A DNA stretch of 64,000 nucleotides from Clostridia bacterium (lineage in GTDB: Bacteria; Bacillota; Clostridia; Oscillospirales; CAG-272). The position numbers were made by a program, and so were the translations under genes. Of this stretch, positions 1 through 64,000 are shown one piece after another. The DNA lies in the NCBI GenBank assembly GCA_017456005.1, contig JAFTLJ010000028.1, forward strand, positions 5,774 through 69,773, read 5' to 3'. A model generated the notes under the pieces. It had not been told where the DNA came from and did no database searches. It saw only the letters and a program-made list of their open reading frames with translations. Within the stretch, counting starts at the first letter, position 1, and every line of letters starts with the position of its first letter.

Positions 1-1007
1 CCTACTGTTATAAAATCGCGGTACGGCAGGTTTACGGCTATATTGTGCACGTCCTCGGGCACAACATCGCCCATACCTGCAACGAGGTCCTTTATGGGCA
101 TTGTGGAGAAGTAGTAGTCTGCCTTCATCATTTCTTCTCTGCCGTTGTGCAGCACGCCTACGCAGGAGATCTGTGCGCCGTCTGTTTCGAGCGTTTTTAC
201 CGCGCAGTTTTTTATGATTTTGCCGCCGAGCTTTTCAATTTCCTCCGCAACGGTTTCCCAAAGCTGGCCCGGGCCCTTTTTGGGGTAGATATACTGCTCT
301 ATAAGCGATGTTTCCACGTTTTTGGAATCTTTTTTCTTGAAGGGCTTTGTTATCATATCTGCCACAGCCTTGCGCAGGGAAAGACCTTTAACACGCTGTG
401 CGCCCCAGGAGGGGTCGATGTTCTTCGGGTTTACGCCCCAAAGCTTTTCCGTATAATCCTCGAAAAACATTTCATAAAGCGGCTTGCCGAAGCGGTTTAT
501 ATAGAAGTTGGCGAGCGAATCTTCCTCTTTTTTGAATACGAGGGAACGCATATAGCCAAATCCCGCCTTCATTGTGCGTGCAAAGCCCATATTCGTAAAC
601 GTTTCCAGCTTCATGCTTATGGGGTAATCGAAGAATTTTTTAAGGTAGTATATGCGCGAAACACGGTTGCGCACGAGCATGACCTTGTCTTCCTTTTCGG
701 GGTCGGGGCCGTTTTCCGCGAACTTTTTCGTTTCCGTGCCGAGAATTATATCGTCCTTGGAGGGCGCGCCCTGTGTGGGCATAAATTTCGCCCAGAAGTC
801 GTTCACCTCTTTGCTTTTGGAAAAGAAGCGGTGGCCGCCTATGTCCATTCTGTTGCCGCCGTGCTCTATGGTTCGGGAAATACCGCCGATATATTCGGAT
901 TCTTCCAGAATGATCGGCACAATGTCCGTTTCCGTAAGCAAGGTATACGCGGCGCAAAGCCCCGCAGGGCCTGCACCGATTATTATTGCCGTTTTTTTAT
1001 TTTCCAT
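1..1007 (-). CDS. FAD/NAD(P)-binding oxidoreductase (amine-oxidase / UDP-galactopyranose-mutase-like); C-terminal part lies beyond the window edge
   Basis: My reverse translation from ATG (complement of 1005-1007) gives [24 protein letters not shown]..., a GxGxxG dinucleotide-binding fold. The frame stays open to position 1. It is absent from the ORF track because it runs off the edge; the 45..1553 + ORF is its antisense shadow. Confidence 0.75.
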
Positions 1008-1031
1008 GAAAATTTTACCTCAATTCATAAA

Positions 1032-1463
1032 TCAATGTCCGCGATAGACGAAAATTTTTCTGCCTATGTAGTTCCAAATAAGCACCACACCTTTTACAAA
1101 GCAGGTGAGCAAAAGGTACCATATGCCCGATTCACCTATAAAATACGTGCCGAGAAGCGTAAGGACCACCGTAAGGAAGTAGCCTATAACGCCCACAACG
1201 GTATATATAAGGAAAGCTTTTACGGTTTTGCCGTCTTTCTGCTGCTCTGCCGTGCGGAAGACGAATATATTGGAAAGCACGAAATTCACGATAAGCCCTA
1301 TAACAAAGCCTGCGGTTACCGCGGCGGCAACCTGCCACTTATCGTCCTTCGTAGCGCCGAGTATCCAATAAAGTACGGCGTAATTTACGCCCATATCCAC
1401 AAGCGCCGCAACACCGCCCACAACTGCATAACGCAAAAATTCAAACAACGTGTTTTTTTTCAT
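1032..1463 (-). CDS. GtrA family membrane protein
   Basis: 143-aa ORF starting MKKNTLFEFLRYAVVGGVAALVDMGVNY... with about 4 hydrophobic helices, typical of the GtrA N-terminus. It lies directly upstream of the oxidoreductase on the same strand. Confidence 0.8.
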   Translation of the reverse strand: MKKNTLFEFLRYAVVGGVAALVDMGVNYAVLYWILGATKDDKWQVAAAVTAGFVIGLIVNFVLSNIFVFRTAEQQKDGKTVKAFLIYTVVGVIGYFLTVVLTLLGTYFIGESGIWYLLLTCFVKGVVLIWNYIGRKIFVYRGH

Positions 1464-1737
1464 TTTTTACACCTTGAGAATAATATATACCGCCAAGGGG
1501 AATTTGCCTTTATAGCGGCATATCATCTCGTACATTTTTTATTCTTTGTTTAGTATAACATATAAATGGCGCAAATGCAATAATATATTTGTTAATAATA
1601 AGTTAAAATGCGGATTTGCGCAAAATACCGAAGGCGCGATTCTTAAAATTTATTAAAGTTTTTCTTTGCGTATTGCCTTTTTTTGCTTTTTGTATTACAA
1701 TGTAAAAGGTAAAGTTTTTTTGAAAGGGGAGATTGTC

Positions 1738-2592
1738 TTGGTAATACGCGCAAAAAGAACATCGGAACATTTGGCGCTCGCACTTTTTGCGGGAATTTTG
1801 CTGTATTTTGCACATTCTTTCCTTGTTAACGAAGTGTTTATTCCGAACGAAGTGATTCGAAGCATAGCGTCTGCCGCGCTTTCCGTCTTGCAGCTCGGCG
1901 TGCCTGCGCTCATGTTTTATGCAATGCAAAAGCGCGCGGGGTTTGAAGAGCCGAAGTTGAAAAAAAACCGAGAGGGCTCTGCTAAGTATAACGTGACGCT
2001 CGCCTTCGGCGGCTTTTCCGCAATATTTGTTTTCGGCTTGCTGTATTCTGCGGCATTTCCCATGGCTGCCCCTGCCATAAAGGTAACCGGCACGCTTTCT
2101 TTCGCCATAAATGCCGCAAGCTCGGTGATCATACCGGCTGTTTTTGAAGAATACCTTTACCGCAGGCTTATTTGCAGGGAGCTTACCATTCACGGCGGCG
2201 CTTTTGCTGTTATAATTTCCGCGCTTCTTTTCGGCCTTGCTCATTTTTCTTTCTATACCTTTCCGTATGCCTTTATATGTGGGCTCATACTCGGATTTGT
2301 ATACCTGAAAACAGGCTCGGCAAAATACACCGCGGCAATTCACCTTGCGAACAATCTGTTTGCATACGTTCTTGCCATTATAGGCACGAAAATATCTGCG
2401 CTGGATTACACAAACTTCGTTATGCTGCTCGCTATCGCGCTAAGTGTAATGGCTCTCGGCGCTTTCTACACGGTTATACCGAATATGAATAAATTCGCGC
2501 TTTGCGAAAACGGAAACGTCGCTTCCTCTGCGTTTCTCACGTTTTCCATGGTGGTATACCTTGTCTGCGCCGTGCTTATGAATTTTATATGA
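1738..2592 (+). CDS. CPBP family intramembrane glutamic endopeptidase (CAAX protease-like)
   Basis: Multi-TM protein with EEYLYRRL and LLFGLAHF motifs. I moved the start to TTG 1738, 7 nt after the AAAGGGGA Shine-Dalgarno. The track start at 1666 remains possible. Confidence 0.75.
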   Translation: MVIRAKRTSEHLALALFAGILLYFAHSFLVNEVFIPNEVIRSIASAALSVLQLGVPALMFYAMQKRAGFEEPKLKKNREGSAKYNVTLAFGGFSAIFVFGLLYSAAFPMAAPAIKVTGTLSFAINAASSVIIPAVFEEYLYRRLICRELTIHGGAFAVIISALLFGLAHFSFYTFPYAFICGLILGFVYLKTGSAKYTAAIHLANNLFAYVLAIIGTKISALDYTNFVMLLAIALSVMALGAFYTVIPNMNKFALCENGNVASSAFLTFSMVVYLVCAVLMNFI

Positions 2593-3098
2593 CGGAAAAA
2601 ACGAACGATACTGAACAAACCCTGCACTATATGCAGCTTGCCATAGAGGAAGCGAAAAAATCCCTCGCCATAGAAGAAGTGCCCGTGGGCGCCGTGGTCG
2701 TGTGCGAAGGGGAAGTGGTGGCGGCGGCATTTAACACGCGCGAAACAGAAAAAAACGCCATACGCCACGCAGAGGTCACGGCTATTTCCCGCGCCTGCGA
2801 AAGGCTGGGCGGCTGGCGGCTGCACAAATGCGAGCTTTACGTTACGCTAGAGCCCTGCCCGATGTGCGCGGGGGCAATAGTCAATTCCAGAATAAAGCGC
2901 GTTGTTTACGGCGCGAAGGATACAAAAGCGGGTGCTTTCGGCACCGTGCTCAATCTAAACGACTTTCCGCTTAACCACAAGCCCGAAATTGCCCACGGCG
3001 TGTGCGAAGAGGAATGTGCCGCTTTGCTTTCTGATTTTTTCAAAATTCTTCGGGCAAAAAAGAATGCGACAAAAAAAGCCGATATACATACAAATTAA
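2589..3098 (+). CDS. tadA: tRNA adenosine(34) deaminase
   Basis: Zinc-deaminase motifs HAEV...PCPMCAG and overall TadA-like sequence. ATG 2589 overlaps the upstream stop (ATGA). Confidence 0.9.
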   Translation: MTEKTNDTEQTLHYMQLAIEEAKKSLAIEEVPVGAVVVCEGEVVAAAFNTRETEKNAIRHAEVTAISRACERLGGWRLHKCELYVTLEPCPMCAGAIVNSRIKRVVYGAKDTKAGAFGTVLNLNDFPLNHKPEIAHGVCEEECAALLSDFFKILRAKKNATKKADIHTN

Positions 3099-3287
3099 GG
3101 AAATAATTTGTATAACAGTGCATTTTTGGCGTGTAATGTGGCGTAAAATAGGTCTAAAATATGTTTGACTTTTAATATGCCATATGATATACTTAACTTA
3201 CAAAAACAAAAGGAAATTTTCCGTGCGGAGCACTCGTTTTTCACCTTGTAAAGCTCGGGGCGGAAGAAAAACAAAAGGAGAGAAAAA

Positions 3288-4607
3288 ATGAAAAGAAACC
3301 TCAAACAGATCTTGCTCGTATTCCTTGCCCTCGCGGTTGCTGTTTCTGCAAGCACCTGCCTTTTCTCTTGCGGCAGAGAGTCTACGGCAAACACCACAGG
3401 CGACGTTATCCCCGGTATCATGTCCTCGAACAGCTCCACAAGCGGCACGGTAGACGCTTTGGGCGGCACGACCACAGGCACTGTACAGCCCCCCGAAGGC
3501 GGCAGCACGGGCGGCACAACAACACCCATAGTTACACCCCCCGGAAACGAAGGCGACTACATAAACCCCCTTACAGGTCTTAAAACCAATAATAAAGATG
3601 CTTCCACGCTCAAGCCCCTCGCGGTTATCGTAGATAACGTAGATGCGGCATACGCACATCAGACAGGCCTTACACAGGCAGACATTCTTTATGAAACGCT
3701 CGTTGCCCCCGGCATAACACGCTTTACGGCTCTTATTTCCGATTATTCCGCGCTCAAGGATATTTGCAATATCCGCGAGGCTTATATGGAACATATCGAT
3801 ATTGTGGGCAGCCACAACGCGGTTCTCGTTGCTCACGGCGGTGCTTCCCACCTCGGCGATTTTGTTTCCGTTGCGGCGGCGCGCTTTGGCGGCGGCTGGA
3901 ACGAAAACCTCCAGAAAAATACATACGGATATATCAACACCATGAAGGATATCGCTTTCACGGCTGAAGGCGGCGAAAGATACGGCACTATAAAATACTA
4001 CAAGGACGACGAAACCTACCGTAAGGACATCGGCTTCGATACGCTTCTTACCTCCTCTGCTGTTGCGGCTATCTTCGGCAGCAAGGCGAGCGCGTTTGCG
4101 CAGTCCGGTGCTACGGAAAAGGGCACGGCACAGTCCTTTGCATTCGTAGACCTTACGGAAACAAAGGTTATGAACGGCGCGGAGGCAAACGAAGTTAAGC
4201 TTTCCTTCACAATGGATAATTACAGCGGCACAAAGAGTGTTTCCTACGTTTACGATGCAGAGCTCGGTATGTACCTGCGCTACCAGGGCGCAAGCAACAA
4301 GGCGCACAAAGATTCCGTTACGGGCGCACAGCTTGCCTTCACAAACGTGCTCACGCTCTTTACAGACGTTACAAGCTCTGTTGCGGCAGACGATGCTGTG
4401 GTTACCTCTACAGCCGTTGTGGGCGAAGGCACGGGCTATTACTTCTACGGCGGCGAGGCTGTGGAAATAAAATGGTCCAAATCCGCTTGGGACGGTGCGC
4501 TCACACTTACCGATAAAGACGGCAACGCGCTCGAGCTTGCACGCGGTACAACTTACGTTGCATACCTCGACAATACGAACACAGCAAAAGCGGTAAGCTT
4601 TAACTGA
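3288..4607 (+). CDS. DUF3048 (YerB-like) lipoprotein
   Basis: Signal peptide with lipobox LFSCG and a low-complexity T/G/P linker. The segment PLAVIVDN...ADILYETLVAPGITRFTALI resembles DUF3048 proteins. Confidence 0.65.
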   Translation: MKRNLKQILLVFLALAVAVSASTCLFSCGRESTANTTGDVIPGIMSSNSSTSGTVDALGGTTTGTVQPPEGGSTGGTTTPIVTPPGNEGDYINPLTGLKTNNKDASTLKPLAVIVDNVDAAYAHQTGLTQADILYETLVAPGITRFTALISDYSALKDICNIREAYMEHIDIVGSHNAVLVAHGGASHLGDFVSVAAARFGGGWNENLQKNTYGYINTMKDIAFTAEGGERYGTIKYYKDDETYRKDIGFDTLLTSSAVAAIFGSKASAFAQSGATEKGTAQSFAFVDLTETKVMNGAEANEVKLSFTMDNYSGTKSVSYVYDAELGMYLRYQGASNKAHKDSVTGAQLAFTNVLTLFTDVTSSVAADDAVVTSTAVVGEGTGYYFYGGEAVEIKWSKSAWDGALTLTDKDGNALELARGTTYVAYLDNTNTAKAVSFN

Positions 4608-4667
4608 AAATAAAAAATGCACCCTTCATTTCTCTGTTGTTCTTAACGGAGGAATTGCAAAAGTACA

Positions 4668-4697
4668 GAAACCGCAGATTGATTTTCTGCGGTTTTT
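4668..4697 (+). terminator. Intrinsic terminator after the DUF3048 gene
   Basis: Stem AAACCGCAGA / TCTGCGGTTT followed by a T-run. Confidence 0.7.
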
Positions 4698-4775
4698 GTG
4701 CTATAATAGTGGTATGGGGATAGACGATGCATTTGTAATACAAATGCGAAACTTGCGATAAATGAGGGGCATAGC

Positions 4776-5321
4776 ATGAAGTGTGGAATATGTGTATGCG
4801 GACTGAATGGAAGTGGTAAAACGACACTTGCCGGTGCGCTTGCTAAAAAAATAAACTTTATACATATGGATATAGAGCAATATTATTTTACTTCCACGCA
4901 TAATCCGTATGCTTCATCAAGAACGAGAGAAGAAGTTGAACGGTTGCTATTAGAGGATATAAAGAAAAATCCCTGTTTTGTTTTTTCTGCCGTTAGTGGA
5001 AATATGACTCCGGAGATCAATGAAAATTATACTCTTGTGGTATGCCTTGATGTTCCTCTTGATGTTCGAATGAAAAGGATCAGGCAAAGAGCTATTGATA
5101 AATTCGGCGATAGGGTTCTTCCGGGCGGAGATATGTACGAGCAGGAAGAAAAGTTTTTTGCATTCGCAGAAAAAAGAACTCCCGAAAAGATTGAGGATTG
5201 GCTGAAAACACTATCGCACAAAGTCCTTCGACTCGATGGGACAAAACCTATACAAGAGAACGTTGAACATATAAAAAGCCTTCTCCTGTGGGAGAAGGGG
5301 GACCGCGCCAGCGGTGGATGA
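4776..5321 (+). CDS. P-loop NTPase (small AAA / nucleotide-kinase-like)
   Basis: Walker A motif GLNGSGKTT at the N-terminus. Visibly A+T-richer than its neighbours. The last ~15 codons (..LLWEKGDRASGG) and the TGA stop lie inside the left inverted repeat of the DUF559 cassette. Confidence 0.6.
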   Translation: MKCGICVCGLNGSGKTTLAGALAKKINFIHMDIEQYYFTSTHNPYASSRTREEVERLLLEDIKKNPCFVFSAVSGNMTPEINENYTLVVCLDVPLDVRMKRIRQRAIDKFGDRVLPGGDMYEQEEKFFAFAEKRTPEKIEDWLKTLSHKVLRLDGTKPIQENVEHIKSLLLWEKGDRASGG

Positions 5322-5753
5322 GGAGTCAAAATGATACCTTACAATAAAAAGCTCGTATCAAACGCTCGAACCCTACGAAAAAATATGACACCCGAAGAAA
5401 AGCATTTATGGTATGATTTTCTAAAAAGACTCCCATTTAACGTAAGGCGGCAGCATAATATTGAAAACTATATCGTTGATTTTTACATAGCGGAAAAGAA
5501 GATTGTAATTGAGGTGGACGGCAGACAGCACCTATTGCCTGAGCACAAAGAAGCAGACAAACAAAGAGATGCGGTTTTATTTTCTTGGGGGATAACTGTT
5601 TTACGATATTCTAACGATAGTATACGAAACAATTTCAACATTGTTACAGCGGATATATTGAAGCATCTTGGTTTGGATTATAGCGATCTTAAGCCTGTGA
5701 GATAACACCTCATCCACCACTTCGTGGTCCCCCTTCTCCCGCTGGAGAAGGCT
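5277..5753 (+). mobile_element. DUF559 cassette bounded by ~48-nt structured inverted repeats
   Basis: Left arm 5277-5325: AGCCTTCTCCtgtgGGAGAAGGgggACCGCgccaGCGGTGGATGAGGAG. The reverse complement of the right arm 5706-5753 reads AGCCTTCTCCagcgGGAGAAGGgggACCACgaaGTGGTGGATGAGGTG. Each arm has a conserved hairpin, a covarying hairpin and the constant GGATGAGG. Confidence 0.6.
5331..5705 (+). CDS. DUF559 endonuclease-domain protein (Vsr-like fold)
   Basis: 124 aa with ARTLRKNMTPEEKHLWYDFLK...YIVDFYIAEKKIVIEVDG..H......D..RD..L...G..VLRY, typical of DUF559. Its Shine-Dalgarno (GAGGAG) is supplied by the left repeat arm, and the right arm begins right after the stop. Confidence 0.8.
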   Translation: MIPYNKKLVSNARTLRKNMTPEEKHLWYDFLKRLPFNVRRQHNIENYIVDFYIAEKKIVIEVDGRQHLLPEHKEADKQRDAVLFSWGITVLRYSNDSIRNNFNIVTADILKHLGLDYSDLKPVR

Positions 5754-5785
5754 TATTGTAATCCGCTCTCCTGTCTATAAAAATA

Positions 5786-5824
5786 AAGTTCCCACAAACC
5801 GTTTGATTGGTCTGTGGGAATTTT
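5786..5824. terminator. Bidirectional hairpin between the DUF559 cassette and the convergent regulator gene
   Basis: Stem TTCCCACA / TGTGGGAA flanked by A-rich and T-rich runs. Confidence 0.6.
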
Positions 5825-5883
5825 ACGTTATGGTGATTTCTCCGATAAGAACATCACGCATTATGGGGTGCATTTTTTGCTTT

Positions 5884-6543
5884 CTATTCCGTTTTTATTG
5901 TGTATCCGATGCCTCGCACGGTGGAAATGAGCTTTATGCCGAACTTTTCGTCCAGCTTTTCGCGCAGGTAGCGCACGTAAACATCCACTATGTTCGTGTC
6001 GGTATCGTCTTTTTCCCAAATGGCCTTCGCCGCTTGCGCGCGCGTTACGGTGCCGCCCTTATTCTTGATGAGGTAGAGCAGTAGCGCAAATTCGCGCTTC
6101 GTGAGCTCCACGGTTTCGCGCTTGTAGGAGACCGTGTGCTCCTTTTCGTTCAGAATGAGGGAATCCGCCGCGCTTTTGCGGTGCTTTGCCACACGCACGC
6201 CGAAATCTGCCTCCTCGCTTTTTTCAAAGAAAGAGGAAATGAAGCCGGTTATAGAGAAAGGGCGCGTGAAAATTCGGAAACCTGCGGCTATTTTCGGCGC
6301 GACCTGCGAAAGTATCTCGGGATAGCCGAAAAGCAGCACCTGAGTGCCCTCAAGCTCTGCTGTGTCCGCCGGCATTGCGGCGAAAATTTCCGCATCGAGC
6401 ACAGTAAAATCCGCACAGGAGATTTCTTTTCTCGTTTCCTCTGAAAAGCTTTCTGCCACGGAAACGTGCGGGCAGAAAGCGGAAATTTCCAAATACAGCA
6501 TTCGGGCAAAAATTTTATCTTTTGTCAGTATGAGCACTTTCAT
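5884..6543 (-). CDS. OmpR-family winged-helix regulator with a degenerate (pseudo-)receiver domain
   Basis: The C-terminal LTKREFALLLYL...VDVYVRYLREKL...TVRGIGY is an OmpR/PhoB-type DNA-binding domain. The N-terminal receiver lacks the acidic DD pair (MKVLILTKDK), and the conserved Lys position reads TRPF. Confidence 0.7.
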   Translation of the reverse strand: MKVLILTKDKIFARMLYLEISAFCPHVSVAESFSEETRKEISCADFTVLDAEIFAAMPADTAELEGTQVLLFGYPEILSQVAPKIAAGFRIFTRPFSITGFISSFFEKSEEADFGVRVAKHRKSAADSLILNEKEHTVSYKRETVELTKREFALLLYLIKNKGGTVTRAQAAKAIWEKDDTDTNIVDVYVRYLREKLDEKFGIKLISTVRGIGYTIKTE

Positions 6544-6562
6544 AACAGTTTTGCTTTCTTAT

Positions 6563-6593
6563 ATAATAATTCTGCATTTTTCATTCTGCATTC
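6563..6593 (-). repeat. Heptad-periodic GCAGAAT-type repeat (copy 1, minus orientation)
   Basis: The minus strand reads GAATGCAGAATGAAAAATGCAGAATTATTAT. It lies immediately downstream of the parC-like stop, in the same orientation as that gene. Confidence 0.7.
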
Positions 6594-6597
6594 GGCA

Positions 6598-8811
6598 TTA
6601 CTTTTTTAGTGTTCCCGGGGCGGCGGGGATTTTTGTTTTGCGAAGCCCTGCCGTTTCAGGGTATTCTTTTGCAAAATCCTTTAGCGCGAATGCGACTTCA
6701 TCGTCTTTTTTGAGCGCTATGACGGTGGAGCCGATGCTCGTACGCGTTGTCTTAACGGGTAAGAGCTTGGTGTTCACTATAGCGCCCTTGCCCGCTTTTG
6801 TGCCTATCAGCATTTCGAAAGGCTCGCTTTCGTAGATTGCGGCGGCAAGCGGTGCGGCGTCAGAATATGCCGCCACGAGCTTTTTGCGGTTGCCCTTCGT
6901 TTCGTAAGAGGAAACAGGTATCTTCACGCCCTTGCCGTTTGCAAAGATGTAGACGATATTGTGTGTGGGCTCGTATTTTTTGAGCGACTTCATAGCCACT
7001 ACCTTTTCGCCTGCATCGAAATCGAGCTTGGCGGGCACAAATTCGCCGAGGGAGGAAGCCTTCACCTGCTCAAATTCGCAAACGCGGGATTTATATATCT
7101 GCTGTTTGTCGGTTATAAAGAGTATTTCGTCTGCATTTTCTGCGTCTTCTTCGAAAATTACACGGTCGCCGTCCTTCAGCTTGTGCTCGTCGCTGCCGCG
7201 CAGGGTGCTGGCGCGCAGGGAATTGTGCGTTATCTTTTTGAAGAAGCCGTCGCGTGTGAGCACCAGGCGTACGCCGTAGTTTTCCACGTGGTTTTCCTCT
7301 GTATAGTCGGCGATATCATCCTCGAAAATGAGGCGAGTTTTGCGCGGTATTGCGTATTTATCTTTTATTTTCTTCAGCTGCTTTGCAATGTATTTTTTCA
7401 GCTTCTTTTCCGAGCCGAGTATGGAGCGCAGCTCGTCTATTTCCTTTTGCAGGTTTTCTATTTCCGCAATACGCTCTAAAATGTATTCGCGGTTTAGGTG
7501 GCGCAGCTTTATTTCCGCGATATATTCCGCTTGTACCTCGTCGAGGTTGAAGCCGTTCATAAGGTTGGGTACAACGTCCTTTTCCTTTTCGGTTTCGCGC
7601 ACGATCTTTATCGCTTTGTCTATATCGAGCAAAATTTCGCCCATACCCATAAGCAGGTGGAGCTTTTCGTTCTTCTTTTCGAGGTCGAAGCGAAGTTCGC
7701 GGCTCACACACGACATACGGAAGCGTATCCATTCCGTAAGTATTTCGCGCACGCCCATTGTGCGCGGCGTGCCGTCCACGAGAATGTTGAAGTTGCAGGC
7801 AAAATTATCCTGCAAGGGCGTTTTTTTGAAAAGCTTTGCCATAAGCTTTTCGGGGTCTGTGCCGCGGCGAAGATCCAGCGTTAGCTTGAAGCCGTGCAGG
7901 TCTATTTCGTTGCGCGCGTCCGTAACCTCGCGCAGCGAGCCGTCTTTTATCATATCCGTTATCTTTTTGAGTATAAGCTCTATTGTTGTGGAATATGGGA
8001 TCTCCAGAATTTCTATGCAGTTTTCCGCTTTGTCGTATACGTAGCGCGCGCGCAGGGTAAAACTGCCTTCGCCCGTTTCGTAGATGTGGCGGAGCTTTTC
8101 ACGGTCGTATATAATGCCTGCGCCGCCGGAAAAATCGGGCGCTTTTATAATATCGAGCAGCTCTTCCGTGGTGGTTTCGGGGTTATCGAGCAGCGCTATC
8201 GTGCCGTCGCATATTTCGCCGAGGTTGAAGGAGCATATCTTGCTCGCCATACCTACGGCTATACCCATATTGGGCGAAACGAGCACGTTCGGGAAAGCCG
8301 TGGGCAAAAGAACGGGCTCCTTCATCGTGGCGTCGTAGTTATCCGTCATTTCCACGGCGTTTTTATCTATGCCGCCGAAAATTTCATTGCAGAAGGTGTC
8401 CAGCTTCGCTTCCGTATAACGGGAGGCGGCGTATGCCATATCGGAGCTGTACTGCTTGCCGAAGTTACCTTTGGAATCTACAAATGGGTGGAGCAGTGCG
8501 CCGTTGCCGCGTGTCAGGCGCACCATGGTTTCGTATATGGCGGCGTCGCCGTGGGGGTTTAGCTTCATCGTGGCGCCCACGATGTTCGTGCTTTTGGTGC
8601 GTGCCCCTGTTAGCAGACCCATTTTGTACATCGTGTAGAGCAGCTTTCTGTGCGATGGCTTGAAGCCGTCTATTTCCGGAATAGCTCGGGAAACTATTAC
8701 CGTCATAACGTACGGCATATAGTTTTTCTCTATCGTTTCCGTTATGGGTTGCGGAGTTATGGGCGCGGGGGGGAGTTCTATTTTAACATTGTTTTTTCTT
8801 GTTTTTGCCAT
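6598..8811 (-). CDS. parC: Type IIA DNA topoisomerase subunit A (ParC/GyrA family)
   Basis: 737 aa with the GyrA/ParC N-terminal domain, including the AASRYTEAKL catalytic-Tyr motif. It follows the subunit B gene. Confidence 0.8.
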   Translation of the reverse strand: MAKTRKNNVKIELPPAPITPQPITETIEKNYMPYVMTVIVSRAIPEIDGFKPSHRKLLYTMYKMGLLTGARTKSTNIVGATMKLNPHGDAAIYETMVRLTRGNGALLHPFVDSKGNFGKQYSSDMAYAASRYTEAKLDTFCNEIFGGIDKNAVEMTDNYDATMKEPVLLPTAFPNVLVSPNMGIAVGMASKICSFNLGEICDGTIALLDNPETTTEELLDIIKAPDFSGGAGIIYDREKLRHIYETGEGSFTLRARYVYDKAENCIEILEIPYSTTIELILKKITDMIKDGSLREVTDARNEIDLHGFKLTLDLRRGTDPEKLMAKLFKKTPLQDNFACNFNILVDGTPRTMGVREILTEWIRFRMSCVSRELRFDLEKKNEKLHLLMGMGEILLDIDKAIKIVRETEKEKDVVPNLMNGFNLDEVQAEYIAEIKLRHLNREYILERIAEIENLQKEIDELRSILGSEKKLKKYIAKQLKKIKDKYAIPRKTRLIFEDDIADYTEENHVENYGVRLVLTRDGFFKKITHNSLRASTLRGSDEHKLKDGDRVIFEEDAENADEILFITDKQQIYKSRVCEFEQVKASSLGEFVPAKLDFDAGEKVVAMKSLKKYEPTHNIVYIFANGKGVKIPVSSYETKGNRKKLVAAYSDAAPLAAAIYESEPFEMLIGTKAGKGAIVNTKLLPVKTTRTSIGSTVIALKKDDEVAFALKDFAKEYPETAGLRKTKIPAAPGTLKK

Positions 8812-8848
8812 ATTTTATTACTCCGAGGTTTTTGTGACGTGATTTTTA

Positions 8849-10843
8849 TTATATATCCGCGTCTTTTAGGTAGAATTTGCCGTTTTTGCGTATAAAATCT
8901 TTTCTTTCCGCAAGGTCGTCGCCAAGCAAGGTTTCGAAAATGTACGCTGTCTGCTCTGCATCTGTGGGGCTTACCTGTATGAGCCTGCGCGTAGCGGGGT
9001 TCATCGTGGTCTGCCACATCATTTCCGGTTCGTTTTCGCCAAGACCTTTAGAGCGCTGAATAGTATATTTTTTGCCCGCCAAGCGGAAGAGTATGTCTGC
9101 TTTTTCCTGCTCGTTATAGGCAAAATACGTGTCTTTTCCGCAGGTGATTTCAAAAAGCGGCGATTCCGCTATGAAAACCTTGCCCTCTTTTATAAGCGTG
9201 GGCAAAAGGCGGTAGAAAAGAGTGAGCAGCAGAGTGCGTATCTGGAAGCCGTCCTCATCGGCATCGGTGCAGATGATTATCTTGCTCCAGCGAAGCAGGG
9301 AAAGGTCGAACGTGTTCTGCGCGGCTTTGGTTTTGCCCTGAATTTCCGCGCCGCAACCGATCACCTTGAGCAGGTCTACGATAATTTCGCTTTTGAAAAT
9401 TTTATCGTAGCCGCATTTAAGGCAGTTTAGCGTTTTGCCTCGCACGGGGATTATCGCCTGAAATTCCGCGTCGCGCCCCTGTATGCAGGAGCCCATCGCA
9501 GAGTCGCCCTCCACTATATAGACCTCGCGCTTTTCGGGATCTTTGGAACGGCAGGAAACGAATTTTTCCACGCGGTTTGCAAGGTCGTTATTGCCGGAAG
9601 CCAGCTTCTTTTTAACGTCCACACGCGTTTTTTCCGCGGTTTCGCGGCTTCGCTTGTTTATAAGCACTTGCGCGGCTATTTTATCTGCCTCGGCAGGTTT
9701 TTCCGCAAAGTAGACCTCCAGCGCGTGCTTCATATAGCTTGTGAGCGCTTCTTTGATAAATTCGTTGGTGATGGCTTTCTTTGTTTGGTTTGCGTAGGAG
9801 ACCATCGTGGAGAAGCTGTTTATAACTATAAGCAAGCTATCCTCTATATCGGAAAAGCTTATCTTGCTTTCGTTTTTATTATATTTTCCCGTGGCTTTTA
9901 TATACTTGTCTATAGCGTAGCTGAATGCTGTTTTCGTGGCGCTGTCGGGCGAGCCGCCGTGCTCCAGATAGCTTGCGTTGTGGTAATATTCGGTTTTGCT
10001 CACTTCGTTGGAAAAGCAGAAGGCTATTTCCGCCTTGAAATTGTATTCGGGCTTGTCTGCGCGGTCGCGCCCGCGAGCTTCGGTTTGCCAGAATACGGGC
10101 TTGGTTATGGAGCTTTCCCCCGCAAGCGACGTTACGTAATCGGCGATGCCGTTTTCGTAATAATACGTGCGCTCGTCATATTCGTCGTCGGCATTCTGCC
10201 AACGGAAGATAAAGGAAAGCCCTTTGTTGGAGATAGCCTGGCGCTCCAGCATGGTTTCGTAAAATTCGCGCGGAATTGCCGTGTCGGTGAACACCTCTAG
10301 GTCGGGGCGCCACGTTACAACCGTGCCGTGCTGCTTATCCTTGCGCGAAAGCTTTTCGCGCTTAAGCTCGCCCACGGGCTTACCCTTTTTAAAGTGCATT
10401 TCCAGCATTTCGCCGCCGCGGTAGGACTTTACCTGCATAAATTCGGAGCTGTACTGCGTGGAAGCCGCGCCGAGGCCGTTGAGGCCAAGGGAATATTTGT
10501 AGTTTGCGCCGCTGTCGTTATTGTTGTATTTGCCGCCGGCGTAAAGCTCGCAGTAGACGAGCTCCCAGTTATATTTTCCTTCTTTTTCGTTGTAGTCCAG
10601 CGGTACGCCGCGGCCTTCGTCCTCTATGGAAATTATGCCGTCTTTGGTGACGGTTATATATATTTTCGTGCCGTAACCCTCGCGCGCTTCATCTACGGAG
10701 TTTGAAAGGATTTCGAACACGGAATGCTCGCAGCCCTCTATACCGTCCGAGCCGAAAATAACTGCAGGGCGCTTGCGCACACGGTCTGCGCCCTTGAGGG
10801 AGGTGATACTTGCGTTATCGTAAACAGGTGTTTTTGCCGGCAT
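8849..10843 (-). CDS. parE: Type IIA DNA topoisomerase subunit B (ParE/GyrB family)
   Basis: 664 aa with a GHKL ATPase N-terminus (EILSNSVDEA) and the TOPRIM motif VEGDSAMGS. Confidence 0.85.
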   Translation of the reverse strand: MPAKTPVYDNASITSLKGADRVRKRPAVIFGSDGIEGCEHSVFEILSNSVDEAREGYGTKIYITVTKDGIISIEDEGRGVPLDYNEKEGKYNWELVYCELYAGGKYNNNDSGANYKYSLGLNGLGAASTQYSSEFMQVKSYRGGEMLEMHFKKGKPVGELKREKLSRKDKQHGTVVTWRPDLEVFTDTAIPREFYETMLERQAISNKGLSFIFRWQNADDEYDERTYYYENGIADYVTSLAGESSITKPVFWQTEARGRDRADKPEYNFKAEIAFCFSNEVSKTEYYHNASYLEHGGSPDSATKTAFSYAIDKYIKATGKYNKNESKISFSDIEDSLLIVINSFSTMVSYANQTKKAITNEFIKEALTSYMKHALEVYFAEKPAEADKIAAQVLINKRSRETAEKTRVDVKKKLASGNNDLANRVEKFVSCRSKDPEKREVYIVEGDSAMGSCIQGRDAEFQAIIPVRGKTLNCLKCGYDKIFKSEIIVDLLKVIGCGAEIQGKTKAAQNTFDLSLLRWSKIIICTDADEDGFQIRTLLLTLFYRLLPTLIKEGKVFIAESPLFEITCGKDTYFAYNEQEKADILFRLAGKKYTIQRSKGLGENEPEMMWQTTMNPATRRLIQVSPTDAEQTAYIFETLLGDDLAERKDFIRKNGKFYLKDADI

Positions 10844-11073
10844 ATTTTTCTCCTTGAGAATAAGATTGAGTTGTGCTTTGCGTTATTTCAACATTATTGT
10901 TAAAATCCGCTATTGCTTTATTTAAAAAAATTTGATAAAATATATATTAAAGTTTGAAAAATGCTTGTATAAATATATTTTTCTAATATCATTCTAATGA
11001 TTGGAATTTTATTATAGCATAAAAAATTTACAAAATCAACAGTAGAACTGACAGAAAAAGGGGTGAGTTTTGT

Positions 11074-11889
11074 ATGTTTCGTGCAATTTTTCGCGAATAC
11101 GGCGTGGAATATGCCGGTGCTGTGCCTTTTTCCGCGTGCCGCGTTTTTGCGGAGGATATAATTATTCGCAGGGGCATAGAGCCGCAGAAGCTAAAAACCG
11201 CCGTGCTTTTTCTCGTGCCGTACTATGTAGCAGATGCCGAGGCGGGCAATATTTCCGTATACGCCCGCGCACACGATTATCATCTCTTTTTTGAAAGGCT
11301 TTATGCAGATATTACTCCGAGGCTCGAAGCGGCATACGGCGCGAAGTTCTATGGCTTTGCCGATAAATCCGCTATTGCGGAGGTGTATGCCGCCTCGCTT
11401 GCGCGGCTCGGCAAAATAGGCGACAGTGGGCTTATCATAAACGAAAAATACGGTTCTTACGTTTTTATAGGCGAAATACTTACGGAAGCTCCGCCCGAAG
11501 CCTTCGGTATAGATGAAAGAGGGGATTTCGAACCCTCCTATTGCAACCATTGCGGCGCTTGCAAAAAGGCGTGCCCAATGAGCGAGGGGCTCGGCTGCCT
11601 TTCTATGGTAACGCAGAAAAAAGGCGAGCTTACGCCGGAGGAGCGCGATTTTATTTTGCGCCACGGCTCTGCCTGGGGCTGCGACATATGCGCCGCCGCC
11701 TGCCCTTACACAAAAAAAGCCGTTGCGGCAGGAAACGTAACACCAATAGAATTTTTTAAAACCGACAGGATAGCGCACCTTACCGCGGCGCAGGTGGAAG
11801 CGATGGACAAAGCCACGTTCCGCGAGCGCGCATTTGCCTGGCGCGGCAAAAAGACGATTTTGCGAAATCTTGAAATATTCGGGGAGTAA
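11074..11889 (+). CDS. QueG-like 4Fe-4S protein (short epoxyqueuosine-reductase-like)
   Basis: NISVYARAHDYH segment plus two ferredoxin-type Cys motifs (CNHCGACKKACP, CDICAAACP). It is shorter than canonical QueG. Confidence 0.55.
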   Translation: MFRAIFREYGVEYAGAVPFSACRVFAEDIIIRRGIEPQKLKTAVLFLVPYYVADAEAGNISVYARAHDYHLFFERLYADITPRLEAAYGAKFYGFADKSAIAEVYAASLARLGKIGDSGLIINEKYGSYVFIGEILTEAPPEAFGIDERGDFEPSYCNHCGACKKACPMSEGLGCLSMVTQKKGELTPEERDFILRHGSAWGCDICAAACPYTKKAVAAGNVTPIEFFKTDRIAHLTAAQVEAMDKATFRERAFAWRGKKTILRNLEIFGE

Positions 11890-11892
11890 ACT

Positions 11893-12606
11893 GTGAAAGA
11901 AAAAAATACCGAGCTCGAGCGCCTGAAGCGTGAAAACGCAAAATTGCGCGCGAAAAATAAAAAGCTTAAAAACGAAAATGAATATTTAAACCACCGCATA
12001 GAAAAGCTTTCCCCAAAAGAGGTGAAAAATATTCCGCACGAGCGCGAGCTTTTTCTTTCCTCTGCCGACGTGGATAAATACAAGGGATATTTCCGTTACC
12101 TTATAGGTCAGTTTAAATTTTCGCTTGTATATAAAATATACGATAGAATATTTTTCGCCCTGCGAAAAGTGATACTTGCTTCCAAAATATGGCGGTATTT
12201 GCCGATAGTGCTGGGTGTTCTGGGTGTGGTTTTGCAGGCACTTCTTGCATTTGGTTCTGTAGTGGTGCTGTTTCCCGTTTGTATTGTTGCCACGCTCTTG
12301 TTTTTGGCTGTTTCGATTTTTGAGTTTGCGCGCCACAGGCGAGCTTTGCTGCGCGAGGTGCTCGGCAGGAAGTTATATTTTCTTTACCCCGTGCAAAAAC
12401 CTAAAAAAGATTCGTTTTTTTATAATACTATGCAGGCTTTTGCGCGCGACGGCGTTGTTTTCGCCGTCACGTCCTCCTTCGCGCTCAGCGGCTTTGGCGC
12501 TGTGCGCAAGGTGAGCGAAAACGTGTACTTTATACACACGAGTTTTTATTACACCTTTGTGCGCGAAGCTATGGCGGCAAGCGCCGACGTAGTGAAGGTT
12601 TATTAA
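11893..12606 (+). CDS. Hypothetical membrane protein with an N-terminal coiled coil
   Basis: GTG start. The segment KEKNTELERLKRENAKLRAKNKKLKNENEYL is followed by hydrophobic helices. I recognise no family. Confidence 0.4.
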   Translation: MKEKNTELERLKRENAKLRAKNKKLKNENEYLNHRIEKLSPKEVKNIPHERELFLSSADVDKYKGYFRYLIGQFKFSLVYKIYDRIFFALRKVILASKIWRYLPIVLGVLGVVLQALLAFGSVVVLFPVCIVATLLFLAVSIFEFARHRRALLREVLGRKLYFLYPVQKPKKDSFFYNTMQAFARDGVVFAVTSSFALSGFGAVRKVSENVYFIHTSFYYTFVREAMAASADVVKVY

Positions 12607-12643
12607 AATGCAGAATTAAGAATGCAGAGCGCAGAATTATTAT
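12607..12643 (+). repeat. Heptad-periodic GCAGAAT-type repeat (copy 2)
   Basis: AATGCAGAATTAAGAATGCAGAGCGCAGAATTATTAT starts right after the stop at 12604-12606. CAG/AAG/CAG/CAG triplets fall at an exact 7-nt period. Confidence 0.7.
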
Positions 12644-12818
12644 TTGCAAATCTTAAATTTTATCATAAGTTTAAGATGGCGATAGCTTTGTTTGTACTGC
12701 CGAGCCGCAACGAGAATTTTGCTTTTTCCGCAAAAATACAGGCAAAAACAATATGGAAATCTATTTTGAGGAAAGTTCTTTGCCGAGCTTTCTTTCAAGA
12801 AAGCGAAGGAGAGGAAAT

Positions 12819-15800
12819 ATGGTTCATTTTATATACGGCAGAACGGGAAGCGGCAAAAGCGCCCATATGCTGGCGCACGCCGCAGAAACCGAAAATAAGC
12901 ATATTTTCGTGCTAGTTCCCGATCGCGGTGCCGTTATGGCAGAGCGCGCCTTCTCCTATGCGCCGAATGCGGGCGATATAGACGTTGTAACGTTCCGCAG
13001 GCTTGCGAACTTCGTTTTCCGCAAATATGGCGGTATATGCGAAAACTATATTTCGCGCGGCGCAAAAAAGGTAATGATGCACAATACACTCGCCGCGCTG
13101 TCGCCGCTTTTTGCCTCCAAGGGGGAGTTTTTCGAAAGCGATACCGCCGCGACGGAGAGGTTTATAAATATGCGCACAGAGCTTGCGCGCACCGCTGTAT
13201 CGCCCGAGGTTCTGGCGCGCGCCGCGGAGGCGTGCGAGGGCGAAACGGGCAAAAAATTTGCCGATATTTCCTTGCTTTTCACAGCGTTCGACGCCGAGGT
13301 GGGCGCACGCTTTGCAGACCCCGACGGAATTTTAGCCAAAATGAACGCACTTCTTGCCGAAAACAACTTTTTCGGCGGTTGCGATGTATATATAGATTCG
13401 TTTACATCATTTTCCAAGGAGCAGCTTAACACAGTGCGCGAAATTATGCGCACTGCGGAAAACGTGTATATTTCCGTGCCGTACGTGCCCGAGGAGGATA
13501 AGGAAACACCGTGCTTTTTCGGCATAGCCGACACGGCAAAGCGCCTTATTGATACGGCAGAGGCGGCACACGCCGAGGTTGGAGAAGCAGTACTGCTTTG
13601 CGAGCGCGGCAGGTTCCAAAACGAGGAGCTGGCTTTCCTTGCGCAAAATCTTTTTCCGGGCGGCGGCTACGCCAAGCGCACATATGAGAAAAAGCCGGAA
13701 AACGTGCGCGTTATGAGCGCCGCAAACACCTTTGCGGAGGCAGAGGCGGTGTGCCTCGATATAGCGAAAAAGGTGCGCGAGGGCGCCAGATACCGCGATT
13801 TTGCCGTTATCATACGCAACGGCGAAGCATACGCAGGCGTTATAGACGCGATGATGCGAAAATACGGCTTGCCGTGCTTTGTTTCGGGCAGAAAAGATAT
13901 AACAGAGCTTGCTTTTGTAAAATTCCTGCTTTCTGCGCTTGCCGTGTGCGAACGCGGTTTTGCACGTGAGCTGGTAATATCATATATAAAAACGGATTTT
14001 GCGGGTATTACGCCCGACGAAATCAACCTTTTTGAAAATTACGTGAGGAAGTGGAGCATAAACGGCGCACGCTTCTACGACGATTACGAATGGAATATGA
14101 ACCCCGACGGCTTCCGAGGGGAAATGACGGAAGAAAACGCAGAAAAGCTTGCCTGTCTTGCGGAAATACGCAGGCGTGCCGTTTTGCCCCTGCGCGCCTT
14201 CTGCGAGGATACGGCAGGCAGGCATACCGTGGTCTATTTTTGCGAAAGACTTTATAGCTTTGCCGTAGGACTCGGTGCGCCCGAAAAAATACTTGCCGAT
14301 GCCGAGCGCGCCGCGGCAGACGGCGACAAGGCGCTGGCCTCCGAGCTTTCCCAGCTTTTCGCTGTGTTCTGCGAGGTGCTGGATGCACTCGTTTCCGCCT
14401 GCGGAGAGGAGGAGGCCTCCCCTGCGGAGTTCACAGCGCTTTTGCGCCTGGTGCTTTCCGAAACGGATATAGGAAAAATACCCACCTCGCTAGATGAAAT
14501 AACCGTGTACGATGCGCAAGCAGGCGGTTATACAGAGGTAAAATACGCCTACGTTATGGGTGCTTGCGAGGGCACGTTCCCTGCAAGCGTAGAGGACGAC
14601 GGTGTATTTTCCGACAAAGAGAAAGAATTGCTTTTCCGCCACGGTATAGAGATAACCTCTACCGTGGAGCGCAGGCTGTGCGACGAGCTTTACTATTTCT
14701 ATGCCGCCGTGTGTGCGCCGAGCCGCGAGCTTTGCTTTACCTACCCCGTGTACGAGGGCGGCAAAAAAACGCGCCGCAGCCCCGCGCTCGTTAGCGTAGA
14801 GGAGCTTTTCCCCTTACTTTCGGAGGAACGGTTTGAGGACCTGCCGAAAGAAGCGCTTTTCGAGCGTGCCTCGGCAGCCTTCGAGCACGTTATGCAGGGC
14901 GGCGGCGAATATACACGCGCCCTGCGTGAATATTACGAGGGCATGCCAGAATACGCGGAAAAATTACGTTATATGGGCACGCCGCTTTCCTCCTTTCGTT
15001 TGCGCATACCCGAGGAGGAGGCGAAAAAGCTCTTTACAAAGGATATGCACACGAGCTATTCGCGGCTGGAAAAATACATTACCTGCAATTTTTCGTATTT
15101 CTGCGAATACGAGCTTAAATTAAAGGATAACTCCCCCGTGAAGTTTTCCGCCGTGGACGTGGGTAATTTCATGCACAAGATGCTGGAGCTTACCGTGCGC
15201 TATGCGCTCGCCAACCCCGACGCCACGGAGGAGGAGCTGCGCGAGAAGATACAAAAGGAATGCAGGCTGTACCTGGAGGCTGTGTGCCGCGGAAGCTACG
15301 CGGAAATATCGCCGAGGATAACACACCTTGCAAGCTACCTTTCATTTGCCTGCGAAAAATTTGTGGCGAAATTCCGCGAGGAATTCCGCGAAAGCCGCTT
15401 TACGCCGAAGGATTTTGAAATAACCATAGGCAAGGGGGCGGATATAGAGCCTATACGCCTACGCGACGAAAACGGCAGTGTGGAGCTGCGCGGTAAAATA
15501 GACCGTGTGGATACGTACGAGGACGGCACGGGAAAAATATACGTTCGCGTGGCAGACTACAAAACGGGCAGCAAAAAATTCGAGCTTAAAAATATAGAAG
15601 CAGGGCGCGACCTGCAGATGCTCCTTTACCTGTATTCCGTTTGTGAAAACGGGCAGAGAAGATACGGCAAGGATATAGCCCCTGCGGGCGTGCTTTACGT
15701 TTCCGTAAAGCCTGCGAGCGAAAACGTGGACCTCGGCGTGGAAACGCCCGAGGTGGCGAAAAACGGCAACAGCGGCCTGTTTCTGGATAATGACGAAGTT

Positions 15801-16040
15801 CTTGCGGCTATGGAGCCGAAGCTCGAGGGCAGGTTTATACCCGTGAAAGCGGGCAAGGGCGGCAAAAAACGCGGAAACCTTATGGCGGCGGAGGCTTTCG
15901 ACGAGCTTAAAAGCGCCGTTGTGGAAACCGTACTGTGTGCGGCAGGCGAGCTGCGCGCAGGCAAGGCAGATGCCGACCCGTGCGAGGCAAAGGCTTGCGA
16001 ATACTGCAAAATGAAAGCCGTTTGCCGAGCGAAGAAATGA
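12819..16040 (+). CDS. addB: Helicase-nuclease AddAB, subunit AddB
   Basis: N-terminal GRTGSGKS Walker A, and a C-terminal PD-(D/E)XK nuclease region with the Cys cluster CEAKACEYCKMKAVC. Start set to ATG 12819 behind a GGAGAGG Shine-Dalgarno. Confidence 0.85.
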   Translation: MVHFIYGRTGSGKSAHMLAHAAETENKHIFVLVPDRGAVMAERAFSYAPNAGDIDVVTFRRLANFVFRKYGGICENYISRGAKKVMMHNTLAALSPLFASKGEFFESDTAATERFINMRTELARTAVSPEVLARAAEACEGETGKKFADISLLFTAFDAEVGARFADPDGILAKMNALLAENNFFGGCDVYIDSFTSFSKEQLNTVREIMRTAENVYISVPYVPEEDKETPCFFGIADTAKRLIDTAEAAHAEVGEAVLLCERGRFQNEELAFLAQNLFPGGGYAKRTYEKKPENVRVMSAANTFAEAEAVCLDIAKKVREGARYRDFAVIIRNGEAYAGVIDAMMRKYGLPCFVSGRKDITELAFVKFLLSALAVCERGFARELVISYIKTDFAGITPDEINLFENYVRKWSINGARFYDDYEWNMNPDGFRGEMTEENAEKLACLAEIRRRAVLPLRAFCEDTAGRHTVVYFCERLYSFAVGLGAPEKILADAERAAADGDKALASELSQLFAVFCEVLDALVSACGEEEASPAEFTALLRLVLSETDIGKIPTSLDEITVYDAQAGGYTEVKYAYVMGACEGTFPASVEDDGVFSDKEKELLFRHGIEITSTVERRLCDELYYFYAAVCAPSRELCFTYPVYEGGKKTRRSPALVSVEELFPLLSEERFEDLPKEALFERASAAFEHVMQGGGEYTRALREYYEGMPEYAEKLRYMGTPLSSFRLRIPEEEAKKLFTKDMHTSYSRLEKYITCNFSYFCEYELKLKDNSPVKFSAVDVGNFMHKMLELTVRYALANPDATEEELREKIQKECRLYLEAVCRGSYAEISPRITHLASYLSFACEKFVAKFREEFRESRFTPKDFEITIGKGADIEPIRLRDENGSVELRGKIDRVDTYEDGTGKIYVRVADYKTGSKKFELKNIEAGRDLQMLLYLYSVCENGQRRYGKDIAPAGVLYVSVKPASENVDLGVETPEVAKNGNSGLFLDNDEVLAAMEPKLEGRFIPVKAGKGGKKRGNLMAAEAFDELKSAVVETVLCAAGELRAGKADADPCEAKACEYCKMKAVCRAKK

Positions 16041-16068
16041 TTAAGAATGCAGAATGAAGAATTAAGGG
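16041..16068 (+). repeat. Heptad-periodic GCAGAAT-type repeat (copy 3)
   Basis: TTAAGAATGCAGAATGAAGAATTAAGGG lies directly after the addB stop. AAG/CAG/AAG/AAG triplets fall at a 7-nt period. Confidence 0.65.
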
Positions 16069-16146
16069 ATTCGCCCAAAAGCGAACGGAATTATTATAAA
16101 AACACATTTTGCCCCGCCGAAAAGAGGGGAGAAAGGATAAAATAAA

Positions 16147-17991
16147 TTGAAAATACCGGAAAGTATACTTAAAAAAGTGGAAAAACCCGGCCGTTATACG
16201 GGCGGTGAATGGGGCGAGGTCATAAAAGACCCCAAGGACGTGGATATTCGTTTTGCGTTTTGCTTCCCCGATACATACGAAATAGGTATGTCGAACCTCG
16301 GCATACGCATACTTTACAGCATACTCAACGAGCGCGCAGACACGTGGTGCGAGCGTGCATATGCTCCGTGGGCGGATATGGAGGAGCAGATGCGCCTCCA
16401 CAACCTGCCGCTTTGCACGGTAGAAAGCGGCACACCGCTTGCAGAATGCGATTTCGTGGGCTTTTCGCTTCAGTATGAGCTTTGCTACACGAATATGCTC
16501 AATATGCTGAACCTTGCGGGCATAGAGCTTGAAAGCGCGAAAAGGGCAAACGATGCGCCCATTATTGTCTGCGGCGGCCCCTGCACGTATAACAGCGAAC
16601 CTGTGGCAGATTTTGTGGATATCTGCCTTATAGGCGAGGGCGAAGACGAGCTTCCCGAGCTTATGGAGATATACAAAAAGCACAAGGCGGCAGGCTTTGA
16701 CCGTGCGGCATTCCTTCGCGAGGTATCGAGGCAGGAAAGCATGTATGTTCCCTCGCTCTACGACGTGGAATATAACGAAGACGGCACGATAAAGAGCTTT
16801 ACGCCCAAATATGAAGACGTACCTGCAAAGGTGCGTAAGCGTATAGTTAAGGATATGGACAAGGCTCCTTTCCCCAAAAACCTTGTTATGCCATTCATAC
16901 AGACGGTGCAGGACAGAATAGTGCTGGAGGTTTACCGCGGCTGTATACGCGGCTGCCGCTTCTGTCAGGCGGGTATGGTATACCGCCCCGTGCGCGAAAA
17001 GAGCCCCGAGGTGCTAGACGAGCAGGCTAGAATACTCGCCGATGCCACGGGCTATTCCGAGCTTTCACTTTCTTCGCTTTCCATAAGCGACTATTCCTGC
17101 ATAGAAAGGCTGACGGATATGCTCCTTTCCTGGACAGACGACCGCAAAATTTCGCTCAATCTCCCCTCTCTGCGCGTAGACAGCTTTACAAAAGAGCTTA
17201 TGGATAAAATTTCTACCATTCGCACGGGCGGCATCACCTTTGCGCCGGAAGCGGGCACACAGAGACTTCGCGACGTTATAAACAAAAACGTGGAAAAGGC
17301 GGACCTTTTGCGCGCCTGCCGCGTGGCTTTCGAGGGCGGAAAATCTCAGGTCAAGCTCTACTTCATGCAGGGCTTGCCAACGGAAACGGACGAGGACCTC
17401 GACGGTATAAACGACCTTGCACAGAGCGTTATAGACGAATTTTACGCCACACCCGGCAGGCCGAAAAAGGCGCCGCAGGTAACGCTTTCTGCCGCTTGCT
17501 TTATTCCGAAGCCTTTTACGCCTTTCCAGTGGGAAAAGCAGTGCGATATGGAAGAGCTTCTGCGCAAACAGAAATACCTTACCGGCAAGATAACCAACAG
17601 AAAGATACGCTACAACTACCACGATGCCAAGGTAAGCCGTATAGAGGCGATTTTCGCGCGCGGCGACAGAAAGCTTTGCCGCGTTCTTTTGGAAGCGGCT
17701 AAGCGCGGTGTGCGCCTGGACGGCTGGGAAGAATTTTTCGACTACGACAAGTGGATGGAAATTTTCGAATATTGCGGTATAGACCCTGCGTTCTACGCCA
17801 ACCGCGAATTTGGCGAGGACGAAATTTTGCCGTGGGACAATATCGACATCGGCGTTACGAAAGAATTTCTCTTGCGCGAACGCCACAAGGCTTACAGCGA
17901 AAAAACAACGCCCAACTGCCGCTTGCAGTGCAGCGGCTGCGGCGCAAACAAACTCGGAGGTGAAAGAACGTGTTGCCCGAAAATGCAGTAA
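16147..17991 (+). CDS. TIGR03960-family B12-binding-domain radical SAM protein
   Basis: CIRGCRFCQAG (CxxxCxxC) motif, and an N-terminus KPGRYTGGEWG...FCFPDTYEIGMSNLG typical of this family. Confidence 0.8.
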   Translation: MKIPESILKKVEKPGRYTGGEWGEVIKDPKDVDIRFAFCFPDTYEIGMSNLGIRILYSILNERADTWCERAYAPWADMEEQMRLHNLPLCTVESGTPLAECDFVGFSLQYELCYTNMLNMLNLAGIELESAKRANDAPIIVCGGPCTYNSEPVADFVDICLIGEGEDELPELMEIYKKHKAAGFDRAAFLREVSRQESMYVPSLYDVEYNEDGTIKSFTPKYEDVPAKVRKRIVKDMDKAPFPKNLVMPFIQTVQDRIVLEVYRGCIRGCRFCQAGMVYRPVREKSPEVLDEQARILADATGYSELSLSSLSISDYSCIERLTDMLLSWTDDRKISLNLPSLRVDSFTKELMDKISTIRTGGITFAPEAGTQRLRDVINKNVEKADLLRACRVAFEGGKSQVKLYFMQGLPTETDEDLDGINDLAQSVIDEFYATPGRPKKAPQVTLSAACFIPKPFTPFQWEKQCDMEELLRKQKYLTGKITNRKIRYNYHDAKVSRIEAIFARGDRKLCRVLLEAAKRGVRLDGWEEFFDYDKWMEIFEYCGIDPAFYANREFGEDEILPWDNIDIGVTKEFLLRERHKAYSEKTTPNCRLQCSGCGANKLGGERTCCPKMQ

Positions 17992-18662
17992 ATATAAAAG
18001 TAAGAATAAAATTTTCCAAAACGGGAAGCCTTAAGTTTATTTCCCATCTTGATCTACAGCGCACGATGCAGTCTTCTTTTCTCAGAAGCAAGCTTCCCAT
18101 ATACTATTCCGAGGGCTTTAACCCCCACCCGAAGGTTGTTTTTTCGCCCCCGCTTTCCGTGGGTGTTTCCAGCCTTACGGAGTTTGTGGACGTAAAAATG
18201 CTCGCGGAAGTAAGCCACGAAGAAATAGCGGAAAAACTCAATGCCTCTTTCCCGAAGGGATTGCACGCGCACGCTTGCTACACGCCCACCGCGAAGTTTA
18301 GCGACATAAAATGGGGGCTTTACGAAATAAAATACGAGCTTACGGGCGATATCCCAACCGACATATGCGAAAAAGCGAAGGCGGCGCTCACGGCAGAAGA
18401 GATAATTGTGGAAAAATTCAGCAAAAAGACGGGCGCAAAAACGGTTAATATCGCGGGCGGCATACGCTTCTGCTCGGCAGAGCTGGAGGGCAGTGTGCTC
18501 ACTGTTTGCGCAAAGCTTTCCTGCGATGAAGCCGCGTTTGTAAACCCGAAGTACGTAAGCGAAACGCTCGCTGCCGCCATGCCCACCGTATTCGAGGGGG
18601 CAGAGGAGGAGGTCTGCCGTATGGAGGTCTACCTTGCCGACGGCGAAACGTTGTTTGAATAA
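17970..18662 (+). CDS. TIGR03936-family radical-SAM-associated protein (DUF2344)
   Basis: KFSKTGSLKFISHLDLQRTMQ...GFNPHPK signature. The GTG start overlaps the 3' end of the radical SAM gene. Confidence 0.75.
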   Translation: MLPENAVNIKVRIKFSKTGSLKFISHLDLQRTMQSSFLRSKLPIYYSEGFNPHPKVVFSPPLSVGVSSLTEFVDVKMLAEVSHEEIAEKLNASFPKGLHAHACYTPTAKFSDIKWGLYEIKYELTGDIPTDICEKAKAALTAEEIIVEKFSKKTGAKTVNIAGGIRFCSAELEGSVLTVCAKLSCDEAAFVNPKYVSETLAAAMPTVFEGAEEEVCRMEVYLADGETLFE

Positions 18663-18712
18663 TAAAGGCTTCCCGTTTTTGGGGAGGCTAAAAAATAACA
18701 GGCGGAATTATT

Positions 18713-19009
18713 ATGGCAAGATATATTAAAGATGAAAATGCGGACATGCTGTTTCAGGCGATACTTTCGCTTGAAACGATAGATGAATGCTACGATTTTT
18801 TTGAGGACCTGTGCACGAAAGTGGAGCTGCGCGAAATGTCGCGCCGCTTCGAGGCGGCAAAGCTTATACGCGAGGGCGAAAAATATACGACTATAGTGGA
18901 AAAAACGGGGCTTAGCACCGCTACTATAAGCCGCGTGAACGGTGCCCTGCGCGATGGCAACGGCGGCTATTCACGCGCGCTGGATGAACTTGGGGTGGAA
19001 AGAAAATGA
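18713..19009 (+). CDS. YerC/YecD-family TrpR-like protein
   Basis: 98 aa with LFQAILSL.T.DE.Y.FFEDLCT..EL.EM..R...A......G..Y..I...TG.STATISRV. Confidence 0.75.
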   Translation: MARYIKDENADMLFQAILSLETIDECYDFFEDLCTKVELREMSRRFEAAKLIREGEKYTTIVEKTGLSTATISRVNGALRDGNGGYSRALDELGVERK

Positions 19010-19755
19010 ACGAACAATATACATCTCTTTCGCTTTTCTACGATGCGTTTATGCAGGATGTGGATTATGGCGCTTGGTGCGATTTTTATGAAGAATGTTT
19101 TCGCAGGTTTTCCACAGGAGATGTGGAAAACCTGGCCGACCTCGGCTGCGGCACGGGCAATATAACCTTGCCTATGGCGGCGCGCGGCTACAAAATGACG
19201 GCGCTTGACCTCAGCGAGGAAATGCTCGCCCTGGCAGAGCAGAAGGCGCAGCGGCAGGGCGCGGACATACGCTTTCTTTGCTCGGATATGCGCTCCTTCA
19301 GCCTTGGTTTTCGCGCGGATGCGGCTATTTGCTCTTTCGACTGCGTGAACTATTTGTTGAAAACCGCAGATGTGGAAGCGGCATTTTGGCGCGCGCACGA
19401 AAACGTGGAAAAGGGCGGCTTGCTTATTTTCGACGTGGCAACGCCGTATAAATACAAAAACGTGCTGGGCGGCAATTCCTTTGTTTTCGAAAATGAAGAC
19501 GTTTTTATGACATGGGAAAATTATTTTAACGAAAAAAGCGGTGTGTGCGATTTCTATCTCACGTTTTTCGTGCGCGAGGGCGAGCTTTGGCGCAGGGAAG
19601 AGGAAGAGCAGCGCCAGCGCTCTTATTCTCTGAAAACCATACGAAAAGCCTTGAAAAATACGGGTTTTTCCATACTTTGTGAGTGTGGGGACATAGATTT
19701 TTCGCCGCTTTGCGAAGAAAGCGAAAGAGCTTTCTTTATTTGCAAAGCCGAATAA
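19006..19755 (+). CDS. Class I SAM-dependent methyltransferase
   Basis: LADLGCGTGN motif I. The start overlaps the upstream stop (ATGA). Confidence 0.8.
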   Translation: MNEQYTSLSLFYDAFMQDVDYGAWCDFYEECFRRFSTGDVENLADLGCGTGNITLPMAARGYKMTALDLSEEMLALAEQKAQRQGADIRFLCSDMRSFSLGFRADAAICSFDCVNYLLKTADVEAAFWRAHENVEKGGLLIFDVATPYKYKNVLGGNSFVFENEDVFMTWENYFNEKSGVCDFYLTFFVREGELWRREEEEQRQRSYSLKTIRKALKNTGFSILCECGDIDFSPLCEESERAFFICKAE

Positions 19756-19767
19756 GGGAAATATATG

Positions 19768-19793
19768 AAAAAAGACGCGAAAGCGTCTTTTTT
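19768..19793 (+). terminator. Intrinsic terminator after the methyltransferase gene
   Basis: AAAAAAGACGC-GAAA-GCGTCTTTTTT. Confidence 0.8.
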
Positions 19794-20006
19794 GATTGTC
19801 CAAAAAGCTGCGCATTTTGCAGAAAGTAAAAAATTTTGGCGTTTAAAACCGTGCGAGGCGATTTTTTATTCTTTGAAAATTTTGTTACACATATTTTTTA
19901 AAAAATATCGCAAATTAGATATGGACGAAAATTCGTCCCGCGCCATATGCGGCGGTGGCGTGCGAAAAGTATTCTGTAAAAGAAAGCCGCATTGGAAGCG
20001 AAAAAT

Positions 20007-21074
20007 ATGTCAAAAACAAAAAAAGCGGCAATGGCGTTTCTGGCGGCACTCTTTCTTTCGTTTGCTATTGTTATTTTGCCCGTTTCCGCGGCAGATATAA
20101 CAAGCGGCACCCCCACGGCAGACGAGCATGCCAAAATGCTTATCGCGGCGGGTGTGCCGTTCGGTGTTCGCCTGCATACAGATGGTGTTATAATAGTTAA
20201 CCTTACCAAGGTCGGCAGCGGCGAGGGGGCTTCCAGCCCCGCGCGCGATGCAGGGCTTTGCAAGGGCGACGTTATAATTTCCATAGGCGGCGAGCGCGTG
20301 AGCAGTGCAAAAGCTCTTTGCGATATTGTGGAAAGAAACGGCGGCGAGCTGAATATTACCGTTCGGCGCGAGGGCAAGGAAAAAACTTTCGCCGTAAAAT
20401 CCGCCTTGGGGGCGGACGGCAAATATAAAATAGGCGTGCTCGCGCGCGACAACGCGGCAGGTATAGGCACGGTCACGTTTATAGACCCCGAAACGGGCGT
20501 TTTCGCAGGGCTCGGACACGGCATTTGCGATGGCGAAACGGGTGCGCTCGTGCCTGTTTCATACGGTACCTGCGAGGAAGTTAGCCTTACGGATATTATA
20601 AAAGGAAAAAAAGGCGCCCCGGGCGAGTTGCGCGGCTACTTCACAGGGAAGAAGACGGGAAAAATAATAAAAAACAGCTATGCAGGCGTTGTGGGCGCGC
20701 TTTGCGGTGTGCCAACAGAGCTAGCTTCTGCCGTGTACCCTGCCGCCGGCAAGGGTAAGGTTCACAGCGGCAAAGCGAAGATAATAGCGACGGTAGACGG
20801 GGGCGGCAGGGCGGAATATGAGATAAATATTTCCTCTGTGGATGAAAGCAGTGGTCAAAAGAACTTTACCGTGGAGATAACCGATGAATCTCTTATAGCC
20901 AAAACGGGCGGTATTGTTCAAGGTATGAGCGGCAGCCCCATCATACAGGACGGATACCTCGTGGGCGCGATAACGCACGTTATGATTTCCGAACCCACGA
21001 AGGGGTATGGTATACTCATAGAGAATATGCTTTCGCAAACAACGTTTTCAAACGTTCCGGCGATAGCGGCGTAG
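20007..21074 (+). CDS. spoIVB: SpoIVB peptidase (stage IV sporulation, S55 family)
   Basis: Signal anchor, PDZ-like segment, GIGTVTFIDPETGVFAGLGHGI and GMSGSPI catalytic-Ser motifs. An ATG at 20007 is preferred over the TTG at 19992. Confidence 0.85.
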   Translation: MSKTKKAAMAFLAALFLSFAIVILPVSAADITSGTPTADEHAKMLIAAGVPFGVRLHTDGVIIVNLTKVGSGEGASSPARDAGLCKGDVIISIGGERVSSAKALCDIVERNGGELNITVRREGKEKTFAVKSALGADGKYKIGVLARDNAAGIGTVTFIDPETGVFAGLGHGICDGETGALVPVSYGTCEEVSLTDIIKGKKGAPGELRGYFTGKKTGKIIKNSYAGVVGALCGVPTELASAVYPAAGKGKVHSGKAKIIATVDGGGRAEYEINISSVDESSGQKNFTVEITDESLIAKTGGIVQGMSGSPIIQDGYLVGAITHVMISEPTKGYGILIENMLSQTTFSNVPAIAA

Positions 21075-21107
21075 CAAAAAGCGCCTGAGATAAAAAGGAA
21101 TAATAAT

Positions 21108-21147
21108 GCCGCTGAGAGCGACCACAACGGTTGCTCTCAGCGGTTTT
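21108..21147 (+). terminator. Intrinsic terminator after spoIVB
   Basis: 11-bp stem CCGCTGAGAGC / GCTCTCAGCGG followed by TTTT. Confidence 0.75.
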
Positions 21148-21264
21148 CAATCTTTTTCTGTGCAAAAAGTGAGAGTTTAATCATAAAATGAGATGTTGTT
21201 ATTTTCTTTTATTGTTGCTATAATATAATCGTAAGCTTATGAACAACAAAAAGGAGATTTTTAT

Positions 21265-22194
21265 ATGAACTCAACTGTGTTTTCTGAAAATATGAAAAAG
21301 TTCAGGCTGGCAAAAAAATACACACAGGAAGACATTGCCGAAAAGCTTTGCGTAACAGCTCAGACTGTATCAAGGTGGGAGTGCGGAACCACGCTGCCTG
21401 ACGTATTGATGCTGCCCGAAATTGCCAAGCTTTACGGTGTTATTGTAGACGACCTTTTTAAGAAACATTCCGTTGCTTACGAAAATTACGCACAAAGACT
21501 TTCTGCGCTTTATGAAATAAGTGACGACCCCGAGGATTTTTTAAGATGTCGTCTTGAATATCAAAAAATAATAAAATCGGGAAAAATGTCGATGCAAGAC
21601 AGATGGGACTATGCTTGGCTACATATGGCGATGATGTATGATTGCAAAGATGAAGCCCTCAAATGGTTTGACGAGGTTTTATCCGATAAAACAGATAAAA
21701 ATTCGCTTTCTTACAGGAGAGCCGCTTCTATGAAACAGGATATGCTCTTTTCTTTTGGAAAAGGCGAAGAAATTTTAAAGGAACGCCAGCAGAAAATGGA
21801 CGAAGCGGGCGGCGCGCTTGACGAGCGGGAATGGATATTGCTGGCAGAGGCATATGAGCTGGCAAAGCAATATGAAAAGGCTCTTGAGGTTTGCAAAGAG
21901 GCACTCCAAAAATATCCCGATAATTGGGAATTGTGTCTTTTAGTTGGATGTATCTATCGAGATATGAAAAAATATGAAGAAGCGATTATATACTACGAAA
22001 AAGCGGGAAAAATAGGAACGTATTTTTGCGATGAAAAGTATTCGATTGCTATGTGCTATCGAGACCTCGGGAAATTCAAGGAAGCACATCGGATCTATTT
22101 GGAAATTGCGGACATTCACCGCAAAAACGGATATGACGTGGAGGCAGAGCAGGCTTTGGGGTATGCAAAGGAAATTGAAGACAAAATAAAATGA
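21265..22194 (+). CDS. XRE-type HTH regulator fused to TPR repeats
   Basis: N-terminal KKYTQEDIAEKLCVTAQTVSRWECG (HTH_3), and a C-terminal half with TPR-like repeats (..YEKALEVCKEALQKYPDNWE.., ..YEEAIIYYEKAGK..). A+T-rich relative to its flanks. Confidence 0.7.
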   Translation: MNSTVFSENMKKFRLAKKYTQEDIAEKLCVTAQTVSRWECGTTLPDVLMLPEIAKLYGVIVDDLFKKHSVAYENYAQRLSALYEISDDPEDFLRCRLEYQKIIKSGKMSMQDRWDYAWLHMAMMYDCKDEALKWFDEVLSDKTDKNSLSYRRAASMKQDMLFSFGKGEEILKERQQKMDEAGGALDEREWILLAEAYELAKQYEKALEVCKEALQKYPDNWELCLLVGCIYRDMKKYEEAIIYYEKAGKIGTYFCDEKYSIAMCYRDLGKFKEAHRIYLEIADIHRKNGYDVEAEQALGYAKEIEDKIK

Positions 22195-22227
22195 ATTATA
22201 TTTAGACTATGGATAGGTGCGAGCCAA

Positions 22228-22250
22228 AGCCTTTCCCACAGGAGAAGGCT
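22228..22250 (-). repeat. Isolated fragment of the DUF559-cassette terminal hairpin
   Basis: AGCCTTTCCCACAGGAGAAGGCT matches the CCTTCTCC-NNNN-GGAGAAGG outer hairpin of the arms at 5277 and 41324. The inner hairpin and the GGATGAGG word are absent. Confidence 0.45.
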
Positions 22251-22551
22251 GTTTTACCGAACGATAATATATCTGCAAAGTGCGAGAAAAAAGGAGTACG
22301 AGCAAAATCGCTCGTGCTCTTTTTGCTATTTTTTATTGAAAAAATAAAGGGGCAGAGCGCCAAATCGGCGTTTTTTGCAAACAAAAAACATCAAAATGAT
22401 ATTTTTATTTACAAAAACACTTGCAAAATGCGAAAAAACAGCAAAATATAAGAAAAAGAATTTTTTTGCGACGGACATAAGTCGACAGGCTAAAAACATT
22501 TTTTGCGTTATGATAAAATAAGCAAGGATTTATAAAAATAATGCAAAAAGG

Positions 22552-24930
22552 ATGATGAAAATGACAGATGAAAAAACGAAAAAGAGCTTCCGCGCGGCTG
22601 CCATTACGCGCGGCAAAAAGAAGCGCAGGCGAGCTATGCTTCTGCTGCTTCGGCGTGCGGTAATTTCCGCTTGCGCGGTTTTTACGGGTTATATTTTTTC
22701 GGGCAAGATGCTTCCTTTCGGCACATATCCGTTGGGTATAGCCCTCGTTTGCTCGGCAGAGCGTTTTGTGGCGGAGCTTTTGCTGGGAGCTTTTTTGCGG
22801 CTTGTTTTCGGCGGCGAAGGGCCGCGCCTTGCCTCGCTTTTGTGCCTTATTTGCGCTGTGGCAAGGTATCTTTTGGCCAAAGTTATACATAGAGCGCGCG
22901 GCAGCGTGCGCAGGGCGAGCACAAAAAACGACATTTTGCCAATTTACGATGATATTAGCATACGCGTGGCTGTGGCGTTTTTCGCCTGCTTCGTGTGTGC
23001 GGTGGTTCGTATAGTGGGCGGGGGCACGTTCTACGACATTTTTGCGGGTATTTTTTGCTCCCTTGCCATACTGCTTTTTACGTTTCTGTTTTCCTTTGCA
23101 TTCGATAAAAAGTGCAAAAATGCGGGCGCTGTTTCCGCAGGGCGCGCCGCGATCGTCTTCTGCGCCGTGCTGACGCTTGCCGACGTTAGCATTTTTACGG
23201 TTTCCATAGGAATTATGGCGGCGTATGCAATAACACTTGCCATGGGCTATGCGGGCGATGGCGCCCGCGGCGCTGTGGCAGGACTGCTCGTAGGTGTAGC
23301 CGTGGGCGGCGATTACGCCTTGCTTTTTGCCTTTTCCGGGCTTGCGGCAGGGATATTCTATGAGTTTTCGCGTGTGATCGCGTTTTTTCTGCCGCTCGGC
23401 GTGACCGTATGTGCAGGGCTTTACCTTATGGGTGGCGACCCTGTGATAGCTATGCTGCCAGAGGTACTCATAGCCTCGTTTTTTGCCGCAGGACTTGCCT
23501 TTTTGGGGCTTCTGCCCGAATTTTCCATAGCGGAAAGGCGCGTGCGCGGCGAGGCTTCTGTGCGCGAGCTGCTTTCGCAGAAAACGGAAAAGGAAAAGAA
23601 GGCGCGCACAGAAGCCAAGGTCACCATGCTCGCCTCGCTTTCAGAGGCTGTTAAAAATATGTCTGAAACCCTGCGCAAGCCGAACAAGGACCACCTTTCG
23701 GATATGTGCCGCGAGGTCTTCGATAAATTCTGCGCGGATTGCCCGAAGCTGGAGGAGTGCCGCCGCGGCTTCCGCAGGGGCATGGACGTGGTGGACAGCA
23801 TAACGGAGCGTATTATGAAAAGCGGTAAGATAGCACCGGAAAAATACGGCGAGGTCATGCGCTTCGGTTGCCTTAAAAAGGATGCGATAATAACAGAAAT
23901 AAACCTGCGCGCGGCGAAGATGCTGGAAAACGCCCTGCGCGGCGACCGTTCGCGCATTTTCGCCTTCGATTACAGTGCGGCGGCGCGTATAATTGCCGAC
24001 ACCGTGGCGAAAAGCGACACGGTCTACGCCGTGGATGAAGCGCTTACAGAGGAGCTTTCGCTCGCGTTTTCTGCCGCCGGCATAGGTGCGGAAAACCTGC
24101 TTGTTTGCGGCGAGCGCAAAAAATATATTATTGCCACGGGCAGGGAGGTGTTGCGTAGCGGAGCCTCCGCACAGGAGATACGCGCCATATGCGAGGATGT
24201 GTGCGGCGGTATCTTCACCCTGCCGGAATATTCCATGGAGGAAAGCGCCGCCGCCATGACGCTGGAAAGCACGCGCGTTTTCGAGGTTGAGTATGCCGGC
24301 AAGCAATGTGCCAAGCGCGGCGAAAAACAATGCGGCGACGCTATAGGCATAACTGAATCGCGCGAGGATTTTTTCTACGGCTTTATCTGCGACGGCATGG
24401 GGAGCGGAAGCGATGCGGAAATAACGGCGCGTATAGGCAAAACGTTCCTGGAAAAAATGCTTTCCTGCGGCAACCGCAAATCCACGACGCTCGATATGCT
24501 GAATATGTTCATTTCCAATAAAAATACGGAATGTTCCTCTACGGTGGATCTTTTGGAAATAGACCTTCTGCGCGGCAAGGCATCGTTTACCAAAAGCGGC
24601 GCCACCGCCTCCTATATAGTGCGGCGCGGCAGCGTTTATAAAATAGCTTCCGATACGATGCCCCTGGGGCTTTTGCCCGAAGTATGCGCGGAGGTTACGG
24701 AATTTTCCGTGTGCGACGGCGATGTGATAGTTATGTGCTCCGACGGAGTGGCGAGCGACCCCGAGAGCGACGGCGAGGGGGGAGCTGTGCAGCTGGTGGA
24801 ATTTTTGGAGCACGAATATATGCAGGATGTGGGCAAGATAGCGGAAAACCTGCTTTTCGATGCAGCGCGCGTGCGCGGCAGGGCAGATGATATGACTGTG
24901 GGGGTTTTCCGTGTGAAGCGCAAAACGTGA
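22552..24930 (+). CDS. spoIIE: Stage II sporulation protein E (membrane PP2C phosphatase)
   Basis: About 10 N-terminal TM helices, with a C-terminal PP2C-like region (GDAIGI...FICDGMGSGSDA...VMCSDGV). Confidence 0.85.
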   Translation: MMKMTDEKTKKSFRAAAITRGKKKRRRAMLLLLRRAVISACAVFTGYIFSGKMLPFGTYPLGIALVCSAERFVAELLLGAFLRLVFGGEGPRLASLLCLICAVARYLLAKVIHRARGSVRRASTKNDILPIYDDISIRVAVAFFACFVCAVVRIVGGGTFYDIFAGIFCSLAILLFTFLFSFAFDKKCKNAGAVSAGRAAIVFCAVLTLADVSIFTVSIGIMAAYAITLAMGYAGDGARGAVAGLLVGVAVGGDYALLFAFSGLAAGIFYEFSRVIAFFLPLGVTVCAGLYLMGGDPVIAMLPEVLIASFFAAGLAFLGLLPEFSIAERRVRGEASVRELLSQKTEKEKKARTEAKVTMLASLSEAVKNMSETLRKPNKDHLSDMCREVFDKFCADCPKLEECRRGFRRGMDVVDSITERIMKSGKIAPEKYGEVMRFGCLKKDAIITEINLRAAKMLENALRGDRSRIFAFDYSAAARIIADTVAKSDTVYAVDEALTEELSLAFSAAGIGAENLLVCGERKKYIIATGREVLRSGASAQEIRAICEDVCGGIFTLPEYSMEESAAAMTLESTRVFEVEYAGKQCAKRGEKQCGDAIGITESREDFFYGFICDGMGSGSDAEITARIGKTFLEKMLSCGNRKSTTLDMLNMFISNKNTECSSTVDLLEIDLLRGKASFTKSGATASYIVRRGSVYKIASDTMPLGLLPEVCAEVTEFSVCDGDVIVMCSDGVASDPESDGEGGAVQLVEFLEHEYMQDVGKIAENLLFDAARVRGRADDMTVGVFRVKRKT

Positions 24931-25074
24931 ACGGCGAAAAAGCAGAAAATTTGAGTATATTGCCACAAAACAGAGGTTTTTTGCAAATAAACGGGGCTTT
25001 TTTGCAAAAAACACGGAAAAACACGAAAAAATTCGGGAATTTAAAGTTTTTTTCAGCTTTTTTTATAAAACATA

Positions 25075-25103
25075 TTGCAATTTGCGTAATAATTTGATAT
25101 AAT
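25075..25103 (+). promoter_or_regulatory. Sigma-A-type promoter TTGCAA-17-TATAAT
   Basis: TTGCAA at 25075-25080, an exact 17-nt spacer, TATAAT at 25098-25103. Confidence 0.6.
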
Positions 25104-25174
25104 TCCCTCGTGAATAAAAGGGAGCGTGATTTACTCCTTTTTTGAAATTCTTTTGAATATTCACGGCACTTTTT

Positions 25175-25212
25175 AATGCACGGAAAAAACATCATTTTTC
25201 CGTGCATTTTTT
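25175..25212 (+). terminator. Strong intrinsic terminator about 70 nt downstream of that promoter and 110 nt upstream of potA
   Basis: 12-bp stem ATGCACGGAAAA / TTTTCCGTGCAT with a 7-nt loop, followed by TTTTTT. Confidence 0.75.
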
Positions 25213-25321
25213 GAATATTTTTGCTATTCTTAAAAAAGCGAAAATAAAAAGCCAGGTACAGGCTTTTGGTACCCGTGTGCGTAATGCGCATAATACATTT
25301 TTTAAAAAGTGAGAGGAAATT

Positions 25322-26929
25322 ATGAGCAATAATCCTGTTATAATCGAACTCAAAAACATTTCCAAAAGTTTCGACGGCGAACAAATTTTGAAGTCTATAG
25401 ACCTCGAGATACACGATAAGGAATTTGTGACCTTCCTCGGCCCCTCCGGCTGCGGCAAGACCACTACTTTGCGTATTATAGGCGGCTTTGAAACGCCCGA
25501 CGAGGGAGATGTCTACTTCCTGGGGAAGCAGATCAACAAATTGCCCCCGCACAAAAGACAGCTTAATACGGTATTTCAGAAATATGCGCTTTTCCCACAC
25601 CTGGACGTTTACGAAAACGTAGCTTTCGGCCTGCGCCTTTCCAAAACGCCGGAGCCCGAAATAGCCAAGCGTGTGCACGAAATGCTCGCTATGGTTAACC
25701 TCGAGGGGTATGATGCAAGACGTGTAGACCTGCTTTCCGGCGGACAGCAGCAGCGTGTTGCTATTGCTCGCGCGCTGGTAAACCGCCCGAAGGTCCTGCT
25801 TCTCGACGAGCCCCTGGGCGCGCTCGACCTTAAGTTGCGCAAGGAAATGCAGATAGAACTTAAGAAAATACAGAAGCGCCTCGGCATCACGTTTATTTAC
25901 GTAACGCACGACCAGGAGGAAGCGCTCACTATGAGCGACAGGATAGTGGTTATGAACGGCGGTGTTATACAGCAGATAGGCACGCCGCAGGATATTTATA
26001 ACGAGCCGGCAAACGCTTTTACGGCAGACTTTATAGGTGAATCCAATATACTTCCCGGTGTTATGCACGAGGATTTCCTCGTTTCCTTCGCCGGCAAAAA
26101 GCACAAATGCATAGACAAGGGCTTCGAAAAGGACGAAAAGGTGGATATAGTTATCCGCCCCGAGGATATAAAATTCGGAAAGCCCACGGAAAACGTTATG
26201 TGCGGCGTTGTTTCCAACGTTACCTTCAAGGGCGTACACTATGAGATGACGGTTTCCCCACGCGGCGGCAAGGTTGCGCCCGCGCTTATGGAAGTGCCCG
26301 AAAACGGCGCATACGGCAAGCTCCCAATACCGAAAAACGGCGATTTTGAGTTTGAGGGCTGGTATACAAAGCGCGTGGGCGGCCACAAGGTGGAGGAAAA
26401 CTCTGCTATATACAAAAATGCACCGCACATTCTCTATGCCCACTGGACGATGTATGGCGAGCGCGCAGGCTCCTATACGGAAAAAGAGGGCTACGAGCAG
26501 GGCGAAACATACAAAATATCCTTTGAATCGCCCGAAACAGACGAAAGCTTCAGCGATATAAGCTGTGAAAACGGCGTATACTGCACTCTTCCCACGCCCG
26601 AGGCGAGGGATGGCTACCGCTTCGCGGGCTGGTTCACAAAAATGAACGGCGGCAAAATGGCGGCAGAGGGCGCACATCTGCTCGAATACGAGGACCATAC
26701 GCTTTACGCACACTTTACCCCCGTGCAGGAGGGCGCGGCTGTATCCCACAAGGTAGAGCTCGACCCCGACGGCATTCCCGTTTGGATAGCACAGTCTACA
26801 GAGGCAACGCCCGTAGGCACTTATGTAGGGCTCTACGTAGAACCCGAAAATATCCAGGTAATGCACAAGAGCGGCTGGAACTTCAGCAGCGTGGAAAAAT
26901 CCGATGAAGAAAACGGAGATGTGAAATGA
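25322..26929 (+). CDS. potA: Spermidine/putrescine ABC transporter ATPase with two inserted Flg_new (Listeria-Bacteroides) repeats
   Basis: GPSGCGKTT Walker [16 protein letters not shown] signature and LLLDEP Walker B. The TOBE-like tail is interrupted after ..[10 protein letters not shown] by about 170 aa holding two ..G[YF].F.GW[YF]TK..GG.........LYAH[WF]T repeats. Confidence 0.9.
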
Positions 26930-27744
26930 ATATAAAAGCAAAATGGGCTTCATACCCTTATATAATTTGGATGATACTTTTCACTATCATCCCGCTTGCA
27001 ATGATAGTTTATTTTGCTTTTACGGATAGCGACGGCGGTTTTTCGTTTGCTAATATACAGCAGTCTGCCGCGCACATCCCCACACTTGTAAAAAGCATAT
27101 ATCTTGCGGCTATTTCCACGGTGGTCTGCCTCGTGCTGGCATACCCTTTTGCATACTATATTTCGCGAAAATCCTACAGCAAGCAGAAAATGATGGTAAT
27201 GCTCGTTATGCTGCCCATGTGGATGAACTTCCTTTTGCGCACACACGCGCTTTCCGCGCTTATAGAAGACAACGGCGTTATAAATACCTTGCTTATGAAA
27301 ATAGGTCTTGAGCCTATACAGATGATAAATACACAGGGCGCCGTGGTATTCGGCATGGTATATAACTACCTGCCGTATATGATAATGCCGCTTTATTCCA
27401 TTATGACAAAGATAGACGGCAGAACAGTAGAGGCGGCAGCGGACCTCGGCGCAAACGCCCTGCAAACGCACAGAAGGCTTATACTGCCCATGAGCATGCC
27501 GGGCATAATTTCCGGCATAACCATGGTTTTTGTGCCCTCTGTGAGTACGTTCGTTATTTCCGGCCTTCTGGGCGGCAGCGATAACTACCTTATAGGCGAT
27601 ATTATCTCTGCGCAGATGCTCGGCAGCGCATACAACCTCAATTACGGCAGCGCGACCTCGCTCCTTCTTATGCTTGTCGTGCTCGTTACGATGATTATTT
27701 TCAACAGTATGGATTCTGAAGATACGGAGGGAATGCTCGCGTGA
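26926..27744 (+). CDS. potB: Polyamine ABC transporter permease
   Basis: 6-TM permease with an EAA-loop-like segment (EAAADLGAN....RRLILP). Overlaps the potA stop. Confidence 0.85.
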
Positions 27745-28541
27745 AAAAAAGCAAACTTTCAGGCATCTATGCCGCACTTATACTTCTTTTTCTCTATGCA
27801 CCTATTATAATTCTTATCGTATTTTCGTTTAACTCCGAAAAGGGCTATTCCTGGCAGGGCTTTTCACTCAAATGGTACAAAGAGCTTTTTGCCAACGAGC
27901 TTATAATAGAATCTTTCTACAACACGATAATAGTTGCGCTTATAGCCAGCGTTTTCGCCACGATTCTCGGCGCTCTCGCCGCGCTAGGCGTTTATTCTAT
28001 GAAAAATAAAATGGCAAAAGGGCTTATACAGAACGTCACGAATCTGCCGCTTCTAAACCCCGAGATAGTAACGGGTATTTCGCTTATGCTGCTTTTCGCG
28101 GCAATGCGCTTTTCAGGCGGCTGGGTAACGCTTATAATAGCGCACATAACTTTCTGCGTGCCCAGCGTGTTCCTTTCCATTTTGCCGAAGCTGCGCCAGA
28201 TAAACAAGAGTCTCTATGAGGCGGCGATGGACCTTGGCTGCAGCCCTGCGAAGGCTTTCCAGAAGGTGGTCATTCCCGAAATCATGCCGGGTATTATAAC
28301 AGGCTTCCTTATGGCCTTCACATATTCCTTAGACGACTTTGTAATAAGCTATTTTACAGCGGGCAAGCTAAACACGCTCCCCATCACCATCTATTCAATG
28401 GTAAAGAAGCGCGTAAGCCCCGAAATAAACGCTCTTTCCACGTTGCTTTTCGCGGCGGTGTTCATAATACTTCTTGTTACAAACATCCGCGCGATACGCA
28501 AGGAAAAAGAGCTTGAAAGAAAGAGAGCCGCAAGGAGCTGA
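27741..28541 (+). CDS. potC: Polyamine ABC transporter permease
   Basis: 6-TM permease with YEAAMDLGCSP...F..V..P. Overlaps the potB stop. Confidence 0.85.
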   Translation: MKKSKLSGIYAALILLFLYAPIIILIVFSFNSEKGYSWQGFSLKWYKELFANELIIESFYNTIIVALIASVFATILGALAALGVYSMKNKMAKGLIQNVTNLPLLNPEIVTGISLMLLFAAMRFSGGWVTLIIAHITFCVPSVFLSILPKLRQINKSLYEAAMDLGCSPAKAFQKVVIPEIMPGIITGFLMAFTYSLDDFVISYFTAGKLNTLPITIYSMVKKRVSPEINALSTLLFAAVFIILLVTNIRAIRKEKELERKRAARS

Positions 28542-28542
28542 A

Positions 28543-29775
28543 ATGAAAAAAATTATTTCTGTTTTTCTCGTAGTGCTCCTTTTCGTATGCACGCTTTCCG
28601 TTTCTGCTTTTGCAGAGGAGGATGCGTATGCCTACGATATGGAATACTACTCTAAATTCAAAGGTCAGAACGTTACTATATACGTTTATAACTGGGGCGA
28701 ATATATTTCCGACGGCAGCGATGATTCTATGGACGTTGTTAAGGAATTCGAAGCGCTTACGGGTATAAATGTGGAATATACCACGTTCGACAGCAACGAA
28801 TCGCTTTTCGCAAAGCTGAAAAGCGGCAGCGCAAGCTATGACGTTATCATCCCCTCCGACTACATGGTTTCCCGCCTTGCAGACAACGGTATGCTGGCAA
28901 AGCTTGATTATGCGAATATACCTAATTTCGACAGGTATATAGACGCAGAGTTCAAAAACCCCGAATACGATGCGGCAAACGAATACAGTGTGCCTTATAT
29001 GTGGGGAACTGTTGGCGTTATCTACAATACAAAATACGTGGACGAAGCCGACATTGGCTCTTGGGACCTGCTTTGGAACGAAAAATACGCGGGCAAAATA
29101 CTTATGTTCGATAACTCGCGCGATGCGTTTGCCATAGCGCTTTCCAAGCTTGGATATTCTATGAACACCACCGATGCAGAGGAGCTTAAAGCCGCTGCGG
29201 CAGAGCTTGCAAAGCAGGGAAGCGTGGTTCAGGCATACGTTATGGACCAGATATTCGATAAAATGGTAGAGGAAAACGCATACGTAGCACCGTATTACGC
29301 AGGCGACTACCTCACTATGGCAGAGGATAACGAAGACCTTGCCTTCTATATCCCCAAAGAGGGCACCAACCTTTTTACAGATGCAATGTGCATCCCCTCC
29401 ACCTGCCAGAATAAGGCGGCGGCGGAAATGTTTATAAACTTTATGTGCGAGCCCACAGTTTCCGCGGCTAACACAGATTATATTTGCTATTCCACGCCGA
29501 TTTCCGCGGCGAAGGAGCTTATAGACCCCGAAATGGCGGAAAGCGAGATAGCTTACCCGAGCGCAGAGGTGCTTGCGAAAACGGAAAGATATAAAAACCT
29601 TTCCGATGAGGCAAACCAGCTTATGGACGACCTTTGGATCTCCGGTGTGCGCACAAACGAGCTTACACCCGGCTTTTGGATAAGCCTCGGCGTTATATGC
29701 GTGCTCGCCCTTGCGGCGGTATTCCGCAATATGTACGTTAAGAAAAAACGCATGGAAGCGCGAATGAAATATTAA
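28543..29775 (+). CDS. potD: Polyamine ABC transporter substrate-binding protein with an extra C-terminal TM helix
   Basis: Start moved to ATG 28543 (MKKIISVFLVVLLF.. signal peptide behind AAGGAG). PotD-like core (YDVIIPSDYMV..., PYMWGTVGVIYN). The C-terminus FWISLGVICVLALAAVF + KKKR is hydrophobic. Confidence 0.85.
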   Translation: MKKIISVFLVVLLFVCTLSVSAFAEEDAYAYDMEYYSKFKGQNVTIYVYNWGEYISDGSDDSMDVVKEFEALTGINVEYTTFDSNESLFAKLKSGSASYDVIIPSDYMVSRLADNGMLAKLDYANIPNFDRYIDAEFKNPEYDAANEYSVPYMWGTVGVIYNTKYVDEADIGSWDLLWNEKYAGKILMFDNSRDAFAIALSKLGYSMNTTDAEELKAAAAELAKQGSVVQAYVMDQIFDKMVEENAYVAPYYAGDYLTMAEDNEDLAFYIPKEGTNLFTDAMCIPSTCQNKAAAEMFINFMCEPTVSAANTDYICYSTPISAAKELIDPEMAESEIAYPSAEVLAKTERYKNLSDEANQLMDDLWISGVRTNELTPGFWISLGVICVLALAAVFRNMYVKKKRMEARMKY

Positions 29776-29802
29776 AAAACATGCAATAATACAGTGCTTG
29801 AA

Positions 29803-29831
29803 GAAAAAACGCGGGATTTTCCGCGTTTTTT
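29803..29831 (+). terminator. Intrinsic terminator after potD
   Basis: AAAAACGCGG-GATTT-TCCGCGTTTTTT. Confidence 0.8.
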
Positions 29832-30007
29832 GGCAACTGCCAAAAAATTACATATAATATGTTATATATTTCCTTGCTCAGTAAAAATTAAAAAAATGTA
29901 ACAATTTGTGAAATAAATTTTAAAGAGTAAGAAAAATTCTTGACTATTTCGACATATGTGTGTAAAATAAATATGTTAGAGTTTTATTTGGCCGAAAGGA
30001 GCGACTG

Positions 30008-31477
30008 ATGAAATTTGAATGGAATAAAAAATATGCCCAAATAGCTTTTTGGGTATGCTTGGTCGTGCTTTTTACGGTTATATGCGTATTCTTTTTCTTG
30101 AATTACAATAACTTTGGGGCATACGCCAAAAAATTTATAAGTGTTTTAAACCCCATTTTTTACGGTGTGGTAATAGCCTACGTGCTGAATAAAATACTTA
30201 ATATATTTGAAAAAAGAATTTTTAAATTTTTAGATAAAAAAGAGGGCAGAGCGCGCCTTAAACGCACTCTTTCCATTCTCTGTACTTACGTAACGGTTAT
30301 CGCTTTTATCACACTCTTTATATGGCTTATCGCGCCGCAGGTAGTAGAGGGTATTACCGATTTGATAGTTATGATACCTTTCTATATAGAAACCTTTTCG
30401 GATTGGATATACAGTATCGGCGATTTGGACCCTGCGATTTCCGATATTATTATGAAGGGTATGGAATATCTTGAAAATATTTATAACATGCTCGGCGAAA
30501 TAGTGGCGACGGTAGTGCCACAAATTACGGAGTGGCTTGGGCAGACGGTAACGTTCCTTAAAGACCTTGTTATAGGCATTATCCTTTCCATATACTTCCT
30601 TATGCAGAAGGAGCGCTTTATAGCGCAGGGCAAACGCCTTTGCCGGGCTATTTTCCAGGATAAAGGCTATGGAAAAGCGGTTAAGCTCATAAAGGATATA
30701 GATAACTCCTTCGGCGGATATCTTATAGCGATGGGTGTGGATTCATTCCTTGTAATGTGCGAATGCTTACTGCTTTTCGGACTTGTCGACATACCTTACT
30801 ATCAGCTTATAAGCTTTATAGTGGGTGTTACGAACTTCATTCCTTTCTTTGGTCCGTTTATCGGTGCCATACCCTCGGCAATAATCATCTTTATCGCAGA
30901 CCCCATGACCCCGATGAATGTCATTATATTTATATTACTCATTCTCGTTATTCAGCAGATAGACGGTAATATAATAGCCCCCAAAATAATCGGCTCTCAT
31001 ATAGGCATTTCTTCCGTTTGGGTCGTTATAGCCGTTACGATTATGTCCGGCTTCTTCGGATTTATCGGTATGGTAATAGGCGTGCCCCTCTTCTCTGTGA
31101 TATACACGCTTATAGACGACGCTATCGCAAGCAGGCTGGAAAAGAAAAATTGCGATACGGAAATTTTCGATTTCTATTCCGAAGACAATATGGGTAAAAC
31201 GATGGAGATCGAAATAATGAAGGCGGAGGAGCGCAAGGCTCAGAACCCGAATTTCTTCGATAAATTTTTCAAGAAGTTAAAAGGCAAGGGCCGCCATGGT
31301 AAGCACAGTGCAGGCAAGCATCAATATGATGAAACCACCGTTACGGTACAAGAATTTTCCACAGAAGAATTTATGGCGAATTATGAAAGCGCTCTTGACG
31401 ATGTTACCGAATATGGCGCGGAAGATGAAGTGCCCACGGAAAAATACGAAGGCGAAGACGAAGCCTCTCAAAACTAA
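30008..31477 (+). CDS. AI-2E family transporter (PerM/UPF0118) with an acidic C-terminal tail
   Basis: Multi-TM protein with a conserved ..FIPFFGPFIGAIP.. segment and a ~110-aa hydrophilic tail. A+T-rich. Confidence 0.8.
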   Translation: MKFEWNKKYAQIAFWVCLVVLFTVICVFFFLNYNNFGAYAKKFISVLNPIFYGVVIAYVLNKILNIFEKRIFKFLDKKEGRARLKRTLSILCTYVTVIAFITLFIWLIAPQVVEGITDLIVMIPFYIETFSDWIYSIGDLDPAISDIIMKGMEYLENIYNMLGEIVATVVPQITEWLGQTVTFLKDLVIGIILSIYFLMQKERFIAQGKRLCRAIFQDKGYGKAVKLIKDIDNSFGGYLIAMGVDSFLVMCECLLLFGLVDIPYYQLISFIVGVTNFIPFFGPFIGAIPSAIIIFIADPMTPMNVIIFILLILVIQQIDGNIIAPKIIGSHIGISSVWVVIAVTIMSGFFGFIGMVIGVPLFSVIYTLIDDAIASRLEKKNCDTEIFDFYSEDNMGKTMEIEIMKAEERKAQNPNFFDKFFKKLKGKGRHGKHSAGKHQYDETTVTVQEFSTEEFMANYESALDDVTEYGAEDEVPTEKYEGEDEASQN

Positions 31478-31521
31478 ATAATATTCGGGCGCTCGCCGAA
31501 ATATGCGTGCGCCCGGCAAAC

Positions 31522-31596
31522 GCCCTCATAGTTAAATGGATATAACAAACCCCTCCTAAGGGTTAGTTATGGGTTCGATTCCCGTTGGGGGTGCCA
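31522..31596 (+). tRNA. tRNA-Arg (anticodon CCT), CCA encoded
   Basis: Hand-folded cloverleaf. Acceptor stem GCCCTCA/TGGGGGT (two G-U pairs). D arm GTTA-AATGGATA-TAAC. Anticodon arm AACCC-CTCCTAA-GGGTT. T arm ATGGG-TTCGATT-CCCGT. Discriminator G, then CCA. Total 75 nt. Confidence 0.85.
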
Positions 31597-31731
31597 GAAA
31601 AAAGCACTTGCGCAAAGGCAACTTCTTATAAGGAAGTTTAATTAAATTTGCTTTGCAGAAAACAAATAAATGACGCCGACAGGATATATGTCGGCGTTAT
31701 TTATTTCGTTCGATAAATTGGAATTTTATTA

Positions 31732-32358
31732 TTAGAATAATCCTCTGTTATATTTGAATTGCGCGTATAGGATAAAAACCAACCCAATCAGAATACCTAC
31801 ACCTATTGCCAATCCACTTGTCGCTATGTAACCTAACGCTTCTATAACGGCACCGGCAATGATTCCCACGCCTGCAATAAGCGTTCCAATACCGACGAAC
31901 ATACAATACACCTTTTGGTTCTCCTTCGTGACCTTACAGCGATTGTACCAATGGATCGTGCCGATATTTCCGCACATATTGAAGATACCGAGCAGTACAA
32001 AAATAACACCTAATCCTAACTGAACCAAGCTCTCTCGCAAAGATTCAATGAATATGAACCCCAATATAAACAGACCGATAGCGCAACCTGCCGCAAAACC
32101 AATGATGGCTTTTTTCTGTTGGTCAATAGTTTTATTCTTCGACACAAGGATTTCCTCATTGCTCTTGTTGGGGATAAGCTCGTCAATTGTAATGCCGAAA
32201 TAGTCGGCTAACAGTTGGAGTGATTCGTCACTCGGTAAGCCCAATCCGTTCTCCCATTTTGCAACGGCAGATCTTGAGATATGTATATCTGCTGCGAGCT
32301 TTGCTTGTGAGATGCCTTTTTCGCTACGCAGTTCTTTTAATTTTTCGGAAAATTCCAT
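31732..32358 (-). CDS. XRE-family HTH protein with a C-terminal multi-TM domain
   Basis: The N-terminal LKELRSEKGISQAKLAADIHISRSAVAKWENG motif is followed by about 4 hydrophobic helices. A+T-rich. Confidence 0.7.
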   Translation of the reverse strand: MEFSEKLKELRSEKGISQAKLAADIHISRSAVAKWENGLGLPSDESLQLLADYFGITIDELIPNKSNEEILVSKNKTIDQQKKAIIGFAAGCAIGLFILGFIFIESLRESLVQLGLGVIFVLLGIFNMCGNIGTIHWYNRCKVTKENQKVYCMFVGIGTLIAGVGIIAGAVIEALGYIATSGLAIGVGILIGLVFILYAQFKYNRGLF

Positions 32359-32579
32359 AGAAACACCTCCGTTCTTTACTGAACATATTTTATCATATTT
32401 TGGATTAAAAATCTACCATTTGAGGTGTTACTTTGATGGGGTGCGCTGTTACTTTTATAAATAACAACAAATTCTTATTTATCGCTCTGTTTCATCGCCA
32501 GTTTCGCCTTTGTATTACAAAGGCTTCGGGCAAAGCCCATACCTCTATTCAATATAACACAAATCAGCAGAGAAAGCAG

Positions 32580-32749
32580 AGTGATATTCCGACTTCGTCG
32601 GAGTGATATTATTGCTTCGCAATAGTGATATTGAAGCTTTCAGCTTCAGTGTTATTTAATTCGCCTCCAAAACTTGCGAAGCAAATATCACTCGTCGTAA
32701 GACGAATACCACTGCGAAGCAATAGAACTCGCCGCAGGCGAATAAAACT
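32580..32749. repeat. Word-plus-mini-hairpin array, block A (word AGTGATATT / AATATCACT, arms inverted)
   Basis: Left arm: three AGTGATATT words at an exact 22-nt spacing plus AGTGTTATT, each followed by a different perfect mini-hairpin. Right arm: four mini-hairpins, each followed by AATATCACT, AATACCACT, AATAGAACT or AATAAAACT. Confidence 0.75.
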
Positions 32750-32795
32750 GCCAAACCTCCTTATGAGAAGTTGGGCAAAGCAAGTGCTTTTTTCA

Positions 32796-32959
32796 ATGAA
32801 GCGCACCTGCGGTGCATGAAAAATGAAGCCGAGCTTCGCTCTATGAAGCGAGCCTTCGGCTCATGGAGAAGTTACTATGTGCTTCGCTTCATGTTTGCAT
32901 AGCAAACGCTTCATGCGAGCGTAGCAAGCGCATCATATCGGCGCAAGCCGATGCTTCAT
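32796..32959. repeat. Word-plus-mini-hairpin array, block B (word ATGAAGC / GCTTCAT, arms inverted)
   Basis: Left arm: three ATGAAGC words, each followed by a hairpin (gcaccTGCggtgc, gagCTTCGctc, gagccTTCGgctc). Right arm: hairpins (tttgCATAGcaaa, GCGTAGC, tcggcGCAAgccga), each followed by GCTTCAT or CATCAT. Confidence 0.75.
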
Positions 32960-32964
32960 AGTAT

Positions 32965-32996
32965 AAAAAAGCCTAACGCATGGCGTTAGGCTTTTT
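32965..32996. terminator. Bidirectional terminator hairpin (ridA 3' end / end of the hairpin-array region)
   Basis: AAAAAAGCCTAACGC-ATG-GCGTTAGGCTTTTT. Confidence 0.8.
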
Positions 32997-33069
32997 GTGG
33001 GTGAAATTCGTCTGTGTCAACTATAAGATGCCCGAAAATTGGGCTGTACATGGGGTTTTAGCGAATGGT

Positions 33070-33447
33070 TTATTCAACTTCTGCGATAACTTCTACTTCG
33101 CAAAGAACGTTCTTTGGCAACGTTTTTGCCGCTACGCAGGAGCGCGCGGGCTTGGAAACGAAATATTTGCCGTAGATTGCGTTGAATGCGGCGAAATCGC
33201 CCATATCGGAAAGGAAGCAAGTAGTTTTTACAACCTTTTCGAAGGATGTGCCTGCCGCTTCGAGAAGCGCGCCGATGTTTTTGCAAACCTGCTCTGTCTG
33301 TTCTTCGATAGTAACTGCTTCAACAGCGCCTGTGGCAGGGTTTATGGCAATCTGACCGGATGTGAAAAGCAAGCCGACCGTTATAATACCCTGGGAGTAG
33401 GGGCCGATGGCGTCGGGTGCATTTTTTGTATAGATAACCTTGGACAT
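33070..33447 (-). CDS. ridA: RidA family reactive-intermediate deaminase (YjgF/L-PSP)
   Basis: 125 aa with AP.AIGPYSQGI......SGQI...P.TG........EQT.Q...N...L..AG......VK...FL.DM.DF..N..Y..YF....PARS.V.V..LP..V..E...IA. Confidence 0.9.
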   Translation of the reverse strand: MSKVIYTKNAPDAIGPYSQGIITVGLLFTSGQIAINPATGAVEAVTIEEQTEQVCKNIGALLEAAGTSFEKVVKTTCFLSDMGDFAAFNAIYGKYFVSKPARSCVAAKTLPKNVLCEVEVIAEVE

Positions 33448-33463
33448 AGTAAACCTCCGTGTT

Positions 33464-34663
33464 TTACTGTATGATTTTGAAGCCTTCTTTTGTAAGGCTG
33501 TTTTTTATTTCTTCGATATGCTCGAAGCTCTTTGTTTCCATACCGAGGCGCAGGAAGCAGCCGTTTACTGCCTGTGCGTCGCCGTGCTCGTGGTGAACGG
33601 AAACAACGTTGCCGCCGCATTCTGCGATTATATGGGAAACCATTTCGAGCTGACCGGGCTTATCTATAAGCTCGATAACGATAGAGCAAGCTCTGCCGCT
33701 CTTGTGAAGACCGCGGTCTATAACGCGGGAAAGGATAGTAACGTCGATATTGCCGCCCGAAACGATGCAAACAACTTTTTTGCCCTCTACGGGAACTTTG
33801 CCGAACTTAACTGCCGCAACGGAAACAGCACCTGCACCCTCTGCGATAAGCTTCTGGTTTTCGATGAGGTGGAGTATAGCCGCGGAAATTTCGTCTTCTG
33901 TGACGGTTACTATTTCGTCTACGTATTTTTTGCAGTATTCAAATGTGTTTTCGCCCGGGGCTTTAACCGCGATACCGTCTGCAAAAGTGGAAACAGAGGG
34001 GAGCTTTTCGGGCACACCCGTTGTAACGGCGTTGTACATAGAGGGGGCCCCTGCCGCCTGAACACCGTATATCTTAACAGAGGGCTTGAGCGTTTTGAGC
34101 GCGTATGCCACACCGGAAATAAGCCCACCGCCGCCTACGGGAACAACAACTACATCTACATCGGGAAGCTCGTTGAGCACCTCAAGGCCTATTGTGCCCT
34201 GACCTGCGATAACGTCGTCATCGTCAAACGGGTGAATGAACGTATAGCCCAGCTCATCTCTCTGGCGGATAGCCTCTGCATAGGCATCGTCGTAAACACC
34301 GTCTACCAAGCAAACCTCTGCGCCGTAGCCTTTTGTGGCCTGAACCTTGGAAATAGGCGCGCCTGCAGGCAGACAGATTACGGATTTTATGCCCTGCTTC
34401 GTAGCGGCGAGGGCAACGCCCTGTGCGTGGTTGCCTGCAGAGCAAGCGATAACGCCGTGCGCTTTTTCTTCGTCGGTAAGCTGTGAAATTTTATAAGCAG
34501 AGCCGCGTACCTTGAAAGAACCCGTAAGCTGAAGGTTTTCGGGCTTCAAATAGAGCTTGCAGGAAAGTTCCGCGCTCATACGGGGCGCTTCTATAAGCTG
34601 TGTATGGCGCACAACGGGCTCCAGCACGCGCGCCGCATCGTAAACTTTATCTATGGTCAACAT
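33464..34663 (-). CDS. ilvA: Threonine ammonia-lyase (threonine dehydratase)
   Basis: PLP-fold SFKVRGA-type motif (GSFKVRGSAYKI), GNHAQGVALAA, and a C-terminal ACT-like domain. Start set to the ATG at 34663 behind GGAGG. Confidence 0.9.
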   Translation of the reverse strand: MLTIDKVYDAARVLEPVVRHTQLIEAPRMSAELSCKLYLKPENLQLTGSFKVRGSAYKISQLTDEEKAHGVIACSAGNHAQGVALAATKQGIKSVICLPAGAPISKVQATKGYGAEVCLVDGVYDDAYAEAIRQRDELGYTFIHPFDDDDVIAGQGTIGLEVLNELPDVDVVVVPVGGGGLISGVAYALKTLKPSVKIYGVQAAGAPSMYNAVTTGVPEKLPSVSTFADGIAVKAPGENTFEYCKKYVDEIVTVTEDEISAAILHLIENQKLIAEGAGAVSVAAVKFGKVPVEGKKVVCIVSGGNIDVTILSRVIDRGLHKSGRACSIVIELIDKPGQLEMVSHIIAECGGNVVSVHHEHGDAQAVNGCFLRLGMETKSFEHIEEIKNSLTKEGFKIIQ

Positions 34664-34675
34664 AATATGCCTCCG

Positions 34676-34714
34676 AAAAAAGTGAAAACCGCCCCGATAT
34701 TGGGCGGTTGCCAC
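34676..34714 (-). terminator. Terminator-like hairpin inside the short ilvA leader
   Basis: The minus strand reads GTGGCAACCGCCC-AATATC-GGGGCGGTTTTCAC followed by TTTTTT. The U-tract abuts the ilvA Shine-Dalgarno. Confidence 0.6.
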
Positions 34715-34733
34715 TCAAATATATCATAAAATT

Positions 34734-34762
34734 ATTATAATTTTCGGAAAGGGAATTGTCAA
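34734..34762 (-). promoter_or_regulatory. Sigma-A-type promoter TTGACA-17-TATAAT upstream of ilvA
   Basis: On the minus strand, TTGACA occupies 34762-34757 and TATAAT occupies 34739-34734, with an exact 17-nt spacer. Confidence 0.6.
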
Positions 34763-34803
34763 TAGTTTTTTAAAGAAAATGCGCGTAAATTGTATACATT
34801 GCT

Positions 34804-35595
34804 TTAAAGAGCGATATCAAGCAACATCATAAGCGCAAATCCCACCAGCGTGAAAAGCGCCGTCACGTTTTTATTTTCCGCCGTGCCGCTTTCGGGCAAA
34901 AGCTCTGCCGCTACCACGTAGATCATAGCGCCCGCCGCGAAAGAAAGGCAAAACGGCAAAAGCGTGCGCACGTACACCACGAGCAAAGCGCCGAAAACAC
35001 CTGCTACGGGCTCTACAGCTCCGCTTGCTTGCCCCCAAAAGAAAGCGCGGGCACGGGAAGCGCCCTCGCGCCGAAGCGGCAGGCTTACAGCCGCCCCCTC
35101 GGGAAAGTTTTGCAAGCCTATGCCAAGGGCGAGCAAGCATGCAGAGGCAAACGCCGCACCGCCTGCGCCGCGCGCGATCGCACCAAATGCCACGCCTACG
35201 CACAGCCCCTCCGGTATATTATGCAAGGTAACGGAGAAAACGAGCATGGCGGCGCGGCTTTTTTGCCCGGCTGTTTTTCCGCGCTTTGCGGCGCGTGCAA
35301 GCAGAGTATCTCCCACAAAAAGCAGCGCTCCGCCCGAAAGAAAGCCGAAAAGCAGCACCGCGGGCGCGGAAAAGCCGAGTTCTGCACACATTTCCTCTGC
35401 AGGCAGCAGAAGCGACCAAAAAGAAGCCGCCACCATAACTCCCGCCGCAAAGCCGAGCATTGCATCCAGCACGTTTTTATTTATTTTTTTGAAGAAGAAT
35501 ACAAGCGCCGCCCCTGCCGCCGTGACTCCCCAGGTGAAAAGCGTCGCCGCCAGCGTCTGAACGTGTGGCGGAAGCGCAGAAAAGAATTTTATCAT
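34804..35595 (-). CDS. ZIP family metal (zinc) transporter
   Basis: 8-TM protein with HNIPEGLCVG and NFPEGAAV motifs typical of ZupT/ZIP transporters. Confidence 0.85.
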   Translation of the reverse strand: MIKFFSALPPHVQTLAATLFTWGVTAAGAALVFFFKKINKNVLDAMLGFAAGVMVAASFWSLLLPAEEMCAELGFSAPAVLLFGFLSGGALLFVGDTLLARAAKRGKTAGQKSRAAMLVFSVTLHNIPEGLCVGVAFGAIARGAGGAAFASACLLALGIGLQNFPEGAAVSLPLRREGASRARAFFWGQASGAVEPVAGVFGALLVVYVRTLLPFCLSFAAGAMIYVVAAELLPESGTAENKNVTALFTLVGFALMMLLDIAL

Positions 35596-35656
35596 AAGCC
35601 ATATCCTTTAAACCTTTTTAGGATATAATATGACAAAGCTCGCACGGCGGTGAAAA

Positions 35657-35683
35657 GAAAAAAGGCACTCTTGCGAGTGCCTT
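35657..35683 (-). terminator. Intrinsic terminator after the small lipoprotein gene
   Basis: The minus strand reads AAGGCACTC-GCAA-GAGTGCCTTTTTTC. Confidence 0.75.
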
Positions 35684-35699
35684 GAAAAGTTATTTTAAC

Positions 35700-36089
35700 T
35701 TATTTTGTTTTTGTGTATGTGATAATACCGATTTTGATTGTGCCGGCATCTTTGTTTTCAGAGAAAGAATGTGTGCCGCCGAAAGATTTTGTATCGTCGT
35801 TGTTGTCTTCGAATTCGAATGTGATGGACATTGTGCCGTCTTCAGCTTCTGTGATTTCGTATGTGCCTTCATATTCTGCTGTAGAAGAACCTGTGATGAA
35901 GTTGGAACCTGTTACTGTAAGAATAACTTTGCTACCTTTGAATGTGAAAGATGTTTTGCCGCCTACAAGACCGCCAAGGCTTGCTTCAGCAGAGTATGTA
36001 CCGGAAAGTGTTTTACCGCAAGAAGCGAGAACGAGGCAAAGCATTGCAGCAACGAGAACGAGTGCGAGAACTTTTGTAAGTTTTGTCAT
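35700..36089 (-). CDS. Small secreted lipoprotein, function unknown
   Basis: Start set to ATG 36089 behind GGAGG. MTKLTKVLALVLVAAMLCLVLASCGK has a lipobox (LASC). The mature part is beta-rich and Thr/Gly/Ser-rich. Confidence 0.6.
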   Translation of the reverse strand: MTKLTKVLALVLVAAMLCLVLASCGKTLSGTYSAEASLGGLVGGKTSFTFKGSKVILTVTGSNFITGSSTAEYEGTYEITEAEDGTMSITFEFEDNNDDTKSFGGTHSFSENKDAGTIKIGIITYTKTK

Positions 36090-36334
36090 TGTGATTTTCC
36101 TCCATAAAAATTTAGTATAAATAAATAAAATAAATATTAGCATAGGATAACTGCCTATACAATAATTATTATATACATCTTACAAAAAAAGTCAAGCATT
36201 TTTGTTCATAATTTGTTTATCAAATGTTCATTTTTGTAAGCAGAGGTTTATTTTTTTTAAGCACTTGACGGCACAAAAACATCGTGATAAAATTAGCATA
36301 TAACTATACCCAATCGATTTGGAGATGAACCAAT

Positions 36335-37750
36335 ATGAAAAAAACAAAAATAATATGTACGATGGGCCCCGCCTGCGAAAGCGAAGCAACGCTGGAAAAA
36401 ATGATGCTCGCAGGGATGAACGTGGCACGCTTCAACTTCTCGCATGGCGAACACGCCGACCACAAGCGCAGAATGGACACAGTTAAGCGTGTGCGCGAAA
36501 AGCTGGGTTTGCCTATCGCCATACTTTTAGATACAAAAGGCCCCGAATACCGCATAGGCACGTTTGAAAACCACAAAATCGAGCTTGCCGACGGTGACAG
36601 CTTCGTTTTCACGGCTGAGGAATGTGTCGGCGACGAAGAGCACGTTTCCGTTTCGTACAAGCACCTGCCGAGCGAGCTTTCGGCGGGAGATACCATACTG
36701 CTCAACAATGGCTTGCTCGAATTTCTTGTTGAGGAAACCACGGAAACGGAGATACGCACAAAGGTTGTTATCGGCGGCGAGCTTTCCGACAGAAAAAGCA
36801 TGAGCTTCCCCGGAAAAATGCTCCACCAGGAGTACCTTTCCGAAAGGGATAAGGAAGATATTCTTTTCGGCATAGAAAACGATGTGGACTTTATAGCCTG
36901 CTCGTTTGTTTCCGTAAAAGAGGACATTCTAAAAATACGCGATTTTGTAAACGCACACGGCGGGGAAAGGATAGACCTTATAGCAAAGATAGAAAACCGT
37001 GCCGGTGTGGATAATATAGAAGATATTATAGATGTGAGCGACGGCATAATGGTGGCACGCGGCGATATGGGCGTGGAAATACCGTTTGAACAGCTTCCCG
37101 CTATTCAGAAGCATATGATAACAATTTGCCGTTACCGCGGTAAGCGAGTTATAACCGCCACGGAAATGCTGGAATCTATGGTGACAAAGCCGCGCCCCAC
37201 ACGTGCGGAAATTTCCGACGTAGCAAATGCCGTGTACGACGGCACCAGCGCGGTCATGCTTTCGGGCGAAACTGCCGCAGGCGTATACCCTGTGGAGGCT
37301 GTGCGCGCAATGGCCAAAATAGTAGAGCAGACGGAAAAGGATATAGACTATATCCACCGTTTCCGTACGTCGGAATTTAAAATAGCCAACGAAACAGATG
37401 CCATTTCCCACGCGGCTTGCGCACTTGCCATAGACCTTGATGCAAAGCTTATGGTGGTTTGCTCGCGAAGCGGCAAAACGGCGCGTATGGTTTCACGCTT
37501 CCGTTCGCCTAAGTTTATAATAGGGCTTACCACAGACGAAAAGGCTTGGCGCCAGCTTTCGCTTTCCTGGGCAGTAACGCCCGTTATGAGCGAAGAATTT
37601 CAGTCTACCGACGTGCTTTTCTATCACGCAACGCGTGTAGCAAAGGAAACGGGGCTTGCTGCAAAGGGCGATGCCATAGTTATCACAGGCGGCATAACGA
37701 ACGGTGTTTCCGGCAACACATCGCTTATAAAATATGAAATTTTGAGATAA
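36335..37750 (+). CDS. pyk: Pyruvate kinase
   Basis: MKKTKIICTMGPA...MNVARFNFSHG...LDTKGPE.R...MVARGDMGVE motifs; 471 aa. Confidence 0.95.
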   Translation: MKKTKIICTMGPACESEATLEKMMLAGMNVARFNFSHGEHADHKRRMDTVKRVREKLGLPIAILLDTKGPEYRIGTFENHKIELADGDSFVFTAEECVGDEEHVSVSYKHLPSELSAGDTILLNNGLLEFLVEETTETEIRTKVVIGGELSDRKSMSFPGKMLHQEYLSERDKEDILFGIENDVDFIACSFVSVKEDILKIRDFVNAHGGERIDLIAKIENRAGVDNIEDIIDVSDGIMVARGDMGVEIPFEQLPAIQKHMITICRYRGKRVITATEMLESMVTKPRPTRAEISDVANAVYDGTSAVMLSGETAAGVYPVEAVRAMAKIVEQTEKDIDYIHRFRTSEFKIANETDAISHAACALAIDLDAKLMVVCSRSGKTARMVSRFRSPKFIIGLTTDEKAWRQLSLSWAVTPVMSEEFQSTDVLFYHATRVAKETGLAAKGDAIVITGGITNGVSGNTSLIKYEILR

Positions 37751-37755
37751 ATAAT

Positions 37756-37789
37756 AAAAAGAGAGAACTTCAGAGTTCTCTCTTTTTTT
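37756..37789 (+). terminator. Intrinsic terminator after pyk
   Basis: AGAGAGAAC-TTCA-GAGTTCTCTCT followed by TTTTTT. Confidence 0.8.
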
Positions 37790-37905
37790 ATAACATAGGA
37801 AATTGCGCGCAAATCGTGCGCAATTGCTTGTTCAAAAAAAGTTTTCCTTATGGAAAAATGCCCGATTCTCGGGCATTTTATAGTTGCCGAAGGCAACTTT
37901 TTTAT
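37784..37905 (+). repeat. 120-bp three-hairpin module, copy 1
   Basis: TTTTTTATAACATAGGAAATTGCGCGCAAATCGTGCGCAATTG..AAAATGCCCGAttcTCGGGCATTTT..AGTTGCCGAAGGCAACTTTTTTA. It is nearly identical to 40483-40605. Confidence 0.85.
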
Positions 37906-38834
37906 ACAAGCAAAACCATAACGGGAATGGTAAGCACGGAAAGCGATGTGCCGAGCAGCATAAGGTTTGCCGCCGTTTCCTGCCCTTCGCCCAGCATTTC
38001 CGCGAAATTCAGCACGACGCTTGCCACGGGGCACGCCACCATTATGTAAACAGAGGTTTTAAGGTTCGCGTCTACGGGGAAAAGCTGCAAAAGCAAAAGC
38101 GCTATAAGCGGCAGGGCAAGCTGCTTTGCCGCGATGATAAGATACTGCGCGGGCACGGCAAAAACCTTTTTCACGCTCATCGTGGCAAGGCGCATACCCA
38201 TTATCAGCATACAAAGCGGTGTTGTCATACGTGCGAGCAGAGCTATCATATCCGCAAGCTCTGCGGGCAGCTCCACGCCAGTTACAAAAAGCGGAATAGC
38301 GACGAGAAGCGAAAGCACTGCAGGGTTGAGCGCGATTTTTTTCGCGCTCATATATTTTGGGTCGTTTGTTATAATGGCAGAACCGAGTGTCCAGCCGAGA
38401 ATGTTCATAACCAGCGAAAACATAGCGGAAAACGCCACCGCCTGTGGGTAATCGGGCAGAAGCGCCTCTAAAACAGGTACGCCCATAAACGCGCAGTTGG
38501 AAAAGCAGAGCGAAAGCGTGTACACCCTGTAGCGCACATCTGTTATTTTTTTGCGGAAGATGAAGCGGAAGGTAAGAAGCACCGTGACCATAAGTATCAG
38601 CACGAAGAAAAATACGAAAAGCATATCTGCCAGCATAGCGAGCGAAAATTCCACACGCGAAAGGGAATAGATTATAAGTGCGGGCGAGCAAACGTACATA
38701 AGCAGCTTTGCAAAAGCAGAAACGGCGTCGCCCTTTATAAGCCCGCTTTTAACCATAAGAAAACCGGGGCAGGCGTAAAGCAGCATTACCGCCACGGTTG
38801 AAAGAGCTATAAAAAAGCTTGCCATATATAACAC
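37902..38834 (-). CDS. AEC (auxin efflux carrier) family transporter
   Basis: 310-aa, ~10-TM protein with an AEC-like N-terminus. Its stop codon is the last 3 nt of repeat copy 1. Confidence 0.8.
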   Translation of the reverse strand: MLYMASFFIALSTVAVMLLYACPGFLMVKSGLIKGDAVSAFAKLLMYVCSPALIIYSLSRVEFSLAMLADMLFVFFFVLILMVTVLLTFRFIFRKKITDVRYRVYTLSLCFSNCAFMGVPVLEALLPDYPQAVAFSAMFSLVMNILGWTLGSAIITNDPKYMSAKKIALNPAVLSLLVAIPLFVTGVELPAELADMIALLARMTTPLCMLIMGMRLATMSVKKVFAVPAQYLIIAAKQLALPLIALLLLQLFPVDANLKTSVYIMVACPVASVVLNFAEMLGEGQETAANLMLLGTSLSVLTIPVMVLLV

Positions 38835-38920
38835 CTCATTTCAAAAACGAATATTGATAAAAATAATATTAGCACAAATGCGCCGTTCTTTCAATGATTT
38901 TTTAAAAATTCCCGCATATT

Positions 38921-38949
38921 GCATATTTTCCCCATGCGCACCATATATT
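38921..38949 (+). promoter_or_regulatory. Putative sigma-E-type promoter upstream of spoIVA
   Basis: GCATATT, a 14-nt spacer, then CATATATT. This compares with the Bacillus sigma-E consensus as I recall it (ZHATAXX-14-CATACAHT). It lies 38 nt upstream of the ATG. Confidence 0.45.
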
Positions 38950-38986
38950 TTTGCTATGAACAAAAAATATTTGGGAGGAAAGAAAA

Positions 38987-40459
38987 ATGAGCAATATTTA
39001 CCGCGACATAGCTACCCGTACCGCGGGGGATATTTACATAGGTGTGGTAGGTCCCGTGCGCACGGGAAAATCCACTTTTATCAAAAAATTTATGGAAACG
39101 GTCATCGTGCCGAATATCAAGGGCGATTACGACAAAAAGCGGGCCAAGGACGAAATGCCGCAATCTGCCGCCGGCAAGACGGTTATGACAACAGAGCCGA
39201 AGTTTATACCCGACGAGGCGGTTACGGTGACGCTCGACGGCGGCGAGGAATTTTCCTGCAAAATGATAGATTGCGTGGGCTACATCGTGCCCGAAGCGCT
39301 GGGTAACTACGAAAACGGCGAGGTGCGTATGGTTATGACCCCATGGGCAGACGAGCCGATGGCGTTTGACCGCGCGGCGGAGATAGGCACGGAAAAGGTT
39401 ATACGCGAACACGCAACGATAGGGGTGCTTGTTACTTGCGACGGCACGTTCGGCGACATTCCGCGCCGAAACTACGAGGCGGCGGAGGCGCGCGTGGCAA
39501 ACGAGCTGCACGAAATAAACAAACCCTTTGTTGTTGTGCTCAATTCCGCACGCCCCGAAAGCGCAGAGGCGGTGAGCCTCGCGCTGGAGCTTGAAAAACG
39601 CTACAAAGCACCCGTAGCACTCGTAAACTGCCTGGAACTGGACAAAGAGGACATAGGGCACATTTTAGAGCTTGTGCTTATGGAGTTTCCCGTTTGCGAG
39701 GTGCGTGTGGAGCTGCCGAACTTCATCGCCTCGCTCGACCATTCGCACCCCGTATACAAGAGTATGCTTTCGCAGATAGTGGAGTGCGCCGGTAACGTTA
39801 AGGTGACAGGCGATATAAGCACGTGCTTTTCTGCCGCGAGCGAAAACGAGTATATAAAAAACACGTATATTTCTCGCCTGGACCTCGGCACGGGCAAGGC
39901 GGAAATCGCTGTGAGCGCCGCAGATGGGCTTTTCTACCGCCTTGTTAGCGAGGCAGCCGGTGCGGAAATAACAGATGATGCTTCGCTTATGTCTACAGTG
40001 GCGCAGTTTGCTGCGGCAAAACGCAAATACGATAAAGTTGCGGCGGCTATAGACGAGGTGAACAGCACGGGCTACGGCATTGTTGTGCCCGACATATACG
40101 ACCTGAAGCTCGAAGAGCCGGAAATTGTGAAAAAAAGCGGCGGCTACGGCGTCAAGCTCTGCGCTTCCGCGCCGTCCATCCATATGATAAAGGCAGATAT
40201 AAAAACAGAGGTTTCGCCCATAGTTGGCACGGAAGCGCAATCGGAAGAGCTGGTAAACTTCCTCTTGCGCGAGTTTGAAACAGACCCGCAGAAGATTTGG
40301 GAAACGAATATGCTCGGCAAATCGCTCTACGAGCTTGTAAACGAGGGTTTGCATACGAAGCTTGCGCATATGCCCGATGACGCGCGTGCACGCCTTTCGG
40401 AAACGCTCCAGCGCGTTATAAACGAGGGCGCAGGCGGCCTTGTATGTATTATTTTATGA
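38987..40459 (+). CDS. spoIVA: Stage IV sporulation protein A (spore-coat morphogenetic ATPase)
   Basis: MSNIYRDIATRTAGDIYIGVVGPVRTGKSTFIKKFME.. matches the SpoIVA N-terminus and Walker A; 490 aa. Confidence 0.9.
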   Translation: MSNIYRDIATRTAGDIYIGVVGPVRTGKSTFIKKFMETVIVPNIKGDYDKKRAKDEMPQSAAGKTVMTTEPKFIPDEAVTVTLDGGEEFSCKMIDCVGYIVPEALGNYENGEVRMVMTPWADEPMAFDRAAEIGTEKVIREHATIGVLVTCDGTFGDIPRRNYEAAEARVANELHEINKPFVVVLNSARPESAEAVSLALELEKRYKAPVALVNCLELDKEDIGHILELVLMEFPVCEVRVELPNFIASLDHSHPVYKSMLSQIVECAGNVKVTGDISTCFSAASENEYIKNTYISRLDLGTGKAEIAVSAADGLFYRLVSEAAGAEITDDASLMSTVAQFAAAKRKYDKVAAAIDEVNSTGYGIVVPDIYDLKLEEPEIVKKSGGYGVKLCASAPSIHMIKADIKTEVSPIVGTEAQSEELVNFLLREFETDPQKIWETNMLGKSLYELVNEGLHTKLAHMPDDARARLSETLQRVINEGAGGLVCIIL

Positions 40460-40460
40460 G

Positions 40461-40488
40461 AAAAAAGCACCCCTACGGGTGCTTTTTT
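40461..40488 (+). terminator. Intrinsic terminator after spoIVA
   Basis: AAAAAAGCACCC-CTAC-GGGTGCTTTTTT. Confidence 0.8.
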
Positions 40489-40605
40489 ATAACATAGGAA
40501 ATTGCGCGCAAATCGTGCGCAATTGTTTGTTCAAAAAAAGTTTTCCTTATACAAAAATGCCCGAAAATCGGGCATTTTACAGTTGCCGAAGGCAACTTTT
40601 TTATT
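40483..40605 (+). repeat. 120-bp three-hairpin module, copy 2
   Basis: Same sequence as 37784-37905. The differences fall only in loops or linkers: the middle loop is ttc in copy 1 and aaa in copy 2, plus a few linker bases. Confidence 0.85.
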
Positions 40606-40813
40606 TTATTTGTTTTGGCTCGTTTGATAAGCCGAGAATATAGTCTGCTGATATATTATAAAAATTAGCTAATAATTTAAGTTTTTCACCGCTAATGTCT
40701 GATTGTCCTTTTTCTATTTTGCTATATTGTTGTTGCGTTGTTCCGAGTAGCTTTGCAATATCAGCCTGTGTTAAATCGCGGTCTTCTCTTAACTCTTTAA
40801 TTCTACGATACAT
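40601..40813 (-). CDS. Small XRE-family HTH regulator
   Basis: MYRRIKELREDRDLTQADIAKLLGTTQQQYSKIEKG.. (HTH_3). Start set to ATG 40813 behind GGAGAG. Its stop codon is the last 3 nt of repeat copy 2. Very A+T-rich. Confidence 0.75.
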   Translation of the reverse strand: MYRRIKELREDRDLTQADIAKLLGTTQQQYSKIEKGQSDISGEKLKLLANFYNISADYILGLSNEPKQIK

Positions 40814-40870
40814 TACATCTTGCTCTCCTATATTTATTATCTTTATTATAATATACATCTAAAAAATGTA

Positions 40871-40929
40871 TTGACTTTTACAACTTTTAGGTGTAAAATA
40901 TGTAGTAATTACACTTAAAAGTTGTAAAA
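40871..40929. promoter_or_regulatory. Divergent promoter region with a 21-bp inverted-repeat operator
   Basis: TTGACT (40871-76), 17-nt spacer, TAAAAT (40894-99). The inverted repeat is TTTTACAACTTTTAGGTGTAA (40876-96) and TTACACTTAAAAGTTGTAAAA (40909-29), matching at 20 of 21 positions. Confidence 0.65.
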
Positions 40930-40955
40930 ATATTTGTATTAAGGAGCAAAAAACA

Positions 40956-41210
40956 ATGGCAAATGAAGAAATTACCGAAAAAATACGTATTCAAAAGGAA
41001 ATTTTTATTTATAATCTGATATGGTTGCGAAAACATTATTGCATACCTAAAAAAAGAATGGCTGAACTTTTGGGAGTATGCATTTCAAGCTGGAATAAAA
41101 TTGAAAAAGGGATGTTCCCGGGAAACTCAAGCGTCAAGATTGTAGTGAATATTTGCAGGGAATTTCGTATATCATCAGAAATGCTTTTTTCAAGGCGATT
41201 GGGTGAATAG
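40956..41210 (+). CDS. Small HTH (XRE/Cro-like) protein
   Basis: 84 aa with ..KKRMAELLGVCISSWNKIEKG.., resembling an HTH_3 core. Divergent from the XRE gene. A+T-rich. Confidence 0.55.
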   Translation: MANEEITEKIRIQKEIFIYNLIWLRKHYCIPKKRMAELLGVCISSWNKIEKGMFPGNSSVKIVVNICREFRISSEMLFSRRLGE

Positions 41211-41223
41211 AATAGTATACAAG

Positions 41224-41251
41224 AAAAAACGCACCTGCAGGTGCGTTTTTT
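41224..41251 (+). terminator. Intrinsic terminator after the small HTH gene
   Basis: AAAAAACGCACC-TGCA-GGTGCGTTTTTT. Confidence 0.8.
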
Positions 41252-41323
41252 CTTGTTTGAGTGTGTCGATAAAGTCGGTTCAAAATTTTTTCTTCGGCAT
41301 TTTAGGCAAAAGTAATTATCAGT

Positions 41324-41439
41324 AGCCTTCCCCAGCGGGGGAAGGTGGCAGCCGAAGGCTGACGGATGAGGTGTTTTGGGCATAACTTACTCCTCATCCA
41401 CCGTCTGCAACGGTCCCCCTTCTCCCGCAGGAGAAGGCT
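41324..41439 (-). mobile_element. Cargo-less miniature copy of the DUF559 cassette (both arms, 16-nt spacer)
   Basis: One arm (41324-41373) is AGCCTTCCCCagcgGGGGAAGGtggCAGCCgaaGGCTGacGGATGAGGTG. The reverse complement of the other arm (41390-41439) reads AGCCTTCTCCtgcgGGAGAAGGgggACCGTtgcagACGGTGGATGAGGAG. The minus strand reads GGATGAGGAG-taagtt-ATGCCCAAAA-CACCTCATCC. Confidence 0.6.
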
Positions 41440-41492
41440 TACCCTGTTAACTTTTTGATTTCTGATTTTTTACACGGCTTTTTCTTTTTGCG

Positions 41493-42623
41493 TTATTTCA
41501 TTTCTATAAGCTCATACTGTGATGTGCCCAGCCCTATCTTTTCCGCGTGCTCAAGGCAGCTTCTCCATTCGGATTCGGGGCGGGAGTTTTTGAAGTGGTC
41601 GTGGTGGTCGCAGAAGTCGTGCTTTGCCATATTATCGGCAAGCTGACTGCCGGGCAGTGGCTTTTGCTTTAGGCACGCGTCCACGCACGCGCGGTCGAGC
41701 GCAAGCGGGTCTGTGGAAGCGAACATACCCACGTTCGGCAGAATGGGCGCATCGTTTTCTGCGTGGCAATCGCAGTTGGGCGAAACGTCCACTATAAGCG
41801 AGATATGGAAGCACGGTCTGCCGTCTACCACGGCTTTTGTGTATTCCGCCATACGGCAGTTCAGCACCTTCGTGGCGTTGTCATTTTTGAAGCGTATCGC
41901 ATCGAAATTGCACGCGCCCAGGCACCTGCCGCAGCCCACGCAATTTTCTGTATTTACCGTCATTTTCTTCTTTTCCACATCGAAAACAAGCCCGTTGTTC
42001 GCACATTCGCGCAAGCAAAGGCGGCATCCGCGGCATTTTGCTTCTTTTATGAATGGCTTGCCGCTGCTGTGCTGTTCCGTTTTGCCCGCGCGCGAACCGC
42101 AACCCATACCTATGTTTTTTATGGTGCCGCCAAAGCCCGTCATTTCGTGACCTTTGAAATGGGTAAGGCTTATGAACACGTCGGCATCCATAACCGCTCT
42201 GCCTATTTTTGCGTTTTTGACGTATTCGCCGCCCACAACGGGCACTTCTATATCGTCTGTGCCCTTAAGGCCGTCGCCTATTATGATGGGGCAACCAACC
42301 GTAAGCGGGGTAAAACCGTTTTCCCAAGCGCATTCCAGGTGCTCCAGCGCATTTTTTCTGCTTCCCGGGTACATTGTGTTGCAGTCTGTCAGGAACGGCT
42401 TGCCGCCGAGCTCCTTAACCACATCCACCACGGCGCGCGCATAATTGGGGCGCAGATAGCTTATGTTGCCGAGCTCGCCGAAGTGCAGTTTTATAGCCAC
42501 AAACTTGCCCTCGAGGTCGAGGTCTGCGATGCCTGCCGTTTTCATAAGTCTTTTAAGCTTCGTGGGCAAGCCCTCGCCGAGCTTGGCGCGAAAATCCGTA
42601 AAATATACTTTTGCTTTTTCCAT
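41493..42623 (-). CDS. DUF362 domain protein with a 4Fe-4S ferredoxin insert
   Basis: Start set to ATG 42623 (MEKAKVYFTDF..) behind GGAG. Contains CRGCRLCLRECA and CVGCGRCLGAC dicluster motifs. The longer track ORF overlaps glmM and is rejected. Confidence 0.75.
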   Translation of the reverse strand: MEKAKVYFTDFRAKLGEGLPTKLKRLMKTAGIADLDLEGKFVAIKLHFGELGNISYLRPNYARAVVDVVKELGGKPFLTDCNTMYPGSRKNALEHLECAWENGFTPLTVGCPIIIGDGLKGTDDIEVPVVGGEYVKNAKIGRAVMDADVFISLTHFKGHEMTGFGGTIKNIGMGCGSRAGKTEQHSSGKPFIKEAKCRGCRLCLRECANNGLVFDVEKKKMTVNTENCVGCGRCLGACNFDAIRFKNDNATKVLNCRMAEYTKAVVDGRPCFHISLIVDVSPNCDCHAENDAPILPNVGMFASTDPLALDRACVDACLKQKPLPGSQLADNMAKHDFCDHHDHFKNSRPESEWRSCLEHAEKIGLGTSQYELIEMK

Positions 42624-42646
42624 AATTTTTCTCCGTTCAAAATGTT

Positions 42647-44005
42647 TTATGCACTTGCAAGTGCCTCTGTTATATCTCTGCTCATACTGTCTACTATTTC
42701 TTCGACAAGCGCCATATCGTCGCCCTCTGCCATTATGCGTATAAGCGGCTCTGTGCCTGAGGGGCGCACCACAACTCTGCCGTTTTTGCCCAAACGCTCC
42801 TTCGCTTCTTCCAAAATTTCGCGCACCTTGTCGCTTGTGTAAAATTCCAGCTTCTGTTCGTGGTTGGCGCGTATATTCTTTGTAACCTGCGGATATTGCT
42901 TCATGACCTTGCCTGCCTCGGAAAGGGAAACACCCTTTCTGCAAAGCACGGAAAGGAGCTGTAACGCTGTTAGCTGGCCATCGCCCGCTGTGGCAAAATC
43001 GCGGAAGATGACGTGGCCTGTCTGCTCGCCGCCAAAGTAGTAATCCTCCAAAAGCATCTTTTCCAGCACGTATCTGTCGCCGACCTTGGTGCGTACAAAG
43101 CGTATGCCGTTTTCTTCGCAGAATTTGCCAAGCCCGAAGTTGGAAACTATCGTGCCGACGAGCGCGTTGCCCGTTAGCCTGCCGCGCTCCTTCATATCCT
43201 TAGCTATAATAGCCATAATGAGGTCGCCGTCTACTATACTGCCGTTTTCGTCTACGCAAAGGCAACGGTCGGCGTCACCGTCGAAAGCGATTCCCATAAA
43301 CAAGCTGTTTTCCACCACGTATTTCTGCAAAGCCTCTAAATGTGTGGAGCCGCAGGCTTCGTTTATATTATATCCATCAGGGTCGCAGGCGAGCATATGG
43401 CATTTTGCGCCAAGGCTTTCAAAAAGCTCCTTCGCCGTGCCGGAGGCGGAGCCGTTGGCGCAGTCTATGGCGATTTCCACGCCGTCGAAAGCATACATAA
43501 CCGTGGAGCGTATATGAGCTATATAATCCTTTGCCGCGTCCTGCGCGTGCGTAACCGTGCCAACCATATCGGGGGTAACCGTGCCGAGCTTTTGCGGTGC
43601 ATCGAGCACGAGGTATTCCACGCGCTCCTCCAGTGCATCGGGCAGCTTCATACCGGCTTCGCCAAATATCTTTATGCCGTTGAACTCGCTCGGGTTATGG
43701 GAAGCGGATATCATAATGCCGGCGTGCGCCTTGTATTTGCCGATAAGGTATGCCACGGCAGGGGTGGGCACAACGCCCAGGTTTATAACGTCCATACCCG
43801 CAGAGCAAAGCCCCGCACTCATAGCACAGGCGAGCATTTCGCTGGATTGGCGCGTGTCCATGCCGAGCACTACCGTGTCTGCACGCTTGTGCCTGCCTTT
43901 GTTAAGCACCGTTGCAATAGCTCTGCCCAGCTGCATAGCCGTTTCACACGTCAGCTCTGTGTTTGCTATGCCGCGAATACCGTCTGTTCCGAAAAGTCTT
44001 CCCAT
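42647..44005 (-). CDS. glmM: Phosphoglucosamine mutase
   Basis: MGRLFGTDGIRG..., ISASHNP phosphoserine motif; 452 aa. Confidence 0.95.
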   Translation of the reverse strand: MGRLFGTDGIRGIANTELTCETAMQLGRAIATVLNKGRHKRADTVVLGMDTRQSSEMLACAMSAGLCSAGMDVINLGVVPTPAVAYLIGKYKAHAGIMISASHNPSEFNGIKIFGEAGMKLPDALEERVEYLVLDAPQKLGTVTPDMVGTVTHAQDAAKDYIAHIRSTVMYAFDGVEIAIDCANGSASGTAKELFESLGAKCHMLACDPDGYNINEACGSTHLEALQKYVVENSLFMGIAFDGDADRCLCVDENGSIVDGDLIMAIIAKDMKERGRLTGNALVGTIVSNFGLGKFCEENGIRFVRTKVGDRYVLEKMLLEDYYFGGEQTGHVIFRDFATAGDGQLTALQLLSVLCRKGVSLSEAGKVMKQYPQVTKNIRANHEQKLEFYTSDKVREILEEAKERLGKNGRVVVRPSGTEPLIRIMAEGDDMALVEEIVDSMSRDITEALASA

Positions 44006-44176
44006 TTTTTCCTCTTTCCGAACGCGCCCGCGTTCTGTGTAAAATTATCCTTACTTATTATTTTACCATATTAAGCCAGATTTTACAACAGAAAAAAGAA
44101 AAATACGGCCATCATTTTTTGCGTGAAAGGAAAACTGCGCCAAAAGAATTATTTTTAAAAAAATTAAGAACTCTAC

Positions 44177-44205
44177 TTGATATTCTTGATATTATATGGT
44201 ATAAT
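44177..44205 (+). promoter_or_regulatory. Sigma-A-type promoter TTGATA-17-TATAAT upstream of SCIFF
   Basis: TTGATA at 44177-82, a 17-nt spacer, TATAAT at 44200-05. It overlaps a tandem CTTGATATT x2. Confidence 0.6.
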
Positions 44206-44235
44206 AAACACAATAATTCCTATGGAGGTGCTATT

Positions 44236-44382
44236 ATGGAACACATCAAAACAGTTGAAACAAAGAACCTTTGCGAAAGCGCTAAAAACGGCGGCTGCGG
44301 CGAATGCCAGACATCTTGCCAGTCCGCTTGCAAAACAAGCTGCGGTATTGCTAACCAGCAGTGCGAAAGCAAAAACAAATAA
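44236..44382 (+). CDS. SCIFF (six-cysteines-in-forty-five) ranthipeptide precursor
   Basis: 48 aa: MEHIKTVETKNLCESAKNGGCGECQTSCQSACKTSCGIANQQCESKNK. It has the GGCGECQTSCQSACKTSC core and a GGAGG Shine-Dalgarno 7 nt upstream. It is below the ORF-track size cut-off as a stand-alone ORF. Confidence 0.9.
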   Translation: MEHIKTVETKNLCESAKNGGCGECQTSCQSACKTSCGIANQQCESKNK

Positions 44383-44390
44383 TCAAATTT

Positions 44391-44422
44391 AAAAATGCCC
44401 ACCGAAAAAAGGGGGCATTTTT
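44391..44422 (+). terminator. Hairpin plus T-run between precursor and maturase (likely partial terminator)
   Basis: AAATGCCC-ACCGAAAAAAG-GGGGCATTTTT. Confidence 0.6.
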
Positions 44423-44459
44423 AAGTATATAGATATAAATTCGGGAAAGGATTTTTAAA

Positions 44460-45836
44460 ATGATACATCAGTATAAGCTCGGCGGATATAACGTGGTGCT
44501 CGATATATGCTCCGGCTCCGTACACGTTGTAGACGAAGTTGCCTACGATATAATCGCGCTCTTCGAAGAACACACGCGCGAGGAAATTATAAAGACCGTC
44601 GGGGAAAAATACATAAACGGCGCGGATATTACCGCGGCGGATATAGAAGAATGCTATGCGCAGGTAGCGGCTCTGCGCGATGCGGGCAAGCTCTTTTCGC
44701 CCGACACGTTCGAGCCTATGGCAGGCAAGCTCAAGGAAAAGACAGCGGGCGTGGTAAAGGCGCTCTGCCTGCACATAGCGCACACATGCAACCTTAACTG
44801 CTCCTACTGCTTTGCAAGCCAGGGCAAATACCACGGCGACAGAGCTGTGATGAGCTTCGAGGTGGGCAAACGTGCGCTCGATTTCCTCGTGGAAAACTCG
44901 GGCACACGCCACAACCTGGAGGTTGACTTCTTCGGCGGCGAACCGCTTATGAACTTCGACGTGGTAAAACAGCTTGTGGCATACGCCAGAAGCATAGAAA
45001 AAGAGCATAACAAAAACTTTCGCTTCACTCTCACCACAAACGGCGTGCTTATAGACGACGACGTTATAGATTTTGCAAACCGCGAAATGAGCAACGTGGT
45101 GCTCAGCCTCGACGGCAGAAAAGAAATACACGACCGCTTCAGAGTGGACTATGCGGGCAAGGGCAGCTTCGACAAGATCGTGCCCAAGTTCCAGAAGCTT
45201 GTGGAAGCGCGCGGCGGCAAAAACTACTATATGCGCGGTACTTTCACGCATGCAAACCCCGATTTTCTCGAGGATATCAAAACGATGCTGGATCTCGGCT
45301 TTACAGAGCTCAGCATGGAGCCCGTGGTTTGCGCCCCCGGCGACCCTGCGGAGCTTACAGACGAGGATATGGAAATTGTAAAAGACCAATACGAAAAGCT
45401 TGCAGAGCTTATGCTGGAGCGCCACCGCGAGGGCAGACCCTTCACGTTCTACCACTATATGATCGACCTTACGGGCGGCCCGTGCATCTATAAGCGCATT
45501 TCGGGCTGCGGTTCCGGCACGGAATATATGGCTGTTACCCCTTGGGGCGACCTTTACCCCTGCCACCAGTTCGTGGGCGATGAAAAATTCAAGCTCGGCA
45601 ATATTTACGAAGGCGTTACCAACACGGAAAAACAGGGTGAATTTGCCGCGTGCAACGTATACGCGCGCCCCGAATGCCGCGATTGCTGGGCAAGGCTCTA
45701 TTGCTCCGGCGGCTGTGCGGCGAACGCATACCATTCTACGGGCGCTGTAACAGGTGTTTACAAAAAAGGCTGCGAGCTCTTCAAAAAGCGTATGGAATGC
45801 GCAATAATGCTCGCTATTGCCAAGGAATTTGAATAA
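44460..45836 (+). CDS. SCIFF radical SAM/SPASM maturase (thioether-forming)
   Basis: CNLNCSYC radical-SAM motif and C-terminal SPASM Cys clusters (CGSG...PCHQF, CRDCWARLYCSGGCAAN). It lies directly downstream of SCIFF. Confidence 0.9.
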   Translation: MIHQYKLGGYNVVLDICSGSVHVVDEVAYDIIALFEEHTREEIIKTVGEKYINGADITAADIEECYAQVAALRDAGKLFSPDTFEPMAGKLKEKTAGVVKALCLHIAHTCNLNCSYCFASQGKYHGDRAVMSFEVGKRALDFLVENSGTRHNLEVDFFGGEPLMNFDVVKQLVAYARSIEKEHNKNFRFTLTTNGVLIDDDVIDFANREMSNVVLSLDGRKEIHDRFRVDYAGKGSFDKIVPKFQKLVEARGGKNYYMRGTFTHANPDFLEDIKTMLDLGFTELSMEPVVCAPGDPAELTDEDMEIVKDQYEKLAELMLERHREGRPFTFYHYMIDLTGGPCIYKRISGCGSGTEYMAVTPWGDLYPCHQFVGDEKFKLGNIYEGVTNTEKQGEFAACNVYARPECRDCWARLYCSGGCAANAYHSTGAVTGVYKKGCELFKKRMECAIMLAIAKEFE

Positions 45837-45838
45837 GA

Positions 45839-47167
45839 ATGAACGCTCCCATATGTGAGTTTTTGGAAGATTACGTGCAAAAAGGCGCCACGCGCCTGCA
45901 TATGCCCGGGCACAAGGGCATGGGCAACGTAGAAAAATACGACCTTACGGAAATAGACGGTGCAGACAGCCTGTACGAGGCAAACGGAATTATTGCCGAG
46001 AGCGAAAAAAACGCGGGCGAGCTTTTCGGCGCGCACACGTTCTATTCCGCAGAGGGGTCTTCGCTCGCCATTCGCGCTATGCTGTACCTTGCCACGCTGT
46101 ATGCTGCAAGCCGCGGCGAAAAAGCGCGCGTTTTGGCAGGGCGCAACGCCCACAAAACCTTTGTCGGCGCTGTGGCGCTTCTCGGCACGGAGGTGGAATG
46201 GCTCACTGGCGGCGGCTCGTACCTTTCCTGCCGTATTACGGCAGAAACCGTGCGCGAGCATTTTGCGCGTGCGAAGCGTTTGCCAACGGCGCTTTACCTA
46301 ACCTCGCCCGATTACCTCGGCAATATGGCGGACATCGGCGGTATAGCCGAGGTTTGCCGCGAAAACGGCGTGCTCTTGCTCGTGGACAACGCCCACGGCG
46401 CATACCTTAAGTTTTTGCCCGAGCCTATGCACCCCATAGACCTCGGCGCGCATATGTGCTGCGATTCCGCGCACAAAACACTGCATGCGCTAACGGGCTG
46501 TGCATATCTGCACATATCAAAGGCTGCCCCCGATATACTGCGCGAAAACGCAAAAAACGCGCTCGCGCTTTTCGGCTCCACAAGCCCCTCCTACCTTTTG
46601 CTCGCCTCGCTCGATGCGGCAAACAAATACCTCGCGGGCGGCTACCGCGAAAAGCTTGCCGATTTTGCAGGGCGGCTGGAGCTTATGAAAAAAGAGCTTC
46701 GCGCCCACGGCTACGCTTTTTCGGGAAATGAACCGCTGAAGCTTACGTTTAACACAAAATCATACGGCTACCTCGGCGCGGAAATGGCGGAATATTTGTC
46801 GGCGAACGGCTTCGTGCCCGAATTTTATGACCCCGATTTTCTCGTGCTTATGTTCACGCCCGAAATAAGCGAGGCAGAGATGGCAAGGCTTGGCGAGGTG
46901 CTGCTCGCTATGCCGAAGCGTGCGGAAATTTTGGCTTTTCCGCCGCGTATGTCCCTGCCTGTGCGCGCTATGTCCCCGCGCGAAGCGGTGCTTTCCGCCT
47001 CTGAAAGATTGCCTGCGGAAGAGTGCGCGGGCAGAACGCTCGCCGCCGTAACGGTCGGGTGCCCACCCGCTGTACCCATAGTGGTCTCGGGCGAAATAAT
47101 AGACGAAACAGCCGTAAAATGCTTTAAATACTATGGTATTGAGCAGTGCAACGTGGTAAAAGAATAA
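45839..47167 (+). CDS. PLP-dependent Orn/Lys/Arg decarboxylase-family protein
   Basis: LHMPGHKG N-terminal motif and the CDSAHKTL lysine-PLP motif. It starts 2 nt after the maturase stop. Confidence 0.75.
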   Translation: MNAPICEFLEDYVQKGATRLHMPGHKGMGNVEKYDLTEIDGADSLYEANGIIAESEKNAGELFGAHTFYSAEGSSLAIRAMLYLATLYAASRGEKARVLAGRNAHKTFVGAVALLGTEVEWLTGGGSYLSCRITAETVREHFARAKRLPTALYLTSPDYLGNMADIGGIAEVCRENGVLLLVDNAHGAYLKFLPEPMHPIDLGAHMCCDSAHKTLHALTGCAYLHISKAAPDILRENAKNALALFGSTSPSYLLLASLDAANKYLAGGYREKLADFAGRLELMKKELRAHGYAFSGNEPLKLTFNTKSYGYLGAEMAEYLSANGFVPEFYDPDFLVLMFTPEISEAEMARLGEVLLAMPKRAEILAFPPRMSLPVRAMSPREAVLSASERLPAEECAGRTLAAVTVGCPPAVPIVVSGEIIDETAVKCFKYYGIEQCNVVKE

Positions 47168-47173
47168 ATAAAG

Positions 47174-47206
47174 AACAGTGTTGTAAAAATACAACACTGT
47201 TTTTTT
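47174..47206. terminator. Bidirectional terminator between convergent genes
   Basis: AACAGTGTTGTA-AAAA-TACAACACTGTT flanked by A and T runs. Confidence 0.8.
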
Positions 47207-47209
47207 CTT

Positions 47210-48568
47210 TTATCTGTTTGCCATAGGCTCGTACGCTGTGTCTTCCTTTACGCTTACGTAGGCGGGGCGGATGATTTTGCCTGCGTTCTGAATTTCTTCT
47301 ATGCGGTGTGCGCTCCAGCCCGCTATGCGAGCTATGGCGAAGATAGGTGTGAAAAGCTCGTATGGCAAGCCGAGCATTTTGTATACCATACCCGAATAGA
47401 AATCCACGTTTGCGCTTACGCCCTTGTAGATCTTGCGCTTTTCCGCGATTATCTGCGGCGCCAGCTTTTCTACCGTTTCGTAAAGCTCAAATTCCTCTTC
47501 CATGCCCTTTTCTACGGAAAGCGCCTTTGCAAAGGAGCGCAGTATATCCGCACGCGGGTCGGAAACAGAGTAGACCGCGTGCCCCATGCCGTATATAAGC
47601 CCCGTGCGGTCAAAGGCTTCTCTATCCAGCAGTTTTGCGAGGTATTCGGCTATTTCTTCTTTATTGCGCGTATCTATGCTCGCCTTCATATCGTCGAACA
47701 TCTGCATGACCTTTATGTTGGCTCCGCCATGGCGAGGGCCTTTGAGCGAACCGAGCGAGGCAGAAACTGCAGAGTACGTGTCTGTGCCCGAGGAGGTCAC
47801 CACATGCATGGCGAAGGAGGAGTTGTTGCCGCCGCCGTGCTCTGCGTGCAGGACTAGCGCGAGGTCCAGAAGCTTTGCTTCCAGCGGCGTGTATTCGCCG
47901 TCTTCGCGCAAGATATAGAGCAGATTTTCCGCTGTGGAAAGCCCGGGCTTGGGGTAATGTATAAAAAGGCTCTGCCCGTTGTGGTAGTGCTGGTAGGATT
48001 GGTAACCGTACACGGCGAGCAAGGGGAACTGCGCTATTAGCGCTATGCATTGGCGCAGGACGTTGGCTGTGGAAATATCGTCCGGGTTTTCATCGTAGGC
48101 GTAGAGCGCGAGCACGCTGCGTGAAAGTATGTTCATCATATCCTTGCCGGGGGCTTTGAGTATCATATCGCGCACAAAGGAGGGGGGAAGTGTGCGGTAT
48201 TTTTCCAGCAGGGCGCAAAAATCTTCAAGCTCTTTTTTGTTTGGCAGCTTTGAAAAGAGCAAAAGGTACACGGTTTCTTCAAATCCTTGGCGGTTATCGG
48301 CTACGAAGCCTCGCACAAGGTCGCGTACGTTTATGCCGCGGTAGTATAGCCTGCCGTCGCAGGGGCGTGTGAGCCCTTCTTCGTTTTTCTCTTTTGAAAT
48401 TATCGTGGAAATTTCCGTAAGCCCTGCCACAACGCCTGTGCCGTCTATATCGCGCAAGCCGCGTTTTACATTGTTTTCTGCGTACATTTGCGGTACTATC
48501 TTATTGTTCATATCGGAAAGGTTGGCAAGCTTTTGTATGTAGGGGGTTATCTCCGAGTAATTTGTCAT
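47210..48568 (-). CDS. Citrate synthase
   Basis: 452 aa with HAEHGGGNNSSF, GPRHGGAN and GHAVY motifs of the citrate-synthase family. Confidence 0.85.
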   Translation of the reverse strand: MTNYSEITPYIQKLANLSDMNNKIVPQMYAENNVKRGLRDIDGTGVVAGLTEISTIISKEKNEEGLTRPCDGRLYYRGINVRDLVRGFVADNRQGFEETVYLLLFSKLPNKKELEDFCALLEKYRTLPPSFVRDMILKAPGKDMMNILSRSVLALYAYDENPDDISTANVLRQCIALIAQFPLLAVYGYQSYQHYHNGQSLFIHYPKPGLSTAENLLYILREDGEYTPLEAKLLDLALVLHAEHGGGNNSSFAMHVVTSSGTDTYSAVSASLGSLKGPRHGGANIKVMQMFDDMKASIDTRNKEEIAEYLAKLLDREAFDRTGLIYGMGHAVYSVSDPRADILRSFAKALSVEKGMEEEFELYETVEKLAPQIIAEKRKIYKGVSANVDFYSGMVYKMLGLPYELFTPIFAIARIAGWSAHRIEEIQNAGKIIRPAYVSVKEDTAYEPMANR

Positions 48569-48764
48569 CTTTCTTCTTTTTCCTTCCTTATTGGGGTATT
48601 TTTGCTTTTATATTATTATTTTACCATATTTAGAGTTAAATTGCAGTAAATAAACTTTAAAAATTTTGTAAATTTATTGTCGAAAAGCAGACATACTTGG
48701 GGAAGGAAAGAAGACTTCCCGAACGGGAAGTCTTCTTTTGGAGATTTTTCTATTATGAAGTGTT

Positions 48765-50366
48765 TTAGCTCTTTTTGTCAATAGTGATGTAAGCGGGAGG
48801 AGTTAAGTTTTCGTCTAACTCGAAAGCACCGTTTTCTGCATACCAATAAACAAACCAATTCAAATGTGCATTATAATCTTTTTGAATTATCACATCGTGC
48901 TTTTCGCTGTATTGTGTCAAGAAATCTTCTTCTATAAAGACTTCTATAACGACAATATCATCTGTATCTACAGGATTAAGATATAGCGCAAGCATATTTT
49001 TATATTTGGGGTTTTCTTTTGCATATGTTTCAAAAAATGCTTTCAAAGAGTGGTCCCAATTATATCCTTCGGGAGCTCCGAATTTTTCACCGTCAATTTT
49101 AGTATATTGTGCTAATTGAATACTTAGGTGCTTTACATTATAATTGCCTTTTTGGTCTTCTGTAAAATCATAGAAAAGCTTTGCACCGTTGTGATTGGCG
49201 TAGGCAAGCTTGCCAGAAACTTCAAAAGCTTTTCCGTTTACTGCGCCCGTAACGTTGATTATATCAGAGTCCAAAGAATATTCGTATTCAACTGTAAAAT
49301 CGTTCTTAACAGTGTCTTTATCTTGCAGAGAAGACCAAACTTTATCCCAACTATCAAGATACGCCACTTTTACGTTGTTGGGGGGAAGAGTAAAGTAGAT
49401 TGCGGACGTGAGCATAGTTACAAGAAGCACGGAAAGCACAAGAATGGCTGTTATAACCTTGCTTTTTGTGTTCAGTATATTTTGAAGTCGTCTTTTCATA
49501 GCTTTTTTTCCTCCTTTGAAAGAAGTTAAGAATATTTTGTTTCGGCTTTTTCGCGCGGCAATAGAGATAAGCAAGCGGCAATATTGCATTTTGCTTTCGT
49601 CGCTGCTACCGCGAAGGAATTTTTCGTCGCAGGCTTCTTCGCAAATTTCGTTCATCGTGCGTATAAACAGGTGTATTATCGGGTTGAACCAATAAAATGC
49701 ACCGAGCAGGGCAAGAAGCGCTTTGAAAAGCGAATCTTTATGCTTACAGTGCGTAAGCTCGTGCCCCAAAATGAGGGTAAAATATTCCTCGCTTAAATTA
49801 TCCGCAATAAGAACGGTTTGCTTTGTAAACCCGAACATAAGTGAAGAGCCTATGGCATTTTGCGGGCATACCAGCAGTTTTGGCGCGCGGGCGAGCTTTT
49901 GTTTTTCGCAAAGCTGCAAAAATATGGCGTTTTCGCGTTCGCTTGGGGCGCTGCCGCACCGTATCAACCTTTTTGTTGCTCTGCAGTAGCACCAAAAGGT
50001 GTATAAAAGCGCGATAAGCACACCTGCGATATAGATAAACGCTAAAATTGCCGTTATATCGGGTGCGGGACATACCGTACCCGAGGGGGCTTCGCTCGGC
50101 AAATTTGGCAAAACCGGTGTTTCTATGCCCGCCCCCGTGCCTGCAGGCGGAGGTACTGCGGCGGTGTTTGCCTTGCCGGGCATATCCGCTTCTATAGTAA
50201 AGCGCCAAAAGGGCAGCTTTACAGGCAGCAAAAACAGCACCGCCAAAACCCAGCCTGCGCATAGGCGCACGCGCGCAGAGGTGCGTTTGCCCAAGGCAAG
50301 GTTTGCAAACATGAAGAGAAGTGCGCAAGCGCTCGCGAAAGCGAGCTGGGATATAGCTGTTGCCAT
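48765..50366 (-). CDS. M56 (BlaR1/MecR1-like) membrane metalloprotease with an unrecognised C-terminal extracellular domain
   Basis: HELTHCKHKD zinc motif in a multi-TM N-terminal half. Start set to ATG 50366, 4 nt after the blaI-like stop. The C-terminal ~230 aa are A+T-rich at the DNA level and have no penicillin-binding motifs. Confidence 0.8.
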   Translation of the reverse strand: MATAISQLAFASACALLFMFANLALGKRTSARVRLCAGWVLAVLFLLPVKLPFWRFTIEADMPGKANTAAVPPPAGTGAGIETPVLPNLPSEAPSGTVCPAPDITAILAFIYIAGVLIALLYTFWCYCRATKRLIRCGSAPSERENAIFLQLCEKQKLARAPKLLVCPQNAIGSSLMFGFTKQTVLIADNLSEEYFTLILGHELTHCKHKDSLFKALLALLGAFYWFNPIIHLFIRTMNEICEEACDEKFLRGSSDESKMQYCRLLISIAARKSRNKIFLTSFKGGKKAMKRRLQNILNTKSKVITAILVLSVLLVTMLTSAIYFTLPPNNVKVAYLDSWDKVWSSLQDKDTVKNDFTVEYEYSLDSDIINVTGAVNGKAFEVSGKLAYANHNGAKLFYDFTEDQKGNYNVKHLSIQLAQYTKIDGEKFGAPEGYNWDHSLKAFFETYAKENPKYKNMLALYLNPVDTDDIVVIEVFIEEDFLTQYSEKHDVIIQKDYNAHLNWFVYWYAENGAFELDENLTPPAYITIDKKS

Positions 50367-50370
50367 CGCC

Positions 50371-50757
50371 TTAACCTTTCTTTCCTTTTTCTCCTGCGAG
50401 CCAAGCCGAAAGCTCGCGAGCGTCTTCTTCGGAAAGAGAGTTGCCATCGCAAAATGCGCTGATAAGTGTGGAAAAAGAGCCGCCGTAGATTTTTTCTACT
50501 ATTCTTTTGGCTTCAAAAGCGCGGTATTCGTCTTTGCCGACTTCCGCTTTCCACAGCCTTTCCTTGCCGTTTTTTTCGGAGGAAAGGAAACCCTTATCTG
50601 CCAGGCGCGTGAGCATTGTTAGAACCGTTTGCGCTTTCTTTTCCGTTTTCATTTGTGCCAAAACATCTGTGGTGGGGGCAAGCTCTTTGCCGCAGCTCCA
50701 CACAGCGTCCATAACCTCAAATTCCGCATCGGGAAGGCTTACAAGTTCTTTTTTCAT
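50371..50757 (-). CDS. BlaI/MecI/CopY-family transcriptional repressor
   Basis: 128 aa with ..LPDAEFEVMDAVW.........QTVLTMLTRLADKGFL....G....Y, a winged-helix penicillinase-repressor pattern. Confidence 0.85.
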   Translation of the reverse strand: MKKELVSLPDAEFEVMDAVWSCGKELAPTTDVLAQMKTEKKAQTVLTMLTRLADKGFLSSEKNGKERLWKAEVGKDEYRAFEAKRIVEKIYGGSFSTLISAFCDGNSLSEEDARELSAWLAGEKGKKG

Positions 50758-50802
50758 AATTCATCACTCCTGTTTTATTTTGAATTTTACTCTTCAATTA
50801 TA

Positions 50803-50850
50803 TTCTACACTTGTCGTTTATAAAAGTCAAGAGTATTTTCTACATTTGTC
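50803..50850 (-). promoter_or_regulatory. Two direct copies of a TACA-N2/3-TGT dyad (putative BlaI-type operators)
   Basis: TTCTACACTTGTC (50803-15) and TTCTACATTTGTC (50838-50), 46-93 nt upstream of the repressor start. Confidence 0.5.
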
Positions 50851-50962
50851 TAAAATTATTTTTTGCAAATTCGCCGCGGCACTTTGCGCACGGCACACGT
50901 GCGGCGCGTGCGGCTTTCTGATGTTAAAATGCGAAAAATTTATATTTTTTTAATAAAAAATA

Positions 50963-50991
50963 TTGACACGGTATTTTTATAAGTGTATAAT
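50963..50991 (+). promoter_or_regulatory. Consensus sigma-A promoter TTGACA-17-TATAAT of the aromatic cluster
   Basis: TTGACA at 50963-68, an exact 17-nt spacer, TATAAT at 50986-91. Confidence 0.7.
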
Positions 50992-51038
50992 TAAACAAAA
51001 AAGCGGATGAAAGCCGCATACGAAAGGAAAAAACAGCT

Positions 51039-51110
51039 ATGAACACAATGTTTTATTATGCTATGCGATTTTATTACTACGCTGTATCTTTCGTAGGGCA
51101 GGCTGTATAA
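51039..51110 (+). CDS. Putative Phe/Tyr-rich leader peptide (23 aa)
   Basis: My translation is MNTMFYYAMRFYYYAVSFVGQAV* (5 Tyr and 3 Phe). AAGGA lies 10 nt upstream. It sits between the promoter and a terminator, upstream of the aromatic cluster. Confidence 0.45.
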   Translation: MNTMFYYAMRFYYYAVSFVGQAV

Positions 51111-51139
51111 CGCATAGTTTCTATCTTGGTGTGAAAATT

Positions 51140-51182
51140 GTGCCGCAGAATGCCTATGGTTTTTTTGCGGCACCTGTTTTTT
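51140..51182 (+). terminator. Leader terminator upstream of the aromatic cluster
   Basis: Stem GTGCCGCAGAA / TTTTTGCGGCAC with a 12-nt loop, then CTG and TTTTTT. A second weaker hairpin plus T-runs follows at 51186-51230. Confidence 0.6.
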
Positions 51183-51250
51183 ATTCGCAGGCGCTTGTGT
51201 AAAAAGGCGTTCTGCGTTTTTTGTTTTTTTATGAATTCAGGAGTATGGTT

Positions 51251-52441
51251 ATGATTTCGGAGAAGATGCTTGCGCTGGGCAAAAAGAGCTCGGCTATACG
51301 CGAAATATTTGAATACGGCAAAAAGAGAAAGGCGGAAATAGGCGAGGAAAACGTTTTCGATTTCAGCCTTGGCAACCCCAGCGTTTGCCCGCCGCCCGTT
51401 GTGAACGAAACTATAAAAAAGCTGGTGGAGGAAGAAAACCCCGTGCTTTTGCACGGATACACCTCCGCCCCGGGCGATATGGAAACAAGAAAAGCCATAG
51501 CGGAATATCTTTCTGCCACTTACGGCACGGACGACACGGCAGATAACATCTATATGACTGTGGGCGCGGCGGCTTCGCTCACCGTGACGCTGAATGCGAT
51601 CGTTTGCGAGGGCGACGAGGTAATAGTGCTTGCGCCGTACTTCCCGGAATACCGCGTTTTCGCGGAAAACGCGGGCGCAAAGCTTTGCGAGGTACCTTGC
51701 CGCGAGGGCGATTTCCAGGTGGATGTGGAAAAGCTGGCTCTTGCTGTGAACGATCACACGAAAGCGATTATAATAAACTCCCCCAACAACCCCACGGGTG
51801 TGGTTTTCTCGGAGGAAAGCGTAAAGGCGCTCGCCGCCCTGCTTTCCGCAAAGGAAAAGGAATATAACCATCCTATATATATAATATCGGACGAGCCGTA
51901 CCGCGAGCTTGTGTACGGCGGCGTTAAAGTGCCGTATACGGCGAATTATTACGATAACACCATTTCCTGCTATTCCTTCAGTAAATCGCTCTCTCTGCCC
52001 GGCGAGCGAATAGGATATATATGCGTTTCCAAACGGTGCGAGGATTGGAAGAACCTCTTTTTTGCCGTTTGCGGCGCGGGCAGGGCGCTCGGCTTTGTGT
52101 GCGCCCCCAGCCTTATGCAGAAGATAGTGCCTGCTTGCATTGGTAAAACGAGCGACACTTCCATTTACGATACGAACAGAAAGCTGCTCTACCGCGAGCT
52201 TACGGTGTGCGGCTATGAATGTGTTTCGCCCGACGGCGCTTTCTATATGTTTGTGAAAGCGTTTTGTGAGGACGCGGGCGAGTTTTGCGAGGCGGCGAAA
52301 AAGCACGAGCTTTTGCTCGTGCCCAGCGACAGCTTCGGTGTTACGGGCTATGTGCGCATTTCCTATTGCGTGACCACAGAGCAAATAGAGCGTGCGCTTC
52401 CCGCATTCCGTGCGCTCGCGAAAGACTACGGTAAGATTTGA
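51251..52441 (+). CDS. Class I/II PLP aminotransferase (aspartate/aromatic type)
   Basis: ..FDFSLGNP.., ..NSPNNPTG.., ..YSFSKSLSLPGERIGY.. motifs. Start set to ATG 51251 behind AGGAG. Confidence 0.85.
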   Translation: MISEKMLALGKKSSAIREIFEYGKKRKAEIGEENVFDFSLGNPSVCPPPVVNETIKKLVEEENPVLLHGYTSAPGDMETRKAIAEYLSATYGTDDTADNIYMTVGAAASLTVTLNAIVCEGDEVIVLAPYFPEYRVFAENAGAKLCEVPCREGDFQVDVEKLALAVNDHTKAIIINSPNNPTGVVFSEESVKALAALLSAKEKEYNHPIYIISDEPYRELVYGGVKVPYTANYYDNTISCYSFSKSLSLPGERIGYICVSKRCEDWKNLFFAVCGAGRALGFVCAPSLMQKIVPACIGKTSDTSIYDTNRKLLYRELTVCGYECVSPDGAFYMFVKAFCEDAGEFCEAAKKHELLLVPSDSFGVTGYVRISYCVTTEQIERALPAFRALAKDYGKI

Positions 52442-53538
52442 TGGTGGAGAAGACGATGGATAAACTTGAACAAGCGAGAATACTTATAAACGAGGCGGAC
52501 AAGGGTATAGCAGAGCTTTTCTGCAAAAGAATGGATGCCGCGCGCCTCGTAGCGGAATATAAAAAGGAGCGCGGCCTGCCGATACTCGACGAAGCACGCG
52601 AAAATGCGGTAATTGCAAAAAACAGCGCATTTGTGGAAGACGAGGAGCTGCGCGCATACTACGTTAACTTTATAAAATACACTATGGAGCTTTCGCGCAA
52701 TTTCCAGCACAAGCTTATAAGCGGCGCTAAAATTGCGTACAGCGGCATACCGGGGGCATTTGCCTCCTTGGCGGCGGCAAAGCTCTTTCCCGATGCAGAG
52801 CACGTTGCCTACGGCGATTTCGAGCAGGCGTATAACGCTTGCGTACGCGGCGAATGCGACAGCGTGGTTCTGCCTATAGAAAACAGCTACGCTGGCGAGG
52901 TAGGGCAGGTTATGGACCTTATCTTTTCCGGCACACTCTATATAAACGGCGTTATTGGCCTTGCCGTAACGCAGAACCTGCTCGGCATACCGGGCGCAAG
53001 GCTGGAAGATATAAAGCAAGCGGTAAGCCACCCACAGGCGCTGGAACAATCTGCCGTTTACCTGCGCAAGCATGGCATAACGCCCGTTTCGTATTCCAAC
53101 ACGGCGCTTGCGGCAAAGCATGTTGCGGAGATGGGAGATAAAAGCGTTGCCGCTATTGCCGGCGATGAAGCGGCGAAAATATACGGCCTTGAGGTGCTTG
53201 CGCACGGAATTAACGAAAGCAATATGAACACAACGCGCTTTGCCACGCTTTCCCGTGTGGAAAACAAGCGCACGGGCAGACCCGACGATAACTTCATGCT
53301 TCTTTTCACGGTTAAGCACGAAGCGGGCGCTTTGGCAGAAGCTATAAACATTATCGGTAAATACGGCTACAATATGCGCGGACTCCACTCCCGACCCATG
53401 CGCGAGCTTATGTGGCAGTACTACTTCTATATGGAAGCAGAGGGCGACGTGCGGAGTGAAAAGGGCGAAGCGATGCTTGCGGAGCTTGCGAAGGTTTGCG
53501 ACAAGCTCAAGCTCGCCGGCTCGTATGCGGTGAGATAA
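52441..53538 (+). CDS. pheA: Bifunctional chorismate mutase / prephenate dehydratase
   Basis: N-terminal CM_2-like helix bundle (LEQARILINEADKGIAELFCKRM), a PDT domain (AYSGIPGAFA...LPIENS.AG.V) and a C-terminal ACT domain. The ATG overlaps the upstream TGA. Confidence 0.85.
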   Translation: MVEKTMDKLEQARILINEADKGIAELFCKRMDAARLVAEYKKERGLPILDEARENAVIAKNSAFVEDEELRAYYVNFIKYTMELSRNFQHKLISGAKIAYSGIPGAFASLAAAKLFPDAEHVAYGDFEQAYNACVRGECDSVVLPIENSYAGEVGQVMDLIFSGTLYINGVIGLAVTQNLLGIPGARLEDIKQAVSHPQALEQSAVYLRKHGITPVSYSNTALAAKHVAEMGDKSVAAIAGDEAAKIYGLEVLAHGINESNMNTTRFATLSRVENKRTGRPDDNFMLLFTVKHEAGALAEAINIIGKYGYNMRGLHSRPMRELMWQYYFYMEAEGDVRSEKGEAMLAELAKVCDKLKLAGSYAVR

Positions 53539-53540
53539 GA

Positions 53541-53598
53541 TAGAATGCAGAATTAAGAGTGCAGAATGCAGAATTAAGAGTGCAGAATGCAGAATTAT
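53541..53598 (+). repeat. Heptad-periodic GCAGAAT-type repeat (copy 4, longest)
   Basis: TAGAATGCAGAATTAAGAGTGCAGAATGCAGAATTAAGAGTGCAGAATGCAGAATTAT. Eight NAG triplets (TAG,CAG,AAG,CAG,CAG,AAG,CAG,CAG) fall at an exact 7-nt period from 53541 to 53592. It starts 3 nt after the pheA stop. Confidence 0.8.
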
Positions 53599-53617
53599 AA
53601 AATAACAGGTGGTTATT

Positions 53618-54637
53618 ATGGTAATACACGTTGAACTCGGCGTTTCGAGTTATGATATAGAGCTTTGCCGCGGTGCGCTTGCGCGCGCAGGCGAGCTGAT
53701 AAATTTAGATAGAAAAATTATGGTCGTTACAGACCACGGCGTACCCGCAGAGTATGCCGACACGGTGAGAAAGCTTGCAAAGGACGGCTATCAGGTAACC
53801 GTTCCTCAGGGCGAGGAAAGCAAATGCTTTGCAAGCCTTGAGCATATCCTCGGCGTAATGCTTGACATGGGCTTCACGCGCAAGGACGCGGTAGTTGCCG
53901 TGGGCGGCGGTGTTGTGGGCGACCTTGCGGGCTTTGCCGCTTCTATGTATATGCGCGGCATAGATTTCTATAATATACCCACCACGCTTCTTTCGCAGGT
54001 GGATTCTTCCATAGGCGGCAAGACGGCGGTGGACTTTCACGGATATAAAAACGTTATCGGCGCGTTCTATCAGCCGAAGAAGGTTATTATAGACCCCGAC
54101 GTGCTTGCAACGCTCGACGGGCGCCAGGTTGCGGCGGGTATGGCAGAGGCTATCAAGATGTCGCTTACGAGCGACGCGGAAATGTTCCGTATGCTCGAAG
54201 AAGCGGAGAATATCTACTCCGATATAGATACGGTAATAGAAAAAGCGCTTCGCATTAAAAAATACGTCGTGGAATGTGATGAAAAGGAAGCGGGCTTGCG
54301 CAAGATACTCAATTTCGGGCACACGGTAGGTCACGGCATAGAAACACAGCAGGCAGGCGCGCTCTACCACGGCGAATGTGTTGCCCTCGGTATGCTGCCG
54401 ATGTGCGTGGATGAAGTCCGCGCACGCCTTATCCCCGTGTTGCGCAAAGCAGGCTTGCCCACGGAGCTCAAGCTTTGCAAAGACGACCTGCGCGAGGTTA
54501 TGGCGGCGGTTTCGCACGATAAAAAGAGCGCTGTGGGCGGTATAGATGCAGTGCTTGTACACGAGGTCGGCAGCTTTGAAATAAAGAAGCTCACGCTCCC
54601 CGAAATAGAAGAAAAAACGAAGCAGATCTTCTGCTAA
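53618..54637 (+). CDS. aroB: 3-dehydroquinate synthase
   Basis: GGGVVGDLAGFAAS, SSIGGKTAVD and HTVGHGIE motifs. Start set to the ATG behind AGGTGG. Confidence 0.9.
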   Translation: MVIHVELGVSSYDIELCRGALARAGELINLDRKIMVVTDHGVPAEYADTVRKLAKDGYQVTVPQGEESKCFASLEHILGVMLDMGFTRKDAVVAVGGGVVGDLAGFAASMYMRGIDFYNIPTTLLSQVDSSIGGKTAVDFHGYKNVIGAFYQPKKVIIDPDVLATLDGRQVAAGMAEAIKMSLTSDAEMFRMLEEAENIYSDIDTVIEKALRIKKYVVECDEKEAGLRKILNFGHTVGHGIETQQAGALYHGECVALGMLPMCVDEVRARLIPVLRKAGLPTELKLCKDDLREVMAAVSHDKKSAVGGIDAVLVHEVGSFEIKKLTLPEIEEKTKQIFC

Positions 54638-54649
54638 GGAGAAATAAAT

Positions 54650-55747
54650 ATGAAAAATACATTCGGCACAAGCGTGTGCCTTACGGTTTTCGGCGAAAGC
54701 CACGGTCCGTTTATCGGTGCCGTGCTCGATGGGCTTGCCCCGGGCGTAGAGGTAAGTGAGGAAGAGATACGCCACGCGCTCACGCTCCGCCGCCCCGCAG
54801 GCAGAATTTCAACGGCTCGGCAGGAAAAAGATGAATATACAATAGCAAGCGGCGTTTTCGAGGGGAAGACCACGGGCACGCCCATTGCGATAATAATACC
54901 AAATGCAGACACAAGAAGCAAAGATTACAAAAAAACATACGGCTTGGCACGCCCGGGACACGCAGATTTTGCGGCTTATTGCAAATACCACGGATTTGAG
55001 GATTACCGCGGCGGAGGCCATTTTTCGGGCAGAGTGACAAGTGCGCTCGTGGCGGCGGGCGCTATAGCGCGCACGGCGCTTGCAAAGAAGGGTATTTACC
55101 TCGGCACGCATATAAAAGAGCTTGCGGGAGTGCCCGACAGAGCTTTCGGCGACCTAAAAGCCGATATAGACGACCTTTACACGAAGGTTTTCCCCGTGCT
55201 TTCCGAGGAAGCGGAAGAAAAAATGCGCGCCGAAATAGAAAAGGCGGCGGCAGAGGGCGATAGCGTCGGCGGTATGCTGGAAACGGTTATAGTAGGTATG
55301 CCGGCGGGCGTGGGCGAGCCTTATTTCGACAGCTTCGAAAGTGTTATAGCTCACATGATGTTCTCTGTGCCGGGTGTGAAAGGTGTGCTCTTCGGCGCGG
55401 GTACGGATTTTGCAAGGATGCGCGGAAGCGAAGCAAACGATGCTTTCCGCATGGGCGCAGACGGCAAGGTATATACAAAAACGAACAACAACGGCGGCGT
55501 AAACGGCGGTATTACAAACGGAAACCCCGTGTGCTTCACAACGGTCATAAAGCCCACGCCGTCTATCTATAAAAAGCAGGAAACCATAGATTTTGTTTCG
55601 GGCGAGGAAAGGGACATTTCCATAGAGGGCAGGCACGACCCGTGCATTGCCCACCGCGCAAGAATCGTGGTAGACAGCCTAGCGGCAATCGCCCTCTGCG
55701 ATATGTTGGCAGGCAGATATGGCACAGATTGGATAAATGCAGAATGA
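54650..55747 (+). CDS. aroC: Chorismate synthase
   Basis: FGESHG.., RPGHAD.., GGGHFSGR.., SVGG motifs; 365 aa. Confidence 0.9.
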   Translation: MKNTFGTSVCLTVFGESHGPFIGAVLDGLAPGVEVSEEEIRHALTLRRPAGRISTARQEKDEYTIASGVFEGKTTGTPIAIIIPNADTRSKDYKKTYGLARPGHADFAAYCKYHGFEDYRGGGHFSGRVTSALVAAGAIARTALAKKGIYLGTHIKELAGVPDRAFGDLKADIDDLYTKVFPVLSEEAEEKMRAEIEKAAAEGDSVGGMLETVIVGMPAGVGEPYFDSFESVIAHMMFSVPGVKGVLFGAGTDFARMRGSEANDAFRMGADGKVYTKTNNNGGVNGGITNGNPVCFTTVIKPTPSIYKKQETIDFVSGEERDISIEGRHDPCIAHRARIVVDSLAAIALCDMLAGRYGTDWINAE

Positions 55748-55760
55748 AGGCGGATTATAT

Positions 55761-57014
55761 ATGAGATATGGGCTCTTAGGCGAAAAGCTGCCGCACAGCT
55801 TTTCCAAGGAAATACACGAAAAGCTCGGCAGGTATACGTATGAGCTTATAGAGGTTGAAAAAGAAGATTTTGCTTCCTTTGCGGAAAAACGCGATTTCAC
55901 GGCGATAAACATAACCATTCCATACAAGCGCGATATAATACCATACCTCGAAACCATAAGCGAACAAGCAGAAAAAATAGGAGCTGTTAACGTAGCGATA
56001 AACAAGGGCGGCAAGCTTCACGGCTATAATACCGACTTTATCGGGCTTAAAATGCTGATTTTGCGCGCAGGATTCGATTTTTCGGGCAAGACCGTGCTTA
56101 TACTCGGTTTTGGCGGTACGAGCAGAACGGCATATGCCGTTTGCGAGGACCTCGGTGCAAAATGCATTAAATACGTAAAAAGAAAAGCCGATGAAAACGT
56201 TATTTCCTATGCAGATGCCGCGCGCGACTACGCAGAAGCGGAATATATAATAAATACATCCCCTGCCGGCATGTACCCACATACGGATGAATCCCCGTTC
56301 GACGGTTCCGGTGTGAGCCTTGCAGATTTCAAAAACTTACGCGGCTTGGTAGATGTTATATACAATCCTCTGCGCACAAAGCTTATGAACGAGGCGCTGC
56401 TTGCGGGTATTCCCGCGGTGGACGGGCTTTATATGCTCGTGGCGCAGGCAACGGCGGCGGCAGAGCTTTTCACGGGAGAGCCTGTGGCAGACGATGTGAC
56501 AGAGAAAATATTTAAGGATATTTTCCTTGCAAAGCAGAATATCGTGCTCACAGGTATGCCGGGGTGCGGAAAAAGCACCGTTGGGGCACTACTTGCAGAA
56601 AAGATGGGCAGGGCGTTCTACGATACGGACGAAGAATTTACGAAAAAATACGGCACACCTGCCGATTATATAAGAGAAAAAGGCGAAGCGGCATTCCGCG
56701 ACGCCGAAAGCGCAGTTATAGCAGAGCTTTGCGCGCAAACCGTGGGTGCTGTAATTTCCACGGGCGGCGGCGCTGTGCTAAGGCACGAAAACGTGCTCGC
56801 TCTGCGCGGCAACGGAAAAATTTACTTTATAGACCGCGATATAGCAGATATTATACCCACTAGCGACCGCCCGCTTTCCTCCGACAGGGAAATGCTCGAA
56901 AAACGATATGCAGAGCGTTTTCCCATTTACACGGGCACGTGCGACGTGCATATGGAAAACGACGGCACGGCAGAGGCGCTTGCGGAAAAGATAATAGCGG
57001 ATTTTGAAGGATGA
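55761..57014 (+). CDS. aroE-aroK: Fused shikimate dehydrogenase / shikimate kinase
   Basis: The N-terminal half has SFSKEIHE..., INITIPYK, AVN...GYNTD. The C-terminal ~165 aa have LTGMPGCGKSTVG Walker A and YDTDEE. Confidence 0.85.
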   Translation: MRYGLLGEKLPHSFSKEIHEKLGRYTYELIEVEKEDFASFAEKRDFTAINITIPYKRDIIPYLETISEQAEKIGAVNVAINKGGKLHGYNTDFIGLKMLILRAGFDFSGKTVLILGFGGTSRTAYAVCEDLGAKCIKYVKRKADENVISYADAARDYAEAEYIINTSPAGMYPHTDESPFDGSGVSLADFKNLRGLVDVIYNPLRTKLMNEALLAGIPAVDGLYMLVAQATAAAELFTGEPVADDVTEKIFKDIFLAKQNIVLTGMPGCGKSTVGALLAEKMGRAFYDTDEEFTKKYGTPADYIREKGEAAFRDAESAVIAELCAQTVGAVISTGGGAVLRHENVLALRGNGKIYFIDRDIADIIPTSDRPLSSDREMLEKRYAERFPIYTGTCDVHMENDGTAEALAEKIIADFEG

Positions 57015-57026
57015 GAGAATAAAACG

Positions 57027-57467
57027 ATGAAAATACTTGTAATGAACGGGCCGAACCTCAATATGCTCGGCATAAGAGAGCCCGATATATACGGCAAAAG
57101 CACCTACGCAGACCTTTGCAAAATGATAGAAGCGCATTGTGCCGAAAAAGGCGTGGAATTTGAAATTTACCAATCCAACTATGAGGGCGATCTGGTTACA
57201 AAAATACAGCAGGCGCTCGGCGTTTTCGACGGTATAGTTATAAACCCTGCGGCATACACGCATACGAGCGTGGCTCTGCTCGATGCGCTAAAGGCGGTGG
57301 CTATACCGGCTGTGGAGGTGCATATTTCCGACGTTTCTAAGCGCGAGGGCTTCAGAAGCATAAGCTTTGTGCGCGAATATTGCTTTGCGACGATTGCGGG
57401 CCACGGCTTTGCAGGGTATACGGAAGCGATAGACCTGCTTTTAAATATGCCGGAAAAGAGAATTTGA
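57027..57467 (+). CDS. aroQ: Type II 3-dehydroquinate dehydratase
   Basis: MKILVMNGPNLNMLGIREP.IYG...QSN.EG.L.......DGIVINPAAYTHTSVAL.DA motifs. Confidence 0.9.
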   Translation: MKILVMNGPNLNMLGIREPDIYGKSTYADLCKMIEAHCAEKGVEFEIYQSNYEGDLVTKIQQALGVFDGIVINPAAYTHTSVALLDALKAVAIPAVEVHISDVSKREGFRSISFVREYCFATIAGHGFAGYTEAIDLLLNMPEKRI

Positions 57468-57468
57468 T

Positions 57469-58680
57469 ATGAACGTTAAAATAGAAAAAAGCACGGCACG
57501 CGGCGCTGTTTTGGCGCCCCCCTCCAAAAGCTTTGCGCACCGCTTGCTTATTTGCGCCGCTTTGGCAGGCAAAAGCCGTGTGCAGGGGCTTGAGGAAAGC
57601 GAAGATATCCTCGCTACACTAGATTGTGTGGCGGCGTGCTTCGGTGCAAAATACGAAAAACAGGGTGCGGACGTTGCCTTTGCCGAAAGCGATGTATACG
57701 GTGCGGCAAAGGGCGCGCTTATGTGCCGCGAAAGCGGAAGCACAATGCGCTTCTTTATACCGCTTTGCCTTGTGAAAAATACGGAATGTAAGCTCTACGG
57801 CGCAGGCAAGCTGCTTTCGCGCCCGATGAGCGTTTACGAAAACATATGCCGCGAGCAAAATCTAACTTTTGCGCACGAGGGCGACCATATCCGCGTTTGC
57901 GGGCCGCTGAAGGCGGGCAGGTTTATTGTGCCTGGCAATATTTCCAGCCAGTTTATAAGCGGACTTATGTTCGCGCTCCCCTTGCTTGACGGCGAAAGCG
58001 AGATATGCATAGTTCCGCCGCTGGACAGCAAGCCTTATATAGACATAACTATGGAGGCGCTCGCTGCATACGGCGTGAGTGCTGTTTGGAAGGATGAGTA
58101 CACCATAGCAATAGCGGGAGGGCAGAAATATACCCCGGCAGACGAAACAGTGGAGGGCGACTACTCCAACGCGGCGTTCCTTTCTGCATTCAACATTTTT
58201 GGCGGCGAAGTGAACGTGCAGGGTCTTTGCGAAACCAGCGTGCAGGGCGACAAGGCTTATATAGAGCATTTTCGCTTGCTTGCGGAGGGTACGCCAACGA
58301 TAGATATTTCCGATTGCCCCGACCTTGCGCCCATACTTATGAGCGTGGCGGCGGCGAAAAACGGGGTTCGCCTTACGGGCACGGCTCGCCTTAAGATAAA
58401 GGAAAGCGACCGCGGCGCGGTTATGGCGGCGGAACTCGCCAAATTTGCTGTACCCGTTACGGTAAACGAAAACGATATTATTGTAGAGGGTGGGCATTTC
58501 CACGCACCGGAAGAGGTTCTTTTCGGTCACAACGACCACCGCGTGGTCATGTCGATGGCGGTGCTCGCGAGCCTTACGGGCGGCGAAATAGAGGGTGCCG
58601 AGGCTTGCAGAAAAAGCTACCCCGCGTTTTTCGATGTTATAAAGAAACTTGGAATAGAGGTAACTCAAAGTGGAAATTGA
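57469..58680 (+). CDS. aroA: 3-phosphoshikimate 1-carboxyvinyltransferase (EPSP synthase)
   Basis: PPSKSFAHR, RESGSTMRF, D.PDLAP, LKIKESDR motifs; 403 aa. Confidence 0.9.
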   Translation: MNVKIEKSTARGAVLAPPSKSFAHRLLICAALAGKSRVQGLEESEDILATLDCVAACFGAKYEKQGADVAFAESDVYGAAKGALMCRESGSTMRFFIPLCLVKNTECKLYGAGKLLSRPMSVYENICREQNLTFAHEGDHIRVCGPLKAGRFIVPGNISSQFISGLMFALPLLDGESEICIVPPLDSKPYIDITMEALAAYGVSAVWKDEYTIAIAGGQKYTPADETVEGDYSNAAFLSAFNIFGGEVNVQGLCETSVQGDKAYIEHFRLLAEGTPTIDISDCPDLAPILMSVAAAKNGVRLTGTARLKIKESDRGAVMAAELAKFAVPVTVNENDIIVEGGHFHAPEEVLFGHNDHRVVMSMAVLASLTGGEIEGAEACRKSYPAFFDVIKKLGIEVTQSGN

Positions 58681-59533
58681 AAAGAATAAAAAAATACTTA
58701 TAGTCGGCCTCGGTCTTCTGGGCGGCAGTTACGCTCAGGTGCTTACGGAAAAGGGCTATGAGGTCTATGCCATAACCAGAAAGCAGAGCACGATAGATTA
58801 TGCGCTCGAGCACGGTATGATAAAAGACGGCACAACGGAAATAGACAAAGATATGATAGCGAAAGCTGACATAGCAGTGTTTGCGCTTTACCCCCATATT
58901 TTTGTGGATTGGATACGCGAAAACGGCAAATACTTTAAAAAAGGCGCTATTATAACAGATGTTACGGGCGTTAAATGTGCTATCGTAGACGAGATCCAAG
59001 CGGCGCTGCCCGAAGGCGTGGAGTTTATAGGCGCACACCCTATGGCAGGTAGGGAAGTATACGGTATAGAAAACAGCAACCCCGCTATGTTCAAGGGAGC
59101 GAACTACATAGTTACGCCTACGGCGAGCAACAGCGAATATGCCATAGAAACGTGCAAGGCTCTTGGCGAAATGCTCGGTTTTGCAAGCGTTTCCGTAATT
59201 TCCCCGCAGAAGCACGACAGAATGATAGCTTTCCTTTCCCAGCTTACTCACTGCATCGCCGTGGCTCTTATGACGTGCAACGACGACGCCAACCTTTGCA
59301 AATACACGGGCGACTCCTTCCGCGACCTCACGCGAATCGCGCGAATAAACGAGGATATGTGGAGCGAGCTCTTTATGCTCAACAAGGATATGCTCATTTC
59401 CGAAATAAAAGCGTTCGAGGGCGAGCTTGAAAAGCTGCGCCGCAGCATGGAAACAGAGGACGTGGAAACGATGAAGAAGATGATGCGCCTTTCCACAGAG
59501 CGCCGCGCCATGTTCGATAAAAAGCTTTCTTGA
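58670..59533 (+). CDS. tyrA: Prephenate dehydrogenase
   Basis: ILIVGLGLLGGSYA Rossmann motif, GAHPMAG, and SQLTHCIA. The GTG start overlaps the aroA 3' end. Confidence 0.85.
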   Translation: MEIEKNKKILIVGLGLLGGSYAQVLTEKGYEVYAITRKQSTIDYALEHGMIKDGTTEIDKDMIAKADIAVFALYPHIFVDWIRENGKYFKKGAIITDVTGVKCAIVDEIQAALPEGVEFIGAHPMAGREVYGIENSNPAMFKGANYIVTPTASNSEYAIETCKALGEMLGFASVSVISPQKHDRMIAFLSQLTHCIAVALMTCNDDANLCKYTGDSFRDLTRIARINEDMWSELFMLNKDMLISEIKAFEGELEKLRRSMETEDVETMKKMMRLSTERRAMFDKKLS

Positions 59534-59612
59534 AAGAAAGCTTTGCAAAGAACTTTCTTAAAATAAACAAAACAATTAAAATAATATATAATTTGAAAGG
59601 CAATATACTCCT

Positions 59613-60644
59613 ATGAATATGAATTTTAAACGCAAACTTCCCATTCCTATGGAAGTTAAAGAAATGTACCCTCTCACATTCGATCTTGCAACAGCAAAAG
59701 CCGCACGCGACGAAGAAATAAAAAAGGTTTTCAACGGAAAGAGCGATAAAATGGTGCTCGTTATCGGCCCTTGCTCGGCAGATAACGAAGATTCCGTTAT
59801 AGATTACATCTGCAGACTCAAAGGTGTGCAGGAAAAGGTTGCGGATAAGCTCATCATTATCCCCCGTATCTATACAGGTAAGCCCAGAACGATAGGCGAC
59901 GGCTACAAGGGCATGGTTCACCAGCCCAACCCCAACGAAGAGCCCGATGCATTCAAGGGCATCGTTGCGATCCGCAGCCTCCATATGAGAGCGCTTGCGG
60001 AAACAGGCCTTTCCACGGCGGATGAAATGCTCTACCCCGAAAACCACCGCTACCTTTCCGACCTTCTTTCCTACGTTGCCATCGGCGCAAGAAGCGTAGA
60101 GGACCAGCAGCACAGACTCACAGCCAGCGGCCTCGATATTCCCGTTGGTATGAAGAACCCCACAAGCGGTGATATTTCCGTTATGATGAACTCCATAACA
60201 GCAGGCCAGCATTCTCACCAGTTTATCTACCGCGGCTGGGAAGTAGAAAGCTTCGGCAACCCCTATGCGCACGCTATCCTTCGCGGCTACGTTAACAAAT
60301 TCGGTCAGTCTATGCCGAACTACCACTACGAAGACCTCGTAAACCTTTACGAAGAATACGCGGCGAAGCCCGACCTCAAGAACCCTGCAGTTATCGTGGA
60401 CACAAACCACGCAAACTCCGGCAAAAAATTTGCAGAACAGGTTCGTATCGCAAAAGAAGTTCTTCACTCCTGCAGATACAACAAAGACGTTCGCAGCATA
60501 GTTAAGGGCTTTATGATAGAAAGCTATATCGAAGACGGCGCGCAGAAGATAGGCGATGGTATATACGGTAAATCCATCACGGACCCGTGCCTCGGTTGGG
60601 AAAAAACAGAGAAGCTTATTCTCGAAATGGCAGATGTGCTTTAA
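59613..60644 (+). CDS. 3-deoxy-7-phosphoheptulonate (DAHP) synthase, type I-alpha-like
   Basis: VIGPCS, KPRT, IGARSVEDQQHR, PVGMKN, ILRG motifs comparable to AroF/G/H. Confidence 0.85.
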   Translation: MNMNFKRKLPIPMEVKEMYPLTFDLATAKAARDEEIKKVFNGKSDKMVLVIGPCSADNEDSVIDYICRLKGVQEKVADKLIIIPRIYTGKPRTIGDGYKGMVHQPNPNEEPDAFKGIVAIRSLHMRALAETGLSTADEMLYPENHRYLSDLLSYVAIGARSVEDQQHRLTASGLDIPVGMKNPTSGDISVMMNSITAGQHSHQFIYRGWEVESFGNPYAHAILRGYVNKFGQSMPNYHYEDLVNLYEEYAAKPDLKNPAVIVDTNHANSGKKFAEQVRIAKEVLHSCRYNKDVRSIVKGFMIESYIEDGAQKIGDGIYGKSITDPCLGWEKTEKLILEMADVL

Positions 60645-60722
60645 TAAAATTTCAGGGCGAACTTTGTTCGCCCATACTGCGTTATATAAACAATAAAATT
60701 TTAAAATAAAAAGGAGCTTATT

Positions 60723-61469
60723 ATGTACAATTTCGACGTTAAAAAAGCAACCGAGGGTTGCATCAAATGGATTCAGGATTGGTTCGAGCAGAACGGTAAG
60801 GGCTGTAACGTTATTATCGGTATTTCCGGCGGCAAGGATAGCTCTGTTGTGGCGGCGCTCTGCTGCAAGGCGCTCGGCAAAGAGCGTGTTTTCGGCGTGC
60901 TTATGCCCGACGGCGAGCAGTGCGACATAGATTATTCCCACGACCTCTGCGATTTTCTTGAAATAGATAATATGGTTGTGGATATTCACCCTGCCGTTGC
61001 AGGCGTTTACGAGGCTTTGGACGGCAGACTGGAGGTTTCCAATCAGTCTAAAATAAATCTTCCCCCCAGAATACGTATGTCTGTGCTGTATATGGTTTCT
61101 CAGTCTAAAAACGGCAGAGTGGCAAACACCTGCAACCTTTCCGAGGACTGGGTGGGATATTCCACACGCTACGGCGACAGCGCAGGCGACTTCGGCCCCA
61201 TTTCCCGCTTTACCGTGGCAGAGGTTAAAGAAATAGGCAGATACCTCGGTTTGCCCGAAAAATTTATAGAAAAAGTTCCTTCCGACGGGCTTTCCGGCTC
61301 TACCGATGAGGACAAGCTCGGCTTTACCTACGCAATGCTCGATAAATACATCCGCGAGGGCGTTATAGACGATGAGGAAAAGAAAGCGAAGATAGACAGG
61401 CTCCACAAAATAAACCTCTTCAAGCTTCAGGTTCTCCCCGTATACGAATTCGAGCCCGAAAACGCGTAA
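60723..61469 (+). CDS. nadE: Ammonia-dependent NAD+ synthetase
   Basis: GISGGKDSSVVAAL PP-loop motif; 248 aa. Confidence 0.85.
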   Translation: MYNFDVKKATEGCIKWIQDWFEQNGKGCNVIIGISGGKDSSVVAALCCKALGKERVFGVLMPDGEQCDIDYSHDLCDFLEIDNMVVDIHPAVAGVYEALDGRLEVSNQSKINLPPRIRMSVLYMVSQSKNGRVANTCNLSEDWVGYSTRYGDSAGDFGPISRFTVAEVKEIGRYLGLPEKFIEKVPSDGLSGSTDEDKLGFTYAMLDKYIREGVIDDEEKKAKIDRLHKINLFKLQVLPVYEFEPENA

Positions 61470-61491
61470 GCTTTTGTGTGAGGTTTAAAAA

Positions 61492-62421
61492 ATGAAGCTT
61501 TCTTTTGCAGATTTTCCGCTTGATTATTTCCCGGAGGTTGCGGAAAATTTGCCGGAGCGTCTGCGCCTTATACGAGAGTGCGGTTTCAGATGTATAGATT
61601 TCAACGTGACAATGCGCTTTTTGGGCGGTGACTACGCTCAAAAAGCCGCAGAGCTCGGGCGTGAGCTCCGCAGCCTAGGCATGAGCGCGGGGCAGGCGCA
61701 TGCGCCGATCGTGAACCCTTTTGATGAAAAAAGCGGAGATTATATGGGTGTATATACGCGCGTGTTGGAATTTTGCGCATTGGCAGGCATACCGCAGGTT
61801 GTTATACACGCAGGCGCCCAAAAAGGCAACACACGGGAAGAATATTTTGAAACCAATGCGGCTTTTTACCGTTCGCTTATTCCTGCGGCAGAAAAAACGG
61901 GTGTTCGCGTGCTTGTGGAAAATATCGGTCACGCGGCAGACGATAACTATCTTCTTTTTGGCGAGGATATTTGCGAAATGCTCCGGCGCATAGACCACCC
62001 GCTTTTTGCGGCTTGCTGGGATACGGGTCACGGCAACCTGAACCGCCAGGATCTTTACAAAACGGTGCTTGCCCTGGGCAAGGATCTTGCGGCGCTTCAC
62101 GTACACGATAACTGTGCGTATTTCGAGCCTTCGCACCGACACCACAGAATAGATATGCATACGACGCCGTTTGCCACGCAATATGCGAGCGTAAATTACG
62201 ATGCACTTTTGCAGGGGCTTATTGATATCGGTTATAAGGGCACGTTCAATTTCGAGGTACTTACGATGACGCGTGCTATCCGACCCGATTTTGTGCGCGG
62301 CGGCGAGATCGTACGCACGCTGGAGCAGCCGCCTCTCTCTCTTTGGGTGAAGGCAAATTCGCTCCTGTTTGAAACGGGCAAATATATGCTCGATGCCTAC
62401 GGGCTTTGGGAAGAACAATGA
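61492..62421 (+). CDS. Sugar phosphate isomerase/epimerase (xylose-isomerase-like TIM barrel)
   Basis: ..VIHAG.., ..VLVENI.., ..CWDTGHGN.., ..LHVHDN.. pattern of the AP_endonuc_2 fold. Confidence 0.65.
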   Translation: MKLSFADFPLDYFPEVAENLPERLRLIRECGFRCIDFNVTMRFLGGDYAQKAAELGRELRSLGMSAGQAHAPIVNPFDEKSGDYMGVYTRVLEFCALAGIPQVVIHAGAQKGNTREEYFETNAAFYRSLIPAAEKTGVRVLVENIGHAADDNYLLFGEDICEMLRRIDHPLFAACWDTGHGNLNRQDLYKTVLALGKDLAALHVHDNCAYFEPSHRHHRIDMHTTPFATQYASVNYDALLQGLIDIGYKGTFNFEVLTMTRAIRPDFVRGGEIVRTLEQPPLSLWVKANSLLFETGKYMLDAYGLWEEQ

Positions 62422-62445
62422 GATTTATTGAAAACGGAGGTTTTT

Positions 62446-62940
62446 ATGGCACTTGACAGACCTGATAAGATAAACTATTATCTCGATATAGCGCAGACCG
62501 TGGCGCAGAGAAGCACTTGCCTTCGCCGCGCTTTCGGCGCAATAATTGTCAAAAACGATATAATAATATCGACGGGATATAACGGCGCACCGCGCGGGCG
62601 AAAAAACTGCGTAGATATGAACTTCTGCATGCGCGACCATCTCGGCATACCGCGCGGCGAAAGGTACGAAATGTGCCGTTCCGTACACGCGGAGGCAAAT
62701 GCGATAATTGCCGCTTCGCGCGATCAGATGCTTGGTGCAACGCTGTATATGGCGTGCATAGACGTAAAATCGGGCGAGCTTATGCCGGGCACCTGCTCTT
62801 GCATGATGTGCAAGCGCCAGGTTATAAACGCGGGTATAGAGCAGGTTATCGTGCGCGATACAAAAAAAGAATATACCGTTTATGACGTGAAGGATTGGGT
62901 GGAGAACGACGACAGCCTGAGCGGCAAATTCGGCTATTGA
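62446..62940 (+). CDS. dCMP deaminase (ComEB-like)
   Basis: HAEANAI and PCSCMMCKRQVINAGI zinc motifs. Start set to ATG 62446 behind GGAGG. Confidence 0.8.
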   Translation: MALDRPDKINYYLDIAQTVAQRSTCLRRAFGAIIVKNDIIISTGYNGAPRGRKNCVDMNFCMRDHLGIPRGERYEMCRSVHAEANAIIAASRDQMLGATLYMACIDVKSGELMPGTCSCMMCKRQVINAGIEQVIVRDTKKEYTVYDVKDWVENDDSLSGKFGY

Positions 62941-62947
62941 CCAACAC

Positions 62948-62983
62948 AAAAAACCGAACCTGCCGTGCGGCAGGTTCGGTTTT
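62948..62983. terminator. Bidirectional terminator between dCMP deaminase and spoVG
   Basis: AAAACCGAACCTGCC-GTGC-GGCAGGTTCGGTTTT. Confidence 0.8.
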
Positions 62984-63003
62984 GGAGGGGGTTATGAAAA
63001 AAA

Positions 63004-63324
63004 TCAATCTGCGTATTCGATAAGCTCTTTTTCCGTGCCGGGGGCAGGAATAACGCCGTCTTCAATATCCTTGAGATATTTGAAGTAAGCGCCGATAACC
63101 TTTTCCTCTAGCATGTTGCGCATCGTTGAGTTGATGGGGTGAACTATATCGCGGTATGTGCCGTCGGGATTTTTTCTGGAGGGCATAACAACGAAGAATT
63201 TATCTCTTGCATTGATGACCTTAACATCGTGAAGCGCGAGAGCGCTGTCGAATGTAACGGATACTACTGCTTTCATAGGGCCTTCGTCGAAGATTTTTCT
63301 GATTTTTACGTCTGTAATTTCCAT
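63004..63324 (-). CDS. spoVG: Septation/sporulation regulator SpoVG
   Basis: MEITDVKIRKI...GPMKAVVSVTFD....LHDVKVI......FVVMPSRK..DG.YRDIVHPIN...R; 106 aa. Confidence 0.95.
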   Translation of the reverse strand: MEITDVKIRKIFDEGPMKAVVSVTFDSALALHDVKVINARDKFFVVMPSRKNPDGTYRDIVHPINSTMRNMLEEKVIGAYFKYLKDIEDGVIPAPGTEKELIEYAD

Positions 63325-63510
63325 TTTTTGTTTTCTCCTTGATTTTAGTGAAATTGTTGTTTTTTTTCTTGTTTTCTATATTCTACAACCAAATTGTGAA
63401 CTTTATTCAAATGAAAGTTAATAATTTAGTTAACAATTTGTCGTTTTAAGCGTTTTTCAGGGGAAAATATGAATGATTTTTAAGTTTGTTTTTTGTATAG
63501 AGGTTTTTCT

Positions 63511-64000
63511 ATGGTTTTAAAAGATATTTTTGGCGTGCTTGAAAATGCGCGCACGCTGTTCTTCGTGGGTATAGGCGGCATAAGCATGTCCAGCATAGCT
63601 TTCGTTTTTCATTCCAAGGGGTATGATGTAAGCGGCTCCGACAGGGCGGAAAGCGCTATGACGCGCAAGCTTTGTGCGGCCGGCATAACCGTGCATAAAG
63701 GCCACGACGCCGCGAACGTGCACGGCGCAGACGCCGTTATTTATACGGGGGCCGTGAACGAGCAAAACCCCGAAATAGCAGAGGCAAAGCGCCTTGGTAT
63801 ACCGCTTGTATACCGCGCGGACGCGCTCGGCTATATGATGAAGAAATACAAAACGCGCATAGGCGTTTCCGGTTCGCACGGCAAATCCACCTGCACGGCT
63901 ATGATCTCCCATATTCTTATTGCATCGGGCAAGGACCCCACGGTAATGTGCGGCGCAGAAACAGCGGAAATGGGCGGCGCATACCGCGTGGGCGCAAGGG
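63511..64000 (+). CDS. murC: UDP-N-acetylmuramate--L-alanine ligase, N-terminal part (continues beyond the window)
   Basis: My translation from ATG 63511 is MVLKDIFGVLENARTLFFVGIGGISMSSIAFVFHSKGYDVSGSD...GVSGSHGKSTCTAM. It is open to the window end, so it is absent from the ORF track. Confidence 0.85.
   Translation, partial: MVLKDIFGVLENARTLFFVGIGGISMSSIAFVFHSKGYDVSGSDRAESAMTRKLCAAGITVHKGHDAANVHGADAVIYTGAVNEQNPEIAEAKRLGIPLVYRADALGYMMKKYKTRIGVSGSHGKSTCTAMISHILIASGKDPTVMCGAETAEMGGAYRVGAR

Follow-up and report, generated by a model that had tools for sequence, protein, structure and literature searches.

Two inverted-arm elements at the locus and their relation to Gut-1

The locus, whose neighbours are ridA/ilvA and an XRE gene, lies in a window of 64,000 nucleotides (the whole stretch of DNA that was analysed) and contains two elements of the Gut-1 class, about 175 nt apiece, placed head to head on opposite strands with a gap of 39 nt between them. 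A first-pass annotation had described positions 32480-32996 as two non-coding blocks of one plan lying side by side, each with two inverted arms in which a constant word alternates with a variable, perfectly paired mini-hairpin. All its units were found where it placed them and this design is supported; however the two blocks occupy opposite strands, and the span is too wide, as the arrays run from 32578 while 32480-32577 is a flank outside both the repeated design and the family model, with two ordinary hairpins (32506-32524 and 32528-32538). A coding region was discarded as an explanation, the overlapping frames of 57-65 aa being mechanical and without support. One of these, a plus-strand ORF at 32436-32606, is called as a gene in a public metagenome annotation, with no family match.

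Block A is a complete two-domain element on the minus strand (32578-32752, aligned to positions 1-181 of the covariance model R1, see below), which on that strand reads short-hairpin arm, centre, long-hairpin arm. Its 5' end abuts a minus-strand hairpin (GCCCAACTTC...GGAGGTTTGGC, then CAGT; 32750-32776) homologous to the one preceding two relatives, L046 and L071. The short arm (32674-32749) is the published Gut-1 motif, with words at 32741-32749, 32721-32729, 32705-32713 and 32684-32692 and hairpins at 32730-32740, 32714-32720, 32693-32704 and 32674-32684. The long arm (32580-32656) has words at 32648-32656, 32624-32632, 32602-32610 and 32580-32588, and hairpins at 32633-32647, 32611-32623 and 32589-32601. 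Perfect mini-hairpins stand between the words, which are AGTGATATT at 32580, 32602 and 32624 (a spacing of 22 nt) and AGTGTTATT at 32648, mirrored by AATATCACT at 32684, AATACCACT at 32705, AATAGAACT at 32721 and AATAAAACT at 32741; the latter, right-arm words are degenerate (AATAnnACT), and the exact word AGTGATATT has no further occurrence anywhere in the 64-kb window. A further helix, P1, pairs a 5' strand at 32736-32747 (AGGCGAATAAAA in plus-strand spelling) with a 3' strand at 32655-32666, in the centre between the arms; an inverted-repeat search gave 92% complementarity over these 12 nt.

Block B (32792-32962, plus strand) is a second, more diverged two-domain element with the words ATGAAGC and GCTTCAT. 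Directly 5' of its CAATGAAGC, a small plus-strand hairpin (AAAGC-AAGT-GCTTT, then a T-run; 32777-32795) occupies the position of the relatives' terminator-like hairpin. The short arm (32796-32869) carries ATGAAGC at 32796, 32823 and 32843, the degenerate words ATGAAAA at 32816 and ATGGAGA at 32863, and hairpins at 32803-32815, 32831-32841 and 32850-32862; the long arm (32886-32959) carries GCTTCAT at 32886, 32908 and 32953, GCATCAT at 32930, and hairpins at 32893-32907, 32915-32929 (with G.A and A.A mismatches on the plus strand) and 32937-32952 (with a GCAA loop). Beyond it, at 32966-32996, a perfect hairpin of 14 bp, preceded by an A-run and followed by a T-run, forms a two-way intrinsic terminator, which ends the minus-strand ilvA-ridA unit and would also stop any plus-strand transcript of block B.

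Between 32570 and 32965 we counted 12 non-overlapping perfect hairpins with 130 paired nt, whereas 1000 dinucleotide-preserving shuffles gave 4.6 +/- 1.8 hairpins and 41 +/- 16 paired nt, and none of them reached the observed values; the hairpin excess is therefore real. Folding z-scores for 32480-33000 were -10.3 on the plus and -8.5 on the minus strand. An assembly artefact, mentioned in the first-pass annotation as a possibility, is ruled out because the intergenic sequence is 100% identical between two independently assembled metagenome samples. Within the 64 kb, words and R1 matches are restricted to this one locus. A generic detector of three or more consecutive hairpins was abandoned as too noisy (11 arrays in the window vs about 5 in Markov shuffles); a seven-hairpin run that it returned at 14329-14467 falls within a 1095-aa ORF.

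The design had been thought to match no described element. This was wrong, as one arm corresponds to the Gut-1 RNA motif of gut bacteria (Rfam RF01706), published in 2010 (Weinberg et al. 2010, Genome Biol 11:R31, PMC2864571) with a model of 77 nt that covers one arm, in which GUGAAAU links three hairpins. RF01706 matched the short arm of block A (32680-32750, minus strand, 45.6 bits, E about 1e-7), the plus strand of its long arm (32568-32636, 37.8 bits) and block B (32794-32874, plus strand, 23.9 bits). None of these three window matches reaches the gathering threshold of 50 bits; in cmscan all of them span model positions 1-77, with the hairpin trio and GUGAAAU-like linkers, and the alignments place CAaUGAAAU before the first hairpin. 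Other Rfam families matched the window at chance level only, and a literature search on Gut-1 found no paper after 2010.

The model R1 (181 positions) was built from 21 two-armed relatives of gut Clostridia, with the window excluded. On block A it scored 122.9 bits on the minus strand (32752-32578, E=6.5e-29) and only 38.2 bits on the plus strand; concerning block B, its sole full-length alignment in that stretch was on the plus strand, with 9.4 bits, and the words of this block and their order are shared with the relatives L264 and L331. In 12 R1-family elements, 10 of which lie in loci used for building R1, the short arm passes RF01706 with 54-88 bits on the same strand. The flanks of the published seed sequences already contain the mirrored second arm, and the word GUGAUAUU is shared with the window. 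We conclude that blocks A and B are Gut-1-class elements, of an already described design, and that the published model spans about half the length of the full Gut-1 element. The comparison suggests that half of the element is missing from the curated model and that this model mixes both strands.

Architecture, covariation and polarity of the family

The search for further copies proposed in the first-pass annotation yielded 47 relatives, in which words are kept as complementary sets while stems have diverged. Across them a terminator-like hairpin is followed by the short-hairpin arm and then by the long-hairpin arm, and this hairpin ends directly at CA(A/G)(C/T) in 47/47. Domain 1 consists of four short hairpins joined by a purine-rich word of the GUGAWAU type and is closed by P1 (11-12 bp), in which the element's centre pairs with the 5' word and with the 5' half of the first hairpin; domain 2 consists of three longer hairpins, with GNA or GNRA loops and often a tandem G.A pair, joined by four copies of the complementary word. 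A permuted subfamily, with its domains swapped, retains P1 around domain 1 and terminates, on the same strand, in a hairpin and a run of 6-8 U. A metagenome scan with the words of block B returned mostly chance matches and about seven real ones, and in Akkermansia arrays the words are present without a complementary arm, which counts against the reading preferred below.

In the 47 elements the well-aligned local hairpins are 89-95% paired, with compensatory changes at every pair, so that stems indeed vary yet stay paired; P1 is 95.8% paired with 9 of its 11 pairs compensatory, and the word-to-word helices are 91-96% paired in three of four rungs. When the 3' partner was shifted by 1-3 columns as a control, pairing was 33-49%, whereas 88-90% was observed in the comparison for the hairpins. 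None of 500 covariation shuffles reached the observed level, and RNAalifold independently recovered P1 and five local hairpins. From this analysis it is evident that stems, P1 and word complementarity are all kept through compensatory change. The words covary as whole units (GTGAAAT/ATTTCAC, GTGATAT/ATATCAC, ATGAAAT/ATTTCAT, ATGAAGC/GCTTCAT and GGTTATATC/GATATAACC), and the complementarity of the two arms holds whichever word an element uses, which argues against one common word-binding protein. The further proposal that the arms pair into a ladder of junctions is borne out only in part, by those three rungs; P1 is however better supported, and P1, the first hairpin and the ladder are not all compatible within one nested fold, P1 and the ladder being mutually exclusive there. 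Forced folds of block A (P1 -73.6, ladder -72.6, MFE -83.4 kcal/mol) do not choose between them.

The divergence of the copies bears on a second proposal, that the arrays are a MITE or one end of a mobile element, either with Tn7/Mu-like subterminal repeats or as a REP/BIME-like array served by a Y1/HUH enzyme. Iterated words in inverted orientation would agree with it, the element abuts hairpins of many different sequences and, as Y1 transposases recognise a hairpin plus a short flanking word, the unit resembles their target. However, we sought a transposase and near-identical dispersed copies and found neither: the window and the inspected loci are free of transposase genes, and the copies, none of them near-identical, have diverged with compensatory changes in the manner of a structured RNA gene. 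There is a single locus in 64 kb, BLAST against plasmid and phage collections gave no match, and viral contigs held 3 real elements among 100 pattern matches. The word ladder does not require a transposon end either, and we consider such an origin extremely improbable.

The polarity of the element is indicated by G.U pairs, tandem G.A pairs and folding energies, all in favour of the same strand. Counts of G.U vs A.C are 46:16 in hairpins and 19:7 in P1, both in favour of the sense strand (the one with GUGAWAU in the short arm), G.A and A.G occur at one fixed hairpin position in 12-13 of the 47 sequences, the sense-strand fold is the more stable in 36/45 elements, and in the long-hairpin arm of an earlier set of 28 elements 22 mismatches were purine-purine vs 1 pyrimidine-pyrimidine. 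The mismatches of the word helices point instead to the opposite strand (A.C 47 vs G.U 20). They would agree with a small RNA gene on that strand, running from the long arm to the short arm and ending at the A-run/T-run hairpin as its own intrinsic terminator, shared with a convergent tRNA gene. The hairpin beside the short arm is in fact a two-way terminator in tRNA-linked loci, in the other loci we read a run of 5-8 U lying 8-16 nt beyond it on that strand, and the published seed includes long arms aligned on the opposite strand. Against such a gene stand the hairpin, P1 and tandem G.A evidence, the folding energies and the far higher scores of both the Rfam and the R1 model on the sense strand, and beyond the long arm no consistent promoter was found on that strand; we regard it as quite unlikely.

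Genomic context and possible function

At least 13 of the 47 elements (about 19 of 41 when judged by eye) directly follow a tRNA gene of the same strand, and none of the 47 follows one of the opposite strand; the elements often follow tRNA or rRNA operons, and in many cases the hairpin before them is a strong terminator. Downstream of the last word, a terminator is found in only about 6 of 44 elements. When both strands were scanned around the 47 elements, no promoter was found to precede an element on its structural strand, and those detected were only the ones driving downstream genes; in 10 of 44 loci a sigma-A promoter lies 0-7 nt past the last word on the sense strand. The downstream genes are variable accessory genes with no recurrent theme beyond a gene for a four-helix-bundle protein (PF05635), next downstream in 8 of 47 elements, and two XRE genes. 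A second array after the PF05635 gene is absent in Clostridia and present only in Akkermansia, and a literature search on PF05635 gave nothing useful. At the locus L061 a 247-nt unit (hairpin, element and terminator) occurs as a direct repeat on either side of 2.5 kb of accessory genes; an integrase or cassette origin of this arrangement was considered and dropped, no recombinase being found.

The array, which always separates a terminator from the promoter or gene that follows and often stands behind highly transcribed tRNA or rRNA operons, could be a fail-safe terminator or insulator. Each GC hairpin with its U-rich word would then cause weak intrinsic termination or pausing, and the whole would halt polymerases that escape termination upstream, short of the next gene. 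A terminator search flagged 11 sites in 31400-33600 vs 3.1 expected, and 5 of them are array units. However, the GUGAAAU/AUUUCAC word, used by half of the family, offers no usable U-tract, termination needs neither P1, arm-to-arm word complementarity, GNRA loops nor tandem G.A pairs, and the window carries two copies on opposite strands. We therefore judge this role very unlikely.

The same context could also be read at the level of DNA. The element would then be a long palindrome, imperfect and with no need of transcription, which lies between a terminator and the promoter that follows and acts as duplex or as extruded single-stranded DNA in the role of a recombination or insertion hotspot near tRNA genes, of a topological or regulatory spacer or of an array of protein sites. 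The position at tRNA 3' ends, the variable accessory genes downstream, the direct repeat at L061, the sigma-A promoter just past the last word and the lack of a promoter of its own are all consistent with this. So is the symmetry, which spans both strands: the loop types mirror between the arms (UUC/UGC/UAC vs GAA/GCA/GNNA), which fits a two-strand, DNA-level symmetry better than a one-strand RNA, and each arm, when read in its own ATWTCAC sense, has C-GNA-G loops, the classic stable mini-hairpin loops of DNA. However, a duplex site would work without compensatory stem changes, G.T-type wobbles or a fixed tandem G.A, no single DNA-binding protein fits since the words differ among elements of one locus, no integrase or transposase lies near L061 or in the window, and single-stranded DNA would have to tolerate G.T pairs to match the strand bias. 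Taken together, we think a DNA-level element unlikely.

The reading that we prefer, and consider reasonably probable as a whole, is that of two Gut-1-class two-domain elements acting as a single strand, most likely as RNA. The active form would be the strand of sense polarity; because no promoter was found, we infer RNA here rather than observe it. The single-stranded words of the two domains would zip together, within or between molecules, into a compact, multi-junction or multivalent particle. As elements always start right after a terminator-type hairpin and have no promoter of their own, the product would be made by read-through or by processing of an upstream transcript, and it would serve as a structural or scaffold RNA and not to regulate any one gene. 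It should be noted that in the window each block is downstream of the other block's antisense, so that read-through must cross that antisense, and this counts against the reading. So do the lack of a promoter behind an often strong terminator, the scarcity of terminators past the last word, the mirrored loop types, the mismatch bias of the word helices, the competition of P1, first hairpin and ladder for one nested fold, and the folding energies of block A, which do not discriminate between these folds.

A more specific form of the scaffold RNA can be sketched, though we doubt that it is right in full. Rather than an sRNA of 77 nt and three hairpins, Gut-1 would be an RNA of about 180 nt with two domains of swappable order. 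Domain 1 would be a P1-closed junction displaying three or four copies of the word, and in domain 2 the complement of that word would appear four times, set among hairpins with GNRA loops or G.A pairs. Pairing between the words would either stack the two domains as a series of four-way junctions or, since both word sets are multivalent, join separate molecules into higher-order RNA assemblies, in which the PF05635 four-helix-bundle protein might take part. Its source would be read-through of the terminators of tRNA or rRNA operons, again from no promoter of its own.

Gut-1 is an orphan structured RNA of the human and animal gut microbiota, and its relatives now yield testable features: P1, word complementarity, the permuted form, the position after a terminator and a recurrent protein neighbour. 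A corrected model would allow the family to be annotated in thousands of Clostridia genomes and would make its role directly approachable. If the element acts as DNA, it would be an unusual structured spacer at tRNA 3' ends.

Comparison with known systems

The closest known system is Gut-1 itself. The published motif and the elements described here share a set of three or four short hairpins whose loops are of the CUUCG type, linked by the words GUGAAAU or GUGAUAU after a leading CA(A/G)U, and both are hosted by gut Clostridia. However, the published model is single-armed, the window copies score below the Rfam cut-off, and block B has another word; neither the paper nor the examined part of its seed alignment annotates P1, the long-hairpin arm, the complementary words, the permuted form or a link to tRNA and PF05635 genes.

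Large "ornate" bacterial non-coding RNAs such as ROOL and GOLLD are also found near tRNA genes. The element described here may resemble them as a multi-hairpin non-coding element, supported by covariation and often beside tRNA genes, but it is far smaller (about 180 nt), modular, repetitive and rare in viral contigs, and no Rfam match to ROOL or GOLLD was obtained in the window.

In the protein-titrating RNAs CsrB/RsmZ and in the RNAs to which the ring proteins TRAP and HutP bind, a short motif is iterated 4-8 times with regular spacing among hairpins. Here the word changes from element to element and finds its complement inside the same element; a word that is variable and matched by its own complement indicates base pairing rather than one protein site. 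REP/BIME sequences of enterobacteria are short extragenic hairpins, each flanked by a brief conserved word, that cluster in alternating orientation and typically follow the 3' ends of genes; in REP the hairpin sequence is the conserved part, repeated genome-wide. In our case the hairpins vary and the word alone is constant: within the 64 kb there is one locus, no identical palindromic unit recurs at many loci, the hairpin sequences all differ, and no RAYT-type gene was seen.

The 22-nt spacing of three words recalls plasmid iterons, which are identical direct repeats of 17-22 bp beside a rep gene or an origin, but the constant part has only 9 nt, the blocks differ in word, and ridA/ilvA and an XRE gene are the neighbours. 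A CRISPR array, in which identical direct repeats of 24-48 nt alternate with unique spacers of about equal length, differs as well, since here the constant part is of 7-9 nt, the variable part is a palindrome of 7-19 nt and the arms are inverted.

The array locus

Two minus-strand genes flank the arrays and leave a 710-nt intergenic gap; one encodes an XRE-type HTH/membrane protein (31732-32358) and the other is ridA (33070-33447), which comes after ilvA. The constant words and mini-hairpins listed by the first-pass annotation were each found where it had placed them. The exact 9-mer AGTGATATT occurs four times, reverse complement included, all at the array locus, and no exact copy was found in the rest of the 64 kb. 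Within 32570-32965, 12 perfect hairpins can be placed without overlap, and they account for 130 paired bases. In 1000 dinucleotide-preserving shuffles of this segment the figures were 4.6 +/- 1.8 hairpins and 41 +/- 16 paired bases; the observed values were never reached, so the hairpin content withstood the shuffled control that had been proposed. Over 32480-33000 the folding z-score was -10.3 (plus strand) and -8.5 (minus strand). Two metagenome samples assembled independently carry an identical intergenic sequence; the assembly artefact that had been allowed for is therefore ruled out.

Three further features of the window were also recorded. A 56-aa gene without family match is called at 32436-32606 (+) in a public metagenome annotation, overlapping the outermost unit of the long arm of block A (3'-most on the minus strand), and is probably spurious. 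Two direct copies of GTTACTTT, at 32427-32434 and 32448-32455 and 21 nt apart, belong to a 17-nt repeat with 82% identity that lies shortly before the start of the XRE-type gene (32358); they are a candidate operator for this repressor-like protein. Elsewhere, a generic detector returned seven short perfect hairpins in a row at 14329-14467, without a constant word, inside a 1095-aa plus-strand ORF (12753-16040); this run is probably a chance or coding feature.

Relationship to Gut-1 RNA

At Rfam gathering thresholds, one tRNA was the sole match in the window. With E-value reporting, three arms matched a single family, Gut-1 RNA (RF01706, cut-off 50 bits), at 32680-32750 (minus, 45.6 bits), 32568-32636 (plus, 37.8 bits) and 32794-32874 (plus, 23.9 bits). 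The Gut-1 consensus, with three CUUCG-loop hairpins and GUGAAAU linkers, is the same design of constant word and variable hairpin, and the earlier claim that no described element has this design therefore fails. Gut-1 was described from 43 human-gut metagenome sequences and rated a confident RNA, without further comment, by Weinberg et al. 2010 (PMC2864571); our literature search found no Gut-1 papers after 2010. In the published Stockholm file (PMC2864571) the annotated motif spans three hairpins only, and the mirrored arm is already visible in the flanks, one of which has four GUGAUAUU-hairpin units and, beyond a centre, four AUAUCAC-hairpin units. The seed in that publication (supplementary file 95) aligns some long arms on the opposite strand, e.g. 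BAAV01001911.1/1405-1625, and contains overlapping tandem matches 240 nt apart (BAAZ01000130.1); as far as these seed entries go, the curated model thus mixes the two arms and both strands.

A search for three GTGAWAT words, with each species represented by a single genome, gave 120 loci, mostly gut Clostridia MAGs, among which the word pattern '+++---' appears in about 45 and '---+++' in almost none. The arms are unequal, with spacers of 9-15 nt in the short arm versus 15-19 nt in the long arm, and the centre between them measures 27-30 nt. From 21 of these loci, leaving the window out, we built R1, a covariance model of the full element with 181 positions and seven hairpins. It matched block A over its full length (32752-32578, minus strand, 122.9 bits, E=6.5e-29), versus 38 bits on the plus strand. 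R1 identified 47 full elements among the loci searched, block A counted in, so the further copies that the first-pass annotation had suggested looking for do exist. For 12 of them the short arm, read on the same strand, scores above the Rfam cut-off for Gut-1 (54-88 bits). Taken together with the full-length R1 score, these Rfam-passing relatives identify block A as a diverged but clear member of the Gut-1 family; its nearest relatives (L046, L071, L080 and L024) likewise fall under the Rfam cut-off.

A conserved two-domain structure with a strand bias

Read on the strand that has GUGAWAU in the short arm, the element consists of a terminator-like hairpin; CA(A/G)(C/U), at the start of which the hairpin always directly ends; a degenerate word, W0; hairpin 0; the short-arm words W1, W2 and W3, each followed by a hairpin, the last being hairpin 3; a short linker; a segment of 10-11 nt matching the reverse complement of W0 plus the 5' half of hairpin 0; and the long arm, in which the words W'1 to W'4 are separated by three long hairpins. 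In the alignment of 47 sequences, well-aligned local hairpins have 89-95% of cells paired with compensatory change at every pair, and P1, the long-range helix around the short arm, has 95.8% with compensatory change at 9 of 11 pairs. The word helices W1:W'3, W2:W'2 and W3:W'1 are 91-96% paired, with compensatory change mainly at position 5 (A/U), and W0:W'4 is 78% paired with compensatory change in 4 of 7 pairs; slid controls gave 33-49%. None of 500 shuffles reached the observed covariation score. Without a supplied structure, RNAalifold recovered P1 and five local hairpins, and returned neither hairpin 0 nor the word ladder. The Gut-1 family is thus a conserved, covarying two-domain structure of about 180 nt. 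P1 cannot coexist with hairpin 0, and it crosses the word ladder. This leaves two options, a switch of the element between folds or word pairing by way of a tertiary or pseudoknot contact, and the block A folding energies fail to separate them.

Words vary from element to element and match between the arms of any single one: GTGAAAT/ATTTCAC, GTGATAT/ATATCAC, ATGAAAT/ATTTCAT (L052), GGTTATATC/GATATAACC (Akkermansia) and ATGAAGC/GCTTCAT (block B and seven metagenome relatives). Base pairing, or an inverted duplication whose arms are kept in step, explains this better than a word-binding protein shared by the elements. Block B has the complete plan of the family on the plus strand: a small hairpin with a T-run, CAATGAAGC, three short hairpins, the centre, four GCTTCAT-type words with three long hairpins, and a terminator (32966-32996). 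It scores poorly with models based on GTGAWAT (23.9 bits with Rfam; 9.4 bits with R1, plus strand only), and its membership follows from this architecture and from the same-word relatives L264 and L331. Blocks A and B are therefore two Gut-1-class elements and add new members below the Rfam threshold.

The family has a strand bias. The modelled strand is indicated by G.U against A.C pairs (46:16 in hairpins, 19:7 in P1), by a more stable sense fold in 36 of 45 elements (mean 3.7 kcal/mol), by one position of the first long hairpin that is G.A/A.G in 12-13 of the 47 sequences and Watson-Crick in the others, and by purine-purine versus pyrimidine-pyrimidine mismatches (22 versus 1) in the long-hairpin arm of the first 28 elements. 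In four metagenome contigs (L301, L308, L318 and L333) the domains are swapped, so that the long arm leads, the short arm remains enclosed by a P1-like helix, and the element is antisense to the adjoining tRNA gene; L301, L318 and L333 terminate in a word:word hairpin with a U-run, which L308 lacks there. Such permuted relatives show the same features on the strand ending in the word:word hairpin and a run of 6-8 U. On the other side, mismatches in the word helices (A.C 47, G.U 20) favour the opposite strand, and the loops are mirrored between the arms (UUC/UGC/UAC versus GAA/GCA/GNNA); both observations count against a simple one-strand picture. The strand criteria assign block A to the minus strand and block B to the plus strand, which places them head to head, 39 nt apart; neighbouring pairs in opposite orientation also occur in L014 and L090.

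An Akkermansia sp. MAG (L008, 1900-3400 and 5800-7100) holds many word-plus-hairpin arrays with other words. GTGAAAT-hairpin four times is directly followed there by CGAGATT-hairpin four times, recurring every ~440-500 nt without a complementary arm; three one-arm arrays exceed the Rfam Gut-1 threshold, and two-armed GGTTATATC/GATATAACC arrays flank a PF05635 four-helix-bundle gene on both sides.

Genomic context and possible role

For at least 13 of the 47 elements ARAGORN placed a same-strand tRNA gene 28-41 nt upstream, and never one upstream on the opposite strand; by eye the count rises to about 19 of 41, since truncated tRNA 3' ends become visible. In one locus the element comes after 23S-5S-tRNA-tRNA. 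In L118 (1941-2853, minus strand) a Gut-1 element closes an rRNA operon, in the order 23S, tRNA, tRNA, 5S, tRNA, element. The tRNA-Arg(CCT) gene of the window (31522-31596, plus), about 1 kb away beyond the XRE gene, adjoins neither block, unlike the tRNA genes of many relatives. In tRNA-linked loci an A-run before the hairpin and a U-run after it make it a strong two-way terminator. A small RNA on the opposite strand, ending at this terminator, would agree with the word-helix mismatches and disagree with the other strand criteria, and we judge it quite unlikely. A fail-safe terminator array would suit the position after tRNA genes; this explanation seems very improbable.

No sigma-A promoter was found before the element on either strand, while in 10 of 44 loci a good promoter of the downstream gene starts 0-7 nt past the last word. 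A terminator stands at that place in only about 6 of 44 elements. Downstream genes are varied accessory genes. In 8 of the 47 elements, and also in Akkermansia, the next gene, about 50 nt away, encodes a PF05635/TIGR02436 four-helix-bundle protein ('23S rRNA intervening sequence protein'; same strand, L015, L027, L030, L052, L071, L072, L114 and L117), an association counted from the element side in a set picked by word pattern; the promoter of this gene has its -35 box in contact with the last word. In L061, a 247-nt direct repeat of hairpin, Gut-1 element and terminator (171-417 and 2910-3156, 96% identical) brackets a 2.5-kb run of accessory genes directly downstream of a tRNA-Asn gene; no recombinase was found near the repeats. 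Viral contigs rarely carry elements (3 of 100 pattern matches) and BLAST found none in plasmid and phage collections; we give almost no credence to the reading as a mobile-element end. Action at the DNA level, where the element would be a structured spacer or a site of recombination at the 3' ends of tRNA genes, would fit the L061 repeats and the missing promoter; set beside the strand bias, it appears unlikely.

The reading that we consider reasonably probable from sequence analysis is that the active form would be RNA of the modelled strand, arising by read-through or processing of an upstream transcript, and that the complementary words may zip together its domains, or join several molecules, to give a compact particle. 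Its main weakness is that no promoter for the element was found; it also counts against this RNA model that each copy in the window is preceded by the antisense of its partner.

Neither the published Gut-1 model nor the seed-alignment entries considered here (PMC2864571) annotate the second arm, P1, complementarity between the words, the permuted form, the constant location behind terminators or the PF05635 neighbour; the main value of these features is that they make an orphan gut RNA testable.
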